IMG/VR virus record: IMGVR_UViG_3300035150_000049
DNA: 64,000 nucleotides
Direction: 5' to 3' (one strand)
Source of the DNA: an uncultured virus (IMG/VR IMGVR_UViG_3300035150_000049)
Lineage: Duplodnaviria; Heunggongvirae; Uroviricota; Caudoviricetes
Numbering within the stretch: position 1 is the stretch's first letter; the number at the start of each line of letters is the position of its first letter. This document shows, piece after piece, positions 1 to 64,000 of the stretch. Made by a program: the position numbers and the translations under genes. The notes below the pieces were generated by a model. The model was not told where the DNA came from. It did not search any database and was given only the letters and a program-made list of their open reading frames with translations.

Positions 1-1948
1 TTTGTGCCCACAGTTGGCCACCATTTATGCATAGGAAGCCAGATGAATGACCTATAGCGTATGAACGAAGTGCATCAATTGCACCGCTTACGTCAGCATA
101 ATAACCATAGGTGCCGCCCGTAGCGACTGCATCACGCGCGGTTATATTTGAATTGATGGAATATGTAGAACAATTAATACTCGTGCTAAACGTTGTTAAA
201 ATTGCGCCGCCGTCAAAACCCACGGCACCACGCGGATTTGTTGCTGATGTAACAAAACTAATATCTTGTGCATCAACAAGGCCAGATCGTAGTGTTAGAA
301 TACATGAATATCCGCTTGCTGAAATAGCACAGTTCGATATTGTTAATAGCGTAGCGTCGGTAGACTCAATTGTCCACGAAGAACCAGAAGCATCAACGTA
401 AAAACCACTCAGTAATATACCGTTGGTTTGACTGGCTATTGTTAGGCCAGACGAGGATATAATTCGGTTTGGTTTGAGCGTTATTGACGCGCCGAAATTC
501 ACTAACCCCGCCGGCCATGCCGCCGCCGTTAAAGTATTATTCGAGACACCCGTGAGCGTAATCTCACTAACACTACTTCCATCCCAGGTAATAATTTTAT
601 CGTCCGCCGCCCACCCGTCGGCACCGAAGTCAGGGTTACCGGCGCTCACAAGTACCGTTAATACGCTGCCGGAAATCGTAAATTGACCACCGCCGCTCGT
701 GGTGCCACCGTTGGTACGTCCGGCGCGATTGTTCGGGACCCCAATGGCAGTCCATATAATTGTGCCATCATTTGTGGTGCCGCCTATCTGCGTCGCCCAG
801 GTAGGTTCCGTGCCGCCACTCGTACCGCCGGTAGTACACATATAGGCTAACCCGTTTGCCGAGGTGGGGCGTACAATGTCGCGCGGGTCAACGCCGCTAT
901 ATGCCGTGGTTGCAGCCCAGGCCCCATAGCTTGTATCAACGCCGTTAACGTAACTCAGACCTGTTAAGTCGCGTGTGTCGCCCTGAATGGTTAGCTGACT
1001 TGCCGACGCGGTCAACAAATCTTCAAAAACCAACGTTTCGGTATACGTGCCGGCATCTACCGCAATGGTACAGTTCGATACAAGTTTTCCACCCTTGAAA
1101 AAATCGTATGCGTCCTGAATAGTCGTGTAGTCGCCGCCCGCCGCTTTGACGGTTTTGGTAATACCATCCAAAAGCCGCACATTGCTACCAAGGCCAACCC
1201 GGTCGTTGATCCATATACGCGCGTCTTCGAGACGATCTTTGTTCGTAATTGTCGTTGCGCCACCGCGCAGCACCCAAAATCGAATTGGCACGAATAAGTC
1301 AATGGCATTATCAAGCGCCTCTTGCCGGTCGGTGAAATCGAGCGGGTCGATATTTTCATCCTGCGCGGTGGATATACTGGACGCTAATTCATTATCCTGA
1401 TTGAGATAAACCAATGCCACTACCCACTCCCCTGCGCCGGGAATGTCACCGGATAAATCAATCAACCCGCCGGGGAATAAAGTATAATTGCCATCGGCGT
1501 CGATATATTTCCACTCTGAAACGCCAACCTCGGTAGTGCTCGCCGTGGCTTGCGTGCCGTCCCCGCCGGTCATGGCGGTACAGTAAAGATACGGCCATTT
1601 CCCGGCGTCGGTCCACATATTTTCTGCCGTCGAAGTATTCCCCAATCCGTCGCCGAACCCGGCTACTACACCACCCTCACGATAGACGCCGACGACCTCA
1701 AGTTGATTATTTTCGTTTCGTTGCAGGATAACCGACACGCCGGCGTAAGACAATGGAATGTTACCGCGTGCATAATGACGAGAAGGCGACGTATATCCAC
1801 CGGCCTGCCTGAACCGGACATACACAAGCTGATTGCTTACCGCTTCATCAACTAATACACGACCGTCTTCGGTTCCCAAAACCCCCTGAATAAAATCCAG
1901 GTTGTTCTGTTTGCGATACTTCGCCGCGATGCGTTCTATCGTGGTCAT
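1..1948 (-). CDS. tail spike/fibre with pectin-lyase-like beta-helix and inserted CBM5/12-like module (3' end runs off the window)
   Basis: Not in the ORF track because there is no stop in the window. Manual translation from ATG 1948, which overlaps the upstream stop as ATGA, gives MTTIERIAAKYRK... It contains the beta-helix cap GGDYTTIQDAY...TIAVDAGTYTETL and the module WAATTAY...VRPTSANGLAYMCTTGGTSGGTEPTWATQIGGTTNDGTIIW. Confidence 0.8.
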   Translation of the reverse strand, partial: MTTIERIAAKYRKQNNLDFIQGVLGTEDGRVLVDEAVSNQLVYVRFRQAGGYTSPSRHYARGNIPLSYAGVSVILQRNENNQLEVVGVYREGGVVAGFGDGLGNTSTAENMWTDAGKWPYLYCTAMTGGDGTQATASTTEVGVSEWKYIDADGNYTLFPGGLIDLSGDIPGAGEWVVALVYLNQDNELASSISTAQDENIDPLDFTDRQEALDNAIDLFVPIRFWVLRGGATTITNKDRLEDARIWINDRVGLGSNVRLLDGITKTVKAAGGDYTTIQDAYDFFKGGKLVSNCTIAVDAGTYTETLVFEDLLTASASQLTIQGDTRDLTGLSYVNGVDTSYGAWAATTAYSGVDPRDIVRPTSANGLAYMCTTGGTSGGTEPTWATQIGGTTNDGTIIWTAIGVPNNRAGRTNGGTTSGGGQFTISGSVLTVLVSAGNPDFGADGWAADDKIITWDGSSVSEITLTGVSNNTLTAAAWPAGLVNFGASITLKPNRIISSSGLTIASQTNGILLSGFYVDASGSSWTIESTDATLLTISNCAISASGYSCILTLRSGLVDAQDISFVTSATNPRGAVGFDGGAILTTFSTSINCSTYSINSNITARDAVATGGTYGYYADVSGAIDALRSYAIGHSSGFLCINGGQLWAQ

Positions 1949-4900
1949 CCCCACACCTCGATTCCACGCATAGCACGGTCACCGTGGTTTGGGCCGTTCA
2001 TGCCGCGTATTGACGCGCCGAAATTCGACGAATACCAAAGATCGTTCGTGCCGCCTGCGCCAAATAGTTGTAAGCCAAGTAAATCACCCTGCCGCATTCG
2101 AACACTCACAGCATTTAAGCCGATTTCGCCCCGGTCATCCCAAGTCGCGCCCGCGTCGATTGAGGTATATAGGTGCGGTGTGATACCAATGGTCATAATG
2201 ACAGCAATAATTGACGAACTCAATTGTGACACCGCGATACCGTTAGCGGTGTATGCGGTAGCGTCAGCGTCAGGATTAATTTCAACAGCAGCAGCGTCGG
2301 CAATTTTCCATAGCGCGTCTCCGCTACCCGTGACACAGCGCGACGCAATATAATAATGCGGCGTGTTATCATTGATATTTTTTGTGGTCGCACCGGGGAT
2401 TTGCCAGAACGGAATCGCAACCATAATACCCTGGCTGAATACCGACGCCGGCGTATTTGTTTCATCGGCGTATGCGCCACCTTCGGTTGTCGTGATACGC
2501 GCCTTGTTGTTACCGCCGCCAATGGCGCTATCGCCGATTTTTATGGCGTCAAAACCGCACGCCGATCCCACGCCCGGCGCGGTCCCGATAGCAACCGCCG
2601 CTGCCCAACTCCCCCCGTCATCACTGCTGTACCGGCTATACGCCGACCCGGTGCCACTGGCGTCGCCGTTTATGTCAACATCAATTGACCCGGAGTTATC
2701 CCCGTAAACGGTATCTTCAAACGTCCACTTCCAGCGCTCGTTATTACCATCAATTTCAATACTATAGGTATGCGTCGCGTTATAAGGGGGGAACTCGAAA
2801 TCTAACGGTGCGTTGCTTGACCAAAAGCCTCCAAATTCTCCCACGTTCCACCTGAAGGCGTTTTGAGTCGCCCAGTTGTCGTCTGAGCGATAAAACGCAT
2901 CCTGCCTACCATTAGCCTCCCACGTGATGGTATTCGAAAAATCCAATGTATAGGTCACGTGCGGCGATGTATATAGCGCTAATTGATCGCCGATGTCGCT
3001 CGTGCCGGGGATGGATAATGATTCATTTATTGCTATCCCGGTCGGAATTTCAGACCGAATAATGTACACGCCTTCATCTGTCAGAACGATGCGTGACCAT
3101 TCGTTTGTGTCTATGGCGTTTTCGGTCCAGTCAACCGGATTTCCGGTGAAATTTTCAGTATACCAAAATTTCGAATTAATCCCATCCCACGTTAAACAAT
3201 ACGCCTCTAGTGAATTTTTTGGGCTTTTAAATTTAAAGTCTTTGATTTCTGCGCTTGTTGGCGAAATCTGTCGGAATGAGGGATTAGTACCCAAGAGATT
3301 TATCGATAGGAATAAGTCGCTTTCGTTCGTCGATATACTCTTACGATCCCAGCAAACAATTGTATTACCGTTCGATGGCGGTCCCACAAAAAGGTCTGGT
3401 TTCGACGGGGGCTTTTGATAAAATGGCGGTACGTACCCAACACTGTTGTTTCTTTGCCACCACGGTTCTAGTGCGAGTTCGGGAAGCGGCGAAAACGGCG
3501 GCAATTCGGGCAAATAATAATCAACGCCAAACGCAGGAATAATAGGTTGTGTCTGCCCGGCAACGCCTTGAGTCTCAAGACGAAATCGAAGTTGTACCGT
3601 CCGGATATTCGTTTCATTGCTAAATGTATGGCTAATTTCTGTAAGCGTCCATCTGTCAGAAGTTGTATAGGTATTGCGCCCCAATGTATCATCAGAGGCA
3701 ACTGTGAATTTAAACCATTCAGAATGCGAGGGCTGCAAAATCCAATACCCGCCATTACAATCAAGCGTCAGTCCGTCGGCGGGATTGACTGCTGCAAAAT
3801 GATCGCCGGTGCGTTGATTTATTTCGGCTTGCGCATTTTCATCAGAAATATCTGCCTCCAGAATTTGTCCCGGTAAATTGCCGATCCCCGGCGCGGCGTC
3901 CTGCGCGCTTCCCGGTGCAATGGACAAAAGCGGCGTAACTTCTTCTGTTGCCGTGTTGAAAGCGCCACCGCTCCCATTGACAATCCCGGTTGATTGCGCA
4001 CCATCGACGCCAATCCCGATATTAATCCAGTCTTTATTAGAGCCGTCGCTCAATACAACCGTAAGTGCGTTACGTTCGGCAGATGTGAGATAATTTGCAG
4101 ACCGCGATACAAAAGACTTACCACGACAATCTAATTCCATGCGCGCATTTACACTGCTCATAATGTAATTGATGGCGCTCCAAAGATTTTGTTCGGCAAC
4201 CGTAAACTCGCGCTCAATATAAGTATCGGTCTTATCATCAAAATTCAATGAATGCGAAGTTAGAAATGTACTGTATTCGGCAAGGACGTATACCACCGAG
4301 CGCCAGGGCGTCATTGTGTCGATTTCGTCCCACGCCGTCGGCGATGTATCATTGATAATCGTAAGAATGGGTGAGTGCAGGCGTTGCAACTGTTGGGAAA
4401 CGCTTTCAATCTCATAAGTCGTGGTTGCATTGATGATATAGTTTTCGTCTTCACGCGCCGCATCGGATTCGGTGCGTAATCTGCCATGAAATTCAACATT
4501 GCCAATGAGCGGGCCTTCATCGCTCTCGGATGGCATCTCGCCATTTGAAAAATGCTCCACTGACCAGATAACGCATTGCTCAAGGTTCAGGCGGCTTTCA
4601 ACGTCGTCAAAAGCTTCTATCGTTGCCGACCACCCGTTTTCAGCAGAACCATTTATAGTCGCGCCGCCGTAGCTATCTTCTGGCAAAAAACCTGATCCGT
4701 GCGCCAACACGGGAATTTGTCGCGTCGTTGTTCTCGCGCCGCTATCGGTCACAATAAGCTGTACATGCCGAAAGCCGACCGGGAAACGATAAGTTACCGC
4801 TGCCGTTGCCGTACTTCCAGCAACAACACTCCCGTCTGGTGACGACCATGCATAAGTCGAAATTGCTGCGCCATCGGTCGCGGCAAAAGCGCCAGCACTA

Positions 4901-5403
4901 AACGCAATTTCTAATGTGTTGCCAATCGTACCATCTACCCAGCCAACATAGATTGAATCTACGTCATAAATTACCGGCGGTAATTGCCGAAACGTTATGT
5001 CCCAGTCAACCAAGCGAACGCCGCCGCTTTCACGACTGAGCTTAGGCAACACTGCATAATCGTCATAAAAAGCAATTTTATCACCGACCTCGATATCACC
5101 GCTCGTTTCATTGATATAAACCGTTGTGCCTGCCGCCGCCTTGCGCGCGCGACCAAAAAAGAACGCCTTTTTGTAGTCACTGCTTTTACTGATACGACAT
5201 ACCATGCCGGCCTTAATGTTTGCCGTGCTACCCGTCGAAGTCGAAACAGTCAACGATGCAAATGAGGTTGTAGACGGTACGGCAGTCACAGAGCCGGTAT
5301 GTACTTCGGTCTGCGGTAAAAACGAAATATACTGCGTAGCGGCATATTTATAATCGCGCAGTTTTGTTTTCTGTCCGGTTGACAGCGCCTCCATCAAGCT
5401 CAT
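1945..5403 (-). CDS. large tail tip/hub protein with C-terminal Asp-box (BNR)-like repeats
   Basis: 1152 aa, positioned after tape measure and the Dit-like gene; Asp-box-like motifs YSSDDGGSW, YTSIDAGATW, YSSNFGAS. Confidence 0.65.
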   Translation of the reverse strand: MSLMEALSTGQKTKLRDYKYAATQYISFLPQTEVHTGSVTAVPSTTSFASLTVSTSTGSTANIKAGMVCRISKSSDYKKAFFFGRARKAAAGTTVYINETSGDIEVGDKIAFYDDYAVLPKLSRESGGVRLVDWDITFRQLPPVIYDVDSIYVGWVDGTIGNTLEIAFSAGAFAATDGAAISTYAWSSPDGSVVAGSTATAAVTYRFPVGFRHVQLIVTDSGARTTTRQIPVLAHGSGFLPEDSYGGATINGSAENGWSATIEAFDDVESRLNLEQCVIWSVEHFSNGEMPSESDEGPLIGNVEFHGRLRTESDAAREDENYIINATTTYEIESVSQQLQRLHSPILTIINDTSPTAWDEIDTMTPWRSVVYVLAEYSTFLTSHSLNFDDKTDTYIEREFTVAEQNLWSAINYIMSSVNARMELDCRGKSFVSRSANYLTSAERNALTVVLSDGSNKDWINIGIGVDGAQSTGIVNGSGGAFNTATEEVTPLLSIAPGSAQDAAPGIGNLPGQILEADISDENAQAEINQRTGDHFAAVNPADGLTLDCNGGYWILQPSHSEWFKFTVASDDTLGRNTYTTSDRWTLTEISHTFSNETNIRTVQLRFRLETQGVAGQTQPIIPAFGVDYYLPELPPFSPLPELALEPWWQRNNSVGYVPPFYQKPPSKPDLFVGPPSNGNTIVCWDRKSISTNESDLFLSINLLGTNPSFRQISPTSAEIKDFKFKSPKNSLEAYCLTWDGINSKFWYTENFTGNPVDWTENAIDTNEWSRIVLTDEGVYIIRSEIPTGIAINESLSIPGTSDIGDQLALYTSPHVTYTLDFSNTITWEANGRQDAFYRSDDNWATQNAFRWNVGEFGGFWSSNAPLDFEFPPYNATHTYSIEIDGNNERWKWTFEDTVYGDNSGSIDVDINGDASGTGSAYSRYSSDDGGSWAAAVAIGTAPGVGSACGFDAIKIGDSAIGGGNNKARITTTEGGAYADETNTPASVFSQGIMVAIPFWQIPGATTKNINDNTPHYYIASRCVTGSGDALWKIADAAAVEINPDADATAYTANGIAVSQLSSSIIAVIMTIGITPHLYTSIDAGATWDDRGEIGLNAVSVRMRQGDLLGLQLFGAGGTNDLWYSSNFGASIRGMNGPNHGDRAMRGIEVWG

Positions 5404-5840
5404 AACGCGACCATCTTTCTAAACTGAATAACATAATTTCGAGAATAACGCCCGACCCAATCCTGCTCACTGAGCTTGGAGAGCCATATCACGGCATTGT
5501 AATTAGCGAATGAATCATCATTGTTATCGGTTGTCGTTCGCACTGTCACCAATCCGCTATATCCGCCGCTACAATAAGTGTCACGTAGATATTTTTCTTG
5601 CGCTTTTGTGACCACCGCCAATTGCCAAGACGTGGCAGGGTAGCCACTAAATTGTTTCTCGCCGCTCGGTTTTACGCGCTGCAAGCCGGGATCATAAAAT
5701 CCATAACTCCTCACAGTACCAAAGGTGCGCGGGTAATCTTCCGCGTCGGCTTGTGTTCCCTCTAATGTCACCAACCCGGCAGCGTTATTGTTCCCCGCGG
5801 CGATTTGATAATTTGCTTGGCGTACCGGCGTCTCTGGCAT
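5400..5840 (-). CDS. putative distal tail protein
   Basis: 146 aa immediately after tape measure; assigned by position only. Confidence 0.45.
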   Translation of the reverse strand: MPETPVRQANYQIAAGNNNAAGLVTLEGTQADAEDYPRTFGTVRSYGFYDPGLQRVKPSGEKQFSGYPATSWQLAVVTKAQEKYLRDTYCSGGYSGLVTVRTTTDNNDDSFANYNAVIWLSKLSEQDWVGRYSRNYVIQFRKMVAL

Positions 5841-8371
5841 TAGCCTAAAATCCTCGACACAATCTCACCCACTGCGCGACCCACTCCGACCGGGCTAACT
5901 TGCGACTGCATGGTGATATTCGTATTGATTTGGTTCTGATTAAAAATTTGCTGCGCGCGATTTGCCAGCCCTTGTAGCGCCGGAAAAAAACTTGCAAACT
6001 GTTGCAGAATATTTTGATTGGCTTGTTGTTGTAATTGTATGCGTTTCCGTGCTGCCTGATTAATGAGTTGTAATTCCTGGTCGGCGGCAGTGCTACGAAT
6101 CTGTAACTCACGTTGCGTTTTTTCGATAAGCAACCGTTCTTCGCGCCGATAGTTCAAGCGCAAATCTTCTAGCGCGCGCTGCCTGTTGATTTCAATTGTT
6201 TCGCGTTCCCGGTCAAACGCAAGTTGTGTATCCTGTAACTGTTGTTCGTATTGCACTAATCGCGCCTGTCGTTCGCGTTCGGCGTTGCGTGCAATGTCCT
6301 GTAATTCCTGGTCGGCGGCTAATTGACGTTCCCCCTGAGCGCGCGTCGCTTCAATGCCAAGCGTTTGTTCTTGAAACGCGGCTTGTCGCCGGGATCGAAA
6401 CAGCGCCGCAAAGTCACGATTAGCAATCAAATCAAGTTCCTCAAATTGTTGTTGTCGGCGAAGGTCTTGTAATTTGTTTGCGTGCTCGCGGAACGCGCGT
6501 GCCTCTTCGCGCTGTATTTCAACCTGTGCGTCCAACCGCTCAAATGCGGCGTCTTGCTCACTAGAAGCAAAGTCCCTGTTCAGGTCGCGCGCCAAATCCT
6601 GGCGATCCTGTTGCAGGCTCCTGAATGCATCTTCGGTATCGCGCGCTATATCGGTTGCAAGATCAACCAAACCATCGGCAAGTTTACGCTGCATATCGCG
6701 ACGTTTATCCGCCGCCTGTGTCTCGATACGGTCAATATCACTTGCGAGTTTCTCATTGGTTGCAAGTGTTTTCTGCGCACGTTCCTCTTCCGCCGCCTGT
6801 AGCTCATTCGTCATTGCTGCACTACGCGCCGCTGTACCCGCGTAGAATTTAAAATCTCCTTCCGCTTCTTTGAGCTTCGCGTTTACTTCTGCAAGTGCGC
6901 TCTGCACTTCTTCTGAGGTCTGATCTAATTCCATTAACGCTGCGCGCTGTTCGCGCAGGGCTTCAATCTGCGCTTGCGCTTGTTCCTGCCCGGCAATACG
7001 CTGCTCGGTTGTCAGGTCTTTGATAATGCGCCCACGCTCAAGTTCGTCATCGGTTGCAGATTGAATATCGCTGATTTGCTGTTTGAGCGCCGCGCTTTCG
7101 GCTTCGCGCGCCGCAATAACGGGTTGAATATCGTTGACCAGCATAGCAAGCGCGGCAGATTCATCATCACGCGCCGTGTTCAATTCATCTATACGCGCGA
7201 TAACATCTTCGTTGGTTTGGTCAAGCTTTTCAAGCTCGGCGAGTTCGGCGTCAATAGCAGAGACTGACTCGCGGCGTTTGATAATTTCATCATTGATAGA
7301 TTGCAGTGTACCGGAGCGGAGAAGTTCGGCGCGGCGCTGTTCGGCGGCGGTAATTTCTTGGATATCAAGCACGCGCTTATTGGTTAATTCGCGCTCTGCA
7401 ATTGCAGCATCGTTCGTGACGGTTGCGCCCTCTCGCAATACCCCCTGTAATGCATCGTACTCTGCTCTAAGGCTTCCTAGTTCATCTTCGCTTGCGGTTA
7501 TCGCATTTGCAAGTTCCTCTTCACGTGTATCGAAAGCACGAATGCCCGCGCCAACGATGCCGCCAAGTGCGCCAAAACTATCTTCTAGGCCTTCGTTTAG
7601 TTGAGAATAGGCGCTTTCTGCACGCGCTAAATTCGCTTCCTCAGCAGCAATGATCTTTTCTAGTTCGTCGGCGCGCGTCTGGGCCTCTTCTGTTGTTAGA
7701 CCCTTCGCCACCTCACGGGTTATATTTGCTTGCGCTTCTATCGTGTCCGCAAGCAGCTTTGCTTGTTCATTCATGGCTTCGGTATACTGACTAATTTGTG
7801 AAGCTGCCGCCACTGCTGCTATACCCGCAACTACAAGTACGGCGGCAAGTCCCGCACCAGAACCGAGTGCTGTTCCTAGAATACCGGCTTTACCGGATGC
7901 TGCTACACTAGATGTTTGGAGCGCCATTATGCTGGTGCGTAAATTGCCGATTCCCTCTACCGCACCAAATATATCAGACCCAAACATGAGCACTTCGGCG
8001 CTTGCCGCATCGAGTGCGCCCGTCAATCCCCCAAGCGCGCTAAGTGCGGTATCGGTGCGCCCCACTAAATCGGCGTCGCCGCCATCTCCGCCGCTTGGTT
8101 TTTTAATTTTATTGAAATCATTCTGTTCATCGACGGCGCGTTGGGCCGCCTTTCCAATTTCAGTATATCTATCTGCTAGCGTGCCACCTTGTTTTGCAAG
8201 ACGATCAAAAATTTGATCTGTCACTTTCGATGATTGTGCAAGTGCGCGGTTTGCATCGGCAACCCTTAGCTGCGCATCTTCGACCGACTGAGCGCCCTGC
8301 AATGTTGTACCCAAAGATGCCCGATCGGTTTCCCATCGTATGCGATTCGTTGCTACACGCTCACTGCTCAC
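5840..8371 (-). CDS. tape measure protein
   Basis: 843 aa, Ala/Gln/Glu-rich coiled coil with Gly/Ala hydrophobic segments; follows the tail chaperones. Confidence 0.85.
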   Translation of the reverse strand: MSSERVATNRIRWETDRASLGTTLQGAQSVEDAQLRVADANRALAQSSKVTDQIFDRLAKQGGTLADRYTEIGKAAQRAVDEQNDFNKIKKPSGGDGGDADLVGRTDTALSALGGLTGALDAASAEVLMFGSDIFGAVEGIGNLRTSIMALQTSSVAASGKAGILGTALGSGAGLAAVLVVAGIAAVAAASQISQYTEAMNEQAKLLADTIEAQANITREVAKGLTTEEAQTRADELEKIIAAEEANLARAESAYSQLNEGLEDSFGALGGIVGAGIRAFDTREEELANAITASEDELGSLRAEYDALQGVLREGATVTNDAAIAERELTNKRVLDIQEITAAEQRRAELLRSGTLQSINDEIIKRRESVSAIDAELAELEKLDQTNEDVIARIDELNTARDDESAALAMLVNDIQPVIAAREAESAALKQQISDIQSATDDELERGRIIKDLTTEQRIAGQEQAQAQIEALREQRAALMELDQTSEEVQSALAEVNAKLKEAEGDFKFYAGTAARSAAMTNELQAAEEERAQKTLATNEKLASDIDRIETQAADKRRDMQRKLADGLVDLATDIARDTEDAFRSLQQDRQDLARDLNRDFASSEQDAAFERLDAQVEIQREEARAFREHANKLQDLRRQQQFEELDLIANRDFAALFRSRRQAAFQEQTLGIEATRAQGERQLAADQELQDIARNAERERQARLVQYEQQLQDTQLAFDRERETIEINRQRALEDLRLNYRREERLLIEKTQRELQIRSTAADQELQLINQAARKRIQLQQQANQNILQQFASFFPALQGLANRAQQIFNQNQINTNITMQSQVSPVGVGRAVGEIVSRILG

Positions 8372-8633
8372 GCTTCATCTCCGCCAAAACAGATTGATAT
8401 TCTTCGCCATAAATCGCCAGCCATAGGTGGATGTCGTCCATTAGTTTTTGGTCCTGATCCAACATCCCTCCCGCGTCTGGTAAAATGCCGTGTTTTTCAT
8501 ACGCCGTCGCCAGCCGTTCGATAAAATAGTAGTATTCCATTGTGCCGAAGCTAAAGTCCTCAATTGATTCTGGCGTATATATTGGCGGCAGTCCGGCGTT
8601 TGCTCTCGCGTGCTGGTATATACGGTCACGCAC
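8361..8633 (-). CDS. tail assembly chaperone, frameshift extension (gpT-like)
   Basis: Lies in the -1 frame of the upstream chaperone; open from the A-run at 8666-8673. Confidence 0.75.
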   Translation of the reverse strand: MRDRIYQHARANAGLPPIYTPESIEDFSFGTMEYYYFIERLATAYEKHGILPDAGGMLDQDQKLMDDIHLWLAIYGEEYQSVLAEMKREQ

Positions 8634-8656
8634 ACGCAGGTTTTCTCTACGCCGGA

Positions 8657-8989
8657 CTAGTCCGCTTTTTTTTCAATATCGGCCTCAAAAACCAATGAGG
8701 CCCCAACGAGCCAATCACCAATTGAAATCGGCAAATTAAGCCACGCCTCGAACTGTGCATTGGCCTCTTTTTCTGGCGTTTCCGCCGTGGTGGGCGTCCA
8801 GTCTTCGCATCCTTCGAGCGTGACGATGTGCGTACAAATCCCGGCATATTCCCATGCCGCGTTTGACAACACGTCATCAAAGCGTGCATTCAATTTCTGA
8901 TAGATTGCCGTTCTCACTAAACGATCTCGTACCTTTAGGCGCTTAATTGTCGCCGTTAGCCCCGTGAATTTGACCTCTTTTTGATTCAT
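8657..8989 (-). CDS. tail assembly chaperone (gpG-like)
   Basis: Between major tail and tape measure genes; ends GAA AAA AAA GCG GAC TAG. Confidence 0.75.
   Translation of the reverse strand: MNQKEVKFTGLTATIKRLKVRDRLVRTAIYQKLNARFDDVLSNAAWEYAGICTHIVTLEGCEDWTPTTAETPEKEANAQFEAWLNLPISIGDWLVGASLVFEADIEKKAD
8666..8673 (-). other. programmed -1 ribosomal frameshift slippery site (A AAA AAA G)
   Basis: Run of eight A at the end of the gpG-like ORF. The -1 frame has TGA just before the run and continues KKSGLVRRRENLRVRDRIYQ into the next ORF. Confidence 0.8.
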
Positions 8990-9861
8990 TACACGCAGTC
9001 CCTTAGATATTGATAAAGCGCCACGATATAAGCGTCATTTGCGGGAGGCGCTACAAATGTTATAGTTGCCGCCGAAGTGTCCACCGTATAATTCACCGTA
9101 TAGGTTTGCAGCACGCCATCGACCCATACGGCGACCTTGTCGCTACTTGCCTCGACGGGCGTTTTGCCGAGATTGAAAACGGTTTCTGCGCCATCACCAA
9201 GCCATGACTGTACATCGAGCGGGTATTCAGAATGGAACTCGATAATACCGGTTTCGCAGACGCCATAGTCTGTGCTTACGCTGGTATTCCAAGGCGTGCG
9301 ACTGCGCTTGCCGGTTGTCAGGCGGTATTGGTTGTCAGACCGCGCCCGGCTTTCGAGCGGAGAACCGCTAATCGGGACAAGCTGCGCGTTGATGAGAATA
9401 TATGAAGCATCGATTGGCAATCCTTTTGCGTCGGTCTTGCGCGAGATCGATTTGAATTGGTTGATGATGACACAGCTTTTCGAATAAGTTGGATTTTTCG
9501 GGAACAGTGCGCCCGATACCATGTCTCCGATCTCTTTAACGCTTGTGCCTTGCAACGCCGCGTGAATATCAAGATCGAATTCGGCGGCCACAATCACGCC
9601 TTCGCCGACCGCCTCCGGCTCGACCTGAATACTGTCGATCACGCCATCGTCACCCGGCCACTGAATCGTTTCGGTTTCTGGCAACGGGACGGGAGCGGAC
9701 TGTGCGCCTACCAGTTGATTGGTGCCGCCCGATCCATCCTGGTCACCGGCCGTAAGTGCGCCAGTCAACGGCTCAAGGCGTCCGTCGCTATTGTAATTGG
9801 AAAACCCGATATACGTTAGCCCGCCGCGAAGCGCCTCACGTACGTTTGATAAATCAGCCAT
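8989..9861 (-). CDS. major tail (tube) protein with C-terminal Ig-like extension
   Basis: Position in the tail module; C-terminal GDGAETVFNL...VWVDGVLQ...YTV...ITFVAPP motif. Confidence 0.75.
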   Translation of the reverse strand: MADLSNVREALRGGLTYIGFSNYNSDGRLEPLTGALTAGDQDGSGGTNQLVGAQSAPVPLPETETIQWPGDDGVIDSIQVEPEAVGEGVIVAAEFDLDIHAALQGTSVKEIGDMVSGALFPKNPTYSKSCVIINQFKSISRKTDAKGLPIDASYILINAQLVPISGSPLESRARSDNQYRLTTGKRSRTPWNTSVSTDYGVCETGIIEFHSEYPLDVQSWLGDGAETVFNLGKTPVEASSDKVAVWVDGVLQTYTVNYTVDTSAATITFVAPPANDAYIVALYQYLRDCV

Positions 9862-9871
9862 TTGCTAACTC

Positions 9872-10387
9872 CTATGGAAATGAACATTCCACTTCTGTTA
9901 AAATCGGAACCTCTAGAACAAATTCTGTTACTAGCGAAACCTGATTCGTTCCGCTTTCTTGCCTTGTTACGGCACCTTCGTCGCTTACAAGCGTTACGCC
10001 GCCTATACGGTAATCAAGATATGACGGCGGCGTTGGATAGTCCGTACTCACCAATAACTGCCCCGAATCGTCGCCGTTGCCAAGATCACTTAAAAGTGCA
10101 ACGCGAACCTCATCAATCATATCATCATGCATATCCTCGATCTCGCTCTCAATACCCTCGGTCCGATAGGCCGTTACTGCCAACACACGCACCTGCAATA
10201 TCTCGGCTGTAAAGTTAGCATCTAAAAATTCATATCGCGTCGCGCCAGTTTGGATGGTAATATATTTTTGACCCTCTCCAATAACCAAACAATAATGAAA
10301 AATTTCCCAGCCATCATCGGATAATTCATCGCGCAAGACCGCCGCGATACGCCGTCGAATGTCTTTGCGTTCACCAGGCATTGACAT
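9872..10387 (-). CDS. putative tail terminator/completion protein
   Basis: Acidic 171 aa ORF directly before the major tail gene. Confidence 0.5.
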   Translation of the reverse strand: MSMPGERKDIRRRIAAVLRDELSDDGWEIFHYCLVIGEGQKYITIQTGATRYEFLDANFTAEILQVRVLAVTAYRTEGIESEIEDMHDDMIDEVRVALLSDLGNGDDSGQLLVSTDYPTPPSYLDYRIGGVTLVSDEGAVTRQESGTNQVSLVTEFVLEVPILTEVECSFP

Positions 10388-11300
10388 ACTCCTGCAATAC
10401 GCCGTTTAGCTCGTTTAATAGGTCTTGTGGATAAGTCGTTTGTCCGCCCATGCCATCACTCTGCGAGGCTTCAAACGCGCCGCGCCGCGCGTAAAGAAAC
10501 GCTGCCTGACGCGTGGTCACGCGATTAATACTTTCCTCCGGATAGAACACGTTAATGTCTGGTGTATCTGTCGTATGCGCAATGGCGGTTGTACCGTTTT
10601 GTTCTCGCAGCACCGTTAGGGTATTGGTAGCTGTATCGGTCGCCGTGATACGCATCCACTCCGCGGTTCCGCCTGTTGTCAATTGAATGAGTTGCCCATA
10701 GCTAAACCGCGGCGAAAAGCCGTAATAATCCGCGCCGTCTACATCGGCAACGGTGAGCGATGTTGCCGACGCCGCGATACCTGCTTGTAATTCACCGGCC
10801 TTTTGCCAAGCGCTGGTATAATCACGATGATAACCCCACGTATCGGCCACCGTAACTTGTGGCGTTCGACTCGTTGGACAATTCGCACACACAACCGTAT
10901 ACCACGTGTAGCTATACATGGCGCTCTCTGTCAACCAAAGGTATTGGTGTGGCGTTTCATAAGCCGTGCTCGCATAGGGTTGTACACCATAAAGTGAACT
11001 CGATACTTCCGTATTGTTGATTTTGAGCGATGAAAGCGCTAACAGCGGGTGAGGTAATTCAAGACTGCCTTCAGACAAATTCACATACCGGCTGTACATC
11101 GGGAAAGTTTCACTTTTCTTCCACGGCTCAAAATATTGTCGGCGCGTGCGGGGCGCCATTTTGATATTGATACGATGCGTTATCTGATCTAAAAAACGCG
11201 ACAACCACGCAACATCCGTTGCGCTATAAGCATCCGCTCCTTGCGTCGCGCGCTGCGTTTTGAGTTCTCGAATGACATCTGCTAATGATGCGTAGCTCAT
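10371..11300 (-). CDS. head-tail adaptor (gp6/gp15-like) with inserted domain
   Basis: N-terminal MSYASLADV, VTV...WGY, C-terminal helix RQAAFLYARR. Confidence 0.6.
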   Translation of the reverse strand: MSYASLADVIRELKTQRATQGADAYSATDVAWLSRFLDQITHRINIKMAPRTRRQYFEPWKKSETFPMYSRYVNLSEGSLELPHPLLALSSLKINNTEVSSSLYGVQPYASTAYETPHQYLWLTESAMYSYTWYTVVCANCPTSRTPQVTVADTWGYHRDYTSAWQKAGELQAGIAASATSLTVADVDGADYYGFSPRFSYGQLIQLTTGGTAEWMRITATDTATNTLTVLREQNGTTAIAHTTDTPDINVFYPEESINRVTTRQAAFLYARRGAFEASQSDGMGGQTTYPQDLLNELNGVLQEYVNAW

Positions 11301-11863
11301 CCGAATCGCTCCAAATAATCATCAATCAACGATGCGTGTAAGTTAGCGAGTTCTTCACTTGCAAATTCAGCGATACGGTCTTCTGTGTCTCGAAATGTCG
11401 CATCGGTAATATTCGGCCATCCCGTGATGGCGTGAAACCGCTGTTGATCTTTCCCGATGACATATCGCGCGGCTGGCGCTGAATTTTCAATTGTAAACTC
11501 GCCGCTCGCGTCCGATTCAATCCGAGTACGTACTTCCCAACTTTCCTCAAGGATACCGGTACGAGGCGACGGAATACCACGTCCAAATCCATTAGTAGCA
11601 AAATAAGCTGCCTTTTGTTTGCTATAGTATCCAAAGCGCGTATTAGGTGGCCTGTTCTGCTGTTTGGCAGGCGTCCACTGAATAGGATGCTTCGCGGGCC
11701 CCGGCGTTAGTGCTTTAATCTCACTTTTTGCAAACCGTGTCACACGCCGCGCCGCCGATGGAATTTTGCGCCGAAACAAATCAGGGGCAATGCGCGCGAA
11801 TTCAACAAAATCTTGTCCCGCGATCGGCGTATTCAGCGTAAAAGTCGCTTTAGCTCCCGGCAT
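11297..11863 (-). CDS. neck/head-tail joining protein (HK97 gp10-like)
   Basis: RTGILEESW...IENSAPAARYV motif; position in the connector block. Confidence 0.55.
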   Translation of the reverse strand: MPGAKATFTLNTPIAGQDFVEFARIAPDLFRRKIPSAARRVTRFAKSEIKALTPGPAKHPIQWTPAKQQNRPPNTRFGYYSKQKAAYFATNGFGRGIPSPRTGILEESWEVRTRIESDASGEFTIENSAPAARYVIGKDQQRFHAITGWPNITDATFRDTEDRIAEFASEELANLHASLIDDYLERFG

Positions 11864-12125
11864 ACATTATCCCCGAATCGTGCGCCTTTCTAAGTGCCTC
11901 ACCCGAAATCGCCAGCACCTGTACCAGCGGGCGAAAGGGCGAAAACCATAGAATAAACAAAATGGCAGCAACCCACACCGATGTACAGAATACGCAATCA
12001 AACAAGCCGCCGGGATTACACATGGCGCGTAGTTGCTCAAAGATGCGATATGGCCCTGCTTCGCTCGTGAGCATGTAGGAGAGCCGCCACGTAGCAATAC
12101 TTAGAATATCAAAATCGTTATTCAT
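11850..12125 (-). CDS. small membrane protein, DUF1360-like
   Basis: ATWRLSYML...GP...GLFDCVFCTSVWVA. Confidence 0.6.
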   Translation of the reverse strand: MNNDFDILSIATWRLSYMLTSEAGPYRIFEQLRAMCNPGGLFDCVFCTSVWVAAILFILWFSPFRPLVQVLAISGEALRKAHDSGIMYAGS

Positions 12126-13822
12126 TTGAAGACCTCCGGGAAAATATCAATCCACAGCTTTTTTACCTGGGCGTCAAATGAATAATTCTTTACGACAATC
12201 TCCTGTGCCGCTTTGGCAATAGCAGTGCGCCGGCTTTCGCGCCGGCCATCGAGCCAATAAGTAAGCTTATCTTTCAAGTCGTCCAAATTATCCCACCCGA
12301 TATAGTGTTCGCCATCAATCAGACCTGGATTATAGCGCTCGAATTCCGGCGTGATTTGCTGAAGCAGCAGCGCGCCGCCTACCGCTAAGACCTGAAAAAA
12401 GCGATTGCTTACAAATGCGCTTGTGCCAGGGAAAGTATCTCCAACGGCAAGCCGCGCGTTTTTGTAAAGCGCGACTCCCGGCGCAAAGTCGTAGAGATTT
12501 TGTCCGTCCGCCTGCTGCCAGCCGCGTCCGTAAATACCTACCGAGGCGTTAGTGTTGCGTAGCGTCTCGTAAAGCGCCTGGCGTGGCGCGTTGTAGTTGT
12601 TGCCAAGAAACACAATGTCATAAGCTGGCATATTAGGTAAATCGCCCACCGGCTCTTCATAGGATACCTGCCAATAACGGGTTTCGGTTTCGTATTGCTT
12701 TAGCCCGGCGGCGTCCACGATCAACTGCAAATCGATCTCTCGCATAAGCGCTTGATAGGATGGAGCAATCTGTCGCGTCGCGTCGCCGTGCCAGTTCACC
12801 ACACGCAAGCCCTCATAAGCCGCCTTACACGCCTTGATAGTCCCGGCGTTGATCGTTCGCGCATCGTGCAACTGCGTAAAAAGTAGGTCGGGTTGCCAGT
12901 GTCGAATAATCTGCGGCAAGCGCGCTGAAATGTTTTTGGTATTCAGGTAGTCGATTTCCCATACCAACCCAACACGCCGAAACGCCTCGCGCAACCCGCG
13001 TTTATTCGCGTGCTGTACCGGATGCCCAGGCTCATAAATCGGCAAATACAGAATACGCAATTGCCGGGACTGCGGCGACTTGATACGCGGCGCGGCAGGG
13101 AATTTTGCACAATTAGGGAACCGCCGGCGAAATAACTTAGAATCGGTGTGTTGGCCGCCGTAACTCTGATTGTCTACCAGCCTCAGCACATCATTGGCGA
13201 CATGATCTTCACAACGCGCAGTGGGGAGTTCATCGATCGTGTATCCCTCTTCGACAATACGCGCCGATAAAAAATTATCACCGCCGTATTTTCGTGCTTT
13301 GCTCATAATTTCATCATTTGCACCCCACCACCCCACGGCGTCGCCGAGCCATTTTCGGAACATACCGACCTGCGCATAAGGCATTGTCCATTCTTCGCCA
13401 TCTGCCGTTTCAATGCACTGCATTTGGGTCTTATAGTGGTCTCTGGGATAGTTTTCGTAAATCGGACGATTATCCTGGAACGCCACAGCGCCACAGCGCG
13501 CGTTATTTTCAAGGTGTACAAATGCCGCCGTAATCGAGCCGGGATGAAAAGCGATATCATCATTTGCCATCACGACATAATCGCCACGCGCCCGGAACGC
13601 GCCGCGCGTAAAAGCTGAAATCGCGCCAACCAAATTACCGTCTTCGATCAATACGGTATCAGCCTGTTCGCGCAACCATTCAAGACTGCCGTCGTCTGAC
13701 CCGCCATCCACGATTACAAATTCGTGGTCAAGGCCACGCGGAATACACGCCCGCGCAGACTGCATCATGTTTTTTAGATATTCAATCCGGTTGTAGGTGC
13801 CGGACACAATCGAAATATTCAT
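12122..13822 (-). CDS. two-domain glycosyltransferase (GT2 + CgeB/Glyco_trans_1_2-like)
   Basis: ISIVSGTYNR, VIVDGGSDDGS and MANDDI (GT-A fold); C-terminal DIVFLG...IYGRGW...SNRFFQ...GEHY (GT-B, CgeB-like). Confidence 0.9.
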   Translation of the reverse strand: MNISIVSGTYNRIEYLKNMMQSARACIPRGLDHEFVIVDGGSDDGSLEWLREQADTVLIEDGNLVGAISAFTRGAFRARGDYVVMANDDIAFHPGSITAAFVHLENNARCGAVAFQDNRPIYENYPRDHYKTQMQCIETADGEEWTMPYAQVGMFRKWLGDAVGWWGANDEIMSKARKYGGDNFLSARIVEEGYTIDELPTARCEDHVANDVLRLVDNQSYGGQHTDSKLFRRRFPNCAKFPAAPRIKSPQSRQLRILYLPIYEPGHPVQHANKRGLREAFRRVGLVWEIDYLNTKNISARLPQIIRHWQPDLLFTQLHDARTINAGTIKACKAAYEGLRVVNWHGDATRQIAPSYQALMREIDLQLIVDAAGLKQYETETRYWQVSYEEPVGDLPNMPAYDIVFLGNNYNAPRQALYETLRNTNASVGIYGRGWQQADGQNLYDFAPGVALYKNARLAVGDTFPGTSAFVSNRFFQVLAVGGALLLQQITPEFERYNPGLIDGEHYIGWDNLDDLKDKLTYWLDGRRESRRTAIAKAAQEIVVKNYSFDAQVKKLWIDIFPEVFK

Positions 13823-14718
13823 TGCGTTTGCCTCTTATGCCAGTTCACAATCATCTGTCCGCGCGCGTCCCAAGTATGCGGCGCTGCCCAAGCTTGCGAC
13901 TGACGAATTAATTTTTTAGCCTCTTCTGAATTTTGCTTGTAATACATTGCCAACTGAGCCGCGTGCTGCGGCGTCTCGAACCATAAATACCCTTGCGGTT
14001 GTGGTTCGAATAATGCCCGATCTTCACACGGTCCCGACAACACGATACACCCCTGCATAGCGTTTTCGAAAAATCGGTAACTCGCGCCGCTGTGTCCGTG
14101 CGTTGAAGTGACGACGGCGAAACGTGCGTTATTGTAAATTTCGGTGTACTCCTGGTAAATCGGCCCGTGCGCAACTTCGACACTTAAGCCGGCAAATTTA
14201 CAGGCGTCCATCACGCCGCGGCGATCGGTATGCAATGATCCTACAAATGCCACGTCGTAGGCGCGGTGTTCAAATGGAATTTTCGACGGCGTGTGCCAGA
14301 CAGGATCGTAAGCATTCGGCATCCACGTATAACTTCCACCCTCGACATAAGGCATCGCTTTTGCGTGATAGTGTGCCACAAAATAATGGTCATAACTCGG
14401 ATGTACCAAATTCGTGACATTGTTGCACGTGTTATAGCAATAGTGTGGTACATTCGAATAATGCTTGTGTCGCCACGCCTTATCCGTGTAGGGGTCGGTT
14501 ACCAGGATAAAATCAGGCCGCCAGTCGCGCCAATGCATATCATAATCACCAGCAGGTTGATGGACATAACGTGCATCACAGCGTCTATCACCCCAGCCCG
14601 TATCGACGCCACGCGGCTTACCAATCGTACGCACGTCGTGCCCCTGTCGGCGCAATCCATCGGCAACATATCGCCCGGTACTCACTGGAAAGTGATGGAA
14701 GGCCATTAAGATATTCAT
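13819..14718 (-). CDS. glycosyltransferase, CgeB/Glyco_trans_1_2-like
   Basis: NAYDP, YDVAFVGS, YNNARF, YRFFENAMQG, HTWDARG. Confidence 0.85.
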   Translation of the reverse strand: MNILMAFHHFPVSTGRYVADGLRRQGHDVRTIGKPRGVDTGWGDRRCDARYVHQPAGDYDMHWRDWRPDFILVTDPYTDKAWRHKHYSNVPHYCYNTCNNVTNLVHPSYDHYFVAHYHAKAMPYVEGGSYTWMPNAYDPVWHTPSKIPFEHRAYDVAFVGSLHTDRRGVMDACKFAGLSVEVAHGPIYQEYTEIYNNARFAVVTSTHGHSGASYRFFENAMQGCIVLSGPCEDRALFEPQPQGYLWFETPQHAAQLAMYYKQNSEEAKKLIRQSQAWAAPHTWDARGQMIVNWHKRQTQ

Positions 14719-15563
14719 ATCTTACCCTCCAGTGTGCGCTTGACATTTGCACCAAAATTAAACTCAAAACACAAGCGCTTGCTAAGTGCTGTTGCTGTAC
14801 CGCGAAACGCCGCATTGTTAAGTAGGTCTTTCGCACGTTGCGCTAGCGCGCTATACGCTGCGCTTTCAAAATCGGCGTCTTGCATTGGGTATGCATCGTG
14901 CATTCGTTCACTCAGAAGCGGTAATCCGGCACAGGCCGCAAGCGCGAAACGTTGTACAGGTACACACGGGAAGCGCGTATGTTGGTGAATATGCAGCATC
15001 ATTTTAGAATGCGCCAGCACATCGTTGCGCACGTCTCCCCAGCCGTTAGGCGCAACCGACAACCCAAGTTCTTTAAGCTGCGTGATGACGGCGCTGCGAC
15101 GCTGTGGTGCAAGATAGGCAAGCAGCGCAACATCCCACTTTGCACGCGCCGGCGTGTAGGTCGCCTCAACTAATTTTGGGTGTGAACCAAATGGTACATA
15201 GCGCACACCAAGTTGCTGCGCGTACCATCGGTCGGAAGTCCAGTATTCGGACACGCCGGGAATTTGCGGACATTCGTCGTACCATTCGAGTAACCACGCA
15301 ACGATTTTAGCTTTCGGATTTTCCCAGCCATTCGACCATTCGCCGTTTACCGGCGTGATGATATAGATGTTGTCGCTATCCGGGTCAAGCTCGCCCACCG
15401 CACAAATCGGATAATCGGCAAGCTCAACAAGCCGCCAGTAATCCGTATAACTATCATAGTGGTGTTGAGTTTGAGCAAAGATCGGGTTAATCATCTTCAA
15501 TGCCCCATCGCGCGTCCCAGAAACCATCAATACGCTCTTGTCCCGTCCGAATAAAGGTTTCAT
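14715..15563 (-). CDS. glycosyltransferase (GT-B-like); true start may be the downstream Met of MINPIF
   Basis: WDVALLAY...RR, GWGDVRNDVLAHSKMMLHIH, QRFALAACAGLPLLSE. Confidence 0.7.
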   Translation of the reverse strand: MKPLFGRDKSVLMVSGTRDGALKMINPIFAQTQHHYDSYTDYWRLVELADYPICAVGELDPDSDNIYIITPVNGEWSNGWENPKAKIVAWLLEWYDECPQIPGVSEYWTSDRWYAQQLGVRYVPFGSHPKLVEATYTPARAKWDVALLAYLAPQRRSAVITQLKELGLSVAPNGWGDVRNDVLAHSKMMLHIHQHTRFPCVPVQRFALAACAGLPLLSERMHDAYPMQDADFESAAYSALAQRAKDLLNNAAFRGTATALSKRLCFEFNFGANVKRTLEGKI

Positions 15564-16593
15564 TGTTCAACGCTTCCGGTAGCGCAACCTGCGGGCGATA
15601 GCGATTATTTCGCTCACCTATACCCATCGCGTGGCCCAGCGCTGTTAACGTCGTAATTGGCTTTGTTTCTTCTATCGACGCTTCTTCCCACGCCGGTGTC
15701 TCCGGTAGCGGCGGCGGGGCGGGTGTTTCGACTTTGCGTACTCGATTCGGCGCGGCGCGTGCATCTGCCGGGGCTACCCAAATCATACGCGGCCATTTTG
15801 TGCGCGGGTAAAGCCGCTGTGTTATCGGACCTTCCCAGTTTGTTTTATTTTTCCAAAGTACCTGCACCAACACGTCACCGGGTTGTTTTGCGCCCATCGG
15901 CGTTTTGACCGTTGACCCTGGCTTATTACAGCATCCCATTAGTTTTTGGCCTCCATAGCGCTCTTGTATCGTTCGTGATGCCTCTTTAAAATCGGGGTGT
16001 TGTATCCATCGCAATGACCGAGAGTTCGGGTTGCTGTGGTATCGAAATAAAGGTTTTGGAAGATGTAAGCCGCAACACCCAAGCGCTTGCAGTTTCCAAT
16101 AAAACGCCGTGTCCTCTGAGCCGTGCCGGTAGGCTTCATCGAAGCCGTCAATGTGTCGTACCCAGTGCGCCGGGAGCAGTGTTGTAACCACATGCCACGC
16201 GCCGCCGCCGTGCCAAACTTTTTTATCGCCTTCGCGTTTCCAACCGCCCCCCGGCTCAAAAGCTTCACCAGTCCAACAATGATCCGGTGGGCAGTGTTGC
16301 GTTTCACCTTCAAACCAATCAGTATAAACATATCGGTTTGGCCACGCGCCGGCTTGTAGGCATTCTTCGGCAAAGGTTGACTCAAGTTCATCGTCGGCGT
16401 CTAGAAAAATCACCCACCTCGTTTGTACTTTTTCTAATCCCCGGTTGCGCGCCCACGCCGGGCCTTTTTTTTCATTGTCTACGATGACAAACACGTCCAC
16501 GGGAACGGTTTGTTTTTTTGCGCTGGCGTGGGCGCGTTCGACGATGCTCAGATGTGACGGCCCAACCGGGATTACGACTGAAACTTCATTCAT
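15487..16593 (-). CDS. glycosyltransferase family 2 with C-terminal extension
   Basis: VSVVIPVG, GPAWARNRG, IFLDADD, GFDE...EDTAFY. Confidence 0.9.
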   Translation of the reverse strand: MNEVSVVIPVGPSHLSIVERAHASAKKQTVPVDVFVIVDNEKKGPAWARNRGLEKVQTRWVIFLDADDELESTFAEECLQAGAWPNRYVYTDWFEGETQHCPPDHCWTGEAFEPGGGWKREGDKKVWHGGGAWHVVTTLLPAHWVRHIDGFDEAYRHGSEDTAFYWKLQALGCCGLHLPKPLFRYHSNPNSRSLRWIQHPDFKEASRTIQERYGGQKLMGCCNKPGSTVKTPMGAKQPGDVLVQVLWKNKTNWEGPITQRLYPRTKWPRMIWVAPADARAAPNRVRKVETPAPPPLPETPAWEEASIEETKPITTLTALGHAMGIGERNNRYRPQVALPEALNNETFIRTGQERIDGFWDARWGIEDD

Positions 16594-16616
16594 AGCCTCA
16601 TTGCCTCATTAGTCTC

Positions 16617-16690
16617 TCAAAAAACGAGGTGAGCGGGCGAGAGAGGCCATCACACCGCTTGTCCGCTAGCAGGACAGCCCACCTCGTTTA
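16617..16690 (-). terminator. branched stem plus U-tract after the major capsid gene
   Basis: Minus strand: AAACGAGGTG...CACCTCGTTTTTT enclosing two internal hairpins. Confidence 0.55.
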
Positions 16691-16696
16691 AGGTCG

Positions 16697-18139
16697 TTAG
16701 CTTGTGCGGTAGCTTACGCCACCATCCGCGTACATCGACTCGCCACTGTACGGATCGCGTGTCATGTCGGTATCGTAGGTGAAGGTGATGTCGGTGATTT
16801 TCCCCGCCAGGAACGGCGTATCCAAAATCAGGCGCATCCGCGAGGCGAAGTGATATTCGTTGCACATGGCGGTTTCTTCAACGCCGGCCATCCACAGCCC
16901 GTTATTGTACGCAGCGCGACGCCCCTCGACCGGGAAGTTCGACGCCTCCGTTGCATAGGGGTTGTCCATCGGGAAATATTCAAGATATGTGAGTGGACGG
17001 CCCTTGCCACTGATGGGCACGAAATAGATATCCGTGCGGAATGTATCCTGCGCCGTGCCTTCCAGATCGATGCCAGTTGAGAAAATGACCGGGTATTCGA
17101 CGCCATCCACAAGGATGTATTTTCCGGTTCGCATTCCATCACGGAGGCGGATGAAATCGCTGCCCTCGATGTTCAGGCGCGTATTCGTGCCGTTGACGCT
17201 ACATCGCGAACTCGCATAGTTGCACGCGATGTAATCGGTAATGCGACGGAACAACTCTTTACGCATCACGACCGCCAACACGAAGTCGTTAACCGTGTTG
17301 TCTTCGGCACGTGTGTTAAGCGCGTAGATCATATCATTCAGCGCGTCTTGGATGTATCGGCTTTCGGCATCGCCGGGGATGGTATTTCCCAACGCGGCTT
17401 CAAAGTCCAACACGTAACTATCAACCGCCGGGCACTCCTTGCTAGTCACGGCATCGGTATACCCCGTTTTGATAAGACGGTCAAGACCGTCAAACTCAGA
17501 AATAAACCCAAGCTGCGTGTTGACGCTGGTTAATGTGCTGTTACCCTGGATAAGGACGCGCTCCAGTGTCAATTCAACACTTTGACCAAAAAGCCATAGG
17601 TTGTATTGCAGCACCGATTGCGTATCGTCAAGGCGGTACATAAAATCGGGGATAAGCGGATTTTCGCCCGGCCCCGCGTTGATGATCTGGCGCGTTACGT
17701 CTGCGTAGTTGCGCACCTGCCCCACCTTCGGGATTGCGTTCAACTTTGTCTTGCCGTAGTAATCGCCAAAAATGATATTCTGCCGACAGACTTTCATATC
17801 GCCGGTCACGTCGGGCGGATCGGCGCAAAAGCCGGTCGCGTTTGTGCCGCTGCCGGGGGTTACGCCGGTCTGAATTTCGAGCAGTTCATTATAGTTGAAA
17901 CTACGCATCGGCGCTTGCAGGGCGCGCACCAACGAACGCGGGCGAGTCATCGCTGACCACATTTCAGGACGCACGCCCAGGCCCGACAAAACCGACCAGT
18001 TACCCGAACTGTCGGTTAGCGGCCCATGCAGTTGACCACCCGCCGGAAGCGTGGTACTTGCCGGCGTGTTCTTTCGTACTTCGTTGAAAATCGCCGCAAG
18101 CTCTTTAATTTGTTCTGTGGTGAAAGCTTTTTCTTCCAT
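16697..18139 (-). CDS. major capsid protein
   Basis: 480 aa after protease and scaffold; EFDGLDRLI motif typical of HK97-fold capsids; followed by a terminator. Confidence 0.8.
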   Translation of the reverse strand: MEEKAFTTEQIKELAAIFNEVRKNTPASTTLPAGGQLHGPLTDSSGNWSVLSGLGVRPEMWSAMTRPRSLVRALQAPMRSFNYNELLEIQTGVTPGSGTNATGFCADPPDVTGDMKVCRQNIIFGDYYGKTKLNAIPKVGQVRNYADVTRQIINAGPGENPLIPDFMYRLDDTQSVLQYNLWLFGQSVELTLERVLIQGNSTLTSVNTQLGFISEFDGLDRLIKTGYTDAVTSKECPAVDSYVLDFEAALGNTIPGDAESRYIQDALNDMIYALNTRAEDNTVNDFVLAVVMRKELFRRITDYIACNYASSRCSVNGTNTRLNIEGSDFIRLRDGMRTGKYILVDGVEYPVIFSTGIDLEGTAQDTFRTDIYFVPISGKGRPLTYLEYFPMDNPYATEASNFPVEGRRAAYNNGLWMAGVEETAMCNEYHFASRMRLILDTPFLAGKITDITFTYDTDMTRDPYSGESMYADGGVSYRTS

Positions 18140-18143
18140 TGAA

Positions 18144-18839
18144 TTATTCCTTTTTCAGCCAAAGGCCCAGGTGTTCGTCAAAGACCTTATCGGTGTTTTC
18201 CATTTCTTTTTTAACCTCTTCTGAGACCTCATCGGGGCGCGCCAGTGTATCGGCTGATACGGATGCGCGCGGGCGCATTGCGAGTTGTCGTTTAACGCCT
18301 TTGATGTCATCCGCGAGCGCTTTTACCGCACTCGCCAAGCTGCTCACCACGCCAAGCTCTTCCTTGATAGCTTTGTAACTATCACTCAAAATCTCGATCG
18401 TTTCGGCGTCATCAACTGTTTCGCCAATCAAGCGATCAAGCAACACATGAAGTTTCTCTTGTTGCTGATACTGCTTTTCGCGGAATTCAGCGAGTGCCTT
18501 CATATCATCCTCGCTCACCGGTGTTTCGCTCATTGCCATCTGCTCTTCTTCCGTCACATCGACTTCCGCCGACATAAACATTTCTGCAAGTTGCGCGGCA
18601 ATGCCGCGCGCAATGTCCACCACGTTTTCGGGCGTTGCTTCGCCCATCGCTTCGTTGATGGCCTCGGCGATAACACCGGCAACCTTTTCTTCGTCGATTT
18701 CCATTTTGAGTTGCTTATGCGCGATGCCGTTGCTATCCAAAATCGCCGCGATAGTCTCAAAAGATTCTTTAAGTTTTTCTGCGGCTTCGTCGTCGAGCTT
18801 CATTTGTCGTTTCAGAATTTCAAACCGTCCAATTTTCAT
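18144..18839 (-). CDS. capsid scaffolding protein
   Basis: Acidic helical ORF between protease and capsid genes. Confidence 0.6.
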   Translation of the reverse strand: MKIGRFEILKRQMKLDDEAAEKLKESFETIAAILDSNGIAHKQLKMEIDEEKVAGVIAEAINEAMGEATPENVVDIARGIAAQLAEMFMSAEVDVTEEEQMAMSETPVSEDDMKALAEFREKQYQQQEKLHVLLDRLIGETVDDAETIEILSDSYKAIKEELGVVSSLASAVKALADDIKGVKRQLAMRPRASVSADTLARPDEVSEEVKKEMENTDKVFDEHLGLWLKKE

Positions 18840-19774
18840 GCTATTACTCCTGCTAATGTCAGCGCGTTGGCGGCGCGCACTAGCGGTAAAACCGTCGTTT
18901 CAAATTTTTCAATATGATGGTAAACCCCATCAATCGTTTTTTTATTTTGGTCAAAATCAAACCCGTGAGATGCCCCCCATTCCATATCTGGGTGCGCTTC
19001 GATATAATCCCAACGCTTGCGCGCATAGGGTGTATCGAGTTCTGCGGCGACCTCTACTAAAAAAGAGCCGATCATTTCGGCGAACGTAATGCAGCCGATG
19101 GGTGCACCGCGATGTCCGAACAATAAAAAATTATTCCCCTTCCATGCATCGCCCTCCCACTGACTTTCAACGTATTCGCTCAGCGCCTTTGTCGTAATGG
19201 TTTCACATTCACGATCTTCGTAAGAATTTGAAGTTACCAAAAACATGCGGCGCAAGCCGCTAGCCTGTTTAAAAATCGTCAACTCCATCGCAACAGGTGT
19301 ACCCTTACGCGGGTTATATGCCCAATTCATGAGACTGATATCCCGCTTGCTGTACGGTACATCCGCGCGCACCGGTTTACCCTGCTCTGCGTTGCGCATC
19401 CGAGACACGAACGCAATGGTGCGGTTGGCGTCGGTAATGTCGCGCGCGGTCCAGTCCGCTTTCGGAGTGCGCAGTAGGCGTAAATTGCGTTTGATGGGTG
19501 CGTTGCTCAAACTCGCCAAGCTGCTATATTCTGTTTCTGCCCACCGCTCCAGCTCCGATGCTGACATATTCACGATATCGTGGTATTTGGCAAAGACTTC
19601 ATCCAATTCGTCAGGGTCAACCGCTTTGCGTTCCGAAGATTCAATTGCTGCGATTTGCAAGACAGCGTCCGTGCGTGTGACATGACACCCCAGCGCAGAC
19701 CCAACTGGCCTACCATTCGCGCCACGTTTATACACACAATATTTGTTTGGCCTGTCTACGATCATATAGGGCAT
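18836..19774 (-). CDS. prohead protease-like protein with N-terminal DUF3140-like domain
   Basis: VNMSASELERW...WT...ISLMNWAYNP (DUF3140-like); C-terminal SYEDRECE...LLFGH...PIG...GASHGF (HK97 protease-like). Confidence 0.65.
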   Translation of the reverse strand: MPYMIVDRPNKYCVYKRGANGRPVGSALGCHVTRTDAVLQIAAIESSERKAVDPDELDEVFAKYHDIVNMSASELERWAETEYSSLASLSNAPIKRNLRLLRTPKADWTARDITDANRTIAFVSRMRNAEQGKPVRADVPYSKRDISLMNWAYNPRKGTPVAMELTIFKQASGLRRMFLVTSNSYEDRECETITTKALSEYVESQWEGDAWKGNNFLLFGHRGAPIGCITFAEMIGSFLVEVAAELDTPYARKRWDYIEAHPDMEWGASHGFDFDQNKKTIDGVYHHIEKFETTVLPLVRAANALTLAGVIA

Positions 19775-19788
19775 CGGGTAACCCCAAA

Positions 19789-19827
19789 TAAAAAAAGCCG
19801 CCGTCCAAATTAATGAACGGTGGCTTT
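19789..19827 (-). terminator. intrinsic terminator just upstream of the protease gene
   Basis: Minus strand: AAAGCCACCGTTCA TTAATT TGGACGGCGGC TTTTTTT. Confidence 0.65.
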
Positions 19828-19845
19828 CGCGGCGTTCTATGTTTT

Positions 19846-19899
19846 GCGGCGCTCTCTTTGAGCGGTGGCGTAGCGCGGCGCTCTCTTTGAGCGGTGGCG
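19846..19899. repeat. perfect 25-bp tandem direct repeat (period 29)
   Basis: GCGGCGCTCTCTTTGAGCGGTGGCG at 19846-19870 and 19875-19899. Confidence 0.95.
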
Positions 19900-19942
19900 C
19901 TTAAGGTTGTTTCTAACAGTTTATATCAACGGTAATTTTGTG

Positions 19943-20722
19943 TCAAGTTGCAATTAGTGCCTGCACAATCCCTATCATCTGCGCGGCGATCTCGCGTTGC
20001 CCCTCTATCGATGGGTGTCCGTCGAACATCGACAGCGTCTCGCTGTACCGTAAGATTTTATAGGCATAGTGGGGCAACGTTGGATTATCCTCGAACCCGA
20101 CCAAAATCACGCCCGCCTGATGTAACCTGTATAGATCGTTCAAATAGCGCACCGGTGCATGTGCGATCGGCTGCGCGTATGCGTAAATCATCCTCAAATA
20201 TTCGAGTATCATTATATCGCGTGGCCAAAGTGCGTATTCCAAAACGTCGCGGGGGAAACTTACCTCAATATCGTTTGGCGTTACGAGGTATACAGTCAGG
20301 TCGGCGACTTCGCGGTATTGCTCGAATGTCGCATAGATATTCTCGGATGAATATCCCGGCACGGCGGCGTTTATCACGCGCCAATCGGGAAGCGCTTTAG
20401 CAATGAGGTTGGCGGCAGTATCCGCATCATTTACGCCCCAACCGAACAACACGCTATCACCCACCAGTACAAGCGTTTTACGCGCGTTTAAATTCGTGTC
20501 TGGCACAACGCGCGCGCCGTTTTCGACGCAATACCCCCACTGTAAATTTTTGTAACAGCGGTCAGCGAGCGCATAGCCGCGCGTTGGATGCGTGATGTAC
20601 CCAGCATTTACAATGAAGTGAGACGCTTGTAAAGCAGTGTATCCATAGGGATCGAACATACACAATAACCACTCAAGAAGAATGATCGTCGCAAACACCG
20701 AGGCGTACACTTCGCGTTTCAT
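19943..20722 (-). CDS. SGNH/GDSL hydrolase or O-acyltransferase-like protein with N-terminal TM helix
   Basis: LVGDSVLFGWGV, INAAVPGYS, PNDI, DGHPS catalytic blocks. Confidence 0.85.
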   Translation of the reverse strand: MKREVYASVFATIILLEWLLCMFDPYGYTALQASHFIVNAGYITHPTRGYALADRCYKNLQWGYCVENGARVVPDTNLNARKTLVLVGDSVLFGWGVNDADTAANLIAKALPDWRVINAAVPGYSSENIYATFEQYREVADLTVYLVTPNDIEVSFPRDVLEYALWPRDIMILEYLRMIYAYAQPIAHAPVRYLNDLYRLHQAGVILVGFEDNPTLPHYAYKILRYSETLSMFDGHPSIEGQREIAAQMIGIVQALIAT

Positions 20723-21151
20723 TGATTCTCCGTGGTATTGCGCGCATCTTCGAGTCGCTTGATGATTTTGCATAGTGCGCGATAACGGGTTTCTAATCCT
20801 ATGATTTGTTTTTCAATGCCGATTTTCTCCGCGCAGTAGTCGGCAAGAAACATATCAATGATAGCGGGAGAAAGGTCAATTGATTGAATATATGCAACCC
20901 CGCACTCAGTCGTTGAATTCATCGTTTCTTTGGCCTCCAAATAAATCGCTTCCATCGTTTCGCCAACTCGCGTCGCCAGGATCGTCGTTTCATTAATTCG
21001 CCAACCTATCTCTCAATCGTTCTAGAAAAAGAAAAAGGTATTCAGGAGCACAAACGGCCATATTAAAAATGATGATTAGTAAAATCTCAAAAAGCACCAT
21101 TGCCACTACATGACATAAAAATATTGCTATTGACATATTTAGCCTCTTCTT

Positions 21152-21694
21152 TTAGATATATAGTTCAAGCTCAGCGCCCGCGACTACCGTAAGTGGAACA
21201 ATAAATGTTAAGGTAAGCACAAAGAATATGAGTTCACCAATCACCAACGGTATGCCAATCTGGTGTGCAAAAAACTTTCCCAGGACAATAATGCAAATTG
21301 CCCAAAGAAATCCACGAACCAAAAAGTACATAATTCCTGTAATTCCGCGAATCCAATCCATCAATCTATTTCTATAGACCAATCTACATAAATCAATCTT
21401 GTACTTCCACCTCACTTCCCAACAGATATGCTCAAGATAATTATCTCGACACAAAAATAGCGAAAGTAGAGGAGTAAGCAATAGAATGGCGAAACCAATA
21501 TCAGCGACTAAGCCGAGTAAATTGTCATCATAGGGTTGTCCGAGACGTTGATTGAACTCTCGAACAACCCCTATATATGATTGCCAAAACAAGGAACTAA
21601 CGATCCCTATCATGACAACAATTAACATATAAAGAAAGGTTCTTAAACGGCGTCTATTGTACATAATGACCTCTTCTACATTATTATTTATCAC
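21152..21694 (-). CDS. multi-pass membrane protein, AT-rich
   Basis: About four hydrophobic segments; visibly lower GC than the flanks. Confidence 0.55.
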   Translation of the reverse strand: MINNNVEEVIMYNRRRLRTFLYMLIVVMIGIVSSLFWQSYIGVVREFNQRLGQPYDDNLLGLVADIGFAILLLTPLLSLFLCRDNYLEHICWEVRWKYKIDLCRLVYRNRLMDWIRGITGIMYFLVRGFLWAICIIVLGKFFAHQIGIPLVIGELIFFVLTLTFIVPLTVVAGAELELYI

Positions 21695-22460
21695 GCCGGA
21701 TGATCTCGCGGTTCCGGGTCATGCGCCACTGGCTGTTTGAAGTCGTACAGATTTTCCCCTTGCATTCGGCTTGGTTAGCTTCGACCGCGCTGGCGTTCAG
21801 TCGCGCCCCAACTTTTGGATGGTCAAGATGCACAGCCGTAATTGCGGCGCTCGTATCGATAACCTCTGCATTCTTTTGCAGCGCTTGCCATATCATCCAG
21901 TTGTCCCATTTCCACGCCCCGATAGCGAGCGACGCCGGAATGTCTTCATACAGTCCACGCGAGAAAATGAAATAATCGAGCGCGCCGCCGCCGTGAAAGC
22001 GGTTCTGACGGTGCATTTCGTCGCGCAATATCCGCTGCCAGCCAGCCTCGCCCACGGGCCACGGTTTTAGCCCCAACGGACTGACATCCCAGCGTCCGCC
22101 TGATGCCAGCCATTTTTCAAAGCCACGTGACTGGAGTGCTTCGACGGCGGGAAGCAAATCATCCAAAAACATGATGTCCGCATTCGTGTACATGATGGTA
22201 TCATGCGACGCGACTTTGAATGCCGCCTTGAACGCATAACGCAGCGACGGCGCGCCGGACGCATGACGGCGCACACGTTTTAGAAGTTGGAAATCGAATT
22301 CTTGGGCAACATCGGCAACACCACCGTCGTCATAAACCAAAAAAACTTCTTGCCCGGTTTCCTTGAGTGTGCGTAGGCAATAGCGCTGAATGGCGGCAAT
22401 ATATCGCCCGTCGTCTGATTCATCGTTAAATGGTCTACAGGTCGTGAAAATACTCAGCAT
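21684..22460 (-). CDS. glycosyltransferase (GT-A fold)
   Basis: IMYTNADIMF, GGRWD, LDYFIF, WDNWM; start taken at MLSIFTT. Confidence 0.7.
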   Translation of the reverse strand: MLSIFTTCRPFNDESDDGRYIAAIQRYCLRTLKETGQEVFLVYDDGGVADVAQEFDFQLLKRVRRHASGAPSLRYAFKAAFKVASHDTIMYTNADIMFLDDLLPAVEALQSRGFEKWLASGGRWDVSPLGLKPWPVGEAGWQRILRDEMHRQNRFHGGGALDYFIFSRGLYEDIPASLAIGAWKWDNWMIWQALQKNAEVIDTSAAITAVHLDHPKVGARLNASAVEANQAECKGKICTTSNSQWRMTRNREIIRRDK

Positions 22461-22462
22461 GT

Positions 22463-23227
22463 TCAATCCTTTCGGGCAACTACTAAGAGGTGCCAGCCTA
22501 AATGTTTTTCTAGCCAACGGAACGCGCGCACCGGTAGCCATCGCCACGGACGCGCCTTGACGTACCGATACGCCTTATAGTCCGCGATGCGCCACGGGAA
22601 GATATGATCGACCCGCATTGAAATAATCCGAAACCCCGCGCGTTTGAGTAATCGCCGTATCCCGCGCCGCGTATACGTGCGCGCTAGCGGACATCCCGCC
22701 TGCGCCTCCGGTCGCGCTAATCCCAACGCTACCGCCGCCGCCTTTGTGCTCCATTTGTGATACACCATGAGGCGGAATTCGCCGCCGGGCTTTAGGTAGT
22801 GGTAAACGTTGGCGATAGCGCGTTCGGGGCGGGGAGTATGGTGCAAGACACCGAATGCGAAAACGAGATCGAAGCCGGAGAGATAGACTAAACGCTCTTC
22901 GATGTTGGCATTAACAAGTAATCCGTTCAGATCATGCCGGTGGAAATTCTGCGCTGCTAAAAAAAGCGACTCGGATGAAAAATCCAGCGCGGTTATGTCT
23001 GCGCCGTCAAGTGCGAAATCGACCGCCATTGTACCCAGACCGCAGCCGAGGTCAAGGACACGCTTTCCGCGCCAGTGCTGAAACTGCGCGAAGTCGGGGA
23101 TATGCGGCTCTACAAAATATTTGCGTTTGCGAACCTGTTCGAAATATTCCCGACTGCCCGACTCGGCATTCGAGTGGTTGGCGTTGCAGGGTTGCGCATC
23201 CCAATACGCGCGGAGATCGCTAATCAT
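22463..23227 (-). CDS. class I SAM-dependent methyltransferase
   Basis: VLDLGCGLG, FDLVFAFGVLHH, LKPGG. Confidence 0.9.
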   Translation of the reverse strand: MISDLRAYWDAQPCNANHSNAESGSREYFEQVRKRKYFVEPHIPDFAQFQHWRGKRVLDLGCGLGTMAVDFALDGADITALDFSSESLFLAAQNFHRHDLNGLLVNANIEERLVYLSGFDLVFAFGVLHHTPRPERAIANVYHYLKPGGEFRLMVYHKWSTKAAAVALGLARPEAQAGCPLARTYTRRGIRRLLKRAGFRIISMRVDHIFPWRIADYKAYRYVKARPWRWLPVRAFRWLEKHLGWHLLVVARKD

Positions 23228-23585
23228 TTCCGTCTATCCAATTATCTAACAATTCCTCTGATTTACTTTTGTCAATCCGTCCGGCTAAAAGTTCTTCAAA
23301 TTTCATATAGTATATATTATTTGTAAGCGGCGGTTCAAAGATGCGCACAAACTTGAAAGTAAACAACAAATCTTCATATATTAGTGATAAAAGACTGCCG
23401 CATCCAATGCCTTCTGGATTAAGACCAGTTGCCGATTCGAAGGAATCTGGCGCAATGCTAAGTGTCATTTTATCTAATTCGCCATTTTGCTGTCTTGCCA
23501 TTCTAAATCGTTCCGCAATTACTTGCGCGAGGTGGCAATTTTTTGCAGCCCGGTAGTTCTTGACCTTTTCTATTTGATCAGTCAT
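23220..23585 (-). CDS. hypothetical protein
   Basis: 121 aa ORF overlapping both neighbours. Confidence 0.5.
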   Translation of the reverse strand: MTDQIEKVKNYRAAKNCHLAQVIAERFRMARQQNGELDKMTLSIAPDSFESATGLNPEGIGCGSLLSLIYEDLLFTFKFVRIFEPPLTNNIYYMKFEELLAGRIDKSKSEELLDNWIDGND

Positions 23586-24300
23586 CCCACGTCACCCATA
23601 TATCCTCGTTGCTGACCTGCTCCCACTTCGCGCCCCAACTTTCGAGTAGGTCGGTGATTGCTTTAGGTTCGTATCCAAACTGTCGGGTATTCGGCGCGTA
23701 GTATTCGATAAGCATTTGAGGCTTGCAAAATCTGATGGTTTTCTCACCGCCGCGCAAGACAAAGAGTTCATAGCCCTCAGTGTCGATTTTGATGAAGTGG
23801 CACCATTCACCGTCTCGATAATAGTCATCAATACTGAATATTGTTGTTATTTCGATCGTATAGTCTTTAAAGCGCGCGGGGCTTTGCGCAAGGGTAGCAA
23901 GACCGCTTTGATTATTCTTGGGAATGCAAAGCTGTTGAATTCTTGCGGTATGGTCGCGTAAACCACCTAATGCATGCGCTTTGATAATAACGCGATCCTC
24001 GAAAAGACCATTCGCGCCGCAACTGCTGCCTAAAATCACTACCGCCTCTGGATTCGGCTCAAATGCCCATACTTTCATTCCCGGATGCAACGTTGCTAGC
24101 AACGTGAAGCTTCCGGTGTTTGCACCCACGTCCAGCACGACTGGGTATTCAACCTTCGCCGCTTGTTCATAGAAAAACTTAAGCGTCTTCTCATCCCACG
24201 CCGCCGGTATACCGTTTTTGCGCGCTTGAAACGACCCGCCAATTTCGGCGGCGCGGGGGTCGATTTCAACCATATGGTCGTCAAATAGATAGGCTTTCAT
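23578..24300 (-). CDS. FkbM-family methyltransferase
   Basis: LDVGANTG, AFEPNP, IKIDTEGYELFVLRG. Confidence 0.9.
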   Translation of the reverse strand: MKAYLFDDHMVEIDPRAAEIGGSFQARKNGIPAAWDEKTLKFFYEQAAKVEYPVVLDVGANTGSFTLLATLHPGMKVWAFEPNPEAVVILGSSCGANGLFEDRVIIKAHALGGLRDHTARIQQLCIPKNNQSGLATLAQSPARFKDYTIEITTIFSIDDYYRDGEWCHFIKIDTEGYELFVLRGGEKTIRFCKPQMLIEYYAPNTRQFGYEPKAITDLLESWGAKWEQVSNEDIWVTWDD

Positions 24301-24530
24301 AGGGTGTACTCACTTAACGCCTTTTGCGCGTTCTCCCACACGCAACTCGATGAATGTCCACGTCCCTCTCGATGCCGGCAAAACCAGCAATAATCAGAAT
24401 AATCATCCGCGTCTACATAGGGGTTCATATTGACTACCTGTTTAAGTATCTTTTTCAATCCCGTCACTGAAGCCGAAAGTTGGGTGATATATTCGGCCTG
24501 ATTAGCGATTATTTCATTGCGCTCATCCAT
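24297..24530 (-). CDS. small CxxC-H-C protein
   Basis: NPY...CWFC...HSSSCVWENA. Confidence 0.6.
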   Translation of the reverse strand: MDERNEIIANQAEYITQLSASVTGLKKILKQVVNMNPYVDADDYSDYCWFCRHREGRGHSSSCVWENAQKALSEYTL

Positions 24531-25116
24531 CCTCGCCTCTCCTAAATAATAAGTTCTCCTCTTTCCCGCGCGTCTGTGGCGTCGCGCTCACCAACCCAAA
24601 ACCGCGCGCTTTCATATAGTTTACCACATCTTCTTTTTTGCTCGCGCCGACATAGAGTGGCTGCAACTGCACTTCAACCAGAATATCCCGAACGTCTTTG
24701 ATGCGTTCACCTAAGCCGCGTACAACTGCAAGGTCGTGGCCCTGCGTATCAACCTTGATATAGTCAACGTCCGCTATCTGGTGCTTATACATAAAGGCAT
24801 CAAGTCGAATCGTTGGCACTTGAATGGTTTCGGTATCGCCAAAGGCCGCGCCCCAAGCGGCTTTGCCCTGCGCATCGAACGGAAGTAAGGAACTGGTCTC
24901 AGACGCGCCGTGTACGTAAAATTCTGCTGTACCATTAGTATCACTGACGGCAAGATTTTGCACTTTATAATTCGCCGGTGCTTTTTCGTGAAGCGCGGCA
25001 GCAAGCGCCGGGATTGGTTCAAAGGCGTAGACAATCAGGTCAGGGTTGCCGCGCGCGGCGGCAAGGGTAGACTGCCCGATATGTGCGCCAACATCAAACC
25101 AGATAGGCATAATCAA
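24523..25116 (-). CDS. FkbM-family methyltransferase
   Basis: FDVGAHIG, AFEPIP, IKVDTQGHDLAVVRG. Confidence 0.9.
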   Translation of the reverse strand: MIMPIWFDVGAHIGQSTLAAARGNPDLIVYAFEPIPALAAALHEKAPANYKVQNLAVSDTNGTAEFYVHGASETSSLLPFDAQGKAAWGAAFGDTETIQVPTIRLDAFMYKHQIADVDYIKVDTQGHDLAVVRGLGERIKDVRDILVEVQLQPLYVGASKKEDVVNYMKARGFGLVSATPQTRGKEENLLFRRGEDG

Positions 25117-25306
25117 CCTCTACGCCTAGAAGGTCTACGGCGCGCTGCCAAATGCAATTTTCTTTATGATTCTGCCTCTTTACTTTGTAATCATACTTGC
25201 AGTAGCAATATTTACAATTGCATAGCCCGTAATTATCTTCAATAAATGGATTGAATTGTATCCATTCCCTAAGTAACTCAAGCACCGCGTCGTCACTCTT
25301 CGGCAT
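25094..25306 (-). CDS. small CxxC-H-C protein
   Basis: NPF...CKYC...HKENCIWQRA. Confidence 0.6.
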   Translation of the reverse strand: MPKSDDAVLELLREWIQFNPFIEDNYGLCNCKYCYCKYDYKVKRQNHKENCIWQRAVDLLGVEVDYAYLV

Positions 25307-26348
25307 TCTTCACCTCCCCCTCTACCCACTGGTACAGCCGCGCAATTCCATCTTTAAGCTGGATTTGCGGCTCCCAGTTCAGTAATTCTTTCGCATAACC
25401 GATATCGGCGTTACGCGCCTGTACTCCAACCGGACCATCAACATGATTAATCGATAGTTCAACACCAGCGGCGCGGGCGACCGCGTAGGCCAATTCGTCA
25501 ACCGTGACCATGTGGGTATCGCCGAGGTTGAGAGGCTGCGATAGCATAACTTGGTATAATTTTGCGCGAGATTCAATACTTATACCGGTAATATGTACGC
25601 TCAATCGAGCTGCTGCTTGGTATACATCCCTCTCGTTCATCTCCATCAGCCGCCATATCCCATTAATCAAATCATCCACATGAATATAACTCCGCAGCGC
25701 TGCCCCATCGCCCCATACGTCAATCTCCGCCGTGCCGTCATTGCGCGCTAACTTACTCGCAGCAACCTTCCGGCATAACGCCGCCGGCGCTTTCTCGCGC
25801 CCGCCCCGCCATGTGCCATATTCGCCATAGCAGTTATGGAACCGCGCGGCGCGGGTATCCAAACCATAATCGCGCGCATAAACTGCGCATAGGCGTTCGG
25901 TGTAGAGTTTTTCCCAGCCGTATTCGTTATGAGGGTTGGCGGGGTAGGCGTCATTCTCTGCGAGGTCGGCGTGTTCGGCGTCCCGGTTGGGATAGACGCA
26001 CGCCGATGAACTGAAAAAATATCGTTCAACGCCGGACTGTCGCGCCGCTTCCAGCATGTTCAAATTAATGCGCGTATTGATACGCATCATGTCGGCGTCG
26101 TGTTCGGCGAGGTAGCCCATGCCGCCCATGTCGGCGGCAAGCTGAAACACCCAATCGATACCACGGCAGGCATTGACCGCCGCACCGTAGTGCGTCAAAT
26201 CAGCTAGCTCGAACTCATCACAACCTTGTTTTTCGCGGTGTTCGTGATGTTTGATGTCAACGCCGCGCACCCAATACCCTTTATCTTTCAAGAACTCCAC
26301 TAGGTGGCCGCCGATAAAACCGCCGGCCCCCGCAACTAAGATTTTCAT
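25293..26348 (-). CDS. NAD-dependent sugar epimerase, GDP-mannose 3',5'-epimerase-like
   Basis: GAGGFIG, LAADMGGMG, SSSACVYP, YGWEK, GGREKAPAALCRK; start taken at MKILVAG. Confidence 0.85.
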   Translation of the reverse strand: MKILVAGAGGFIGGHLVEFLKDKGYWVRGVDIKHHEHREKQGCDEFELADLTHYGAAVNACRGIDWVFQLAADMGGMGYLAEHDADMMRINTRINLNMLEAARQSGVERYFFSSSACVYPNRDAEHADLAENDAYPANPHNEYGWEKLYTERLCAVYARDYGLDTRAARFHNCYGEYGTWRGGREKAPAALCRKVAASKLARNDGTAEIDVWGDGAALRSYIHVDDLINGIWRLMEMNERDVYQAAARLSVHITGISIESRAKLYQVMLSQPLNLGDTHMVTVDELAYAVARAAGVELSINHVDGPVGVQARNADIGYAKELLNWEPQIQLKDGIARLYQWVEGEVKNAEE

Positions 26349-26520
26349 TTGGCCTCTCACTGCGCCGCTAGGCGCGAAAACGTATCTATCAACGTAGCTA
26401 AACCGGCGGCAATTACCGCAACGGTCATTAACACGCACCCCGCCTTATCTAAGCACGGTGTTTCGGCTTCCTCATAATGAATCGTGCCGCCGCCTTCATC
26501 TTCTACCCATTGTGATTCAC

Positions 26521-27159
26521 TCATTTTGACCTCTCGAATATAAAGAATTGCCTCAGTAAGCCCCCCCCACGTTGATATTTGCCATCATAAGCCGGTAGCC
26601 ACTGATAAGCGGGATGATCGGGCTGCGAGATATCTGGATGTGCTTCGTAATCATACATATGTAGCATATGCTTAATATAATTCGGTGACGGCCTACATCC
26701 AAATCCGTTCATTGATTGATCTGCCCCGTTTGTTTCATTCACCGGGAAACGTTCAAGACAAGACGAATCGGTGACAACTGTGCTCAACAAAACTAACGGT
26801 GTTTGACTTGCGCGCAAAACACGACCTAATCCGGCGATTGGAAGCATCAAATGATAGAGCACCCCGAACATTAGCACAACATCAAATTCAGGCGTCAAAT
26901 GTGGATATTCTTTGTCAATATCACATACCCGGATATCCAGTCCCGGATACCTGCGCCGCGCCTCTTCGACATTTGTTTTCCTGCCCTCTAACGCCACGAC
27001 TTCGCAGCCCCAATCGAGCAGATATTTCGACAAATGCCCTACGCCTGCGCCTACGTCAAGCACGCGCATGCCGGGTTGAATGATGCCCAGGCTCTTGACG
27101 TGACTCATGCGCGCTTCGTTGAGCGCGAGCGCCTCCGGGCGGTCAAAGGGTAAAGTCAT
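26521..27159 (-). CDS. class I SAM-dependent methyltransferase
   Basis: VLDVGAGVG, FDVVLMFGVLYHL. Confidence 0.85.
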   Translation of the reverse strand: MTLPFDRPEALALNEARMSHVKSLGIIQPGMRVLDVGAGVGHLSKYLLDWGCEVVALEGRKTNVEEARRRYPGLDIRVCDIDKEYPHLTPEFDVVLMFGVLYHLMLPIAGLGRVLRASQTPLVLLSTVVTDSSCLERFPVNETNGADQSMNGFGCRPSPNYIKHMLHMYDYEAHPDISQPDHPAYQWLPAYDGKYQRGGGLLRQFFIFERSK

Positions 27160-28481
27160 TTTCCTACCCCCAGTGGAACATATCGCACGCCGGAGGGGAG
27201 GTCGTTAGGGTCAAGCGAGCGCCAACAATCTATGATCGTTTGTCCTGGTTGATAGGGGAGGTGCTGGAAATGCGTGTAGGGCAACGCGACAACAATCACG
27301 TCGGCCTGCCTCACGAGCGCGTCGAAGTCCGACCAACCGTCAAGCGTTGGGTCAATGGTCATGGCTTCAACACGGGCGAGCGCCAAGTAGTCAGCGAGCG
27401 CCAGTCCGAAACTTTCTTCGGTAATGGGCGTCCCGACTTTATAGGCTGCACCCAGGACAAGAACAGAGCCATCCTCCGGCAGCGCTTCCCGCGCCAACTC
27501 CCCGACGAATTCGACATGCACTTGATTAATCTTCACGCTGATGTACGGTATCCCCGCGTACCCATTCCAGAGGTCGGCTTTGTCGAGCGCCTTCATCATC
27601 GCGCGTCCGTCACGCGGAAAACACGGCCCGCCGTACCCGGTCGCACCCTTAAAATACTTCGGTGAAACACGGCTGTCTAATCCCATCGCGCCGGTTACGT
27701 CATCGACATGCGCGTCCGGTGTGCGGTGGCAAAGTACCGCGAGGGTATTGGCGAACGAGATTTTAAGCGTGATGTAGGTATTAAGCGCGAGTTTAGTTAC
27801 TTCGGCAGAGGAGATAGACATCAAGGCGTATTGCGTCTCTTCGCCGGGAAAGCTAGGATTCAACTCTTCGTATATCATCTTGAGCCGTTCGGCATCGAGT
27901 TCGTTTCCGCCAATCAGCACGAAGTCGGGATCAAGAAAGTCATCTACCACGCTTCCCTGAGCAATAAACGCCGGCGAATAACAGAAACCCAGCATATCCC
28001 CAAGCTTGCGCCCGGCTGCCAATTCAAGCGCGGGAATAATCTTAGTCTCGCAGTCGCTCGGCATGACGGTAGACGAAAGCACCACGAGGTGATAGGCGTC
28101 TTTGTCTTTGATAGCTTCTCCGGTGGAGAGCATCGCTTCAATGCAATAGTTGGTATCAAAACTACCATCAGAAAGCGATGGCGTGGGTACGATGACAAAG
28201 GTTGCGCTAGTGTCGGTAATTTTGGCGGCGTTGTCCATTGTGTGGAGTTCAAGATTGCCGCGCGCATTTGCTTCACTCAATAATTCGCTTACCTGCGGTT
28301 CGGGGTAGGTAGATTGGAGTGGGGCAGTGAATGCATCAGGGGATTTATCAAAGGCATACACCCAAAAAGGCCAAGCGTATCGAACCGGGTCTTCAATAGG
28401 AATTATGATCTCATGACGTGACACAAATGCAGCGGCTAACGCGCTGCCTAGTTTGCCGAACCCGACAATGGAGATTTTCAT
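27156..28481 (-). CDS. UDP-glucose/GDP-mannose dehydrogenase family
   Basis: GFGKLG, VPTPS, SSTVMP, KISFAN, GYGGPCFPRD. Confidence 0.92.
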   Translation of the reverse strand: MKISIVGFGKLGSALAAAFVSRHEIIIPIEDPVRYAWPFWVYAFDKSPDAFTAPLQSTYPEPQVSELLSEANARGNLELHTMDNAAKITDTSATFVIVPTPSLSDGSFDTNYCIEAMLSTGEAIKDKDAYHLVVLSSTVMPSDCETKIIPALELAAGRKLGDMLGFCYSPAFIAQGSVVDDFLDPDFVLIGGNELDAERLKMIYEELNPSFPGEETQYALMSISSAEVTKLALNTYITLKISFANTLAVLCHRTPDAHVDDVTGAMGLDSRVSPKYFKGATGYGGPCFPRDGRAMMKALDKADLWNGYAGIPYISVKINQVHVEFVGELAREALPEDGSVLVLGAAYKVGTPITEESFGLALADYLALARVEAMTIDPTLDGWSDFDALVRQADVIVVALPYTHFQHLPYQPGQTIIDCWRSLDPNDLPSGVRYVPLGVGK

Positions 28482-28999
28482 GATGTGACCTCTGGTTCAT
28501 TGTCCCCGCCAAACGAAACGTCGCTTAGATCGGCAGAGTACCCTTTTTCGTTTTCGGTTATGCGCTCATTAGATATTTCCAAGACGGCGCGTCGCCGGCC
28601 ACAAAAGTCCCTTCGCATAAGATATGCATGGCGGGGCGCTTCCTTGCTCTCCGCGCGCTCAAGCGCCGCCTTGAGTTTGGCGAGTGCACTAAAGATATCA
28701 TCCTGTACATTCGTTTCGGGAATAGTGAATTTAAGGTTAGCGAGCGCGTGGAATTCATCGGAGTCTAGAGTGAGGTGAGCTGTGTGGCGTAGAAGAGCAG
28801 GGCAGTAAGCGCCGCTTATTTCTTCGCTATAGCAGAAAGTATCGCCGTCCGGCTTGACTGTATCAACCTCTCCACTAGCGTCTACTAAAATTACATCTTT
28901 TCGATCAGGAACATCGCGACGAACTATAAAACACTCGGATGCATACTGCGCTGCGCGCCAATTCCCCCACTTGCCATCAATCAATCTATAGGTTTTCAT
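28478..28999 (-). CDS. hypothetical protein
   Basis: ORF with GAGG RBS before MKTYRL; overlaps the dehydrogenase start. Confidence 0.5.
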   Translation of the reverse strand: MKTYRLIDGKWGNWRAAQYASECFIVRRDVPDRKDVILVDASGEVDTVKPDGDTFCYSEEISGAYCPALLRHTAHLTLDSDEFHALANLKFTIPETNVQDDIFSALAKLKAALERAESKEAPRHAYLMRRDFCGRRRAVLEISNERITENEKGYSADLSDVSFGGDNEPEVTS

Positions 29000-29010
29000 A
29001 TTGACCTCTC

Positions 29011-31212
29011 TTAAGCGGCAGTGTACCACTTATATGCCGTCAGGCTGCCTCGTGCCTTTTCGGTCGTTTTATCGAGCCTACAATCACAATTGTAGCCCTT
29101 ACAATCAAGCTTGTCTACTCCTGGTAATAACCCTGCGCGCTGCCAAGTTTCCATACGGTGCACCTGGCCATTCAATCCCAAGCATGTCACGCAATGCTGT
29201 TCGGTTGCGCCGAGTTTCCATTTACGCATCCCGGCTTTATCAGCCTGCACGATACCCTGCTGGTGAATTTCACGTAAACTTTTGTTCGCCCACAGCGCCG
29301 CCTTCATGCTCGCTTGCGCCGGCGTCAATTGACCGGGATAAATTTCGTCGCCGAGCTTCTGGATAAATTTCTCCTGGTCTTGCAACCATGCGAACACAAT
29401 ACCGCGGTCTGCTACTGTGGCTTCTGTCAAATCCACGCCGCCCTCGGCCAACCCATCCTCAAATGCCATCTGTCCCCACCGATAAAGTGCCTGGCGCAAC
29501 CGACGCTTAAGTGCGGCGAGCGCACGAACGCCCGTTGTGGGTAATGCGAGGGTACGTGAAAGCGAATCGATGAACTGCGCACGGGTCTGATTCCATTCCT
29601 TAAATCCGGTCGCATATAACGCTTTGTTGATTGCCGTAATCGGGGCGACACCCGCTACGGTATCATCTACCATTTGTTCAGCGCGCGGTCGGCTTAGGCC
29701 AAGCGTAAGCAGCAACTCAACCGCTACGCTTGGAACGCGACTTCCATCTACTACGCCATCCAAAATCCGAACCGCCGCATCAATTTGCGCGTCGTTCAGT
29801 TGATCTTCTGCCGTGATATTCTCCGGGCGCGTTTCCTCGTCTTGAACTGCGGTTCCCACCTGCGAGATTTCGACCACCGGCGCTTCCGCTATCGCTTCCG
29901 ATTCGCTATCCGCTATAACCTGCGCCTCGGTTTTTGGGTCAGCGTCCGCGAGATTTCGAACCGTGCCATCAGAATTGGAGAGGATATCGCGGAACGTATC
30001 ATCTACCGCCACGAGATAACGGCGGATTTCATCCGTGGTAAGCGCACCCGAAACGGTTTGAATTGTCGCGGCATGCTGCGCGGCAATTTGCGCGCGAGTG
30101 AGATCGCTCTGGTCATCTTGGTACGTAATTTTAAATTCGTAGGATTCGGGCAATACCTTCCAGTTAATCGCCCGCGTTAGTTTTGTGCGAAAATCCCCTT
30201 CGGTTTTGCCGCGCGCCTGCGCTGCCAGGATTTCGGTTTGTGTGCCGGTGCCGAGGTTATCGCTCGAAAGCGGTAGAATATCCTGCGGGTCAACGCCGAT
30301 AGCAAGTGCTAGCAGCTTGGCATCCAGTTCAACATAGTTGACCCAATCGAATTTTTCCGGCGCGGTCGAGAACGATACCGGTGTTACCGTCGGTGAAATA
30401 TCCGGGTCAATACCGAACAACATCATCATTTGCCCGAAAACGCCCATGTCATCACTGCCAACTTGATTCATATAGTTGCGCAGTACAACGTTAAATTGCT
30501 CTTTCATCATACCGCTGACAACCATCATGCCCGGCATTGGCTTGTCGTCAACTGACATATTGATATAGCGATCCATGAGGATTTCACGCATCGCCGCCGA
30601 AATCGCGCGACTTAGCGCACACGTGCCCCATCCCGGATGGCGCGCATCACCGTCCAGCATATCCACAATTTGATGGACGCGGGAGTGATGCATAACGTGC
30701 TTACCGCCGTCATCGTCATAATATACAACCGGGTACACCGGGTCACCGGTCGGCCAACAGCGCAGCGGGTCAAGCGCCGCGACACCCGTTACTGCACCCC
30801 ACAACGGCCCATCGGCAGGACCAGGGCCAATAACCTCCATATATGCGCCGGTGTCATACCGCAAAAAATTGAGCTGCATTATCTGAACAAAAGCGTCCCA
30901 ACCCGCACCAAATTGCGCATTGGCGAGAATGTCCTGCCAATACGAAGCGTTGGCGGGACCGGAAACTTCCCACGGCGCGCTCGATTGTTTCTTCGCAAGG
31001 TTAGCGAATGCGCCCTGCACCATCAGATTGCGCGGATGAAAATAATACTCACGGAGTTGGCGCAGGCGGTCGCGATACCCCCACGCCGGCAAGATTTCGC
31101 CGCGTTGAAAAAAACCGATTAGGTCTTTGATCGACCCGGTACCGTCGTGTCCGTCGTCAAAGGACTGGACGCTCTGGACTTTCGCTTCTACTAAACTAAA
31201 TTTTTTACTCAT
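29011..31212 (-). CDS. portal protein fused to a MuF/minor-head-like C-terminal domain
   Basis: Follows TerL; portal-like N-terminal ~420 aa; C-terminal KWKLGATEQHCVTC...NGQVH...CKGYNCDCRL. Confidence 0.75.
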   Translation of the reverse strand: MSKKFSLVEAKVQSVQSFDDGHDGTGSIKDLIGFFQRGEILPAWGYRDRLRQLREYYFHPRNLMVQGAFANLAKKQSSAPWEVSGPANASYWQDILANAQFGAGWDAFVQIMQLNFLRYDTGAYMEVIGPGPADGPLWGAVTGVAALDPLRCWPTGDPVYPVVYYDDDGGKHVMHHSRVHQIVDMLDGDARHPGWGTCALSRAISAAMREILMDRYINMSVDDKPMPGMMVVSGMMKEQFNVVLRNYMNQVGSDDMGVFGQMMMLFGIDPDISPTVTPVSFSTAPEKFDWVNYVELDAKLLALAIGVDPQDILPLSSDNLGTGTQTEILAAQARGKTEGDFRTKLTRAINWKVLPESYEFKITYQDDQSDLTRAQIAAQHAATIQTVSGALTTDEIRRYLVAVDDTFRDILSNSDGTVRNLADADPKTEAQVIADSESEAIAEAPVVEISQVGTAVQDEETRPENITAEDQLNDAQIDAAVRILDGVVDGSRVPSVAVELLLTLGLSRPRAEQMVDDTVAGVAPITAINKALYATGFKEWNQTRAQFIDSLSRTLALPTTGVRALAALKRRLRQALYRWGQMAFEDGLAEGGVDLTEATVADRGIVFAWLQDQEKFIQKLGDEIYPGQLTPAQASMKAALWANKSLREIHQQGIVQADKAGMRKWKLGATEQHCVTCLGLNGQVHRMETWQRAGLLPGVDKLDCKGYNCDCRLDKTTEKARGSLTAYKWYTAA

Positions 31213-32557
31213 GTTCCCTCGCGTACCACACTGCGCGGCTCAGGTATCGAAGCGCATCCGGGCCGTCATCATAGATTTTTAGCGGCGCAGGTTCCCCGGC
31301 AGCACTGGCGCTGCTGCCGGGATTATACGCATAGCTTTGCATTTCGGTAATAAGATTTGGGCAGCCGGGGTGCACCCTTAGTAAACGCCGCCCATGTCCA
31401 TCTCCTACGAGACGACGCACGTTTTTGATGCCGTTGGCGACGTTGTATTTTGCGCTGTCGTTACCGGCGGTGTTCGGTAAGTTCTTCATGGACAACGCCA
31501 ACCTAAACCCCTTCGCGGCCTGATCGACGTAACACAACGCGGGCGGCGGGTAGCCCAGTGCCAGCACCGCATCAATACTCGCATCGTGCGTCTCGCCCGT
31601 TGCATAGTATTCCGCAAAAATGTGCAGGCCGCCCACCGGCGTTACCTGTCCCATCAAAATAGTGCGCGGATGATACGATACCGTACCCGGCCCTTCGCCG
31701 CGCGCATACCCATCATCACAACCCCAATAAATTGCGCCTAGCGCCGGATCATACGCCGCCTGTTCGCCGATGTTGTCGTTGGTGAAGTTTTTGTAAATTG
31801 CGCCCTCGGCCTGCACCCATTTGCCGTCGCGCAGGCGGTCGCGGTCGGTTCCGGTAAGCGCGTCGAGCTTTTCCATATATCGCGCGCCGCGTTCGGTAAG
31901 TGTGCCATCGGCATAATAAAAAGCGGGGTTGTCCTTGTGCCAACTCTGTAAAAATCGCATCTGCTGACTATCTGACCGGCGCTTAATCCAATGCGTCGGA
32001 GGGCCGGGGTTGGCGTCGCAAATCATTTGCTCCATTAGAAGAACGCCGGCGCGGAGGCGCGTCAAGAGCGCGTTGTAGTCCTTCTCGGTAATCTCGGTGG
32101 CTTCGGGAATATAGATCATATCATATCCCGACGACATGATGCGAGATGGTTTGTCTAACCCGCCGGTGACGAGCTGCGAGCCGTTAGGATATTTATAGTG
32201 ACGGCGATAATCGCGCTGCGGTCCGTCGGCGATTTTGTGATCGCTGCCGAGTACATCATCCTCGTAAATTTGCAGCGCCGTCTCGGAAAGCGAAGCGCGC
32301 GTTTTGCGCACAATAAGCGCGCGTGCACCGGCATGGTCGCGCAACGCACGATGCACCTTTGCAAGTAACGCCAAGGTCTTACCGGTTCCAGCGGGGCCGG
32401 CTAAGAGAATTTCCGGAGACGCCGCGTCTTGCAACGCCGCCAAATTTCCGCCGCGAAACTCGTAATCATCCGACCGTACGGAAATCGCAACGCGCCAGGT
32501 GCCGAGGCGTTGACGGAGTAGAATTTCAGCCTGCGCGCGAGTAGAAAGATCGGTCAC
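31205..32557 (-). CDS. terL: terminase large subunit
   Basis: Walker A GPAGTGKT, IYIPEA, DANPGPPTHW, nuclease GCDDG...DDGPDALRY. Confidence 0.92.
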   Translation of the reverse strand: MTDLSTRAQAEILLRQRLGTWRVAISVRSDDYEFRGGNLAALQDAASPEILLAGPAGTGKTLALLAKVHRALRDHAGARALIVRKTRASLSETALQIYEDDVLGSDHKIADGPQRDYRRHYKYPNGSQLVTGGLDKPSRIMSSGYDMIYIPEATEITEKDYNALLTRLRAGVLLMEQMICDANPGPPTHWIKRRSDSQQMRFLQSWHKDNPAFYYADGTLTERGARYMEKLDALTGTDRDRLRDGKWVQAEGAIYKNFTNDNIGEQAAYDPALGAIYWGCDDGYARGEGPGTVSYHPRTILMGQVTPVGGLHIFAEYYATGETHDASIDAVLALGYPPPALCYVDQAAKGFRLALSMKNLPNTAGNDSAKYNVANGIKNVRRLVGDGHGRRLLRVHPGCPNLITEMQSYAYNPGSSASAAGEPAPLKIYDDGPDALRYLSRAVWYAREHE

Positions 32558-32561
32558 GCTA

Positions 32562-33176
32562 TTATCCTGGGTAGGTGTGTAACCCTATAATGACACTGAT
32601 GGTCGCAAGTTCCACCGTCGATTTGCAACGTAGCCATAATTTATCGGTATTGTCAACACGGCGCGCCTGTACCTCTTCGGGCGCACTGCGTAGTGTAGCA
32701 GACGCCTTAAACCACGCTGAACCGATAACAACTTGCGCGCCCGATTCACCCGCGCCGAACTGCACTAAATAAATTGCCGTCGCCGAAGAGGTGGCAGACA
32801 CGCAAAGTAAATGCGGGTCATATTTAGGATTACTAATTTCGTCGCCGTTTGACACTTGCAACCAATCGCCGAACGCTTCGCCGGCCCCCGCCGTAATAAC
32901 CCACGGTGTCAGATTGTTTTCTTCAAAAAAAGTATCACCGGCGGATTGTCCGTAAAAATGACCTACACTATGTATATGATCTTCTATTTCCGCCACGCGA
33001 TACGCCAGGCTATCTTCAACGCCCCATAGTCCGTTGGTCGCTGCACCGTCGATTTTGTTCAATTCTGCGTATTCCGAAGATTGTAAGCCCACCTTTGGGG
33101 ATGGTAACAATTCCTCTCCATGCAACCATCGCTCCCAAAGCCGCTGTACTGCCGCCGAAAAACCTGTTAACCCCAT
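32562..33176 (-). CDS. hypothetical protein between the terminase subunits
   Basis: 204 aa, beta-rich; no recognised motif. Confidence 0.55.
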   Translation of the reverse strand: MGLTGFSAAVQRLWERWLHGEELLPSPKVGLQSSEYAELNKIDGAATNGLWGVEDSLAYRVAEIEDHIHSVGHFYGQSAGDTFFEENNLTPWVITAGAGEAFGDWLQVSNGDEISNPKYDPHLLCVSATSSATAIYLVQFGAGESGAQVVIGSAWFKASATLRSAPEEVQARRVDNTDKLWLRCKSTVELATISVIIGLHTYPG

Positions 33177-33183
33177 GTCATCC

Positions 33184-33828
33184 TCACGTTGCTTTTTTCT
33201 GACCCCTCTGTGCTAGAATCAACGTAATGTCTTCCCCTGCGACGACTCGCGTCAGCTCTTCATTTGTTAGAGAATCGAGGTCGATATTGAGGCTCTTTGC
33301 TTGAACTTGCCTTACACGCCCGCCTGTTTCCGCTGCAATATCATCGAGCGTGGCGCGAATTTCTCTGATAAGGGGTGCATTAAAACGTTCAATTTCAAGC
33401 GCCTCGCCCTGACCGATTGATTTATAATCTTTCAACCAAAGATTATGTAAAACACCCGTAGTAGGGTCAGTTTCAAAAAGCTGCTTTTCAAGTAGTGCGT
33501 AAAGCTCTTTTAACTTTTTGGTACGCTCGTGTTCAAGCGCGAGACCGGAATTCATAATTTCTTCGGCGCGTTTGTTCTTCTGTTCCTCTATACGAACGTC
33601 GTAAGACTCGGCGCGTTCTTGCCATGCGTAGTCGGCAGACCACTTATTAACGGTACCCTTCGCACGTGTTGGAACCGTTATACTTTCTTCTAATTCATTA
33701 TATTTTTCAATAAGACGAAAAAGAGACCGCCCCGGCCCCATCCGTAAATAATCGTTGCAAGCTTGAACGGCCTTGCTACTCTCGCCTTTTTGCCTTGATC
33801 CGGCCAGTAACCGTATTTTCTTTGACAA
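33184..33828 (-). CDS. terS: terminase small subunit
   Basis: GESSKA...YLRMGPGRSL...WS...WQERA.SYD motif; C-terminal DLDSLTNEEL; upstream of TerL. Confidence 0.7.
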   Translation of the reverse strand: MSKKIRLLAGSRQKGESSKAVQACNDYLRMGPGRSLFRLIEKYNELEESITVPTRAKGTVNKWSADYAWQERAESYDVRIEEQKNKRAEEIMNSGLALEHERTKKLKELYALLEKQLFETDPTTGVLHNLWLKDYKSIGQGEALEIERFNAPLIREIRATLDDIAAETGGRVRQVQAKSLNIDLDSLTNEELTRVVAGEDITLILAQRGQKKAT

Positions 33829-34135
33829 CTTGATAATCCTCTGGTTGAATCGTGACCCTTACAATACATTGGCGGTAAAGTATGAGCTTTGCCGCTTCGC
33901 CCATTTCGCTTTCTGGAATGTCGAGTTGTATTCGCATTCCATCGCCATTGCCCGTGATTTTTATGGCGCTTTGAATAGGCGGAAATGACGCGAGAAACGA
34001 GACAGGCTTACTCATACACTCCCGCCTTGCAGCACCGCGCCGATAAAGCACCGCGCCTCAAATGCAAAAAACGCCAGCCAGGACCACATGCGCTTCATCG
34101 ATATCACCGCCCCGTGTAGCAGTCCACATCAATCA

Positions 34136-34234
34136 TCAGTTATCCGTCCAGAACTTATATAGTGCCACGCCAGCAACGCCACCGGCAATAAACACAAAAA
34201 CGAACATGACGGCGAGAACAATAAAAATCTCCAT
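34136..34234 (-). CDS. 32-aa hydrophobic peptide
   Basis: Manual translation MEIFIVLAVMFVFVFIAGGVAGVALYKFWTDN, preceded by AAGGA. Confidence 0.5.
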   Translation of the reverse strand: MEIFIVLAVMFVFVFIAGGVAGVALYKFWTDN

Positions 34235-34282
34235 CGATCATCCTTAAAATAGCTATCAAATTCATTATAAAGCAAGAGAGAT

Positions 34283-34319
34283 AAAAAAGTCAAAGGGGCA
34301 CTACCGATTGAGCGCCCCT
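34283..34319 (-). terminator. hairpin and U-rich tract shortly downstream of a sigma70-type promoter
   Basis: Minus strand: AGGGGCGCT CAATCGGT AGTGCCCCT TTGACTTTTTT. Confidence 0.55.
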
Positions 34320-34369
34320 CGTAAGGAGAAAAGAAGAAACTTCGCACGTCCAAGAAAGCATCTAACATC

Positions 34370-34399
34370 ATTGTATCATGGCGGCGTAGCGCGTGTCAA
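34370..34399 (-). promoter_or_regulatory. sigma70-type promoter upstream of the packaging/late genes
   Basis: TTGACA-18 nt-TACAAT with extended TG. Confidence 0.65.
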
Positions 34400-34420
34400 T
34401 CACCCCCGCGCTTGTAAAAT

Positions 34421-36958
34421 TCACGTACCCTCAAACATTGTCCCTTCCCAACCCCCTCCCGCGCCGGCCTTCTTACCTCTTCGCCACGCTTGCCACGCAT
34501 TGAAGGCCGTCCGCTCCTTTGCAAGTTCGACGTACTCCGGGCTGATCTCGGTTGTGATCCCGCGCCGGCCCAAGGCGTTAGCCACAAGCGCCGTAACACC
34601 CGTGCCGCCGAAGATGTCTAAGACGGTTGCGGGGACGGGCGTATGATCCGGACAGTTGCATGTGGGACTAAAGTCTATAGATGGTTTATCGACTCGCACC
34701 TTTCGCTGTTTGTAAGGCGCATTAACAAAACAGTCCTTTTCTCCTGCTTGCTGCTTAAAACCTGCCTGATTACCTGTCGTTATATACTCTGGATTTTGTA
34801 CAAATGTTTCGCGGTTCACAGGAAGGTCAAGCGCCGCCGACAATTTACTCCATGATGTCTCGCTTGGTATGTGGCCGCCGCTTTCCCAATCCCAAATGTT
34901 GTTGCTCCCTACGCCAACTAAATCAGCTAATTCAGCAATGTTGAAGCCACGCTCTTCTCGAATAGACTTTAGCACATTTCCCAAAACACTATGAGGTAAT
35001 GTGCCGACTCTCTGCCACTGCGCCCCGCACACACTACACACCCCACGCTCACTCGTCGCGGCCTTAATGAACGGTTCCACCAACGCCGGCGGAAAAGTGG
35101 CATAGTGTGCTCCCGGATACGCGCGTGGGTTGACTTGCAGCGCCATCGGGAGATTGTTATCATCATGCGGCAGGTCGCTATCCCGCAGCGCTTCCAGGCG
35201 GTCGATCTCGTATCGATGGCAGTGAATGGCAGCATCTATTGACTCGTTCCAGGCGTCGGTCGTGCGACGGTTGCGTCCGGCGGGGTTATAGTTGCGTCCA
35301 TGCTTTCTTACGTAGTCACCAAAACCGTCTTTTTTTCTGCTGGCAGAAGCCGTAAAAGTATTCCCACTACCCTTCTTGTGCCCTTCGCTTGCACCCGTGC
35401 TCCTCCACGGTTCCTTATGCCCCACTCGCACCGCGTCCGCGTCGTAAAAATACCGCGCTGACTTCGTAAGCATGATAATATACTCGTGGGCTGTAGAGGG
35501 GCGGTCTTGAACGCTTTCGGGCATGGCGTTGCTATTGTGTGTTAACACACCAGATGCAAGCGCAAACAAGTGCGGCTCATCCTCTACGGCAATATCCCAA
35601 AACTTGCGTGCCCTGCTCGTTTCAATCTTTACGATCTCGGTATCCGGCTTCCGTTGAAACGCGGTCGGCCTGTTGTTTTTAACCGGAGGGTTAAAGCGAA
35701 TTTGCCCGCGCCAAACTTTAACGCGCTCGCCATTATATGGAGCCGTCCCACGCTTTAGTCTAAATGATATACCAAGCCTTGCACAAAGCGTTCTTAGATC
35801 GTTTGCAAGATTGTCATTTTTAGTAAAACAAAGCCGCCATCGATCGTTCTTTTTATCATAGTGTCCATCTCCCTCAAGATAGCCCATAAGTAAGTTTTGT
35901 AAAAATTGGTCACTGCGCGCCCAGCACTTTGCAGATAGGTGTTTGTCCCTTGCAACCGAGCCGTTTATGTAGGTATCAACAATACCCCTCACGACCTTGC
36001 TATATATACTATATGTAACTCCGCCCTCGCTTGTTTGATGAGACGCACAGTTCGCATCATAGCAGTTTGCGAAACGGCTCAGCTTTTCAAAAAAGTCTAC
36101 CTTTTTGATGTTACAGGCAAGGGAGATTGAGTCTTTATATTTGTTACCCTCAGCAAGGTAAAGTCCCAAAATCCAAGCAAAATCATCGGGTATATGAGAA
36201 GGCGACGAAGTGTCTTTTGGTTCGGGCAGTCGGACAAAATCAACAACATCACCGAGGCGTAAATCCTTCGCCTCTACCAGTCCGCGTTGTGTCGGCCACT
36301 GATGCGTTGGGGTTGATCCGATTCTTTCGCCGCTTCGTAGGTGTATTTCTATATTATTTTTGCCGCGCGGTGTTTCTTGCCAACCTAAAACTTGCGTCCA
36401 TTTTTCCCCATTCCATAGTTTTACTGTAGATGGATCAAGGCGAACCAAGTCCTTAATCGTAGTTGGCATTTCCCCCTTTTGTGTCTTAGCATAAACGCGC
36501 GTTCCGCCAGATAAGCATTTCAACCACGGGAAAAACGAGCGTACCCACCAGCCGTCCTGTTGCAGGGCTATGGCGAGGCGCTGGGGGATAAGTAGTAAGT
36601 TTTTGGCCGGCAGGCTGCGCTTGTCGCTGCCACTTAGGTGTGGATCGCCACCATCAAGTTTCGACCCGCCGCCGCGGCCATTGCCGGGATTGCCGGCATA
36701 ACTATCCCCCATATTCACGAACGCTACCCCATCGCCCCTCAATACCCGCTTCACTTCCCGAAACACGCCCACCATATGTTCGATGAACAATTCCGGTGTC
36801 GGCTCTAAGCCAAGCTGCCCGCGCCATGCCCCGTAGGGCACATCAGGGGCGTTGTAGCGACGTAAAGCGTAGTAAGGTGGTGAGGTAACCACGCAATGCA
36901 CCGAATCTGCCTTAAGCGGCAAGCGCCCGGCGTTGGCCTGTAAAATATTGAGGTTCAT
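34421..36958 (-). CDS. N4-C/N6-A DNA methyltransferase containing an intein and an XRE-HTH insertion
   Basis: VVTSPPYY, NMGDSY, HYATFP, VLDIFGGTGVT. Confidence 0.9.
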   Translation of the reverse strand: MNLNILQANAGRLPLKADSVHCVVTSPPYYALRRYNAPDVPYGAWRGQLGLEPTPELFIEHMVGVFREVKRVLRGDGVAFVNMGDSYAGNPGNGRGGGSKLDGGDPHLSGSDKRSLPAKNLLLIPQRLAIALQQDGWWVRSFFPWLKCLSGGTRVYAKTQKGEMPTTIKDLVRLDPSTVKLWNGEKWTQVLGWQETPRGKNNIEIHLRSGERIGSTPTHQWPTQRGLVEAKDLRLGDVVDFVRLPEPKDTSSPSHIPDDFAWILGLYLAEGNKYKDSISLACNIKKVDFFEKLSRFANCYDANCASHQTSEGGVTYSIYSKVVRGIVDTYINGSVARDKHLSAKCWARSDQFLQNLLMGYLEGDGHYDKKNDRWRLCFTKNDNLANDLRTLCARLGISFRLKRGTAPYNGERVKVWRGQIRFNPPVKNNRPTAFQRKPDTEIVKIETSRARKFWDIAVEDEPHLFALASGVLTHNSNAMPESVQDRPSTAHEYIIMLTKSARYFYDADAVRVGHKEPWRSTGASEGHKKGSGNTFTASASRKKDGFGDYVRKHGRNYNPAGRNRRTTDAWNESIDAAIHCHRYEIDRLEALRDSDLPHDDNNLPMALQVNPRAYPGAHYATFPPALVEPFIKAATSERGVCSVCGAQWQRVGTLPHSVLGNVLKSIREERGFNIAELADLVGVGSNNIWDWESGGHIPSETSWSKLSAALDLPVNRETFVQNPEYITTGNQAGFKQQAGEKDCFVNAPYKQRKVRVDKPSIDFSPTCNCPDHTPVPATVLDIFGGTGVTALVANALGRRGITTEISPEYVELAKERTAFNAWQAWRRGKKAGAGGGWEGTMFEGT
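35534..36517 (-). mobile_element. intein with LAGLIDADG homing endonuclease (328 aa)
   Basis: Junctions WLK|CLSGGT and GVLTHN|S; block B TPTHQW; LGLYLAEG and LMGYLEGDG. Confidence 0.92.
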
Positions 36959-37404
36959 TCTTCCTCCCTCTCGTCACACGGATACCCGCGCTCGAAAATC
37001 GAGTTGAGCACAAACCAAAGGACAATGACACCGACTATGACACCAGCTATGATTATTTGCATTGCTCGCTCCCCCTCATTTTTTTCTCTTGCTCAACTTC
37101 CGCCTTATCGTACCAGTCCAGTGCTTCCCCGCACACCGGACACACGTCGGTGCAATCGTCGATGCGCCACGCCCAGCGTTCGATCGGGTTATCCCACCAG
37201 TGCGCATCGCACCAGTCACATACGCCATAAAAAGCGCGCATGTTTTGAAGACCGCCGAAAAGTGAACGCTGCGATGCGCCGCCGTGGGCCTGACTCAACA
37301 TCGGCGCGCGTTGTGGTGGTTGGCTAAGCATTGGTTCACAGTTAGTTTTGCTCATTGTCTCTCTCTTGTATTATATGTTTTTTTGAGGGTGATGAGGTCG
37401 GTCA

Positions 37405-37914
37405 TTATTTCACCAACTCAAAATCAAATACCCAAACCTGCGGGTTATCTTCCCAGCGCGCGCCGGGCCTGTGGTGCATGTCCCAAGACTCAATAAAACA
37501 ATCTAGTGCGCTCCATGACGTTTGATCTACACACCCGTCAGCATCAACGCTGATACTTTCAAAAGATTCGAACCCTTCCGCTTTTAGCCCGACCCTATCA
37601 ATATCTTGCAGCCGCTCTAGGCGAATGCCCACCAGCTTAATACGCACCTCGCGATAACCAAGGCCCGCCCGGTGTTCTTTCGCTTCTTTTGAGCTTACAT
37701 CAAAGTCCAAAATATCTAACCCCCGATGAAACCATATCGCCGGCTTACTCATTTTTGGCTGTACGGCATAGGTGCGTCCGATTTGCCACTTAAGGCGACC
37801 GCTCGCCAGCACACCATTAGATAAATGGCTGCGTACTTCGCCCGGTTTTACTACCCGCCGCGTTTGCGTCTTGCGACCAGCTAAAACGCCCTGCCATGTA
37901 TGCTGAAAAATCAT
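37405..37914 (-). CDS. ASCH/PUA-like domain protein
   Basis: GRKTQTRR, ERLQDI...AEG, W...NPQVWVFDF. Confidence 0.75.
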   Translation of the reverse strand: MIFQHTWQGVLAGRKTQTRRVVKPGEVRSHLSNGVLASGRLKWQIGRTYAVQPKMSKPAIWFHRGLDILDFDVSSKEAKEHRAGLGYREVRIKLVGIRLERLQDIDRVGLKAEGFESFESISVDADGCVDQTSWSALDCFIESWDMHHRPGARWEDNPQVWVFDFELVK

Positions 37915-38283
37915 TGCTCTTTTTTCCTTTATCCAAATATTTCCATTAGCTGGCTAACCCGCGTCTTATCCCACTCCCAAAAGTCCTTCAAGTTAAGAGC
38001 GATGCCCTTTTTGAATTTTGGCGACTTCAGCTTAGCGCGCTCGTTTTTTAACGTTTCGATTTCGTCTTCAATCCGATAAATTTCATCCCCGTGATGGTCG
38101 AGATCGCCCTCCAGCTCACTAATCTCATCATCAATCGCGACGACTTCAGACGCTATATCTTCAGCGCTTTTGCCGTGTAGTTCAGGAGGGGATTGCCAGC
38201 AGTGCCAGCACTGTGGACGCCATAGATTACCGTATTGATCTCGGAGTTCACTAATGTCTTTCCCGCACGTAGCGCAATTCATT

Positions 38284-39237
38284 TCATTTTTCTCCTTGCG
38301 TATACACCCATCTAATCGCCTTGCTCGCTTCCTGCTCCGGCAGGCCGCATGCAAGCGCCGCCTGCCCCGCTTCCTCCCAACATTCTTGAAAGCCAAAACC
38401 CTTCTCTTTCATCTGAAACGCCGCATGAATAAGCGTCCGATGTCGCTGGCCCTCTGGTGCGCCATCGCTTAAAAAACGTTCGGCTAAGTTCGTCATGCGC
38501 GGGCGCTCACCGTCTCGCCTGACACGCGCCGGCTGCTTGAACTGTGGGCGTGGCGGGTTGGCGATCGCAATATAGCCCCAAAATTGCGTAATATCATAAA
38601 GCTCACCTTCCTCGTATTCAATCTTTGCGATATACCCATCCCTATCCGGTTTCATATTCGCGAACCCCGGCAAGCGCATGATACGCGCCACATCTGCCAC
38701 TGCGCCATCGCCATCCAGTACCTTTGCAAGCCCCGCCAACATAAACTCGAAATTTTTACGATCCTGTTCATCTTCGATAACGAAGGGGCGGCGCAGCACC
38801 CACCACGCTTGTACACCACCGCCCGTCGATACGATCATAGTCGGCGGCAACGTGAATCGATTGAGTTTCTCTATTGCCCAGCCGACGCGATCGCCACCGC
38901 AGTCTAAATCAAGCCACAGCGCCGGGAGCGTGGCGATACTTGATTTTTTTGCACGCGCTCCCTTCGGCGCGCGTTCGTGCCGTGCGCCAACCCCAAAGTA
39001 AACGCCATACCCCTCAACATTACGCACCTGGGCACGCGCAAGCGCACCGGGAAGCTTTTCGTTTATATCACGCATTGGCAGCCACCCGGTAAGCACGCGG
39101 CGTTTTTTACCGCCTTCCCATTCGGGTGGCTCCTCTTTATACCTATCATCAAGAAGCGTAAGTTCAAGATAGTAGTCTGGCCGACTGCTTATTGTGTCGG
39201 CGAACAAACTGATTAAAAACCGCGCTGTATCATCCAC
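38284..39237 (-). CDS. RepB-type DNA primase (AEP/prim-pol) with PriCT-like C-terminus
   Basis: LWLDLD, PTMIVSTGGGVQAWW, DVARIMRLPGFANMK, EGQRHRTL. Confidence 0.8.
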   Translation of the reverse strand: MDDTARFLISLFADTISSRPDYYLELTLLDDRYKEEPPEWEGGKKRRVLTGWLPMRDINEKLPGALARAQVRNVEGYGVYFGVGARHERAPKGARAKKSSIATLPALWLDLDCGGDRVGWAIEKLNRFTLPPTMIVSTGGGVQAWWVLRRPFVIEDEQDRKNFEFMLAGLAKVLDGDGAVADVARIMRLPGFANMKPDRDGYIAKIEYEEGELYDITQFWGYIAIANPPRPQFKQPARVRRDGERPRMTNLAERFLSDGAPEGQRHRTLIHAAFQMKEKGFGFQECWEEAGQAALACGLPEQEASKAIRWVYTQGEK

Positions 39238-39823
39238 CGTGTGATCTCCTTTGCCGTGAAGCTGTATAATTGCCGTACCGCGCCGTCACCAGCGGGTAAT
39301 TTTTTTGTGAAGTAAACCTAAGACTATCCTTGTATCGCCGGGCGTAAGCTTGACCGGCGCTCGCTTCGATCTTCCAACCATGTTTATCCAATTCGATCCA
39401 GCCGACTTGAAAGCGCGTAAGGAAACGTTCGAGTGTGCGCCCGTGCTGTTTATCGAAGACGCAAAGGCGTGGGTACGCCAGGATAAACGCCAGCGGCTTA
39501 TACCCGCTCTGAAATTTGAATTCTGAGAACCGATAGTCAAGACATTGAAACGCCATGTCAAAAACCTTACGCCCGTCCTTGGGCGCTTTGACTTCGATCC
39601 CAAACGGCGCATTAACAAACCCCATTTCTAAAACGTGTGTTTTGGCCCGCGCCACAACATCGATCTTGACGCGCTCTCTTGTGTTGCGCATCGAATGCCC
39701 CCAGACGCCTTTACCGTCCGGCCCGGTGTAAAGCTCAAAGTCGTCTTGCATTGCTTTGATAAGCGCTGCCTGATATTGTTGTTCGTTCATTGGTTCATAT
39801 CCACTGTTTTTAAGTCGCGCCAT
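39230..39823 (-). CDS. PD-(D/E)XK nuclease-like protein
   Basis: IDVVA...FGIEVK...QCLDY. Confidence 0.6.
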   Translation of the reverse strand: MARLKNSGYEPMNEQQYQAALIKAMQDDFELYTGPDGKGVWGHSMRNTRERVKIDVVARAKTHVLEMGFVNAPFGIEVKAPKDGRKVFDMAFQCLDYRFSEFKFQSGYKPLAFILAYPRLCVFDKQHGRTLERFLTRFQVGWIELDKHGWKIEASAGQAYARRYKDSLRFTSQKNYPLVTARYGNYTASRQRRSHGG

Positions 39824-41181
39824 GTCCAGTATCTCCCATCCAAAAACATTTTACATACTACCCCTTCCCTTCCAAATGAATTTTTATCGACACGAAAGGT
39901 TGCTTCCAAATCGCGTTCGCCTTCTTGAACCCAAAATGTATTCCCCCTCCAGTGTCGGGCGATAGGTGCCTTATCTTGATTTATCGGTCGATTGATCGTG
40001 ATAACACAATTAGACTTTGCGCCGATATCACCGCTCCCCTTCATGCCGTACTGCGTCCTCACGCGGTCATTTTTTACCGTCGTATTGTTGAACTGTGAAC
40101 CAACGTAGCCATGCGCGCCAATGTTGCCGATGAAGTTTTTAAAACTTTGCATGGCCCAGCTTATCGCCTGCGCCTCGTTTTTCGTGGCGTCATCTGCCGC
40201 AAAAAGTTGAATGTAATCGAGAATCACAAGGTTAAGCGGTGAAACACGATGTAACTCACGCAACTCGTCTATCACGCCCCAAACACCTTGTTTTTTTTGC
40301 TCCGGGGTATACAGGTAGTGCAAGCGCTCCATCCATGCGCTGTGTTGATCCCTGACGCTATAAACCAGGGTCCACTCTTCGGCATTCAGAATCGACTTGC
40401 CCGCGTAAATCTGTTCCAAAAACCGGTCTGAGTTGATCCCGGTGTAACGTTGCATGCGCCTGGCCTGCGCCTGGCGTTCGGGTATTTCACCGTCCACAAT
40501 CGCAACGGTTGCGCCGTCCATCGCGGCGTTCTCGGCGACCTGCGTCATCCACATGGTTTTACCATCGCCGCTGCCACCCGCAACGGATGAGAGCATGCCG
40601 GGGTATAACATTCGCGCCAGCCCACCCGCCGCCGCGATATTTGGCGACTTGATGTAAATCGGCACCCCCAATGGCTCCGGACTTTCCATCGCCACGATTA
40701 GCTCTTGTATACCGAGGTCTACGCGCTTTATCGCGCTTAGCCGCGCCGCCGGCAACCCATCCTGTACGATGGTATGATACCGTTCGCGGTATTCCCCTGG
40801 CTCCAGCTTGAGGCAGTTTGCCGCGAGTCCGCCCAGTTGAATCGACACCGCTAGGGTTTTGCGACCACGTGAGGCCGCGCGCACATGCTTTTCATACGTC
40901 TTTGCGTTTGATGTTATCACACCGGCGCGTGCCAGTGCGATAACTAATTCATCAAGATTGTCATGCGCGGTGCGCTCGAGCTCGGCGCAGACCGTCATGC
41001 TATCTACACCGTCACCGCGTCCGTGAAGTGTTTGCACTGCCTCCCAAATGTGCGCGTGGTCTGGGTTGTCGAAGTCGGATGACGATAGATTCATTGTCAG
41101 GTCGCGCGCTTCCGCATCTTGCAACGCGGCGGCGATGACGGCTTGTTCAAATTCTGGCGTGGCGGTGGGAGAGCTAAACAT
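39787..41181 (-). CDS. DnaB-like replicative helicase
   Basis: N-terminal EQAVIAAAL...DF...H..IW; GGSGDGKT, ILDYIQL, SQFN, GSGDI. Confidence 0.88.
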   Translation of the reverse strand: MFSSPTATPEFEQAVIAAALQDAEARDLTMNLSSSDFDNPDHAHIWEAVQTLHGRGDGVDSMTVCAELERTAHDNLDELVIALARAGVITSNAKTYEKHVRAASRGRKTLAVSIQLGGLAANCLKLEPGEYRERYHTIVQDGLPAARLSAIKRVDLGIQELIVAMESPEPLGVPIYIKSPNIAAAGGLARMLYPGMLSSVAGGSGDGKTMWMTQVAENAAMDGATVAIVDGEIPERQAQARRMQRYTGINSDRFLEQIYAGKSILNAEEWTLVYSVRDQHSAWMERLHYLYTPEQKKQGVWGVIDELRELHRVSPLNLVILDYIQLFAADDATKNEAQAISWAMQSFKNFIGNIGAHGYVGSQFNNTTVKNDRVRTQYGMKGSGDIGAKSNCVITINRPINQDKAPIARHWRGNTFWVQEGERDLEATFRVDKNSFGREGVVCKMFLDGRYWTWRDLKTVDMNQ

Positions 41182-41467
41182 TACTTTTCACCGCTGCGAT
41201 ATAGTCCTCATATTCCGCCCTTGCCCATTCAATAAGGTCATCAAAAAGTGTCGCGCCCGCGTTCGTTAGGGCGTAGGTGCGTTTGAACGCCCCGCCACAG
41301 GATCGCGCTTCAACAAGATTACTTTGCACAAGCTCGTAATAATCTTTTGCCGCGTTCCATATTCGTTTTTCGTCGATGAAGATAAGCGCGTCGTCAACGG
41401 AAAAAAGCGTCCCCCTTTTAATTTCGCGCAACATAAGATAAAGACGACTATTTGGAATATTCATCAT
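41174..41467 (-). CDS. small winged-helix-like protein
   Basis: NLVE...RTYALTNAG wing motif. Confidence 0.4.
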   Translation of the reverse strand: MMNIPNSRLYLMLREIKRGTLFSVDDALIFIDEKRIWNAAKDYYELVQSNLVEARSCGGAFKRTYALTNAGATLFDDLIEWARAEYEDYIAAVKSNV

Positions 41468-41479
41468 AAGACTCCTTCT

Positions 41480-42940
41480 CTAGGCGCGAGGCGCGCCGGC
41501 GAATATTTTTTTCAACGCTTCCGGCGGATTGTCGGGAATATCATATTGGCGGGTAGGTTGTACCGGACCGGGCGCTTCCGGCAATGGCGGGTAGTCAGGC
41601 TGCTGAGCTTGTGCGGCGGCAGCAGCGGCCTGTACGCGGGTATGGTAGTCGATGAAGTCGGGCCACGCTTTTTTGATCTCGTTTGGAAACGGTCGCGCGT
41701 TAGCGTCTTCTTTGCGCCGCCGCCAATTGTGTTGCGTTGGAACTTTGCGCCACCACTCCCAAAATGCCCGCAGATCATCGGTGGTGACCTCGTAGACTTT
41801 TCGCATCGTCTTTGCCAGGGAAGACGCATTCTTCATTGTGCCACTGTCGATGGCTTCTAACTGGTCACCTTTCGCGCCGCTCAGTATCCATACAAACGCC
41901 TCATACAAAGCTTGATGCTTTGCGTTTGGTGGCGTCAACTTATACTCTAAAAATTCAATCATGGTTTTACGCGGCCTTGCACGCATATTCTCATTGTGTA
42001 GCACCTCGCTCAATAACGCGGCGTGATCTTCATAGTTGGCGTCGGCTAAAGCTGCCTGCGCCTCACTCACTGTCATACGCTGAATATCGCGTGCCGTAAG
42101 TTTTGACGCAAAGGGTTGGTCTTCTTGGGTATCTTGGGTATCTTCCACCGCTTGCGGCGGGGGCGGCGACGCGCTAGCGGCGCTACTCTTTTCTTCTTTA
42201 CTTGGTTCTTCTTCTTGTGATAGTTGAGCCACATTTGGCTGAGCCACTAGTGGTTTAACTATGGGTGGCTCCTGGGCGGATGAAAAAAGCGCTAAATCAC
42301 CCTCGTCCAGATCAAACCAATCACCTCGAATATGCTTCTGAGAAAAGAATTTATGCCAATAGCCCTCAAGTTCAAGCGCGTTGTCTGATTCGTGCGTTGC
42401 GACAACCCTTAAGTTTTCTTGCTGGCTGCGCAAGGCATGAAGTCTATGTGATAGCTTTTGTGTGCTACCTATCTTGTATCCTCGTTCGCAAGAAACAAGA
42501 TAAACAAACCCGTGCGTTTCACTAACTTGCTTACCCTCAAGCGGATCATATTCGCGCATATTTTCAAACGGTGCTGGCCCATGCGCCTTGTCTGGAAAGA
42601 TTAAATATGCGCTCCGCCCCCACTTTTGACTTTCCGGGTCTTTTTGGCGATAGTGCGCAAATACGCGATTGCCGTCAATTTTAATCTTTCTGAGCATTGC
42701 AAGGGCGCCCGTTAGCGCCGCCTCGCTTTTGATCCCTGTGTATTCCTTGATTCGGTCGCGGCCCGGCCAAGCCCAACCGTGCTCGTTTACATGCAATGAG
42801 ATACACATAAAGACGGCGAGTGCTGAAAAACTTTTGCCGTTGTTGAACTGCGCGATATGTTCTCGAAAAGAAACGTCAAGGCGCGCAAACACGCTGCCTT
42901 CTTCATCAAATAGCCCTCGGCCTTGAAAAATTCCTAACAT
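41480..42940 (-). CDS. replication initiator (HTH_36-like) with inserted T5orf172/GIY-YIG-like domain
   Basis: GWAWPGRDRIKEYTG HTH; GFVYLV...YKIGST...ELEGYWH...RGDWFDL; upstream of the helicase; start taken at MLGIFQG after AGGAG. Confidence 0.7.
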   Translation of the reverse strand: MLGIFQGRGLFDEEGSVFARLDVSFREHIAQFNNGKSFSALAVFMCISLHVNEHGWAWPGRDRIKEYTGIKSEAALTGALAMLRKIKIDGNRVFAHYRQKDPESQKWGRSAYLIFPDKAHGPAPFENMREYDPLEGKQVSETHGFVYLVSCERGYKIGSTQKLSHRLHALRSQQENLRVVATHESDNALELEGYWHKFFSQKHIRGDWFDLDEGDLALFSSAQEPPIVKPLVAQPNVAQLSQEEEPSKEEKSSAASASPPPPQAVEDTQDTQEDQPFASKLTARDIQRMTVSEAQAALADANYEDHAALLSEVLHNENMRARPRKTMIEFLEYKLTPPNAKHQALYEAFVWILSGAKGDQLEAIDSGTMKNASSLAKTMRKVYEVTTDDLRAFWEWWRKVPTQHNWRRRKEDANARPFPNEIKKAWPDFIDYHTRVQAAAAAAQAQQPDYPPLPEAPGPVQPTRQYDIPDNPPEALKKIFAGAPRA

Positions 42941-42954
42941 GACGAGACTCCTGT

Positions 42955-43045
42955 TTGACAAGATATTACGATTTGATATACTAAAGGCGTGCCGACAATT
43001 TGACATTTATCCGCCGCCCGCCACCGTTACCCCGGTGGCTTTTTT
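42955..43045 (+). ncRNA. promoter plus putative ~55-60 nt antisense RNA ending in an intrinsic terminator
   Basis: TTGACA(42955)-16-TATACT(42977) with extended TG; terminator GCCACCG TTACCC CGGTGGC TTTTTT at 43020-43045. Confidence 0.55.
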
Positions 43046-43091
43046 GTATGGGCTTCTAGTGTATCACAGCGGTATGATAGTGTGGAAATGA

Positions 43092-44069
43092 CTAAAAATT
43101 CATTGCCACCTGCGATCGATATTTCCGTTTATTCTTACGCCAGGGTCGGTAATCTTCCCATACGCAAGTCTTCCATATTCTGGCATTGACCCATCGCCTA
43201 AAGTGCCTGAGCTTTGCATCGGGTGTTTCTTGCCCGGTTTCAGTATCGCGGTACAACATTACGAATGGATCAATTCCAAGCTCAGTGATAATCTTGAAGC
43301 GCGCAAAGTCTTCCTCAAAGCTAGAATTAAAACCGACCAAAATAAATGATTGTAATTTGTAGGGCTTAATGCCCGCGCTTGTGAGCATATCAACACCTGC
43401 TCGAAATTTCCGTTCAATACCAATGTGATCGAAGGCAAAAGTTAGCTGTTTGTATGAAAACTTTGTGTTGTAGAAGTCGGTTTGCGCCAGTAGGCCGGCG
43501 ATTTCCGGTGTCACTAAACGAATGTCTAAACCCTGCGAAAAGCTAACTTTTATTTGTCTATCCGCAAGCTCTTTCAGGGTATCAAGAGTCCAGTTGCCAA
43601 GCGATAAAAAGTTGTTGTCAAGCAATACAAGCTTGTTAGAGCGTGGATTCAAAAGTTTACTTATACACGCAACGACCACGGGTTTGCCTTCCTTTTTTGG
43701 CACAAGGCAGAATGGGCACTTTCGGATGCACCCACGCTGTAAAAACCCCAAGCCATAGTCAATGTCATAAAGGGTATAGTCGGGCTTGATATTTTCGATT
43801 TCATCCGGCAACACCTTGTAAATATCTATACCGCTGCCCCCCATTTCAACTTCCATTTTGTTTTGTAGGGCGCTATAGGCTGCAAGTGCCTGCGACTTGC
43901 GCCAACTAAATACAGACGAGATATAGGCTTTATTAGCATCAAACGAATTTAGTAAAATGGTATCCCCATGCATCTTATGCCATGCGGACAACTTCATAAG
44001 CGCAAGGTTCGGAAAAACAAAACGACGCTTGCTATCTAGAGTATCTATATCAATTACTGAAATTTGCAT
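43092..44069 (-). CDS. radical SAM protein
   Basis: CxxxCxxC in RGCIRKCPFC; N-terminal NLALMKLSAWHK; LLDNNF, QGLDIRL. Confidence 0.88.
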   Translation of the reverse strand: MQISVIDIDTLDSKRRFVFPNLALMKLSAWHKMHGDTILLNSFDANKAYISSVFSWRKSQALAAYSALQNKMEVEMGGSGIDIYKVLPDEIENIKPDYTLYDIDYGLGFLQRGCIRKCPFCLVPKKEGKPVVVACISKLLNPRSNKLVLLDNNFLSLGNWTLDTLKELADRQIKVSFSQGLDIRLVTPEIAGLLAQTDFYNTKFSYKQLTFAFDHIGIERKFRAGVDMLTSAGIKPYKLQSFILVGFNSSFEEDFARFKIITELGIDPFVMLYRDTETGQETPDAKLRHFRRWVNARIWKTCVWEDYRPWRKNKRKYRSQVAMNF

Positions 44070-44156
44070 GATTTCTATCTCGTGCTATACTTTTCTTGAG
44101 CCGTTGATTGACTGACACTATCGCCGCCTGCCGCGCCCACCAGCGCGGCTTTTTTT
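44064..44156 (+). ncRNA. promoter plus putative ~60 nt antisense RNA ending in an intrinsic terminator
   Basis: TTGCAT(44064)-16-TATACT(44086) with extended TG; terminator GCCGCGC CCACCA GCGCGGC TTTTTTT. Confidence 0.5.
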
Positions 44157-44202
44157 ACGTGTCGGTTCATTGTACCACGGCGGCGGGTTATGGTGGAAAT
44201 GA

Positions 44203-44838
44203 CTAGAACGGCAACATCATTTGTGTTCCATCTATAATAGCGCGGGCCTCTCCCATCCAGCGGTTTAGTCTGGGAATAGCTACATTAGGCTCAAACACTT
44301 CATGTGTGCCATCTATGCTATCTGCACCCAGCTTTGCAGACATTAGAACACGTCGCCGGGTATTAACGCGCCCGATGTGTACCCACTTTTTGCGCCGCTT
44401 CGCTTCTAAGACAAGCGTAGCGGCGTCCAATCCATCCTTAAACCTGTCATCTCCACCAATGAACAGCGCGGCAATTTGATCCCAGGGAACGTCACCGGGC
44501 CGCATTCCGTTCTGAGCAGCAAGCGCCACCGGATAACGCGGCGCTATGATCTTGTACCACTCTGGAAACTCAGCAAGCGTGCCGGTGGCATCGCCAACTA
44601 CATCAGGCGCAAGTACCCATTTGCATTTTTCGGCGTATGGTTCAACTAAGTTGAGCATCTTTAAAAAGTTTTCGTCCGAATAAGAATCGTTAAAACGGTC
44701 ATTGTCACAAGCAAAAACTAAGCATAACTCAAGTCGTTCTTTCCAAGTGCCCCCATGCTGCGGTGTCATTAAAACGCCCCAATGATTTTTATTTAAGCGT
44801 TGAAAGTGATTATTTCCGAGACAGGTTAGCCGCAACAT
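44203..44838 (-). CDS. TGT-fold (DpdA-like) base-exchange enzyme, putative
   Basis: FACDN, APDVVGDA..TL, LFIGG, WVHIGRVN, GADSIDGT; adjacent to a VUT transporter. Confidence 0.6.
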   Translation of the reverse strand: MLRLTCLGNNHFQRLNKNHWGVLMTPQHGGTWKERLELCLVFACDNDRFNDSYSDENFLKMLNLVEPYAEKCKWVLAPDVVGDATGTLAEFPEWYKIIAPRYPVALAAQNGMRPGDVPWDQIAALFIGGDDRFKDGLDAATLVLEAKRRKKWVHIGRVNTRRRVLMSAKLGADSIDGTHEVFEPNVAIPRLNRWMGEARAIIDGTQMMLPF

Positions 44839-45304
44839 AAAACACCATACTCCATATAAAGCCGCCGCAAAACTTAGCAATGAATTGCCCGGCGACGATC
44901 CCCCATAGCGGCGGAAAGCCAAACGCGAGCACCGGGAAAACTAAACTATCCGCCGCCGCGCTAAACAGGTTACTGCCATTTATCCGAACGAAGCGCGCGC
45001 GGTCTTTCATCATATGATACACGACAGTATCAACCACGCCGACACAGACAAAGGCGGCGGTTGAGGCAATGGCGATTTTTAGCGCGCCGATATTCAATGC
45101 CGCCGATAGTGCGCCACCGGAAGCAATCAACAAAAACATATTACGCGCGAGATTGCCTTGCCATTGATCGTGAAGTCTGTCGCGCGCTGTGAGGTCCAGA
45201 CCGATGAACAAAAAAGCATTGACAATCGACCAGTCAGACCCAAAAGCAGCGACCGTCAAGTTTGCGGCAACGATTGCCACGAGGTACATAGAAATGTAAA
45301 TCAC
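44810..45304 (-). CDS. VUT-family (YhhQ-like) queuosine-precursor transporter
   Basis: IVAANL, GLDLTARDRLH, IAIASTAAF, SNLFSAAADSLVF..LAFG, GQFIAK. Confidence 0.8.
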   Translation of the reverse strand: MIYISMYLVAIVAANLTVAAFGSDWSIVNAFLFIGLDLTARDRLHDQWQGNLARNMFLLIASGGALSAALNIGALKIAIASTAAFVCVGVVDTVVYHMMKDRARFVRINGSNLFSAAADSLVFPVLAFGFPPLWGIVAGQFIAKFCGGFIWSMVFYVAANLSRK

Positions 45305-45660
45305 GATTCGTTCCTCACCATATGCGCTTCAAACTCAAACTTCATTCCGTCGGCATCGCTCCATGAGTAGTTAATTTTTGCCCACCGTAAAACGAAGCCG
45401 TTGCGCCCGTTTCCCCAACCCGACTGAGCTATCATCTCTAAGAACGTTTTTAAGTCGGCAAAGGTATTTTGTTTTGCATGAAAATCCATGCGCACAAGCC
45501 GTCCTTTTGTGTCCCGCGATGGGATAGCATACAGCATATTGCGCTCGTACGCGTCTTGCCATATCCAGTAAATTTGTTGATGCCATTGATCGTCGCTGGG
45601 ATCAAGCCAGCGCGATTCGCTAACAGTGTACGGGGTGTGTAGGGTGTAGTTTTTTTGCAT
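45301..45660 (-). CDS. hypothetical protein
   Basis: 119 aa with AAGGAG RBS; first gene after the structured leader. Confidence 0.55.
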   Translation of the reverse strand: MQKNYTLHTPYTVSESRWLDPSDDQWHQQIYWIWQDAYERNMLYAIPSRDTKGRLVRMDFHAKQNTFADLKTFLEMIAQSGWGNGRNGFVLRWAKINYSWSDADGMKFEFEAHMVRNES

Positions 45661-45678
45661 CGTTCATTCTCCTTAGAT

Positions 45679-45813
45679 AAAAAAATCCCATCCTCTTGGG
45701 TGGCCTGCCCTGTAACGGTGGCCGACAACGGGCCAAAGACAGGACACCCAAGAAAACGGGATTGTCGTTTGTTGTCGTTTAGGCTTCGTTACAAGCCGCG
45801 CTTTTTGTCGCGC
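45679..45813 (-). ncRNA. structured leader / C4-like antisense RNA with terminator
   Basis: Hairpin loops containing CGACAA and UGUAACG, then a branched stem displaying the complements UUGUCG and CGUUACA, closed by AUCCC...GGGAU plus a U-tract. Confidence 0.55.
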
Positions 45814-45819
45814 AGAAGT

Positions 45820-45849
45820 ATTATACTACGGGCCGGCGTCGGGTGTCAA
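45820..45849 (-). promoter_or_regulatory. consensus sigma70 promoter
   Basis: TTGACA-18-TATAAT. Confidence 0.75.
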
Positions 45850-46166
45850 GGTGTGCGCCGCCATAATTCGGTCCAGCGCTTCAATATCGCGTTCAATGTC
45901 GGCGTAAAGCATCGCAAGCGCAGCGTCTTCGTCACTACTATCATCGCCCCGATAGACAGGCACGCCTGCGTAAAATTCAAGTGCTGCCTTTGCTGATTTA
46001 AGCGTGTGTCTGATTCGGCGTTCAGTTTCGTGAGGATCGTAGACATCTGACATGATTTACTCCTCCGTTTCATTATCAGGATAAAGGTGCGCGTATACTG
46101 ACAGCTTTCGTAAAATAATTTCAAGGTCTCTCGCCGGGTCAAAATCTCGCGCCTGCGCAAGCGTAT

Positions 46167-46649
46167 TTAGGCATCGGGCGCTTCTCCATGCACGTAGCAC
46201 AACACATCAAGCGGCTCCAGGTACTCGATCATCAACGCGCGCACGTCCGGCCACGCAAGCCCGCCGAGGCCGCAGCCAAGTTTAGGGAGCGCTACGCCGG
46301 CACAATCATACAATTCGACGCAAGTTTCAAAAGCCGGGCACACGCTTCGTAACCCGGCGTCAATGTATTCAAGCTTAGACGAATTGCGCCAGTTGATTTT
46401 AGTTGGAAACATTACGATTACTCGCATGTTTTCGCCGAAACTCGAATGCCAAATTCGAAGCCATGACCCTATAAAAAGCTCACGGTGCGCGCACATGTCT
46501 TTGTACACATTGTACATTTCGGGAAAACGACGCTTAAACTCTTTCGCCAGTCCTGCCCCCATCACGCCGGCGCAATTGACGGGATTTACCAATGCCACAT
46601 TAGATGGGTGATCGAAAATCGACATTTCAGGAACCCATTTAATTGTCAT
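46167..46649 (-). CDS. macrodomain ADP-ribose hydrolase (DarG-like)
   Basis: LVNPVNCAGVMGAGLA..FK..FP, FPTK..WR..S, ALPKLGCGLGGL.W. Confidence 0.88.
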   Translation of the reverse strand: MTIKWVPEMSIFDHPSNVALVNPVNCAGVMGAGLAKEFKRRFPEMYNVYKDMCAHRELFIGSWLRIWHSSFGENMRVIVMFPTKINWRNSSKLEYIDAGLRSVCPAFETCVELYDCAGVALPKLGCGLGGLAWPDVRALMIEYLEPLDVLCYVHGEAPDA

Positions 46650-47000
46650 ATCAACCTCATTTTACTCCGTGGCGAAAAATACACGCCGTATCGGATCGAT
46701 ACAACCCGCGCCGCCAGATGCCCAGGCCGCCACGAGAGCGCGCGTAAACAGTGTTTGCAGGTTACCATATCCCTGTCGCCATTTTCGTCTACCACCGTGT
46801 ACGCAGCGAGCGAGGAGCCGCATAGGGGCCGGCGCTCTCCGGTGTCAGCGTTGTAAATACCGACGTGGGTTAAAATCGGCGCGTTGCCGTCGCGTCGGTT
46901 GCGTCGCTTCTGAATGATGTGCATTTACCATTCCTCAACATGCGGGCCGAAAAAATCCCAAGCACACTCAGTTAACCAAAAGAAAATGTTATCGATGTCA

Positions 47001-47618
47001 TTAAACCCTCGGTAGCGTAATGCCCGTCTGTCCCTGGTATTTACCCGAACGATCCGCATATGAAACATCCGGTCCTTCATCGCCCTGCCAGAATAAAATT
47101 TGTGCTATGCCCTCGTTGGCGTAAACGCGCGCCGGAAGTGGCGTTACATTGGCGACTTCTAGTGTAATGTATCCGTGCCACCCGCTTTCTAGTACCGTCG
47201 TCGGAATTAACACACCCGCGCGGATGTAAGTCGATTTGCACAGCACGACGCCGGTCACGTCGCGCGGCATTTTGAGATATTCGAACGACCGGCTGAGCGC
47301 AAAGCTGTTGGGCGGGATATAGATAAAAACACCGTGATCGTCTTCGTGAAGTTGCGCGTCAATCATCGACCGTTCATCAAGCGCCTTCGGGTTTACCTCG
47401 GCGCAGTGGGCGTTTGTAAAAACCTTGAATTCGTCTGAGGCGCGGATATCGTAGCCGTAGGATGATACGCCGTAAGATATCGCCGCCGGCGGCGCTGGAT
47501 AAGTATAATATCCCGGTGGGGCAGGGTCCCTTTCGCGCACCTGTCGGTCTACGAACGGCTCAATCATGCCGTGCTCGCGTGCCATTTTTTTAATCCAGTG
47601 GTCGGGTTTGATTGTCAT
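47001..47618 (-). CDS. dcd: dCTP deaminase
   Basis: [51 protein letters not shown]. Confidence 0.92.
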
Positions 47619-47699
47619 GCGTTTTGTTCTTTTTCCGCGAGACGCTGCAACGCTTGCCCGGTGACAAAAATCACGGCGTATCTTGGATTGGCGGCCCGG

Positions 47700-47933
47700 C
47701 TAGTCGGCGCGGTCATTGTATTCTTCAATTGCGCTTTTGAGCGCCCGCTCGCGTTTTTTAAGCTCCACCTCAATATCACTGATTCTAAGTCGCGCAACGG
47801 CAAAAACACTTTCTGGTAAAAACGTCAACCTGCCGGTTTCTGATCGGGTAGCCATAAGCCCCCATTCGTCCCGCAGCAGATAGACTGACGCCGTTTCGAC
47901 GCCTAAAATTTCTGCGACTTGTTTCGCTTTCAT
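47700..47933 (-). CDS. small HTH DNA-binding protein (excisionase/MerR-like) with coiled coil
   Basis: MKAKQVAEILGVETASVY; AGGAGG RBS; first gene from the leftward promoter. Confidence 0.7.
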   Translation of the reverse strand: MKAKQVAEILGVETASVYLLRDEWGLMATRSETGRLTFLPESVFAVARLRISDIEVELKKRERALKSAIEEYNDRAD

Positions 47934-47956
47934 ATATAACCTCCTAACTTGACTGC

Positions 47957-47985
47957 ATTATAATGGTTTGTGGAACAAAAGTCAA
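47957..47985 (-). promoter_or_regulatory. leftward sigma70 promoter
   Basis: TTGACT-17-TATAAT. Confidence 0.8.
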
Positions 47986-48014
47986 GCAATTTTTAAAATT
48001 GGTATCCAAGTTAC

Positions 48015-48043
48015 TTGACAAAATAAAAATAGTGTGTTATCAT
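48015..48043 (+). promoter_or_regulatory. rightward sigma70 promoter
   Basis: TTGACA-17-TATCAT with extended TG. Confidence 0.8.
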
Positions 48044-48085
48044 ATAGACAGTTAAGTAAACAACGCAAGCAAACAGGAGAGAGCA

Positions 48086-48280
48086 ATGAACAACAAAGCT
48101 TACACCCAAGTACAAACCGGAACACGCGAAAGTTGGAAGCAATTCGGCAACGGTACAGCAATCCCCCAACGACGACGTGAAGTTGTAATCGACATGGAAA
48201 AAGTTCAGCAATTACGCAACGAAGCAAACGAACGATGGATCGAAATGCACGGCGAAATGCAGAACCCGATGCCCTGGTAG
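48086..48280 (+). CDS. small early protein
   Basis: AGGAG RBS; 64 aa; its stop codon overlaps hammerhead stem II. Confidence 0.65.
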   Translation: MNNKAYTQVQTGTRESWKQFGNGTAIPQRRREVVIDMEKVQQLRNEANERWIEMHGEMQNPMPW

Positions 48281-48334
48281 CGAAACGCCCACACGGGCGT
48301 CTGCGGGAACTAGCCGCCCCGCACTGATGAGCTA
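48274..48334 (+). ncRNA. type II hammerhead ribozyme
   Basis: UAGC GAAA CGCCC ACAC GGGCG UC^ UGCGGG AACUAGCCGC CCCGCA CUGAUGA GCUA: complete core, three paired stems, GUC cleavage triplet ending at 48301. Confidence 0.92.
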
Positions 48335-48481
48335 GGCCGAGTACCTTAAAAATCAAATAACCGACAGCCCGCCGCGCAAATCGGCGTACTCGAAGCTGAG
48401 GGGCGACAATCGGTAGATGACAAAACGCGACTGACCGCACAGTCGATTGTGACGATAATGAAGCATACAGGAGATAAGATC

Positions 48482-48739
48482 ATGCCAGTTGATAAACGAT
48501 ACGGCGGGAGCAAATGGGACAAATTTATTCATCCCTACGAAGACAAAGACGAGGTTACGCACTATGCAGTAGCACAACGGAATGAAACAACCGGGCAGTA
48601 TATCGCGCCGCTAGACCGCGCGACCCAACAACTAACGGGGTGTTCATCCGAGTTCGCAACCAATGCAGCCGGTATCGGCGGTGGATTATCACTAGATGAA
48701 GCGCGTCGGCGCGCACGCTACTTGTATCGTGGAATCTAG
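48482..48739 (+). CDS. small early protein
   Basis: AGGAG RBS before MPVDKRYGG. Confidence 0.65.
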   Translation: MPVDKRYGGSKWDKFIHPYEDKDEVTHYAVAQRNETTGQYIAPLDRATQQLTGCSSEFATNAAGIGGGLSLDEARRRARYLYRGI

Positions 48740-48945
48740 TCGAAACGCCCGGCCTAAGCCGGGCGCATGACCCGTAAGCTCACCGCATCCACGCGGCGCG
48801 GGTTGGGTAACGCAGAGTGTGAGCGACACATCACCCGGCGCGGCGTTCCGGCTAAGGCTAGGACGTTCGGGCGGAAGGGATGGCGAGCCTGTCGGTTGAC
48901 GGCGAGGGGACCTGGGTGGGTGTAACCCCAGGCGGGTGATGAGAC
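48739..48945 (+). ncRNA. unclassified structured RNA with hammerhead-like ends
   Basis: GUC GAAA CGCCCGGC CUAA GCCGGGCG ... GUGAUGA GAC with several internal helices. Confidence 0.5.
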
Positions 48946-49763
48946 AGATCAAATAAGGGGAAAAATAAAATGGATTACTTGGACAAAGACCTGATCGCCC
49001 TGGCGCGCCGGATGAAGGCGTCAGAACTAATTTCGTCGGTCGCTCTTAAGGGCGCGGGAATGGGCGACCAGCAAAACAATATATGTGTGTTTGATACACT
49101 TTCGCCGCTGGCGGGCATAATGAGATTTATCCTTGACTGCGAGTGGTTTTATCCTGATGCGCGCGAACGACTGCGCGTACTACTGGAGGAGATAGAATGA
49201 CCGAGCTTATCAATAAAATCCCGAACGACGGAGCAGAGTGTCGGGTCTACCCCGAACACGGCAATGCCTGCGCCGCCGTTCTCGTTGTCACCGGTACGAC
49301 GTTAACAAAGGCGCGCGAGGGCTTCTATCACGAAGTTCTCGTGGGCAAACTACACAAACTAGCCGAGTGCCCGGCGTGGCTGGGCTTTTTCATCGAGGCT
49401 CAATACCCGCAAGCATACCGCTACATCACGAGCGGTGAGCGGTTGCACGATGCGTTTAGGGCATGGGAGGGCTTAAATGTTGTACCCCGTTGATGCACAC
49501 GGACACCATAACGACGCGCAGTATTGGCCCCAAGAACCCATGTGGCTCGTTGCAGCGTGGCGATTAAACCGCGCGGCTGCGCGTTTTTTCGATCTTAAAA
49601 TGAACGAACTACTCTCGTTGCCGTTCGAGGATCCGATAAGGGCATCCCTTGAGCACGTCGGCTTAGCCGCTGACGCCGAATCAGGCGACTTTATGAAGTG
49701 GTGTTTTTACACCGACATCGCAGAAAGCTTAGAGAAAATCATAGAATTAAAGGAGAAAAGATT

Positions 49764-51293
49764 ATGAGTGAAGAAAATAGTTTCGGGATTGATATGGCAC
49801 AGGTGCCAAGCGAGCTTGTGCCCTATACGCCAGACGAACAGGCGTATATGAGCCAGTTCAACGGCGCGCAGAATATCGAGCTTGCGTGTCAAGCCTTGGC
49901 GCTTCTGTGGCCGGGCGCGCGCGCCGTACTCAACAATCAATACTGGAAAGCCGAATACGGCAACATCGTTTTAAAGCAACTTGTTAACCTCTCCATTCGA
50001 TGGCGCGCCAATCCCATGAACGGCGAGATTTGGTGCTTACCGTCCAAAAACGGCCCGAATTTTATGGCGGGCTATAAACTATGGGACAAGCGTTTTTGGG
50101 AACAGTTTAACTCCGCCGACTTCCAAATTTCATATGAAATTATCGAAGACCCTGAGCGCAAGGTTACGCTTGGCGCAAGCCAACGCGACGTTTTGGTTCA
50201 CTGCGTTCTCAAGCGCAAGGACCACGGCGGCTATATGGACAATCTAGAGCGCGCGATTGAGATTGTAAAGCTGGCCGGCGTGACCGGCGTTGAGGTATTG
50301 ACCGAAGCGCGAAAGATGGTCGAAGACCCGTCGAGCGTATACGACGGATGGGGATGTGTCAATCCCGGTACAGATCAATCGAAGATTTACGACCCGCGCC
50401 AGCACGCGCAAGACTTGGCACGAAAAAACGCTTACCGCACGCTGGGCGTTGATGTTACGCAAGCGCCCCCTGACGCCGCGTACCGCGAAGACTATAAGTT
50501 ACGGCTGACAGCAACTGTCGAACAGCAAGCTATTATCGAGCACCGCGAGCTTACTACTGGCGAACAACAGCAGATTCACGAACATGCCCGCGAGGTTGCC
50601 GAACGGCTTGCCCCAAAAGGAAGCGCCGGTTCTGAAAAGGAACCGGCCTATCGCGTTCGCCAGGAAATCGCAGATTACGTTGAACAAAATCGCTATACAT
50701 TAGCCGGGTCGGTGTCAAAGAAACAGCGCGGGATGGTCGCTGGGAAGCTTACCGAGCTTGTTGGAGAAGCCGCAAGGGTCGAGCTACTCGAATGGCTGAG
50801 CGGGCAAACGTCAACCGCCGACCTTACGAAGGCACAGGCGTCGGGTATCATCGAATGGGCAATGACCGAAAGAGCGAAAGAAGAAGCAGCGGAATGCCTA
50901 CGCGCGTTTGCGCTTCAGCGTGGGCAAGTAGATGTGTTCACGGGCGAAATCACCGAAGGTGAGATCGTTGAAGATGAGAAAAACGGCAAGGGCGAGCCGG
51001 TTGATATTCTCACCGAAGACATCGAAGACGCGCGCGTTGAAATGGAGGCCGCGCCAACGCTGCCGGAGGCGGTGGCAAGTGCACTGGGCATCACCATCGA
51101 TGAAGCGGTGGATAAACTTGCTGAACTTGAGGACGCCGGGCTTGGCCTCACGACCGCCAAAGAGATCGTCAAATACCTTCGAGTAGCAGGTGATGAACCG
51201 TCCACGCTTGACAAACACTTCCCGCGTGACGAGCACGGACAGCCCGTTATGTTTAAGGAAGAGTCACAAGACATGAGCTATTTCGAAGACTAG
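49764..51293 (+). CDS. putative single-strand annealing recombinase (RecT/Red-beta-like) with acidic C-terminus
   Basis: ANPMNGEIWCL...MAGY and ARKNAYR resemble the RecT core; weak similarity. Confidence 0.45.
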   Translation: MSEENSFGIDMAQVPSELVPYTPDEQAYMSQFNGAQNIELACQALALLWPGARAVLNNQYWKAEYGNIVLKQLVNLSIRWRANPMNGEIWCLPSKNGPNFMAGYKLWDKRFWEQFNSADFQISYEIIEDPERKVTLGASQRDVLVHCVLKRKDHGGYMDNLERAIEIVKLAGVTGVEVLTEARKMVEDPSSVYDGWGCVNPGTDQSKIYDPRQHAQDLARKNAYRTLGVDVTQAPPDAAYREDYKLRLTATVEQQAIIEHRELTTGEQQQIHEHAREVAERLAPKGSAGSEKEPAYRVRQEIADYVEQNRYTLAGSVSKKQRGMVAGKLTELVGEAARVELLEWLSGQTSTADLTKAQASGIIEWAMTERAKEEAAECLRAFALQRGQVDVFTGEITEGEIVEDEKNGKGEPVDILTEDIEDARVEMEAAPTLPEAVASALGITIDEAVDKLAELEDAGLGLTTAKEIVKYLRVAGDEPSTLDKHFPRDEHGQPVMFKEESQDMSYFED

Positions 51294-51332
51294 ACAACCG
51301 GGCGCGTGAAAGCGCGCCCAAAGGAGAAAAAA

Positions 51333-51482
51333 ATGAGATGTAACGACTGTAACGATAACGCAATAGTTTTTTTGCGTGCAGCGAACGGTGAATGCGGGTA
51401 TTTTTGCGCTCAGCACGCCGCAGAGTTCAGGACATACGCAGCTTACTGGTGTGGCGGGATCAAATACGAGAGGGTGCTATGA
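51333..51482 (+). CDS. small Cys/His-rich protein (49 aa)
   Basis: Manual translation MRCNDC...YFCAQH; AAGGAG RBS. Confidence 0.55.
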   Translation: MRCNDCNDNAIVFLRAANGECGYFCAQHAAEFRTYAAYWCGGIKYERVL

Positions 51483-51674
51483 ACAAAAAAGCGGTGCAAT
51501 TCGCGCGCGACAACACAGCTATTGCCGCGCAACTCAAGGCGCTTCCGGTCGGCCACGTTATCGCGCCAACCGACCTTGACACGATCTTCGCATGTGAGGC
51601 GTTGGCGAAAGAAGGAAAGATGAAGCGCGAAGTCGTGAGAGGTGCCATCAGGTTCACGAGAATTTAGAGTCATC

Positions 51675-51746
51675 GCCGGCGTAGCTCAAGAGGTAGAGCA
51701 ACTGGCTTCCAACCAGAAAACGCGGGTTCGAGTCCCGCCGCCGGCT
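51675..51746 (+). tRNA. tRNA-Gly(TCC), no encoded CCA
   Basis: Acceptor GCCGGCG/CGCCGGC, D arm GCTC/GAGC, anticodon loop CT-TCC-AA, T arm GCGGG TTCGAGT CCCGC, discriminator U. Confidence 0.9.
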
Positions 51747-52052
51747 TTTGGTCTTTAGAGTAACGCACAGGAGGCGCAATGCTCACAATTGACCGGCTTT
51801 CTATCGGTGTGGTAGCCGAGAGGAAAGTTTGTACATCAAAAGAAATCACACCGGCGCAGTGTGTAAATCCGTTAAAGGACCGTATATGTTTGCTGTCGCG
51901 TTCGTGTCGCGCCGCTACCACTGACGGCGCGATGGCAAAAAAATCGGCATGGCGATAAGCCGAGTTATATCATCTTCGCCCGGCGTGAAAGCGCCGGGCA
52001 CACTATCTGAAAAATCCGATAAATTGCATGTAAGTGACAAAGCTAATCTACC

Positions 52053-52117
52053 TGGCTGACGGGGTACGTCGATGGGACGCAGGAATGCGCAAGCGGGTTC
52101 GACTCCCGCCCCAGCCA
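52053..52117 (+). ncRNA. tRNA-like element (T arm plus acceptor-like stem, no normal anticodon loop)
   Basis: TGGCTG...CAGCCA outer stem; GCGGG TTCGACT CCCGC; CGCA GGAA TGCG hairpin. Confidence 0.55.
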
Positions 52118-52199
52118 CTCCCCGCCGTTGTTCTTTTTAACCGTGGGGGTTTGCTAAGACGCGGCGGGATTTTTTGAAATGAAAATAGGAGAAAAGATA

Positions 52200-52619
52200 A
52201 TGACAGATGCTTCAACAGAGCAAGAACTCCGAGAACTTGAGTCGCAAATCCAGGCGCTTGCCGACGTGTACCGGCGCGCCTACGATGAAATCAAAGCGGT
52301 GAAACGGCAAGTCGAGCCGCAGATGGACGCGGCGAAAGAAGCCCTGGGGCCGCTGATGGAGCGGTATCGGGAGATCACCGGCGGCAACTACGCCGACGCT
52401 CTGGGCTACGTCCAGGTGCGCGCCGGGCAATCGAAGATCAAATATGATATCGCGCCGATTTTGAAACGGTGGCAGGAAGACCCGATCACTTATCACTACG
52501 TCGCCGGGGCATTGAAGCTCGACGAGAAAGTGTTGGACAAGGCGCGCAAAGACGGCGCGGCGTGGCTTGAGCAGTATCGGGAAGAAACGGCGGGGAAGTC
52601 GTCGTTAGCGATTAAGTGA
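52200..52619 (+). CDS. coiled-coil protein, possibly Gam/Gp157-like
   Basis: N-terminal coiled coil, GYVQVR, KLDEK; weak similarity. Confidence 0.35.
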   Translation: MTDASTEQELRELESQIQALADVYRRAYDEIKAVKRQVEPQMDAAKEALGPLMERYREITGGNYADALGYVQVRAGQSKIKYDIAPILKRWQEDPITYHYVAGALKLDEKVLDKARKDGAAWLEQYREETAGKSSLAIK

Positions 52620-52625
52620 GGTGAA

Positions 52626-53156
52626 ATGATGTTCGCAAACTACTACCGAAACGAAGAAAAGACCGACCGGGAGCGCTATTTAGAGCGGCAGCTTGAGGAG
52701 TACCGACGCGAAGATGAGCGACGCACGGAGGAAGAATCTGAACGGCGCTACCAGCGCCGCCAAGAGATTCACGAACGCGCAGAGGAAGTGTTGCGTGATG
52801 CATCCACCTGGGAGGTCGCTATCTCGAATAGCTTAGTGTTGTTGCGGCGCGAGGCAGAATATGAAGCCGAAGCCCTCCGCGAGCTTGATATGACCCAAGA
52901 GGAGTACAACCTTAAGCACGGTGCGCCGTGGTTTGAGCGTACCACGAAGTTAACCGAGCGAATGCAAGAAATCTACAAAGAGGAGAGCGCCGCCGCTGAA
53001 AGCGAAATCAAGGCGCTCGAAGCGCAGATCGAGGCGGTGCGCATGAAGGTACTTGAGCGCACGGCGGACAGGCTAGAGCCTGAAATTGACGACGACAATC
53101 AGTACCTCGTGAATGCGCTCCGCGAGAACGAGCCTGAAGTTTTAGTGAATTGGTGA
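52626..53156 (+). CDS. hypothetical charged coiled-coil protein
   Basis: GAGGTG RBS; Glu/Arg-rich. Confidence 0.6.
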   Translation: MMFANYYRNEEKTDRERYLERQLEEYRREDERRTEEESERRYQRRQEIHERAEEVLRDASTWEVAISNSLVLLRREAEYEAEALRELDMTQEEYNLKHGAPWFERTTKLTERMQEIYKEESAAAESEIKALEAQIEAVRMKVLERTADRLEPEIDDDNQYLVNALRENEPEVLVNW

Positions 53157-53162
53157 GGTGAA

Positions 53163-53675
53163 ATGATGAGCAATAACACTTACGCCACACTGCACGATTT
53201 GGCAGGTGATGCGTGGGAGGCATTTTTGGAAGTTGCGGAGGCCGCAGGCATCAGCAAAGAAGATGTGTTCGCGCTGGAAAAGTCGGCGGAATTCTATATC
53301 GAGCGCAGCGGCCATTACACCAAACGGCGCAAACACAGCTATTTGTGCGCGCTGAAGACCGCGCAGGATCGCGCTCGCTACGCCGCCTACGTTGCGAAGT
53401 GGCCGCACTACTGCCGGAAGTGCGACGGGTCGGGCGGGCGATGGCTCCCCGGAACATACCACTACCCGCCGGACTTCGACCCGTGCGGATGCCTGGAAGA
53501 CGGATATTGTCCCCGCTGCGGCGTGCTGACCTGGGAGCAAGAAGACTTCGACGGCGCGCCGGTGACCTGCCCCGAATGCGGGTGGCAGGAAGACGATCCC
53601 GACGAAGCGCCGATCCCGTGGATAGATGGCCCTTGCAGGTGCGAAGAAATGGAGTTACGGGCGACTAATTTGTAA
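53163..53675 (+). CDS. Cys-rich zinc-binding protein
   Basis: CRKCDGSG, CGC, CPRCG, CPECG. Confidence 0.65.
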   Translation: MMSNNTYATLHDLAGDAWEAFLEVAEAAGISKEDVFALEKSAEFYIERSGHYTKRRKHSYLCALKTAQDRARYAAYVAKWPHYCRKCDGSGGRWLPGTYHYPPDFDPCGCLEDGYCPRCGVLTWEQEDFDGAPVTCPECGWQEDDPDEAPIPWIDGPCRCEEMELRATNL

Positions 53676-53744
53676 TTTCGTGCCCCCGGCCTCGGTAAGG
53701 CTCGCGCAGGGCTGAGGTCGGGGGCTTTAAAAGAAAGGAAAGCA

Positions 53745-54257
53745 ATGTATGAGTTGGCTCTATATGCCGGTGCTGCCGGCGGACTGCTCGCCTCGAAATG
53801 GCTCCTCGGCTGGCGTACCGTCTGCTATGTCGAGTACGACGCCTTCTGTATCGAGGTGCTCAAGGCCCGCATCAGAGACGGACTGCTCGACAACGCGCCC
53901 ATCTGGGACGACGCCCGCACCTTCGACGGGCGACCCTGGCGTGGATGCGTGGATATCGTCACTGCGGGCTTCCCGTGCCAACCATTCAGCGCCGCCGGCA
54001 GACAACTTGCCGGTGACGACCCGCGCAATATGTGGCCGGACACCGTTCGCATACTTAGAGAAGTCCGGCCCCGATGGGCCTTTCTGGAGAACGTCCCAAC
54101 ACTGCTTGCCGGGTCTCACGGTTACTTTGGCCGCGTTCAACAAGACCTGGCCGAGATCGGGTATGCAGCACGGTGGGATTGCATACCGGCTTCCGCCGTC
54201 GGCGCGGATCACCGCCGCGACCGGCTCTGGATCGTGGTACACCCCACTGGCGGGTGA
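53745..54257 (+). CDS. C5-cytosine DNA methyltransferase, N-terminal subunit (motifs I-VIII)
   Basis: LYAGAAGG, AGFPCQPFS, FLENV, GADHRRDRLW. Confidence 0.88.
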   Translation: MYELALYAGAAGGLLASKWLLGWRTVCYVEYDAFCIEVLKARIRDGLLDNAPIWDDARTFDGRPWRGCVDIVTAGFPCQPFSAAGRQLAGDDPRNMWPDTVRILREVRPRWAFLENVPTLLAGSHGYFGRVQQDLAEIGYAARWDCIPASAVGADHRRDRLWIVVHPTGG

Positions 54258-54738
54258 TGCGACGCTGAGCAGTCCGTTGTCGCGCCAGGCGCGCTGGCCC
54301 ACACCCATCGCGCGAGACGCCGACAAGATGTGTACGAATTCTCTAAGTCGTTTATTGAGGACAGGTAGCAAACGAGGTCGGCTATATGCAACACCGACGG
54401 CGGCGGATGCAATCGGTACGACCGGCGGCGGTCAGCGCCGCAGTCTCCGTAATGACGCCGGCGGACAGATAAATCCCGACTGGGAAGAGTGGCTCATGGG
54501 TTGGCCGGTTGGTTGGACCGCCTTGAAGCCGCTGCCGAAAAGCGCGATTGACGATTGGTTAACAGGGCTGAGCGATGAAACATGGTGGAATATCGACCCG
54601 CATACTACGGGAGAAATCAACCGGACAGCGAGAACCGCCGACGTTCCCGACCGTAGAGAGCGTGTTCGCGTCATTGGACAAGGGCAAGTGCCAGCGTGCG
54701 CGGCGCGTGCGTGGCAGGTGCTTACAGATGTTATTTAA
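53749..54738 (+). CDS. C5-cytosine DNA methyltransferase, second subunit in an overlapping frame (TRD-like region, motifs IX-X)
   Basis: WYTP/WPTP/YATP repeats, INPDWEEWLMGWPVGWT, RVRVIGQGQVP. Confidence 0.75.
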   Translation: MSWLYMPVLPADCSPRNGSSAGVPSAMSSTTPSVSRCSRPASETDCSTTRPSGTTPAPSTGDPGVDAWISSLRASRANHSAPPADNLPVTTRAICGRTPFAYLEKSGPDGPFWRTSQHCLPGLTVTLAAFNKTWPRSGMQHGGIAYRLPPSARITAATGSGSWYTPLAGDATLSSPLSRQARWPTPIARDADKMCTNSLSRLLRTGSKRGRLYATPTAADAIGTTGGGQRRSLRNDAGGQINPDWEEWLMGWPVGWTALKPLPKSAIDDWLTGLSDETWWNIDPHTTGEINRTARTADVPDRRERVRVIGQGQVPACAARAWQVLTDVI

Positions 54739-55178
54739 CCCAACAAGAAATGCTATTGCGAGAATTCAACCTGTAATTGTCCACCGTGCCCGGTCTTGTC
54801 CCGCTGCTCGCGCAGGGCGGAGGTTGGGGGCTTTCTCAAGGAAAAGGACGTGAGAATCAAGCTCAAGTCGCTACTCCACCAGCGCGCGGAGTTTCGCGGA
54901 ACCGTCGCGCGCTTTGGCTCCCGGCGCACGGAGCGTAATCCGAATGCACCGCGCGTGGGCACGATCTGCGTGGAGAACGTCGCGCTCGCTGCCACCGGCG
55001 AACAGGTCGCCGATCACCAATGGTTTGATGCCGAGGATTTTCCCGGCGTTCGTGTGGGTGATGCGGTGACGTTCGAGGCCGAGGTAAGGCATTACGTCAA
55101 AGGCGGGCGGTCGTACAGGGACCGGCGTTATGGAAGGGTAGCGGAGCTTGATTACAAGTTGTTTTTGGGAGGTTAAGC

Positions 55179-56039
55179 ATGGGTAAAAAATCAAAAATCA
55201 GTTGGACAGACGCGACCTGGAACCCCTGGCGCGGTTGCCGCAAGGTCAGCGCCGGGTGTGCAAATTGCTACATGTTTCGGCAGCAGCGGCGCTTCGGCGA
55301 CGACCCAACCGTGGTCATGCGCTCGAAAACGACATTTAATGACCCGCTGAAGTGGGCGGAGCCGCAGCGGATTTTTGTTTGTTCGTGGTCGGACTTCTTC
55401 ATTGAGGACGCCGATGAATGGCGCGATGAGGCTTGGGCGATTATGCGTGCAGCGCCGCAGCACACGTACATGCTGCTCACAAAGCGCCTAGAGCCAATCG
55501 CCGAGCGCCTGCCGGACGACTGGGGCAATGGATACCCTAACGTCTGGCTAGGTGCGAGCGTTGAAAATCAGCGCGTCGCCGACGAACGAATACCGCTATT
55601 GCTGCAACTGCCGGCGGCGGTGCGGTTCTTGAGTTGTGAGCCGCTTTTGGGTGCGGTGGACCTGAATGAGTACATCAAGTTAACGGCAGATAACAGCACG
55701 GACGAACACTTCGAGCGCGAGCACTGGGGTTACGACGATTGGAGCGGGGGATTCATGTGTCGCGCTACTACTGGCGATGACTCCTGTTACGACCCGCAGG
55801 AAGGCATTCATTGGGTCATCGCCGGCGGCGAGTCAGGGCCAGGATACCGCCCGATGGGCATGGCATGGGCACGGTCGCTGCGCGATCAGTGTCAAGAAGG
55901 CGGTGTGCCGTTTTTCTTCAAACAGCAGGCAGCATATCGGAGCGAACAAGCACCATACATTGTCGAAGAAGATGGTCGCCATACAGAGTATCAACAAATG
56001 CCGGACTTAGTGATACCGGCAGAGGAGATAAAGCAGTGA
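55179..56039 (+). CDS. DUF5131 / phage Gp37-Gp68 family protein
   Basis: ISWTDATWNPWRGCRKVSAGCANCY, LLTKR, FLSCEPLL, WVIAGGESG, FFFKQ. Confidence 0.9.
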   Translation: MGKKSKISWTDATWNPWRGCRKVSAGCANCYMFRQQRRFGDDPTVVMRSKTTFNDPLKWAEPQRIFVCSWSDFFIEDADEWRDEAWAIMRAAPQHTYMLLTKRLEPIAERLPDDWGNGYPNVWLGASVENQRVADERIPLLLQLPAAVRFLSCEPLLGAVDLNEYIKLTADNSTDEHFEREHWGYDDWSGGFMCRATTGDDSCYDPQEGIHWVIAGGESGPGYRPMGMAWARSLRDQCQEGGVPFFFKQQAAYRSEQAPYIVEEDGRHTEYQQMPDLVIPAEEIKQ

Positions 56040-56388
56040 TCGTATACATAGACACCAATAATGTTCACGACGCCGTTGTCGTGCTCGAAAACGTCGTCGA
56101 TTACTTGGTCGCAGTCGAAGCGGACCAGGAACCGGTGCCACATTATTTGTATGCAAACAACGGCGATGTACACGAACCGGAAGGCCTCGTGTACGCCGAA
56201 CAAAAACCGTGCGGCTGCATCGGCGAGTTCGCTACCGGGCGCGGTCAATACGCGCGCCTTGACGCCGACGAAGAAATCGCCCGGATCATCCGCGAAGGCG
56301 GCGCGATTGCCGTGCTGCCCGTCGAGATGGTACGCGGTGAGTCGTGCCCGATCTGCGCGGGCCAGATGCCGCTGGGTGAGGTGGCATA

Positions 56389-57420
56389 ATGACGGCGCTA
56401 ACGTTCAACAACGACCTGATGAACAAGATCAAGCACGGCCACAAGACTCAGACGCGCCGTCCGGTAAAAGCCGGCGAACGCCTTGCTTGGTATTTCCCGC
56501 GTGACGTGAAAACTATGCCGTCGCCTGCCGTCTTTACGCCCAGCAATCGCGCCCGCTGGTACATGGGCTGCACCCGTGCTATTAAGCCGGGCCGCACGGC
56601 CAAAGGCATCGGGCGTGTGATGATTACCCTCATTCGGCGCGAACGTGTGATTGACATTACTGAACAAGATGCCATTGCCGAGGGCTTCACCGACCGCCAA
56701 GCGCAGTTTCATTATGTGGATAACGACAACGTGCTGCATGAAATACGCGGACCGCGCGCCTCGTTCTTCAAGCGCTGGTGTGCGATGTACGGACTCAAGG
56801 CGCTTGAATGGGAGTGCTGGGTGCTTGATTTCATACTGCGCTCGTTTCGCGCCGATCTCGATTTCGCCGACCACGCCGCTGCGATGGACTTCTTTAATGT
56901 CGCCTTCCAGAACCCACAGGCGCAGTACCTCGTCACCCCGACAGACCCAGAGGCGGCGCGCGCGTGGCTGGCCGAGTACGCCAACATGGTCAATTTCTCC
57001 TGGCGCGTTTCCTCGAAACCCTTCGAAGAACGCCTGGCAGAAGCCGGCCCGATGCGCCTCAACGATGTGACGGACATCGACACTTTACACGGTCGGAACT
57101 GTGGCTGGGGGTTTTGCGATCGTGAGGTAGACGACGAAAACAACGGCTTTCTTTGCGACGCGCCGGTTGCGCCGGGCGAAGATGTGATGGTTTCTTCTGA
57201 GACGGGCAAACGCTTTTGTCACACATGGCAATGCCCGGTGGCATGGGAAGCGAATGTCGCGGCGATTCGGGAATTTTCCCCAAGCCTTTACGAGAGCGAC
57301 TTCGCGGACTGCGATGATGAAGAAACGGCCAACGATTGGATGGTGCTCAGCGCCCGGCCACGCTACGCCTATGTGCCAAACGTAATGGTCGAGGGCGTGG
57401 AGGAAGTGTGGCGACGATGA
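56389..57420 (+). CDS. ASCH-domain protein fused to a Cys-rich domain
   Basis: GHKTQTRR, DITEQDAIAEGF; C-terminal half carries several Cys. Confidence 0.7.
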   Translation: MTALTFNNDLMNKIKHGHKTQTRRPVKAGERLAWYFPRDVKTMPSPAVFTPSNRARWYMGCTRAIKPGRTAKGIGRVMITLIRRERVIDITEQDAIAEGFTDRQAQFHYVDNDNVLHEIRGPRASFFKRWCAMYGLKALEWECWVLDFILRSFRADLDFADHAAAMDFFNVAFQNPQAQYLVTPTDPEAARAWLAEYANMVNFSWRVSSKPFEERLAEAGPMRLNDVTDIDTLHGRNCGWGFCDREVDDENNGFLCDAPVAPGEDVMVSSETGKRFCHTWQCPVAWEANVAAIREFSPSLYESDFADCDDEETANDWMVLSARPRYAYVPNVMVEGVEEVWRR

Positions 57421-57893
57421 AACAGATTTCACTCTTTGAGGACCAACGCCTTGACCGCGCCGGCGCAGTCGAACTCTCGCTTGCCAGTCTACGCGAGTAT
57501 GGGCAGCGCTACCGCCACTGGGCCATCGCGTACAGCGGCGGCAAGGACAGCAGCGCAACTGTGACTTTCGTCGCCTGGGCCATCAAAACCGGGCAGCTTG
57601 AGCCACCTGAAACCCTCACCGTACTCTACGCCGACACGCGCCAGGAACTACCGCCGCTCCAGCAGGCGGCAATGCACCTGCTTGATGACCTGGCGCGCGA
57701 CGGCTTCAATACGCGCGCTGAAGGTCGAATGGTTGGCGGGTTTCGACAACAACCATGTCGAGCTAATCGCGCAATACGGCGATTACGTAGACCCACAGGG
57801 ACGCCGGCACACGCTCAAGCGGCGCGGCTTGGGTCATTTGTCGAACCCGCGCAGCGTTGCACTTTCGATGTCTTTCGGCGCGATTATGAGTAA
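57417..57893 (+). pseudogene. truncated PAPS-reductase/DndC-like (PP-loop) gene
   Basis: AIAYSGGKDSS and LYADTRQELP, then loss of protein-like sequence after about 100 aa. Confidence 0.65.
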
Positions 57894-58098
57894 GTGCCGC
57901 GAGTTGGCGGCGTTGAGGGATATATGAAAGGAGGCAAGTATGTCGGGGTGTACCTAAAGCCTGATACGTTTAATAAAAAAAATCGAGGTGGATTTGGAGA
58001 TGATTTTTCTCTGCCAGCCTCATGTATAAACAAAGCGCAGCGCGGCGCACGGAGATGTAGTGCGTCGCGCTTTTTTGATTCTTGACGCGCCGGCGCAC

Positions 58099-58130
58099 TT
58101 GCGCGAGCGTGTACAATACTGTACAATAAT
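58099..58130 (+). promoter_or_regulatory. promoter overlapped by 10-bp-period TGTACAATA direct repeats
   Basis: TTGCGC-17-TACAAT; TGTACAATAC TGTACAATAA. Confidence 0.5.
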
Positions 58131-58134
58131 GCAC

Positions 58135-58470
58135 ATGAGTAAAAAGCGTTTACCAACGACCTGGGTTTTCGACGACCTGCACCCCGAACTTTTCAAGCTC
58201 GCAGCCGAGCTTGAGGCAGCGGACTCGCGCACGACCGATAAGAGCGGTCGCATCCGAGAATTGCTCTTGCTTGGTCTCCAGGTAGAGCGCGGGGAGGCGC
58301 AGCGCGAGGGGCGTTTGTGGGCAGACGGTGACATTGATGCATTCATAAACGCCCTGCAATCGCGCGGCCTGGTCGTTTCTGGCGACGCCGGCGAAACAGT
58401 GGAGCGCGAGGAAGCGGTTGATTTATCCGAAATGGTTTTGGATGACGACACACTCGACGATTTTCTATAA
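58135..58470 (+). CDS. small putative DNA-binding adaptor (ParR-like)
   Basis: SGRIRELLLLGLQ helix, acidic tail, directly upstream of the actin-like gene. Confidence 0.5.
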   Translation: MSKKRLPTTWVFDDLHPELFKLAAELEAADSRTTDKSGRIRELLLLGLQVERGEAQREGRLWADGDIDAFINALQSRGLVVSGDAGETVEREEAVDLSEMVLDDDTLDDFL

Positions 58471-58479
58471 GGAGTTGCG

Positions 58480-59481
58480 ATGCCAATCGTAAATATCGGA
58501 GTTGACGACGGCAACGTGCGTCGGAAACTCATTACCAAAAAGCACAAACTAGATACGCCGGTCGGACTGAGCCTTGTCCGGCGCGAAGGCGGTAGAGGAG
58601 ACCTCGAAGTCGCTCAAGCTGCCGGCGATGTCATTACGTGGCGCAATGGCTCGCAGTGGACACCCGAACCGTCCGCCAGTGCCTCGACCGAAATGGCGCG
58701 CTTCACACACTGGCCGGAAGCGATGAAAATCAGCTTCCTGTATTCGCTTTCGCGTGTGCCGACCGAGACTAAATCGAAGCGCTTCCGGGTGATGATCGGC
58801 GCACCGCTCGACGCATTGAACGATGCTGAGGCCGTGCGCAAGGCGGCACGCGAGGAGCTTTGTGGACTGTACACCTTTGAAGTGAACGGCGAACCTCAGA
58901 GTATCGAAATCGCGGATGCTTATATTGCGTCGCAGCCGAAGGCGGCGCTCGTGACGACACCAGGATTTAAGAATAAGCGCGTGTTTTTAGCCGACTGGGG
59001 TTTCGTGACCGGCCATTCAGTCGGTTACGATGAAGCGAGAAAGCAGGACGGGCAATCGGCGTTCATCGACGCTGTGACCGGATGGCGGAGGGTCGGGGCG
59101 TACAGAGCCGCTGACGAACTCTCCAACTACCTGAACGGCGTGTACACGAACTACGGCCTGAGCAAGATCGTTAACATCCATGAGGCCGACCAAATCATTC
59201 TCGGTGCGCGGCGCTTAGAGGTTCCGAACGGCGCGATGACCGAGGCGACCGAGTTCGTTAAGGTACTCAAGGCGCAGAACTTTAACGCCGGCGTCGAGTT
59301 CTTCAATGCGCAAATGGCACACATGGTTCCAGAGATTATTCGGTTCGTCGGCGGAACGACCGTAAGGTACGAACAGCAAATCCGGGCGCGGTGGAAGTCG
59401 TTGGTCAGCATTCCAGAAGACCCGATCTTTAGTGTAGCGCAGGGGTTGCTGGTGCTCGCCAATAGTTATTGGCGGGATTAA
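58480..59481 (+). CDS. ParM/StbA-like actin-fold ATPase
   Basis: Phosphate-1 IGVDDGN, SQP, phosphate-2 LADWGFVT, adenosine FVGG, connect-2 VAQGL. Confidence 0.78.
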   Translation: MPIVNIGVDDGNVRRKLITKKHKLDTPVGLSLVRREGGRGDLEVAQAAGDVITWRNGSQWTPEPSASASTEMARFTHWPEAMKISFLYSLSRVPTETKSKRFRVMIGAPLDALNDAEAVRKAAREELCGLYTFEVNGEPQSIEIADAYIASQPKAALVTTPGFKNKRVFLADWGFVTGHSVGYDEARKQDGQSAFIDAVTGWRRVGAYRAADELSNYLNGVYTNYGLSKIVNIHEADQIILGARRLEVPNGAMTEATEFVKVLKAQNFNAGVEFFNAQMAHMVPEIIRFVGGTTVRYEQQIRARWKSLVSIPEDPIFSVAQGLLVLANSYWRD

Positions 59482-59562
59482 GACAAAAGTTGTGATACAA
59501 TACTGAGGGAAATTAAGCGCAGCCCAAAGGCAGCTGCGCGTAGAGAGGTCATCGACGTTCAA

Positions 59563-60975
59563 ATGACCACACGAAGAATTTTAGCACAAATCATAATCAC
59601 GTGCTCTACTGCATGTATCTTAATTTTCTTACTCACCGGCTGCGATGCAATGCAGCCGGCGGATCAGGCTGTTGTCTACGCCACGGTCCCGTCGGGCGCA
59701 CTTGCGCCGGGTATCGAGGCCGACAACGCCATGAGTACGGCCCAAGCGCTCGCCTGGGTTGCGACGCAAGATGCTATCGATAAACAGAACACCGTCAGCG
59801 CTTCGGATGCGCTGGCGGCTCAGGCGGCGCAAGCTCAGGTGCAGGCGACGCAAGCCGCCGCCGATGCCACACTGAAAGCCGAGGAGCGCAGCGCTGCCGC
59901 CACGCTCCAGGTTGAGCGGTACAATGCGGATGCTACGCAGCAGGCCGTGAGCGTAAACATGACCGCGACGGCGGGCAGTATCGCGCTACACGGTAGAGAA
60001 CTGGAAATCACACAGACGGCGATTATCGTCACGCTCGACGGGGCAGAAGCAAATATCAAATCCGCCGAGGCTAGGCAAGCCGAAGTGGATGCCGACCAAG
60101 CGGCTAAAGTCGCTCAGCAGGCAGATATCGACCGCCAAACCGATTACATCTTTAAGTTGGTTGGCGGGATACTGTTAGTCGCCGTAGTTTTTAGCGCGTT
60201 CTTGGTTGCGCTTCTGTATGGCGCTCGCTGGCTCAGCGTGATTATCGCCATCGATGTACGCCGGCGTATGATTCTCGAAGAGCTTGGCCTTCAATACGAC
60301 AACAACGCCGGCAAATGGGTGCCGCTGCCGGGGCATGATTGGCCGGCGCTTCCTGCGCCTGAGCCTGAACCAGAACCGGAGCGTGAGATTACCATTGCCG
60401 GGCGCGTGTACACGCAAGAGGACCTGGAGGACGCCGAGAAAGCGCGGCAGGAGCAAGCACACCGTACCGCATGGCGCAATGCAGCGATTGCGTTTCTGCG
60501 GTGGGGTGAGTATGAAGTTGATGACGAACCGATAGGGTACTCGCGCGCCCGCATGACCGCTCACGCCGGCGTAACCGATCCGACCTGGCGCACCATGACG
60601 AAATGGCTCGCCGAGATGGGATTCATGTATCAACCGCGAACTGGCGCGGCGTACACGTTGACACTGAATGACGCAGGGGAACACATGACCGTTTCGCAAA
60701 TTATCCAGAGTCCAAAGTGGGCGACTTCTTACGACTATCCGAAGGGTGAAATCATGTCCATCGAGCCGCCGAAAACGCAAAAATCTCTAGACCCAACCCA
60801 ACCCGCGCACCCGGTTTCAACCGGGGGAGACCGGGTTCAACCCGCCAACCCGCCCGAAAACGGCGCTTTTGTCGTCGGGACTGACGAAAATGGCAGGCGA
60901 ACAGTGCGACGTTGGGGCGGCATGGGGCCGCCGGGTAGCTACGACGCGCAGATAGACGAACTCTGCACAGAGTAA
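59563..60975 (+). CDS. lipoprotein/membrane protein with Ala-Thr-Gln-rich stalk, TM helix and cytoplasmic domain
   Basis: Lipobox LLTGC; ATQAAADAT-type repeats; TM segment LVGGILLVAVVFSAFLVALLY. Confidence 0.7.
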   Translation: MTTRRILAQIIITCSTACILIFLLTGCDAMQPADQAVVYATVPSGALAPGIEADNAMSTAQALAWVATQDAIDKQNTVSASDALAAQAAQAQVQATQAAADATLKAEERSAAATLQVERYNADATQQAVSVNMTATAGSIALHGRELEITQTAIIVTLDGAEANIKSAEARQAEVDADQAAKVAQQADIDRQTDYIFKLVGGILLVAVVFSAFLVALLYGARWLSVIIAIDVRRRMILEELGLQYDNNAGKWVPLPGHDWPALPAPEPEPEPEREITIAGRVYTQEDLEDAEKARQEQAHRTAWRNAAIAFLRWGEYEVDDEPIGYSRARMTAHAGVTDPTWRTMTKWLAEMGFMYQPRTGAAYTLTLNDAGEHMTVSQIIQSPKWATSYDYPKGEIMSIEPPKTQKSLDPTQPAHPVSTGGDRVQPANPPENGAFVVGTDENGRRTVRRWGGMGPPGSYDAQIDELCTE

Positions 60976-60979
60976 AAAG

Positions 60980-61013
60980 GGCCGCGCTCGAAAGGGCGCG
61001 GTTTTCGTTTTTC
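60980..61013 (+). terminator. intrinsic terminator
   Basis: GGCCGCGCTC GAAA GGGCGCGGTT TTCGTTTTT. Confidence 0.65.
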
Positions 61014-61058
61014 GGGTTTGCTGACACTTTGCGTATCGTGAAAGCGCTATTTTGTCTT

Positions 61059-61087
61059 TTGCTAAGAAAAGCAAAAAATGGTATAAT
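61059..61087 (+). promoter_or_regulatory. sigma70 promoter
   Basis: TTGCTA-17-TATAAT with extended TG. Confidence 0.7.
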
Positions 61088-61397
61088 GGAGGCGGTGATA
61101 GAAAGCATGGGCGCAAGCCCCTACCCTACTGAGGTACAGCAATGACGATTGAAGCTAACTATCAAAAAGTGTGCCGCGTGATGTCTGTGGACATCGCGCG
61201 CACCGAAGCAAAATTAAATGCGCTTAGAGTTGATCTTGAAGACGCACAAACGTCGCCGACCTACGCGCATTATCTAGCGTGGTATTTCGATAATGTGATC
61301 GAGGACTACCATAAAGATGGTTTTTACTATGGCCCGCGCTTATCTTGCGGAAAATTTGAGCGGCGGGGTGCTCCCCCGCCATACGAGCTTGGGGTAT

Positions 61398-62405
61398 ATG
61401 ACTAACCCTCTCTCCCTCGCCCACGAATACCTCCGTTCCCCCCGCGTGAAGTCTCGCGCCGCCGGCACGCAGAGCCATTACCGCGCGGCCCTGGCGCACT
61501 TCTGCGACCCAGGCGACGCCGATAATCCGCGCGTATGCTTTACTACCTCCCTCCCCCACTACAACGGCGAGCGTATCAATCTGCTCGCCAACTTCTTGAT
61601 TTTTCTGCGAGAGCGCGGACTGTCAGCGCTCACAGCCCGCGCCTACGTAGTGGACGTTAGGACTTTTCTTGAATGGTGCGCGCTTAACGATCTCCTCCCC
61701 CGCGATTGGCCGATGGAGAAGATGAGTGAGGCATTCGACGACGTGGTGAGCGATGCAGCGGATTACAACCCCGAAACCAGCCCACCCGAAATCCCTGAAG
61801 GCATCGAGCGTCTACTAACCTATCACAGCGACCTGACGCCGCCGGATGATCTGGGCGAGGATAAGCTGCATACATGGGAGCTTGACCGGCTGCGCGACGC
61901 CGCGCTGATCCGCGTGCTCCACGATAGCGGTGGTCGCATTTCCGAGGTACTAAGCCTGCGTACCGGCGACTTTCCGCCGATGGCCCTGGAGCGTGTCGCG
62001 CAGGGCGAATACTGGCGCGTGCTCGTCACCGGCAAGAAAAACCACAAGTACCATCTATGGCTTAGAGAGGCGGTGTTTTTCATCGACGAATACATGGAAG
62101 CGCGCGGTGCGTCGTCCGACCACAACGAGCCACTGTTTGCGTGGCACAAGCTAAGTAAGGCCGGCGAATCGCTCAGTCGGCAAATGGCATCATGGGTCAC
62201 GGTGCGCGCCTCTCGCGCGCTTGGCCTCGGTGACATCACGCCACACGACTTTAGGCACTGGAAGGCGACGCGGTTGCGCAGCGCTGGACTGAGCCTGGAG
62301 GATATCGCGCACGTGATCGGGCACATGGACATACAGACGACGAAAGACTATTACGCTCACGTCGATGTGAGCGACCTGGAGGCGCGCTTAAGGCGCGTGG
62401 AGTAA
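61398..62405 (+). CDS. tyrosine recombinase (integrase/XerC-like)
   Basis: RDAALI...SGGRISE, VTGKK, HDFRH, IGH, TKDYY. Confidence 0.92.
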   Translation: MTNPLSLAHEYLRSPRVKSRAAGTQSHYRAALAHFCDPGDADNPRVCFTTSLPHYNGERINLLANFLIFLRERGLSALTARAYVVDVRTFLEWCALNDLLPRDWPMEKMSEAFDDVVSDAADYNPETSPPEIPEGIERLLTYHSDLTPPDDLGEDKLHTWELDRLRDAALIRVLHDSGGRISEVLSLRTGDFPPMALERVAQGEYWRVLVTGKKNHKYHLWLREAVFFIDEYMEARGASSDHNEPLFAWHKLSKAGESLSRQMASWVTVRASRALGLGDITPHDFRHWKATRLRSAGLSLEDIAHVIGHMDIQTTKDYYAHVDVSDLEARLRRVE

Positions 62406-62461
62406 CACACGAAGGCCGCGCGGGTTGACGCTGCGGCGAAGAAGTTGAAGCGAGGTGAGGA

Positions 62462-62827
62462 ATGACACGATATTACATAAGGCTCGAAGCTGCCGCCGGC
62501 GCATTGATGCACGCGCGAGCGGCGCTCATGGGCCTGGACCTAGACATCGAATGGCCCTCGGAGCTTGACGACATAGCGGACAAGCTTTACGAAACCATAT
62601 ATAAAGCAGCAGATGCCGACGAGCGCTATCAAAAATATATTGCTTACGCTAGAGAGTTGGACATGAGAGGTCTTCACGGAATGGTCGATCACACGCGATA
62701 CAGCGACTATAAGGCATATATTGAACCGTTACTCGACAGACTTAATCAAGAGTATTCCGACGCCGGACACACTGCACGCGCAATGAAGATTGCCGCCGGC
62801 GTTGATGAGACAACAGATGAACGCTGA
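62462..62827 (+). CDS. hypothetical protein
   Basis: GAGGTGAGG RBS; 121 aa. Confidence 0.55.
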   Translation: MTRYYIRLEAAAGALMHARAALMGLDLDIEWPSELDDIADKLYETIYKAADADERYQKYIAYARELDMRGLHGMVDHTRYSDYKAYIEPLLDRLNQEYSDAGHTARAMKIAAGVDETTDER

Positions 62828-63225
62828 GCAACGCCAACATTTCCGCCGCTCTGCCGGCGCATACTGCATCAAGATCATTCACGACTACGCCATGAACGCG
62901 GCGCAGAACGCCGAAGTCGCTCGCCGCTACAACTCCCCCGGCGCGCCCGCCTGGGCGCGCATCGCCGCATTCTACGAAGTCCGTGCCGCCGACAAAATCG
63001 CGGCGACCGAGGGTGACACGGAACCAACGCGCGCCATCCTGCACTATTCGGCGGGTTTCTGCGCACTCAAGGCCGGTGATGTTGCGACGGCGACTCGGAT
63101 GATGGAGCGTGGCCGTGAGACTGTGAGGCACGGACACCCATCACAGCGGCTTGATGAGCTTGAGTCGGCGCTGGAAGCGGAGCAGATTTTGTATCCTGAC
63201 GGTTTATTTTTGAGGTAAATGAAGA

Positions 63226-63549
63226 ATGAGCAACAACACTCCCCCACTCGCGCGCTTGATCGAGCGCGCCAACGCCGAAATCACAGCGCTGAGCCAGGGC
63301 AAGAAGACTTGGCGCACCTGCATTCCGGCACAGCCGAACGACTCCGACGTGGTGATCGGCGACGCGGTGATTGCACTCAAGGCGCGCGCCGAAGCGCTTG
63401 AGACGGCACTAGCGGCGTTGCTTGAGCGCACGCCATACACCGAATATGATTTTTGTGGATGCGCCTATTGCGGCTGCGATTATGACGCACCGCACGAAGA
63501 AGGCTGCGCGTGGGCACAGGCGCGCAAGTTATTAGAGGTGAAAGAATGA
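63226..63549 (+). CDS. small CxxC-H-C protein
   Basis: TPY...CAYC...HEEGCAWAQARKLL. Confidence 0.6.
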   Translation: MSNNTPPLARLIERANAEITALSQGKKTWRTCIPAQPNDSDVVIGDAVIALKARAEALETALAALLERTPYTEYDFCGCAYCGCDYDAPHEEGCAWAQARKLLEVKE

Positions 63550-64000
63550 GCAAAAACCAATACAATCCCGACCGCGTATCACGTCCTTCAGAATCGTTTT
63601 GTGAGGCACGAGACGACTTTGGGGACGATCATTTTATACCAGTTGGCTTTGCTATAAATCGATCCCGACAATATGAAAATTTGATAGAGGCCCGCGTTGA
63701 GGAACTGGAAGCCGAAAATGCCGAACTACGCGCGGCGATAGCGGCGTTCGTAGATGTATTTAAGGTTGAGTCCGGTTTCCACGAAGGTCATTTTCAGCTA
63801 TCAGTACGGCCAAATGTTATGACGGGCTTTCGTGGCTCTCGCGGCGAAGCGCTCAAGCGCTTGATTGATCTATCTAAGGTGGAGAAATGAAAATTTATTT
63901 CTATGGGGGGAAGAAAAAGAATGAGCAAAGAGCATATATAGAAAGATTAGAACGGGCACTGCGCATTGTTGGTAAGCGTACCGAATACCCGACACCGGCA

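Follow-up and report, generated by a model that had tools for sequence, protein, structure and literature searches.

A type II hammerhead ribozyme, conserved unnamed RNAs and a candidate HDV-like ribozyme between small genes of an uncultured tailed phage

Type II hammerhead ribozymes (Rfam RF02276) form a well-known class of self-cleaving RNAs. Clustered hammerheads of prophages were reported to cleave long transcripts in vitro, and one set of them also in vivo in E. coli, and a role in transcript processing, the same as the one we favour below, was proposed for them (PMC3088659). The purpose of such ribozymes is described as undefined in a review (PMC6765202). The surroundings of known ribozymes have also been searched for new ones, and many candidates from there failed to cleave when tested (PMC6765202, PMC10085705). 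As for twister-sister, its internal loop L1 is a conserved 5 x 6 loop (G5 C6 A7 A8 G9 opposite G59 C60 U61 C62 A63 U64) in which the change G5A nearly abolishes cleavage (PMC5660989), and the twister-sister-like ribozymes keep a 5 x 6 loop as well (PMC11620745).

In this study we analysed a stretch of 64,000 nucleotides from an uncultured virus of the Caudoviricetes (IMG/VR record IMGVR_UViG_3300035150_000049), called the window in what follows, in which a hammerhead ribozyme lies directly behind a small gene. Taken alone, this hammerhead is one more example of a class with published phage context. The less ordinary part, as far as sequence comparison tells, is what follows it, namely two conserved folded RNAs without a match among the catalogued families and, one gene later, a second and different candidate for self-cutting. 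Three short unnamed RNAs (elements 2, 3 and 5) lie in surroundings of the type that yielded twister-sister, pistol and hatchet (PMC6765202). Even so, a new ribozyme has a modest prior probability, because many candidates of that origin showed no cleavage in tests, and these RNAs, which are represented by two or three genomes, would raise the interest only a little.

The window is phage DNA, since it encodes a terminase, DnaB, a primase and methylases. Both the coding strand and the GC skew switch at about 48000, where two divergent sigma70-type promoters are found (Table 1). The rightward arm beyond this point consists of small uncharacterised genes and is presumably early. Concerning the original prediction that the hammerhead comes right after the first early gene of a strong transcript, gene 1 is indeed the first gene behind a strong sigma70-type promoter, while the word early rests on the presumption just given. 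In viral contigs no relatives of gene 2 were found. The phage dCTP deaminase is closest to genes of Chloroflexota/Anaerolineae (55-57% identity), and the host group is likely Anaerolineae, a weak hint from one gene at that identity. RNase J is present in 4 of 4 host-group genomes and a match to RNase E/G in 0 of 4 (three Anaerolineae and one Chloroflexia, completeness not established).

Several other features of the window deserve record. A DNA methylase gene at 34421-36958 (-) is split by an intein with a LAGLIDADG domain. The left arm carries genes for a glycosyltransferase, an NAD-dependent epimerase and a UDP-sugar dehydrogenase (12122-13822 and 25293-28481, -), suggesting glycosylation of virion or DNA. 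The region 51675-52170 (+) begins with the sole tRNA of the window, tRNA-Gly(TCC) at 51675-51746, and continues with about 400 nt that are weakly coding and highly conserved in the related phage L203, and that may hold additional non-coding RNAs. At 52052-52118 (+) there is a unit like the tRNA-like domain of tmRNA, with acceptor-like ends and a T-arm, the coding part being absent; Rfam gives a tmRNA fragment at 52093-52109 (16.6 bits), ARAGORN makes no call, and the unit is near-identical in L203 (~5754-5820).

Table 1. Coordinates of the features discussed, with positions counted from the first base of the window
Feature	Position	Strand	Remarks
Divergent promoter	47957..47985	-	11/12
Sigma70-type promoter	48015..48043	+	extended -10, 11/12; putative start site ~48050
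Gene 1, 64 aa	48086..48280	+	UAG 48278-80; no Pfam or PHROG family
Type II hammerhead ribozyme	48278..48340	+	Rfam RF02276 and descriptor; kept in L001 and L203
Hammerhead stems	II 48278-81/48331-34; III 48285-90/48295-300; I 48302-07/48318-23	+
Hammerhead core	48282-84 and 48324-30	+	G12-A14 and C3-A9; A15.1-U16.1 = 48285/48300; C17 = 48301
Predicted cleavage site	48301..48302	+	after C17 of GUC, from hammerhead consensus (PMC3088659) and descriptor
Pseudoknot	loop I 48311-15 with 3' tail 48335-39	+	window: 3 G-C, A.C mismatch, U-G; 5 bp in L001; 6 bp in L203
Element 2, unnamed three-way-junction RNA	48360..48414	+	twister-sister-like layout
Element 2 parts	P1 48360-64/48410-14; P2 48367-70/48401-04; T-loop-type hairpin 48371-85; hairpin 48389-400		2x5 internal loop between P1 and P2
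Element 3 remnant	48428..48452	+	closing stem and tail of second unnamed RNA
Gene 2, 85 aa	48482..48739	+	no family; unrelated genes at same place in both relatives
Copy of hammerhead 5' half (GAAA and hairpin)	48741..48765	+	right after gene 2 stop 48737-39
Minimal P4-less HDV-like ribozyme candidate	48769..48824	+	predicted cut 48768^48769
Element 5, unnamed multi-branch RNA	48830..48940	+	upstream of gene 3; common to L203 only
Gene 3, 76 aa	48970..49200	+	kept in both relatives, 91% and 55%

The Infernal scan with Rfam hammerhead models that the original prediction had proposed gives a match to Hammerhead_II (RF02276) at 48278-48341 with 39.4 bits (E = 1.6e-4), against a gathering cut-off of 37 bits, and across the window one tRNA is the only other match at gathering level. 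A type II descriptor finds one site in the window, in two registers, and none in all 100 of 100 dinucleotide-shuffled windows. Judged by the core criteria for type II taken from PMC3088659, every position is present (C3 U4 G5 A6 N7 G8 A9, G12 A13 A14, A15.1-U16.1 and H17); the loops close stems I and III, stem II is open and the core-adjacent pairs are intact. What had been said of a complete CUGAUGA/GAAA core, of perfect stems I (6 bp) and III (5 bp plus A15.1-U16.1), of a 4-bp stem II of UAGC with GCUA, and of the UAG of gene 1 forming part of stem II, where it makes up the first three bases of the 5' strand, is borne out, and the proposed GUC cut at 48301 agrees with the site predicted from the class consensus, 21 nt from the stop codon. 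The proposed span of 48274 to 48334 was right in position and too short at its 3' end, which lies at about 48340 since the pseudoknot draws on the 3' tail. Regarding stability, a minimal 58-mer folds into the hammerhead (z -1.93), and an 81-mer with flanks does not exceed its shuffles in stability (z -0.19). On these grounds of sequence, the element is a genuine type II hammerhead in intact form, predicted to cleave itself.

Two related phages from IMG/VR were compared, L001 and L203 (the handles L192, L202 and G001/G051 all denote the record of L203), and the hammerhead core is invariant in all three. The gene 1 homologue of L001 is 89% identical, the codon changes being 11 synonymous and 7 non-synonymous, and the L001 hammerhead differs from that of the window at 6 of 64 positions and scores 35.9 bits, below the cut-off; two of the differences fall in stems I and III, where they result in G-U pairs. 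L203 carries a hammerhead of 41.0 bits behind a first gene unrelated to gene 1, 7 of 19 residues agreeing in the best alignment. The stop codon of that gene is a TAA whose end directly precedes stem II; this stem has 3 bp in L203, with A.G in place of the fourth pair, and CUGGU is missing. The 38-nt promoter-leader 48043-48080 is identical in L203 despite the unrelated first gene. Partial second copies of this leader occur elsewhere in G050 and G051 and none in the window. Divergence of gene 1 from L001 is uneven, with 2 of 96 bases differing in the second half (48185-48280) and 20 of 99 in the first half, which might reflect either a recent recombination tract or a constraint at the RNA level.

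For a wider comparison, a pattern scan of viral contigs gave at least 136 loci and, with L001, at least 158 candidates, of which at least 151 are unique by core sequence, kin sequences being retained. Among named phages, the hammerhead core gave weak matches only. One viral contig of 3.8 kb (L058) has at least 11 type II hammerheads, most of them directly behind a small gene. The next start follows the cut by about 180 nt in the window and by a median of 56 nt in the survey (n = 131 of the 151 listed); the distance is long here because further structured RNAs intervene.

The original prediction paired upstream CUGGU (48274-78) with ACUAG of loop I. In a gapped alignment of the three phages 13 of 15 cells of this pairing are paired, with no compensatory change and with both failures in L203, and U48278 is also assigned to stem II. 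By contrast, loop I pairs with the 3' tail in all three phages, three G-C pairs being invariant and one pair being U-G or U-A, while the varying position is A-U in L001, G-C in L203 (a compensatory A-U/G-C change) and A.C in the window; this covariation comes from three sequences and is not significant alone, 334 of 500 shuffles being equally high. The duplex with the tail has -5.3 kcal/mol in the window, where it is weakest, and -8.2 and -12.7 kcal/mol in the relatives, and in every one of the three it is better than the upstream pairing (-4.0 kcal/mol in the window). The survey points the same way: among the matches listed, 117 of 151 phage hammerheads can form three or more Watson-Crick pairs between loop I and the tail, against a mean of 90.5 and a maximum of 100 with shuffled partners, whereas such pairing with the leader is possible in 66 of 151 against a shuffle mean of 65.9, that is, at chance. 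Nested folding of 155-221-nt contexts, by a model without pseudoknots, gives a stem II probability of 0.0 in all three phages. The upstream proposal is not supported; the pseudoknot is most likely the one of loop I with the 3' tail, as in the published type II consensus (PMC3088659), and the modelled energies leave the CUGGU pairing as a possible alternative fold in the window itself.

The position of the stop codon had led to the suggestion that terminating ribosomes gate folding of the ribozyme through stem II, as a switch that couples translation of gene 1 to downstream expression. The footprint of a ribosome at the stop covers the hammerhead core region, and with UAG in the A site it would extend over the GAAA of the core and into stem III. 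In both the window and L001 the UAG is indeed part of the stem II 5' strand. In the survey, 146 of the 151 listed hammerheads have at least 150 nt upstream and were counted (5 were dropped), and 112 of these 146 have a stop that ends a frame of at least 40 codons within 15 nt upstream of GAAA, the stops bunching 4-11 nt before it; a control window 100 nt downstream, which is biased low, has 6 such stops. Tight gene packing by itself accounts for this proximity. Any overlap of the stop with stem II is seen in 21 of 146 among the matches listed, and a stop wholly inside it in 3 of 146, where the pattern, which prescribed the two bases ahead of GAAA, limits the possible offsets. L203 has its stop outside stem II and A.G as the fourth pair, the remainder of the ribozyme being intact. 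A stop near stem II is thus not special, because most listed hammerheads have one close by and that of L203 is outside the stem; from these sequences, phage type II hammerheads normally have a stop nearby, and its overlap with stem II differs even between phages as closely related as these three. For a short time a ribosome terminating here would hold the core unfolded, which would apply to most such ribozymes, yet it departs after termination and cutting is irreversible, so gating would amount at most to a delay. We therefore consider a ribosome-gated switch quite improbable, and we found no published description of stop-codon-linked gating of phage hammerheads.

Downstream of the hammerhead, element 2 forms 16 pairs in four helices with 48 of 48 cells paired in the three phages and 6 compensatory pairs, while slid controls reach at most 46% paired; these counts lean favourable, as the structure was derived from, and the alignment fitted to, the same three sequences. 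Many of its stem positions differ between the window and the relatives, and its folding z-score in the window is -0.79. Rfam has no relevant match to it, and twister-sister (RF02681) gives none at E<=10. Pattern searches for further copies gave 2 real matches of 63 in viral sequences (L001 and L203), 0 real of 20 in metagenomes and 0 in genomes. Covariance models found only the three known copies in 83 sources, and over whole records no match surpassed E 0.4, both in 48 virus records with hammerheads and in 48 of 50 additional virus records. In 151 Anaerolineae-class genomes, where scoring took in 35 candidates for each genome, the limit reached was E 0.07, and the 8 weak matches that realigned lack the element 2 motif. 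Element 3 is a branched RNA in L001 and L203, the only further copies found, with a possible loop/tail pseudoknot in our reading of the folds; its interior of 27-30 nt is deleted in the window, between short direct repeats. A literature search on phage twister-sister variants and stop-codon-linked hammerheads found no paper describing elements 2, 3 or 5, and the RAGATH/HRIMA supplementary alignments might contain them.

Behind gene 2, the copied hammerhead 5' half (10 nt) is followed by the HDV-like candidate, which has a 7-bp P1 starting with G.U, P1.1 and the C at the catalytic position of J4/2. It has two defects, as P3 consists of 2 bp plus A.G and P2 of 6 bp, a bulge and 1 bp. At the P3 position concerned, C is found in 35 of 37 unique phage matches, T in 2 of 37 and A, the base of the candidate, in none, many of the 37 being near-identical gut-phage copies. 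The Rfam scores are sub-threshold (24.5 bits where 50 are required and 21.1 where 44 are), and a descriptor of this layout, which was written after the candidate had been seen, matches 5 of 200 shuffled windows. A counterpart is absent from both L001 and L203; the place of this unit in L001 (3598-3660) is occupied by a second junction of stop and GAAA after its second gene and then a T-loop-type hairpin with internal loops. Activity of the candidate is uncertain. Other readings of this region were rejected. A theta ribozyme at 48769 fails since its cut is not at the 3' end of a tRNA, the only one in the window lying elsewhere. The long-P4 HDV reading of the Rfam alignment takes its J4/2 and P2' from element 5, which L203 has without the HDV part. 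A giant variant hammerhead at 48741-48945 would have G in place of C3 and C in place of U16.1, and neither its core-like motif nor its hairpin occurs in L203. Element 5 folds with z -4.62 in L203 and -1.26 in the window, where its 5' strand is weakened, and further copies were found in L203 only.

Taking these observations together, we think it likely that an active type II hammerhead punctuates the rightward early transcript into single-gene messages that end in a hairpin. Transcription from the rightward promoter would read gene 1, and synthesis of the 3' tail would allow stem II and the pseudoknot to form, upon which the RNA would be cut co-transcriptionally at 48301^48302, as expected of the class. 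Upstream of the cut this would leave a single-gene mRNA of about 250 nt, with its stop codon retained and with the stem III hairpin and a 2',3'-cyclic phosphate at its 3' end. The RNA downstream of the cut would begin with a 5'-OH and a structured leader of 180 nt (stem I, element 2 and the element 3 remnant) before gene 2, whose ribosome-binding site is predicted to be mostly unpaired (0.65-0.9). RNase J is a 5'-to-3' nuclease that would face this 5'-OH end. With RNase J present and RNase E/G unmatched in the host-group genomes, protection of the 5' end is a plausible job for elements 2 and 3, which most likely protect or process the 5'-OH product. If the HDV-like candidate cuts, it would end the message of gene 2 like that of gene 1, with stop, GAAA, hairpin and 2-3 nt; the predicted 3' ends after the two genes match. 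Two ribozyme classes may thus do one job, yielding separately turned-over mRNAs without terminators or host nucleases.

Parts of the cassette may be decaying, given the internal deletion of element 3 and the pair of defects in the HDV-like unit. Extended to the hammerhead, this would make it slow or decaying in the window's phage, a remnant of a cassette that works in the relatives, and the A.C mismatch of the pseudoknot, the lost interior of element 3, the A.G in P3 at a position occupied by C or T elsewhere and the weakened strand of element 5 all lean that way. The core and stems I-III are however perfect, the score exceeds both the cut-off and that of L001, and the three G-C pairs of the pseudoknot are still present, and we hold this very improbable for the hammerhead. 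A further view takes the cassette mainly as a recombination anchor for swapping of early genes, with cleavage incidental. It draws on unrelated genes flanked by the same promoter-leader and cassette in the three phages, on the 10-nt copy at the gene 2 junction and on the direct repeats around the deletion in element 3; the compensatory changes in stems, however, indicate selection on RNA structure and not on DNA identity, and the stems of element 2 are far from uniform between window and relatives, which makes the anchor view very improbable. We therefore retain punctuation of the transcript by an active hammerhead as the likely role.

A bolder reading, which we regard as rather unlikely, sees an array of ribozymes with the hammerhead first. 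Element 2 would be a self-cleaving relative of twister-sister with its T-loop docking scaffold and a different, smaller active-site loop, elements 3 (in L001 and L203) and 5 would also be candidates, and hammerhead and HDV-like units would be interchangeable makers of the same mRNA 3' end. If that is true, element 2 would be a new ribozyme variant or class. Whichever holds, the cassette offers a natural test of what self-cleaving ribozymes of bacteria and phages are for, with the same ribozyme behind different genes and with the stop in stem II or not, and the test is widened by a candidate of a second ribozyme class, whose predicted cut would give an mRNA end of the same kind.

Compared with described type II hammerheads (RF02276; Perreault et al. 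2011, PMC3088659), the one in the window shares the open stem II permutation, the full core, the short stem II, the pseudoknot of loop I with the 3' tail and the intergenic site between small phage genes; it has no class-defining difference and its cut-to-next-start spacing is longer. With the clustered prophage ribozymes (PMC3088659, PMC6765202) it shares a bracket around a single small gene, interchangeable and part of a polycistronic early region, while the bracket in the window would be of mixed class, hammerhead before gene 2 and minimal HDV-like after it, and accompanied by unnamed motifs. The HDV-like candidate has the same layout as P4-less HDV-like ribozymes of viral contigs; it shares with the minimal HDV-like/theta ribozymes (PMC10879173) the 7-bp P1 with G.U, L3, P1.1, the absence of P4 and the C in J4/2, and differs from them by the A.G in P3, the bulge in P2 and the lack of an adjoining tRNA. 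Element 2 shares with twister-sister (RF02681, PMC5660989) the succession of P1, internal loop, P2, junction, P4 with a 7-nt loop and P5. Of the 9 published SL4 positions (G29-C37), 7 of 9 agree in L001 and L203 and 6 of 9 in the copy of the window, all three copies having A in place of G35, and a C-A step on its short side could provide the extruded A. The internal loop of element 2 is however of 2x5 nucleotides, or 3x6 with the terminal A-U open, where twister-sister has 5x6, and G5, A8, C60, U61 and G35 of the published structure have no equivalents in element 2; because the loop differs and the RF02681 model gives no match, element 2 is not counted as a member of twister-sister but as an RNA that shares its layout.

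Follow-up and report, generated by a model that had tools for sequence, protein, structure and literature searches.

A candidate minimal HDV-like ribozyme between small genes of an uncultured phage

The first minimal HDV-like forms are said to be those of Riccitelli et al. from 2014. Among the theta ribozymes of Caudoviricetes, minimal representatives lack P4 and have an L4 of 5-8 nt that runs directly into J4/2, with the cleavage site at G1 and J4/2 opening with the catalytic cytosine (Kienbeck 2024, PMC10879173). Theta ribozymes that are not associated with tRNAs are described in the same report as occurring in phage non-coding regions, with a role that it gives as unknown; more than 96% of 526 such hits lie in sense with the nearest gene, and gut phages account for more than 80% of the published set. 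A second class of small self-cleaving RNA, the hammerhead, has been reported from phage and prophage operons, in which ribozymes flank single genes and are proposed to process long transcripts into single-gene RNAs (Perreault 2011, PMC3088659).

We analysed a stretch of 64,000 nucleotides (hereafter the window) from an uncultured member of the Caudoviricetes. The window is a whole phage genome or most of one, with a G+C content of 52% and a wealth of small ORFs without Pfam or PHROG families. An earlier note had singled out the interval 48739-48945 as a single self-cleaving RNA of ~200 nt with hammerhead-like ends, an altered core and a large inserted domain. The best explanation of this interval is a composite intergenic region within a phage early operon, comprising three separate parts: a leader hairpin (48740-48768), a ribozyme motif (48769-48824) and an element that we call S (48826-48945). 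These parts and the surrounding features are as follows.

47001-47618, minus strand: dCTP deaminase gene (Pfam DCD, E 4.8e-28; PHROG 1663)
48278-48341, plus strand: type II hammerhead ribozyme (Rfam RF02276)
48482-48739, plus strand: gene A, a small cassette-specific ORF of 85 aa (ORF list; UAG stop at 48737-39)
48740-48768, plus strand: leader hairpin region with UCGAAAC, an 8-bp GC hairpin and CAU (sequence and fold)
48768-48769, plus strand: predicted self-cleavage site U48768/G48769, 5' of G1 of P1 (from the HDV-like layout)
48769-48824, plus strand: candidate minimal P4-less HDV-like / theta-type ribozyme motif, 56 nt (descriptor match and pair list)
48826-48945, plus strand: element S, a structured RNA or 5'-UTR element (fold, and conservation in the nearest relative, G001)
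48970-49200, plus strand: downstream ORF of 76 aa, the first gene after S (ORF list; RBS-like AAGGGG at 48955-60)
51675-51746: single tRNA (Rfam gathering scan; inspection of the alignment by eye gives anticodon UCC, Gly)

A promoter-like site is located at 48015-43, and no terminator-like site is found on the plus strand between it and 49369. An Rfam scan of the window at gathering thresholds returns the tRNA and the type II hammerhead and nothing else, and an E-value scan of the whole window gives 10 matches with no additional ribozyme among them.

The 56 nt from 48769 to 48824 can be arranged in the order P1-J1/2-P2-P3-L3-P3'-P1'-P1.1'-L4-J4/2-P2', a nested double pseudoknot without P4, and we put the probability at about 0.65 that they constitute a minimal HDV-like / theta-type self-cleaving ribozyme, which would cut co-transcriptionally at 48768|48769. 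P1 joins 48769-75 to 48798-804 through seven of seven pairs (GU, AU, CG, CG, CG, GC and UG, two of them G.U), and G48769 pairs with U48804, such that the G at +1 opens P1 as G.U. A J1/2 of AA (48776-77) leads into P2 (48778-83 with 48819-24), which comprises six Watson-Crick pairs, or six of the seven in the P2 of the descriptor used in our searches. P3 (48785-87 with 48795-97) has two standard pairs out of three, with an A48787.G48795 mismatch at the loop-closing position, and the L3 that it encloses (48788-94) reads UCCACGC and fits U-CC-NCGY. C48789 and C48790 of this loop would form P1.1 with G48806 and G48805, respectively (two of two CG pairs), the GG standing directly after P1'. L4 (48807-12) is GUAACG and J4/2 (48813-17) is CAGAG, with C48813 in its first position as the candidate catalytic residue. 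The motif is intergenic, lies on the sense strand relative to both flanking ORFs and ends 1-2 nt before the start of S.

This layout absorbs much of what had been described as a domain inserted into a hammerhead. The helices GACCCG/CGGGUU (48769-74/48799-804) and CCGC/GCGG (48783-86/48793-96) are present, as parts of the ribozyme's P1 and P3 and not of a hammerhead insert, and the strings of a suspected GCUCA/UGAGC pseudoknot (48778-82/48820-24) exist and belong to P2. Also present are GUGU/ACAC (48817-20/48826-29), CAUCACCCG/CGGGUGAUG (48829-37/48933-41) and CCUGGG/CCCAGG (48911-16/48927-32). The proposal of a self-cleaving RNA thus survives in part: there is a ribozyme motif, which takes in three of the helices of the earlier note, but it is confined to 48769-48824 and would be of a known class, neither a hammerhead variant nor a new class.

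The motif is like the theta ribozymes of Caudoviricetes in its P4-less nested double pseudoknot and domain lengths, in its L3 (U-CC-NCGY), L4 (GUAACG) and J4/2 (CAGAG), and in its phage host, non-coding position and sense orientation (Kienbeck 2024, PMC10879173). Among the 7,704 non-tRNA theta rows published with that report, GUAACG occurs as L4 1,027 times and CAGAG as J4/2 14 times, and the two are combined in two rows, 943 and 1416. The motif differs in its third P3 pair, which is A.G in the window whereas every published row considered here has three standard pairs; in not being adjacent to a tRNA, the sole tRNA lying at 51675-51746 with no HDV-like motif beside it by the descriptor; and in being preceded by a hammerhead stem III-like hairpin. 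GCA is not used as a P3 strand in any of the 7,704 published rows, all five of its occurrences being J1/2. Since a P3 with GCA and an A.G mismatch falls outside the published set, the published descriptor would not retrieve 48769-48824. Judged by its sequence, the motif adds one slightly irregular example to a known class (minimal HDV-like / theta-type) and does not found a new one.

Our own descriptor was built from the published theta ribozyme domain layout (Kienbeck 2024, PMC10879173, supplementary file 6). Its 5' half consists of a P1 of 6-7 nt starting with G, a J1/2 of 1-3, a P2 of 7, a P3 of 3 and U-CC-NCGY, its 3' half of P3', P1', GG, an L4 of 5-8, a J4/2 of C-N-R-A(+N) and P2', and one mismatch is tolerated in each of P2 and P3. 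It was drafted with the candidate and the paper's layout already known, and its two relaxations were picked to let the candidate through; the simulations were run with this relaxed version. Searched against both strands of the window, the descriptor has one match, 48769-48824(+), and it has none when it is set to require A, G or U at the catalytic position. No match was obtained in 600 simulated 64-kb windows, in 500 windows of local composition, in 6,550 further simulated windows searched with the catalytic position open to all four letters (7,650 windows overall), in 64 real loci (150,360 bases) or in G001.

These controls bear on whether there is a ribozyme at all, or whether GC-rich intergenic hairpins, terminator-like or protein-binding, mimic the HDV-like helices by chance. 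Such mimicry could draw on a near-identical CGAAAC plus hairpin in an unrelated contig (L065), between apparently convergent genes, and on the fact that the generic combination of CGAAA and a hairpin is common, with 20 occurrences against 12.9 expected. We consider it highly improbable given that the descriptor matches neither any of the 7,650 simulated windows nor any part of the 150 kb of real loci, that two independent Rfam HDV models settle on the same register, and that no plus-strand terminator-like site is called in the region.

Homologues of the motif were sought in several ways. A blastn 'distant' search with 48700-48960 gave no match in GenBank phages, a 15-mer covering P1'/P1.1 gave 40 matches in viral contigs, none of them like the motif, and a pattern running from L3 to L4 gave none in the same contigs. 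As no motif homologue was found in GenBank phages or viral contigs, and G001 is without the motif, there is no covariation to draw on in P1, P2 or P3.

The two Rfam models were compared with the region in an E-value search of 901 nt against 4,227 families, in which RF00094 (HDV_ribozyme) scores 24.5 bits (E 0.36) against a gathering score of 50 and RF02682 (HDV-F-prausnitzii) scores 21.1 bits (E 0.22) against a gathering score of 44. Although both are well under gathering, they agree on one P1/P3 register, in which the P1, P3, L3 and GGG-UAAC segments align with the window motif. Both models include P4, which the window motif is without, and cannot score pseudoknots. Because they expect a P4 hairpin, they put J4/2 on GGCUAA at 48850-55. 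We rejected this placement: only 4-bp P2 candidates are available from there, and GGCUAA is the UAAG-loop tip of the S hairpin H1, which is kept in G001. P4-containing covariance models would in this way misread P4-less HDV-like ribozymes, and such motifs are therefore easily mistaken for novelty. The earlier note had conceded that the RNA would not be novel if it matched a known family, and in substance the HDV-like layout is such a match, with Rfam scores that stay below gathering.

The A.G mismatch in P3 lowers the odds of full activity, and a competing nested register that uses CCGC/GCGG is the more stable in the nearest-neighbour model (-14.4 vs -8.3 kcal/mol) and would cost the G of L3 and one P2 pair. 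Mismatch and competing register alike are what would be expected of a catalytically dead or very slow motif, a decaying ribozyme carried on a swapped gene cassette in a region that now holds just intergenic hairpins. The same could be said of a P3 spelling missing from the 7,704 published rows, of a motif that is dispensable in G001 and of the failure to find homologues that would show selection. We nevertheless think such decay unlikely, since the remaining defining positions are intact (the G.U opening, UCC...CG in L3, the GG of P1.1 and the C of J4/2), since decay would predict several lesions where one is seen, and since the motif stops 1-2 nt before the S junction and so was left untruncated by the cassette exchange.

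The strings from which a hammerhead had been proposed are all present, namely the UAG stop (48737-39), CGAAACGCCC (48741-50), GCA (48765-67) and GUGAUGAGAC (48936-45), and the perfect stem III-like hairpin after the stop is real (8 bp, z -3.41). Positions C3 and U16.1 of the hammerhead are essential. Set against G12-A13-A14, the interval has GAAA and the stem III hairpin; at A15.1-U16.1/H17 it has C48766 at 16.1 and GCA, not GUH; and for the core C3-U4-G5-A6-N7-G8-A9 it has G for C3 in the 7-nt register, no stem I following and no CUGAUGA box. Natural covariation of C3-G8 is reported only as U3-A8 (Perreault 2011, PMC3088659), and G8 is unchanged here. The supposed 3' hammerhead end fares no better. 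Read as positions 3-9, G48936-A48942 is out of register, as the preceding CGG does not pair with what follows the supposed cleavage site, and taking ACCCG/CGGGU as stem I leaves only GAUGA of the 7-nt core. This end lies in the closing stem of S and is GAUAA in G001, from which the entire 5' half of the supposed hammerhead is missing, and the core strands are thus not conserved.

The claim of a single ~200-nt RNA also fails on folding, as the 215-nt stretch folds no better than its shuffles on the plus strand (z -0.93, 32/200 as good). Rfam finds no hammerhead model for it at E <= 10, and across 48200-49100 the only hammerhead match at that level is 48278-48341, which also holds the one copy of CTGATGAG in the window. 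Even granting that the 5' end copies CGAAAC and a stem-III-like hairpin after UAG, and that the GAC of GAUGA-GAC near the 3' end could pair with GUC, a hammerhead variant spanning 48739-48945 with an altered core and a stem I insert, or a new class derived from one, is exceedingly improbable, the 'inserted domain' being accounted for by a known ribozyme type and S.

The type II hammerhead at 48278-48341 scores 39.4 bits with RF02276 against a gathering score of 37, is expected to cut after GUC at 48301|48302 and is kept in G001 at 41 bits (L005 938-1000). It lies 460 nt upstream of the HDV-like motif in the same transcription direction, and the two bracket gene A, a single swappable gene. The HDV-like motif takes the same slot as the type II hammerheads of phage operons, right after a stop codon between small genes (Perreault 2011, PMC3088659), and differs from them in that its cut would come from another ribozyme class.

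The stable hairpin at 48746-65, which lies just 3' of the stop codon of gene A, precedes the 56-nt motif. If 48769-48824 is indeed a self-cleaving HDV-like ribozyme, we predict that it would fold during polycistronic transcription, with C48813 catalysing attack by the 2'-OH of U48768 and the chain being cut at 48768|48769. The gene A message would then have the hairpin at its 3' end, terminating in a 2',3'-cyclic phosphate, and the downstream message would carry a 5'-OH on the folded ribozyme, behind which S and the next genes would come. Cut by both the hammerhead and the HDV-like motif, the transcript would yield gene A on an RNA of its own, ~467 nt long (48302-48768). This putative self-cleavage role matches the one proposed for ribozymes that flank prophage genes (Perreault 2011, PMC3088659), and the locus would be one more case, with an unusual P3, of phage operons punctuated by interchangeable small self-cleaving RNA classes. 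End-to-end pairing of the would-be excised gene A RNA is not above chance (205/500 shuffles as good).

The hairpin of the leader (48746-53/48758-65, loop CUAA) has a folding energy of -18 kcal/mol, and 1/200 shuffles is as good. The window's type II hammerhead carries CGAAACGCCC and a GC hairpin as the leader does, and this exact 10-mer has two copies in the 64-kb window, at 48281 in the hammerhead and at 48741-50 in the leader, both just 3' of a UAG. Kinship is suggested by the common 10-mer, the hairpin and the place behind a UAG, and at roughly even odds the leader may be a relative of a type II hammerhead's 5' third, with the cutting module then exchanged and the hairpin kept. The case is not a strong one because the generic pattern turns up often and without enrichment (400 simulated windows average 12.9 copies, and the window has 20) and because a near-identical hairpin is found in a convergent-gene, terminator-like setting. 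The latter is the one match of the hairpin pattern in viral contigs, in an unrelated phage contig (L065). At 398-430 of that contig, GCGAAAC and the near-identical GC hairpin come directly after a TGA stop, between apparently convergent genes, and on the opposite strand the hairpin is followed by UUUCG and is terminator-like.

A class swap in a fixed slot would go further than kinship of the leaders. It would mean that the 5' third of a hammerhead (stem II strand, GAAA and stem III) survives and that the 3' catalytic part has been replaced by the HDV-like ribozyme, cutting one nucleotide further, a history that we regard as quite unlikely. If it were true, the upstream message would keep the same 3'-terminal hairpin whichever fold cuts, and two ribozyme classes would release the ~467-nt gene A RNA with 5'-OH and 2',3'-cyclic phosphate ends. 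Such ends are substrates for RtcB-type ligases, making a circular message conceivable.

Gene A has no Pfam or PHROG family and is absent from G001, where a different 61-aa ORF is in its position. Besides the window's own sequence, a protein search returned one relative (P0002, 55% identity, encoded in 15 contigs), a search of the viral contigs returned none, and alignment to metagenome contigs gave seven loci at 43-46% identity. At these seven loci the sequence immediately 3' of gene A is another gene or a terminator-like hairpin and not a ribozyme (Rfam gave six weak matches, none to a ribozyme). The relatives (L051-L057) are 78-106 aa long and share a conserved YAVA..NE and LTGC..E motif and an RRARYLF tail, with no known family; their downstream neighbours vary from locus to locus. 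The 76-aa protein encoded downstream of S has a 91% identical counterpart in G001, which is its sole match in viral contigs, and is confined to this lineage in our searches. A 510-aa protein has no relatives in the viral contigs.

G001 (locus L005), the nearest relative, is a virus record of 61 kb bearing terminal repeats, and it matches the window in blocks of ~77-98% identity interrupted by swapped cassettes. The region from the ATG of gene A through 48825 is replaced in it, and of the interval 48739-48945 it retains only 48826-48945 (L005 1355-1475), which there abuts the UAA stop of another small ORF. Twice, the two phages become alignable again past a swapped gene precisely at a structured RNA, at 48279 for the hammerhead and 48826 for S, a pattern that fits ordinary cassette exchange at conserved intergenic sequence. 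The ORF preceding the hammerhead (48086-48280) differs between the window and G001, and it is with the ribozyme's first base (48279) that the two genomes begin to match.

S is retained alone in G001 and can therefore be considered an independent unit, with the 5' 87 nt of the interval travelling with gene A. It is conserved above the adjacent genes, 112 of 120 positions (93%) being identical between the window and G001 compared with 202/231 (87%) and 211/272 (78%) for the next two ORFs. Its closing stem pairs 48829/30-37 with 48933-40/41 and encloses three hairpins, H1 (48838-72, with the UAAG loop at 48853-56), H2 (48887-903) and H3 (48911-32). The fold has a z of -4.62 in G001 (0/200 shuffles as good) and -1.88 in the window (11/200), and the two-sequence consensus comprises 35 pairs, four with one-sided pair-preserving changes and none with two-sided ones, so that the changes support the fold weakly. 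A 1-nt indel between the window and G001 breaks reading frames across S. A 52-aa ORF at 48767-48925 and an 86-aa ORF on the minus strand were rejected as genes, their frames being shifted by this indel in a relative that is 93% identical.

The strands of S also resemble those of the ribozyme, with near-repeats on the 5' side (GACCCG and CACCCG) and on the 3' side (CGGGUU and CGGGUG), and in the nested minimum free energy fold of the full stretch 48770-74 is paired to 48933-37 and P2 stays formed. One could imagine from this a ribozyme switch in which GACCCG (48769-74) pairs either with 48799-804 or with the CGGGU strand of S (48933-37), S tuning cleavage. S, however, folds alone in G001 without a ribozyme (z -4.62), and transcription would have finished the ribozyme 110 nt before reaching the competing strand, an order that would favour cutting first; with no comparative support besides, we rate such a switch as very unlikely. 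The preferred reading keeps the HDV-like ribozyme and S as separate units.

S has no match to any Rfam family. A 20-mer and a gapped pattern from S retrieve only G001 from the viral contigs, and six matches of the gapped pattern in genome contigs are all unrelated by eye. S is thus the unexplained item of the locus, 120 nt long, strongly folded, conserved above its neighbouring genes and without a family. Our guess is that it is a 5'-UTR structure with a stabilising or processing function; less probably, it could be a further, uncatalogued RNA-processing element, and in G001 it occupies the slot after the stop codon that ribozymes fill elsewhere.

Some smaller features of the two phages are of note. 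S contains a 19-codon ORF (ATG-TGA, 48880-48939), the G001 copy of which has one synonymous and one Val/Ala change; a Shine-Dalgarno-like GGAAGGG abuts its ATG with no spacing, and the ORF may well be due to chance. The leader from the hammerhead to the start codon is otherwise conserved in G001 and has a 28-nt insertion there (L005 ~1084-1111 vs window 48425-48430). The alignment of window positions 726-7350 wraps around the ends of G001 (1-4277 and 58815-61289), and the window apparently spans the genome end or terminal-repeat region of a phage of ~61-64 kb. Finally, 350 nt downstream of the tRNA, 17 nt at 52093-52109 weakly match the tmRNA model at its 3' end (16.6 bits, E 0.012).
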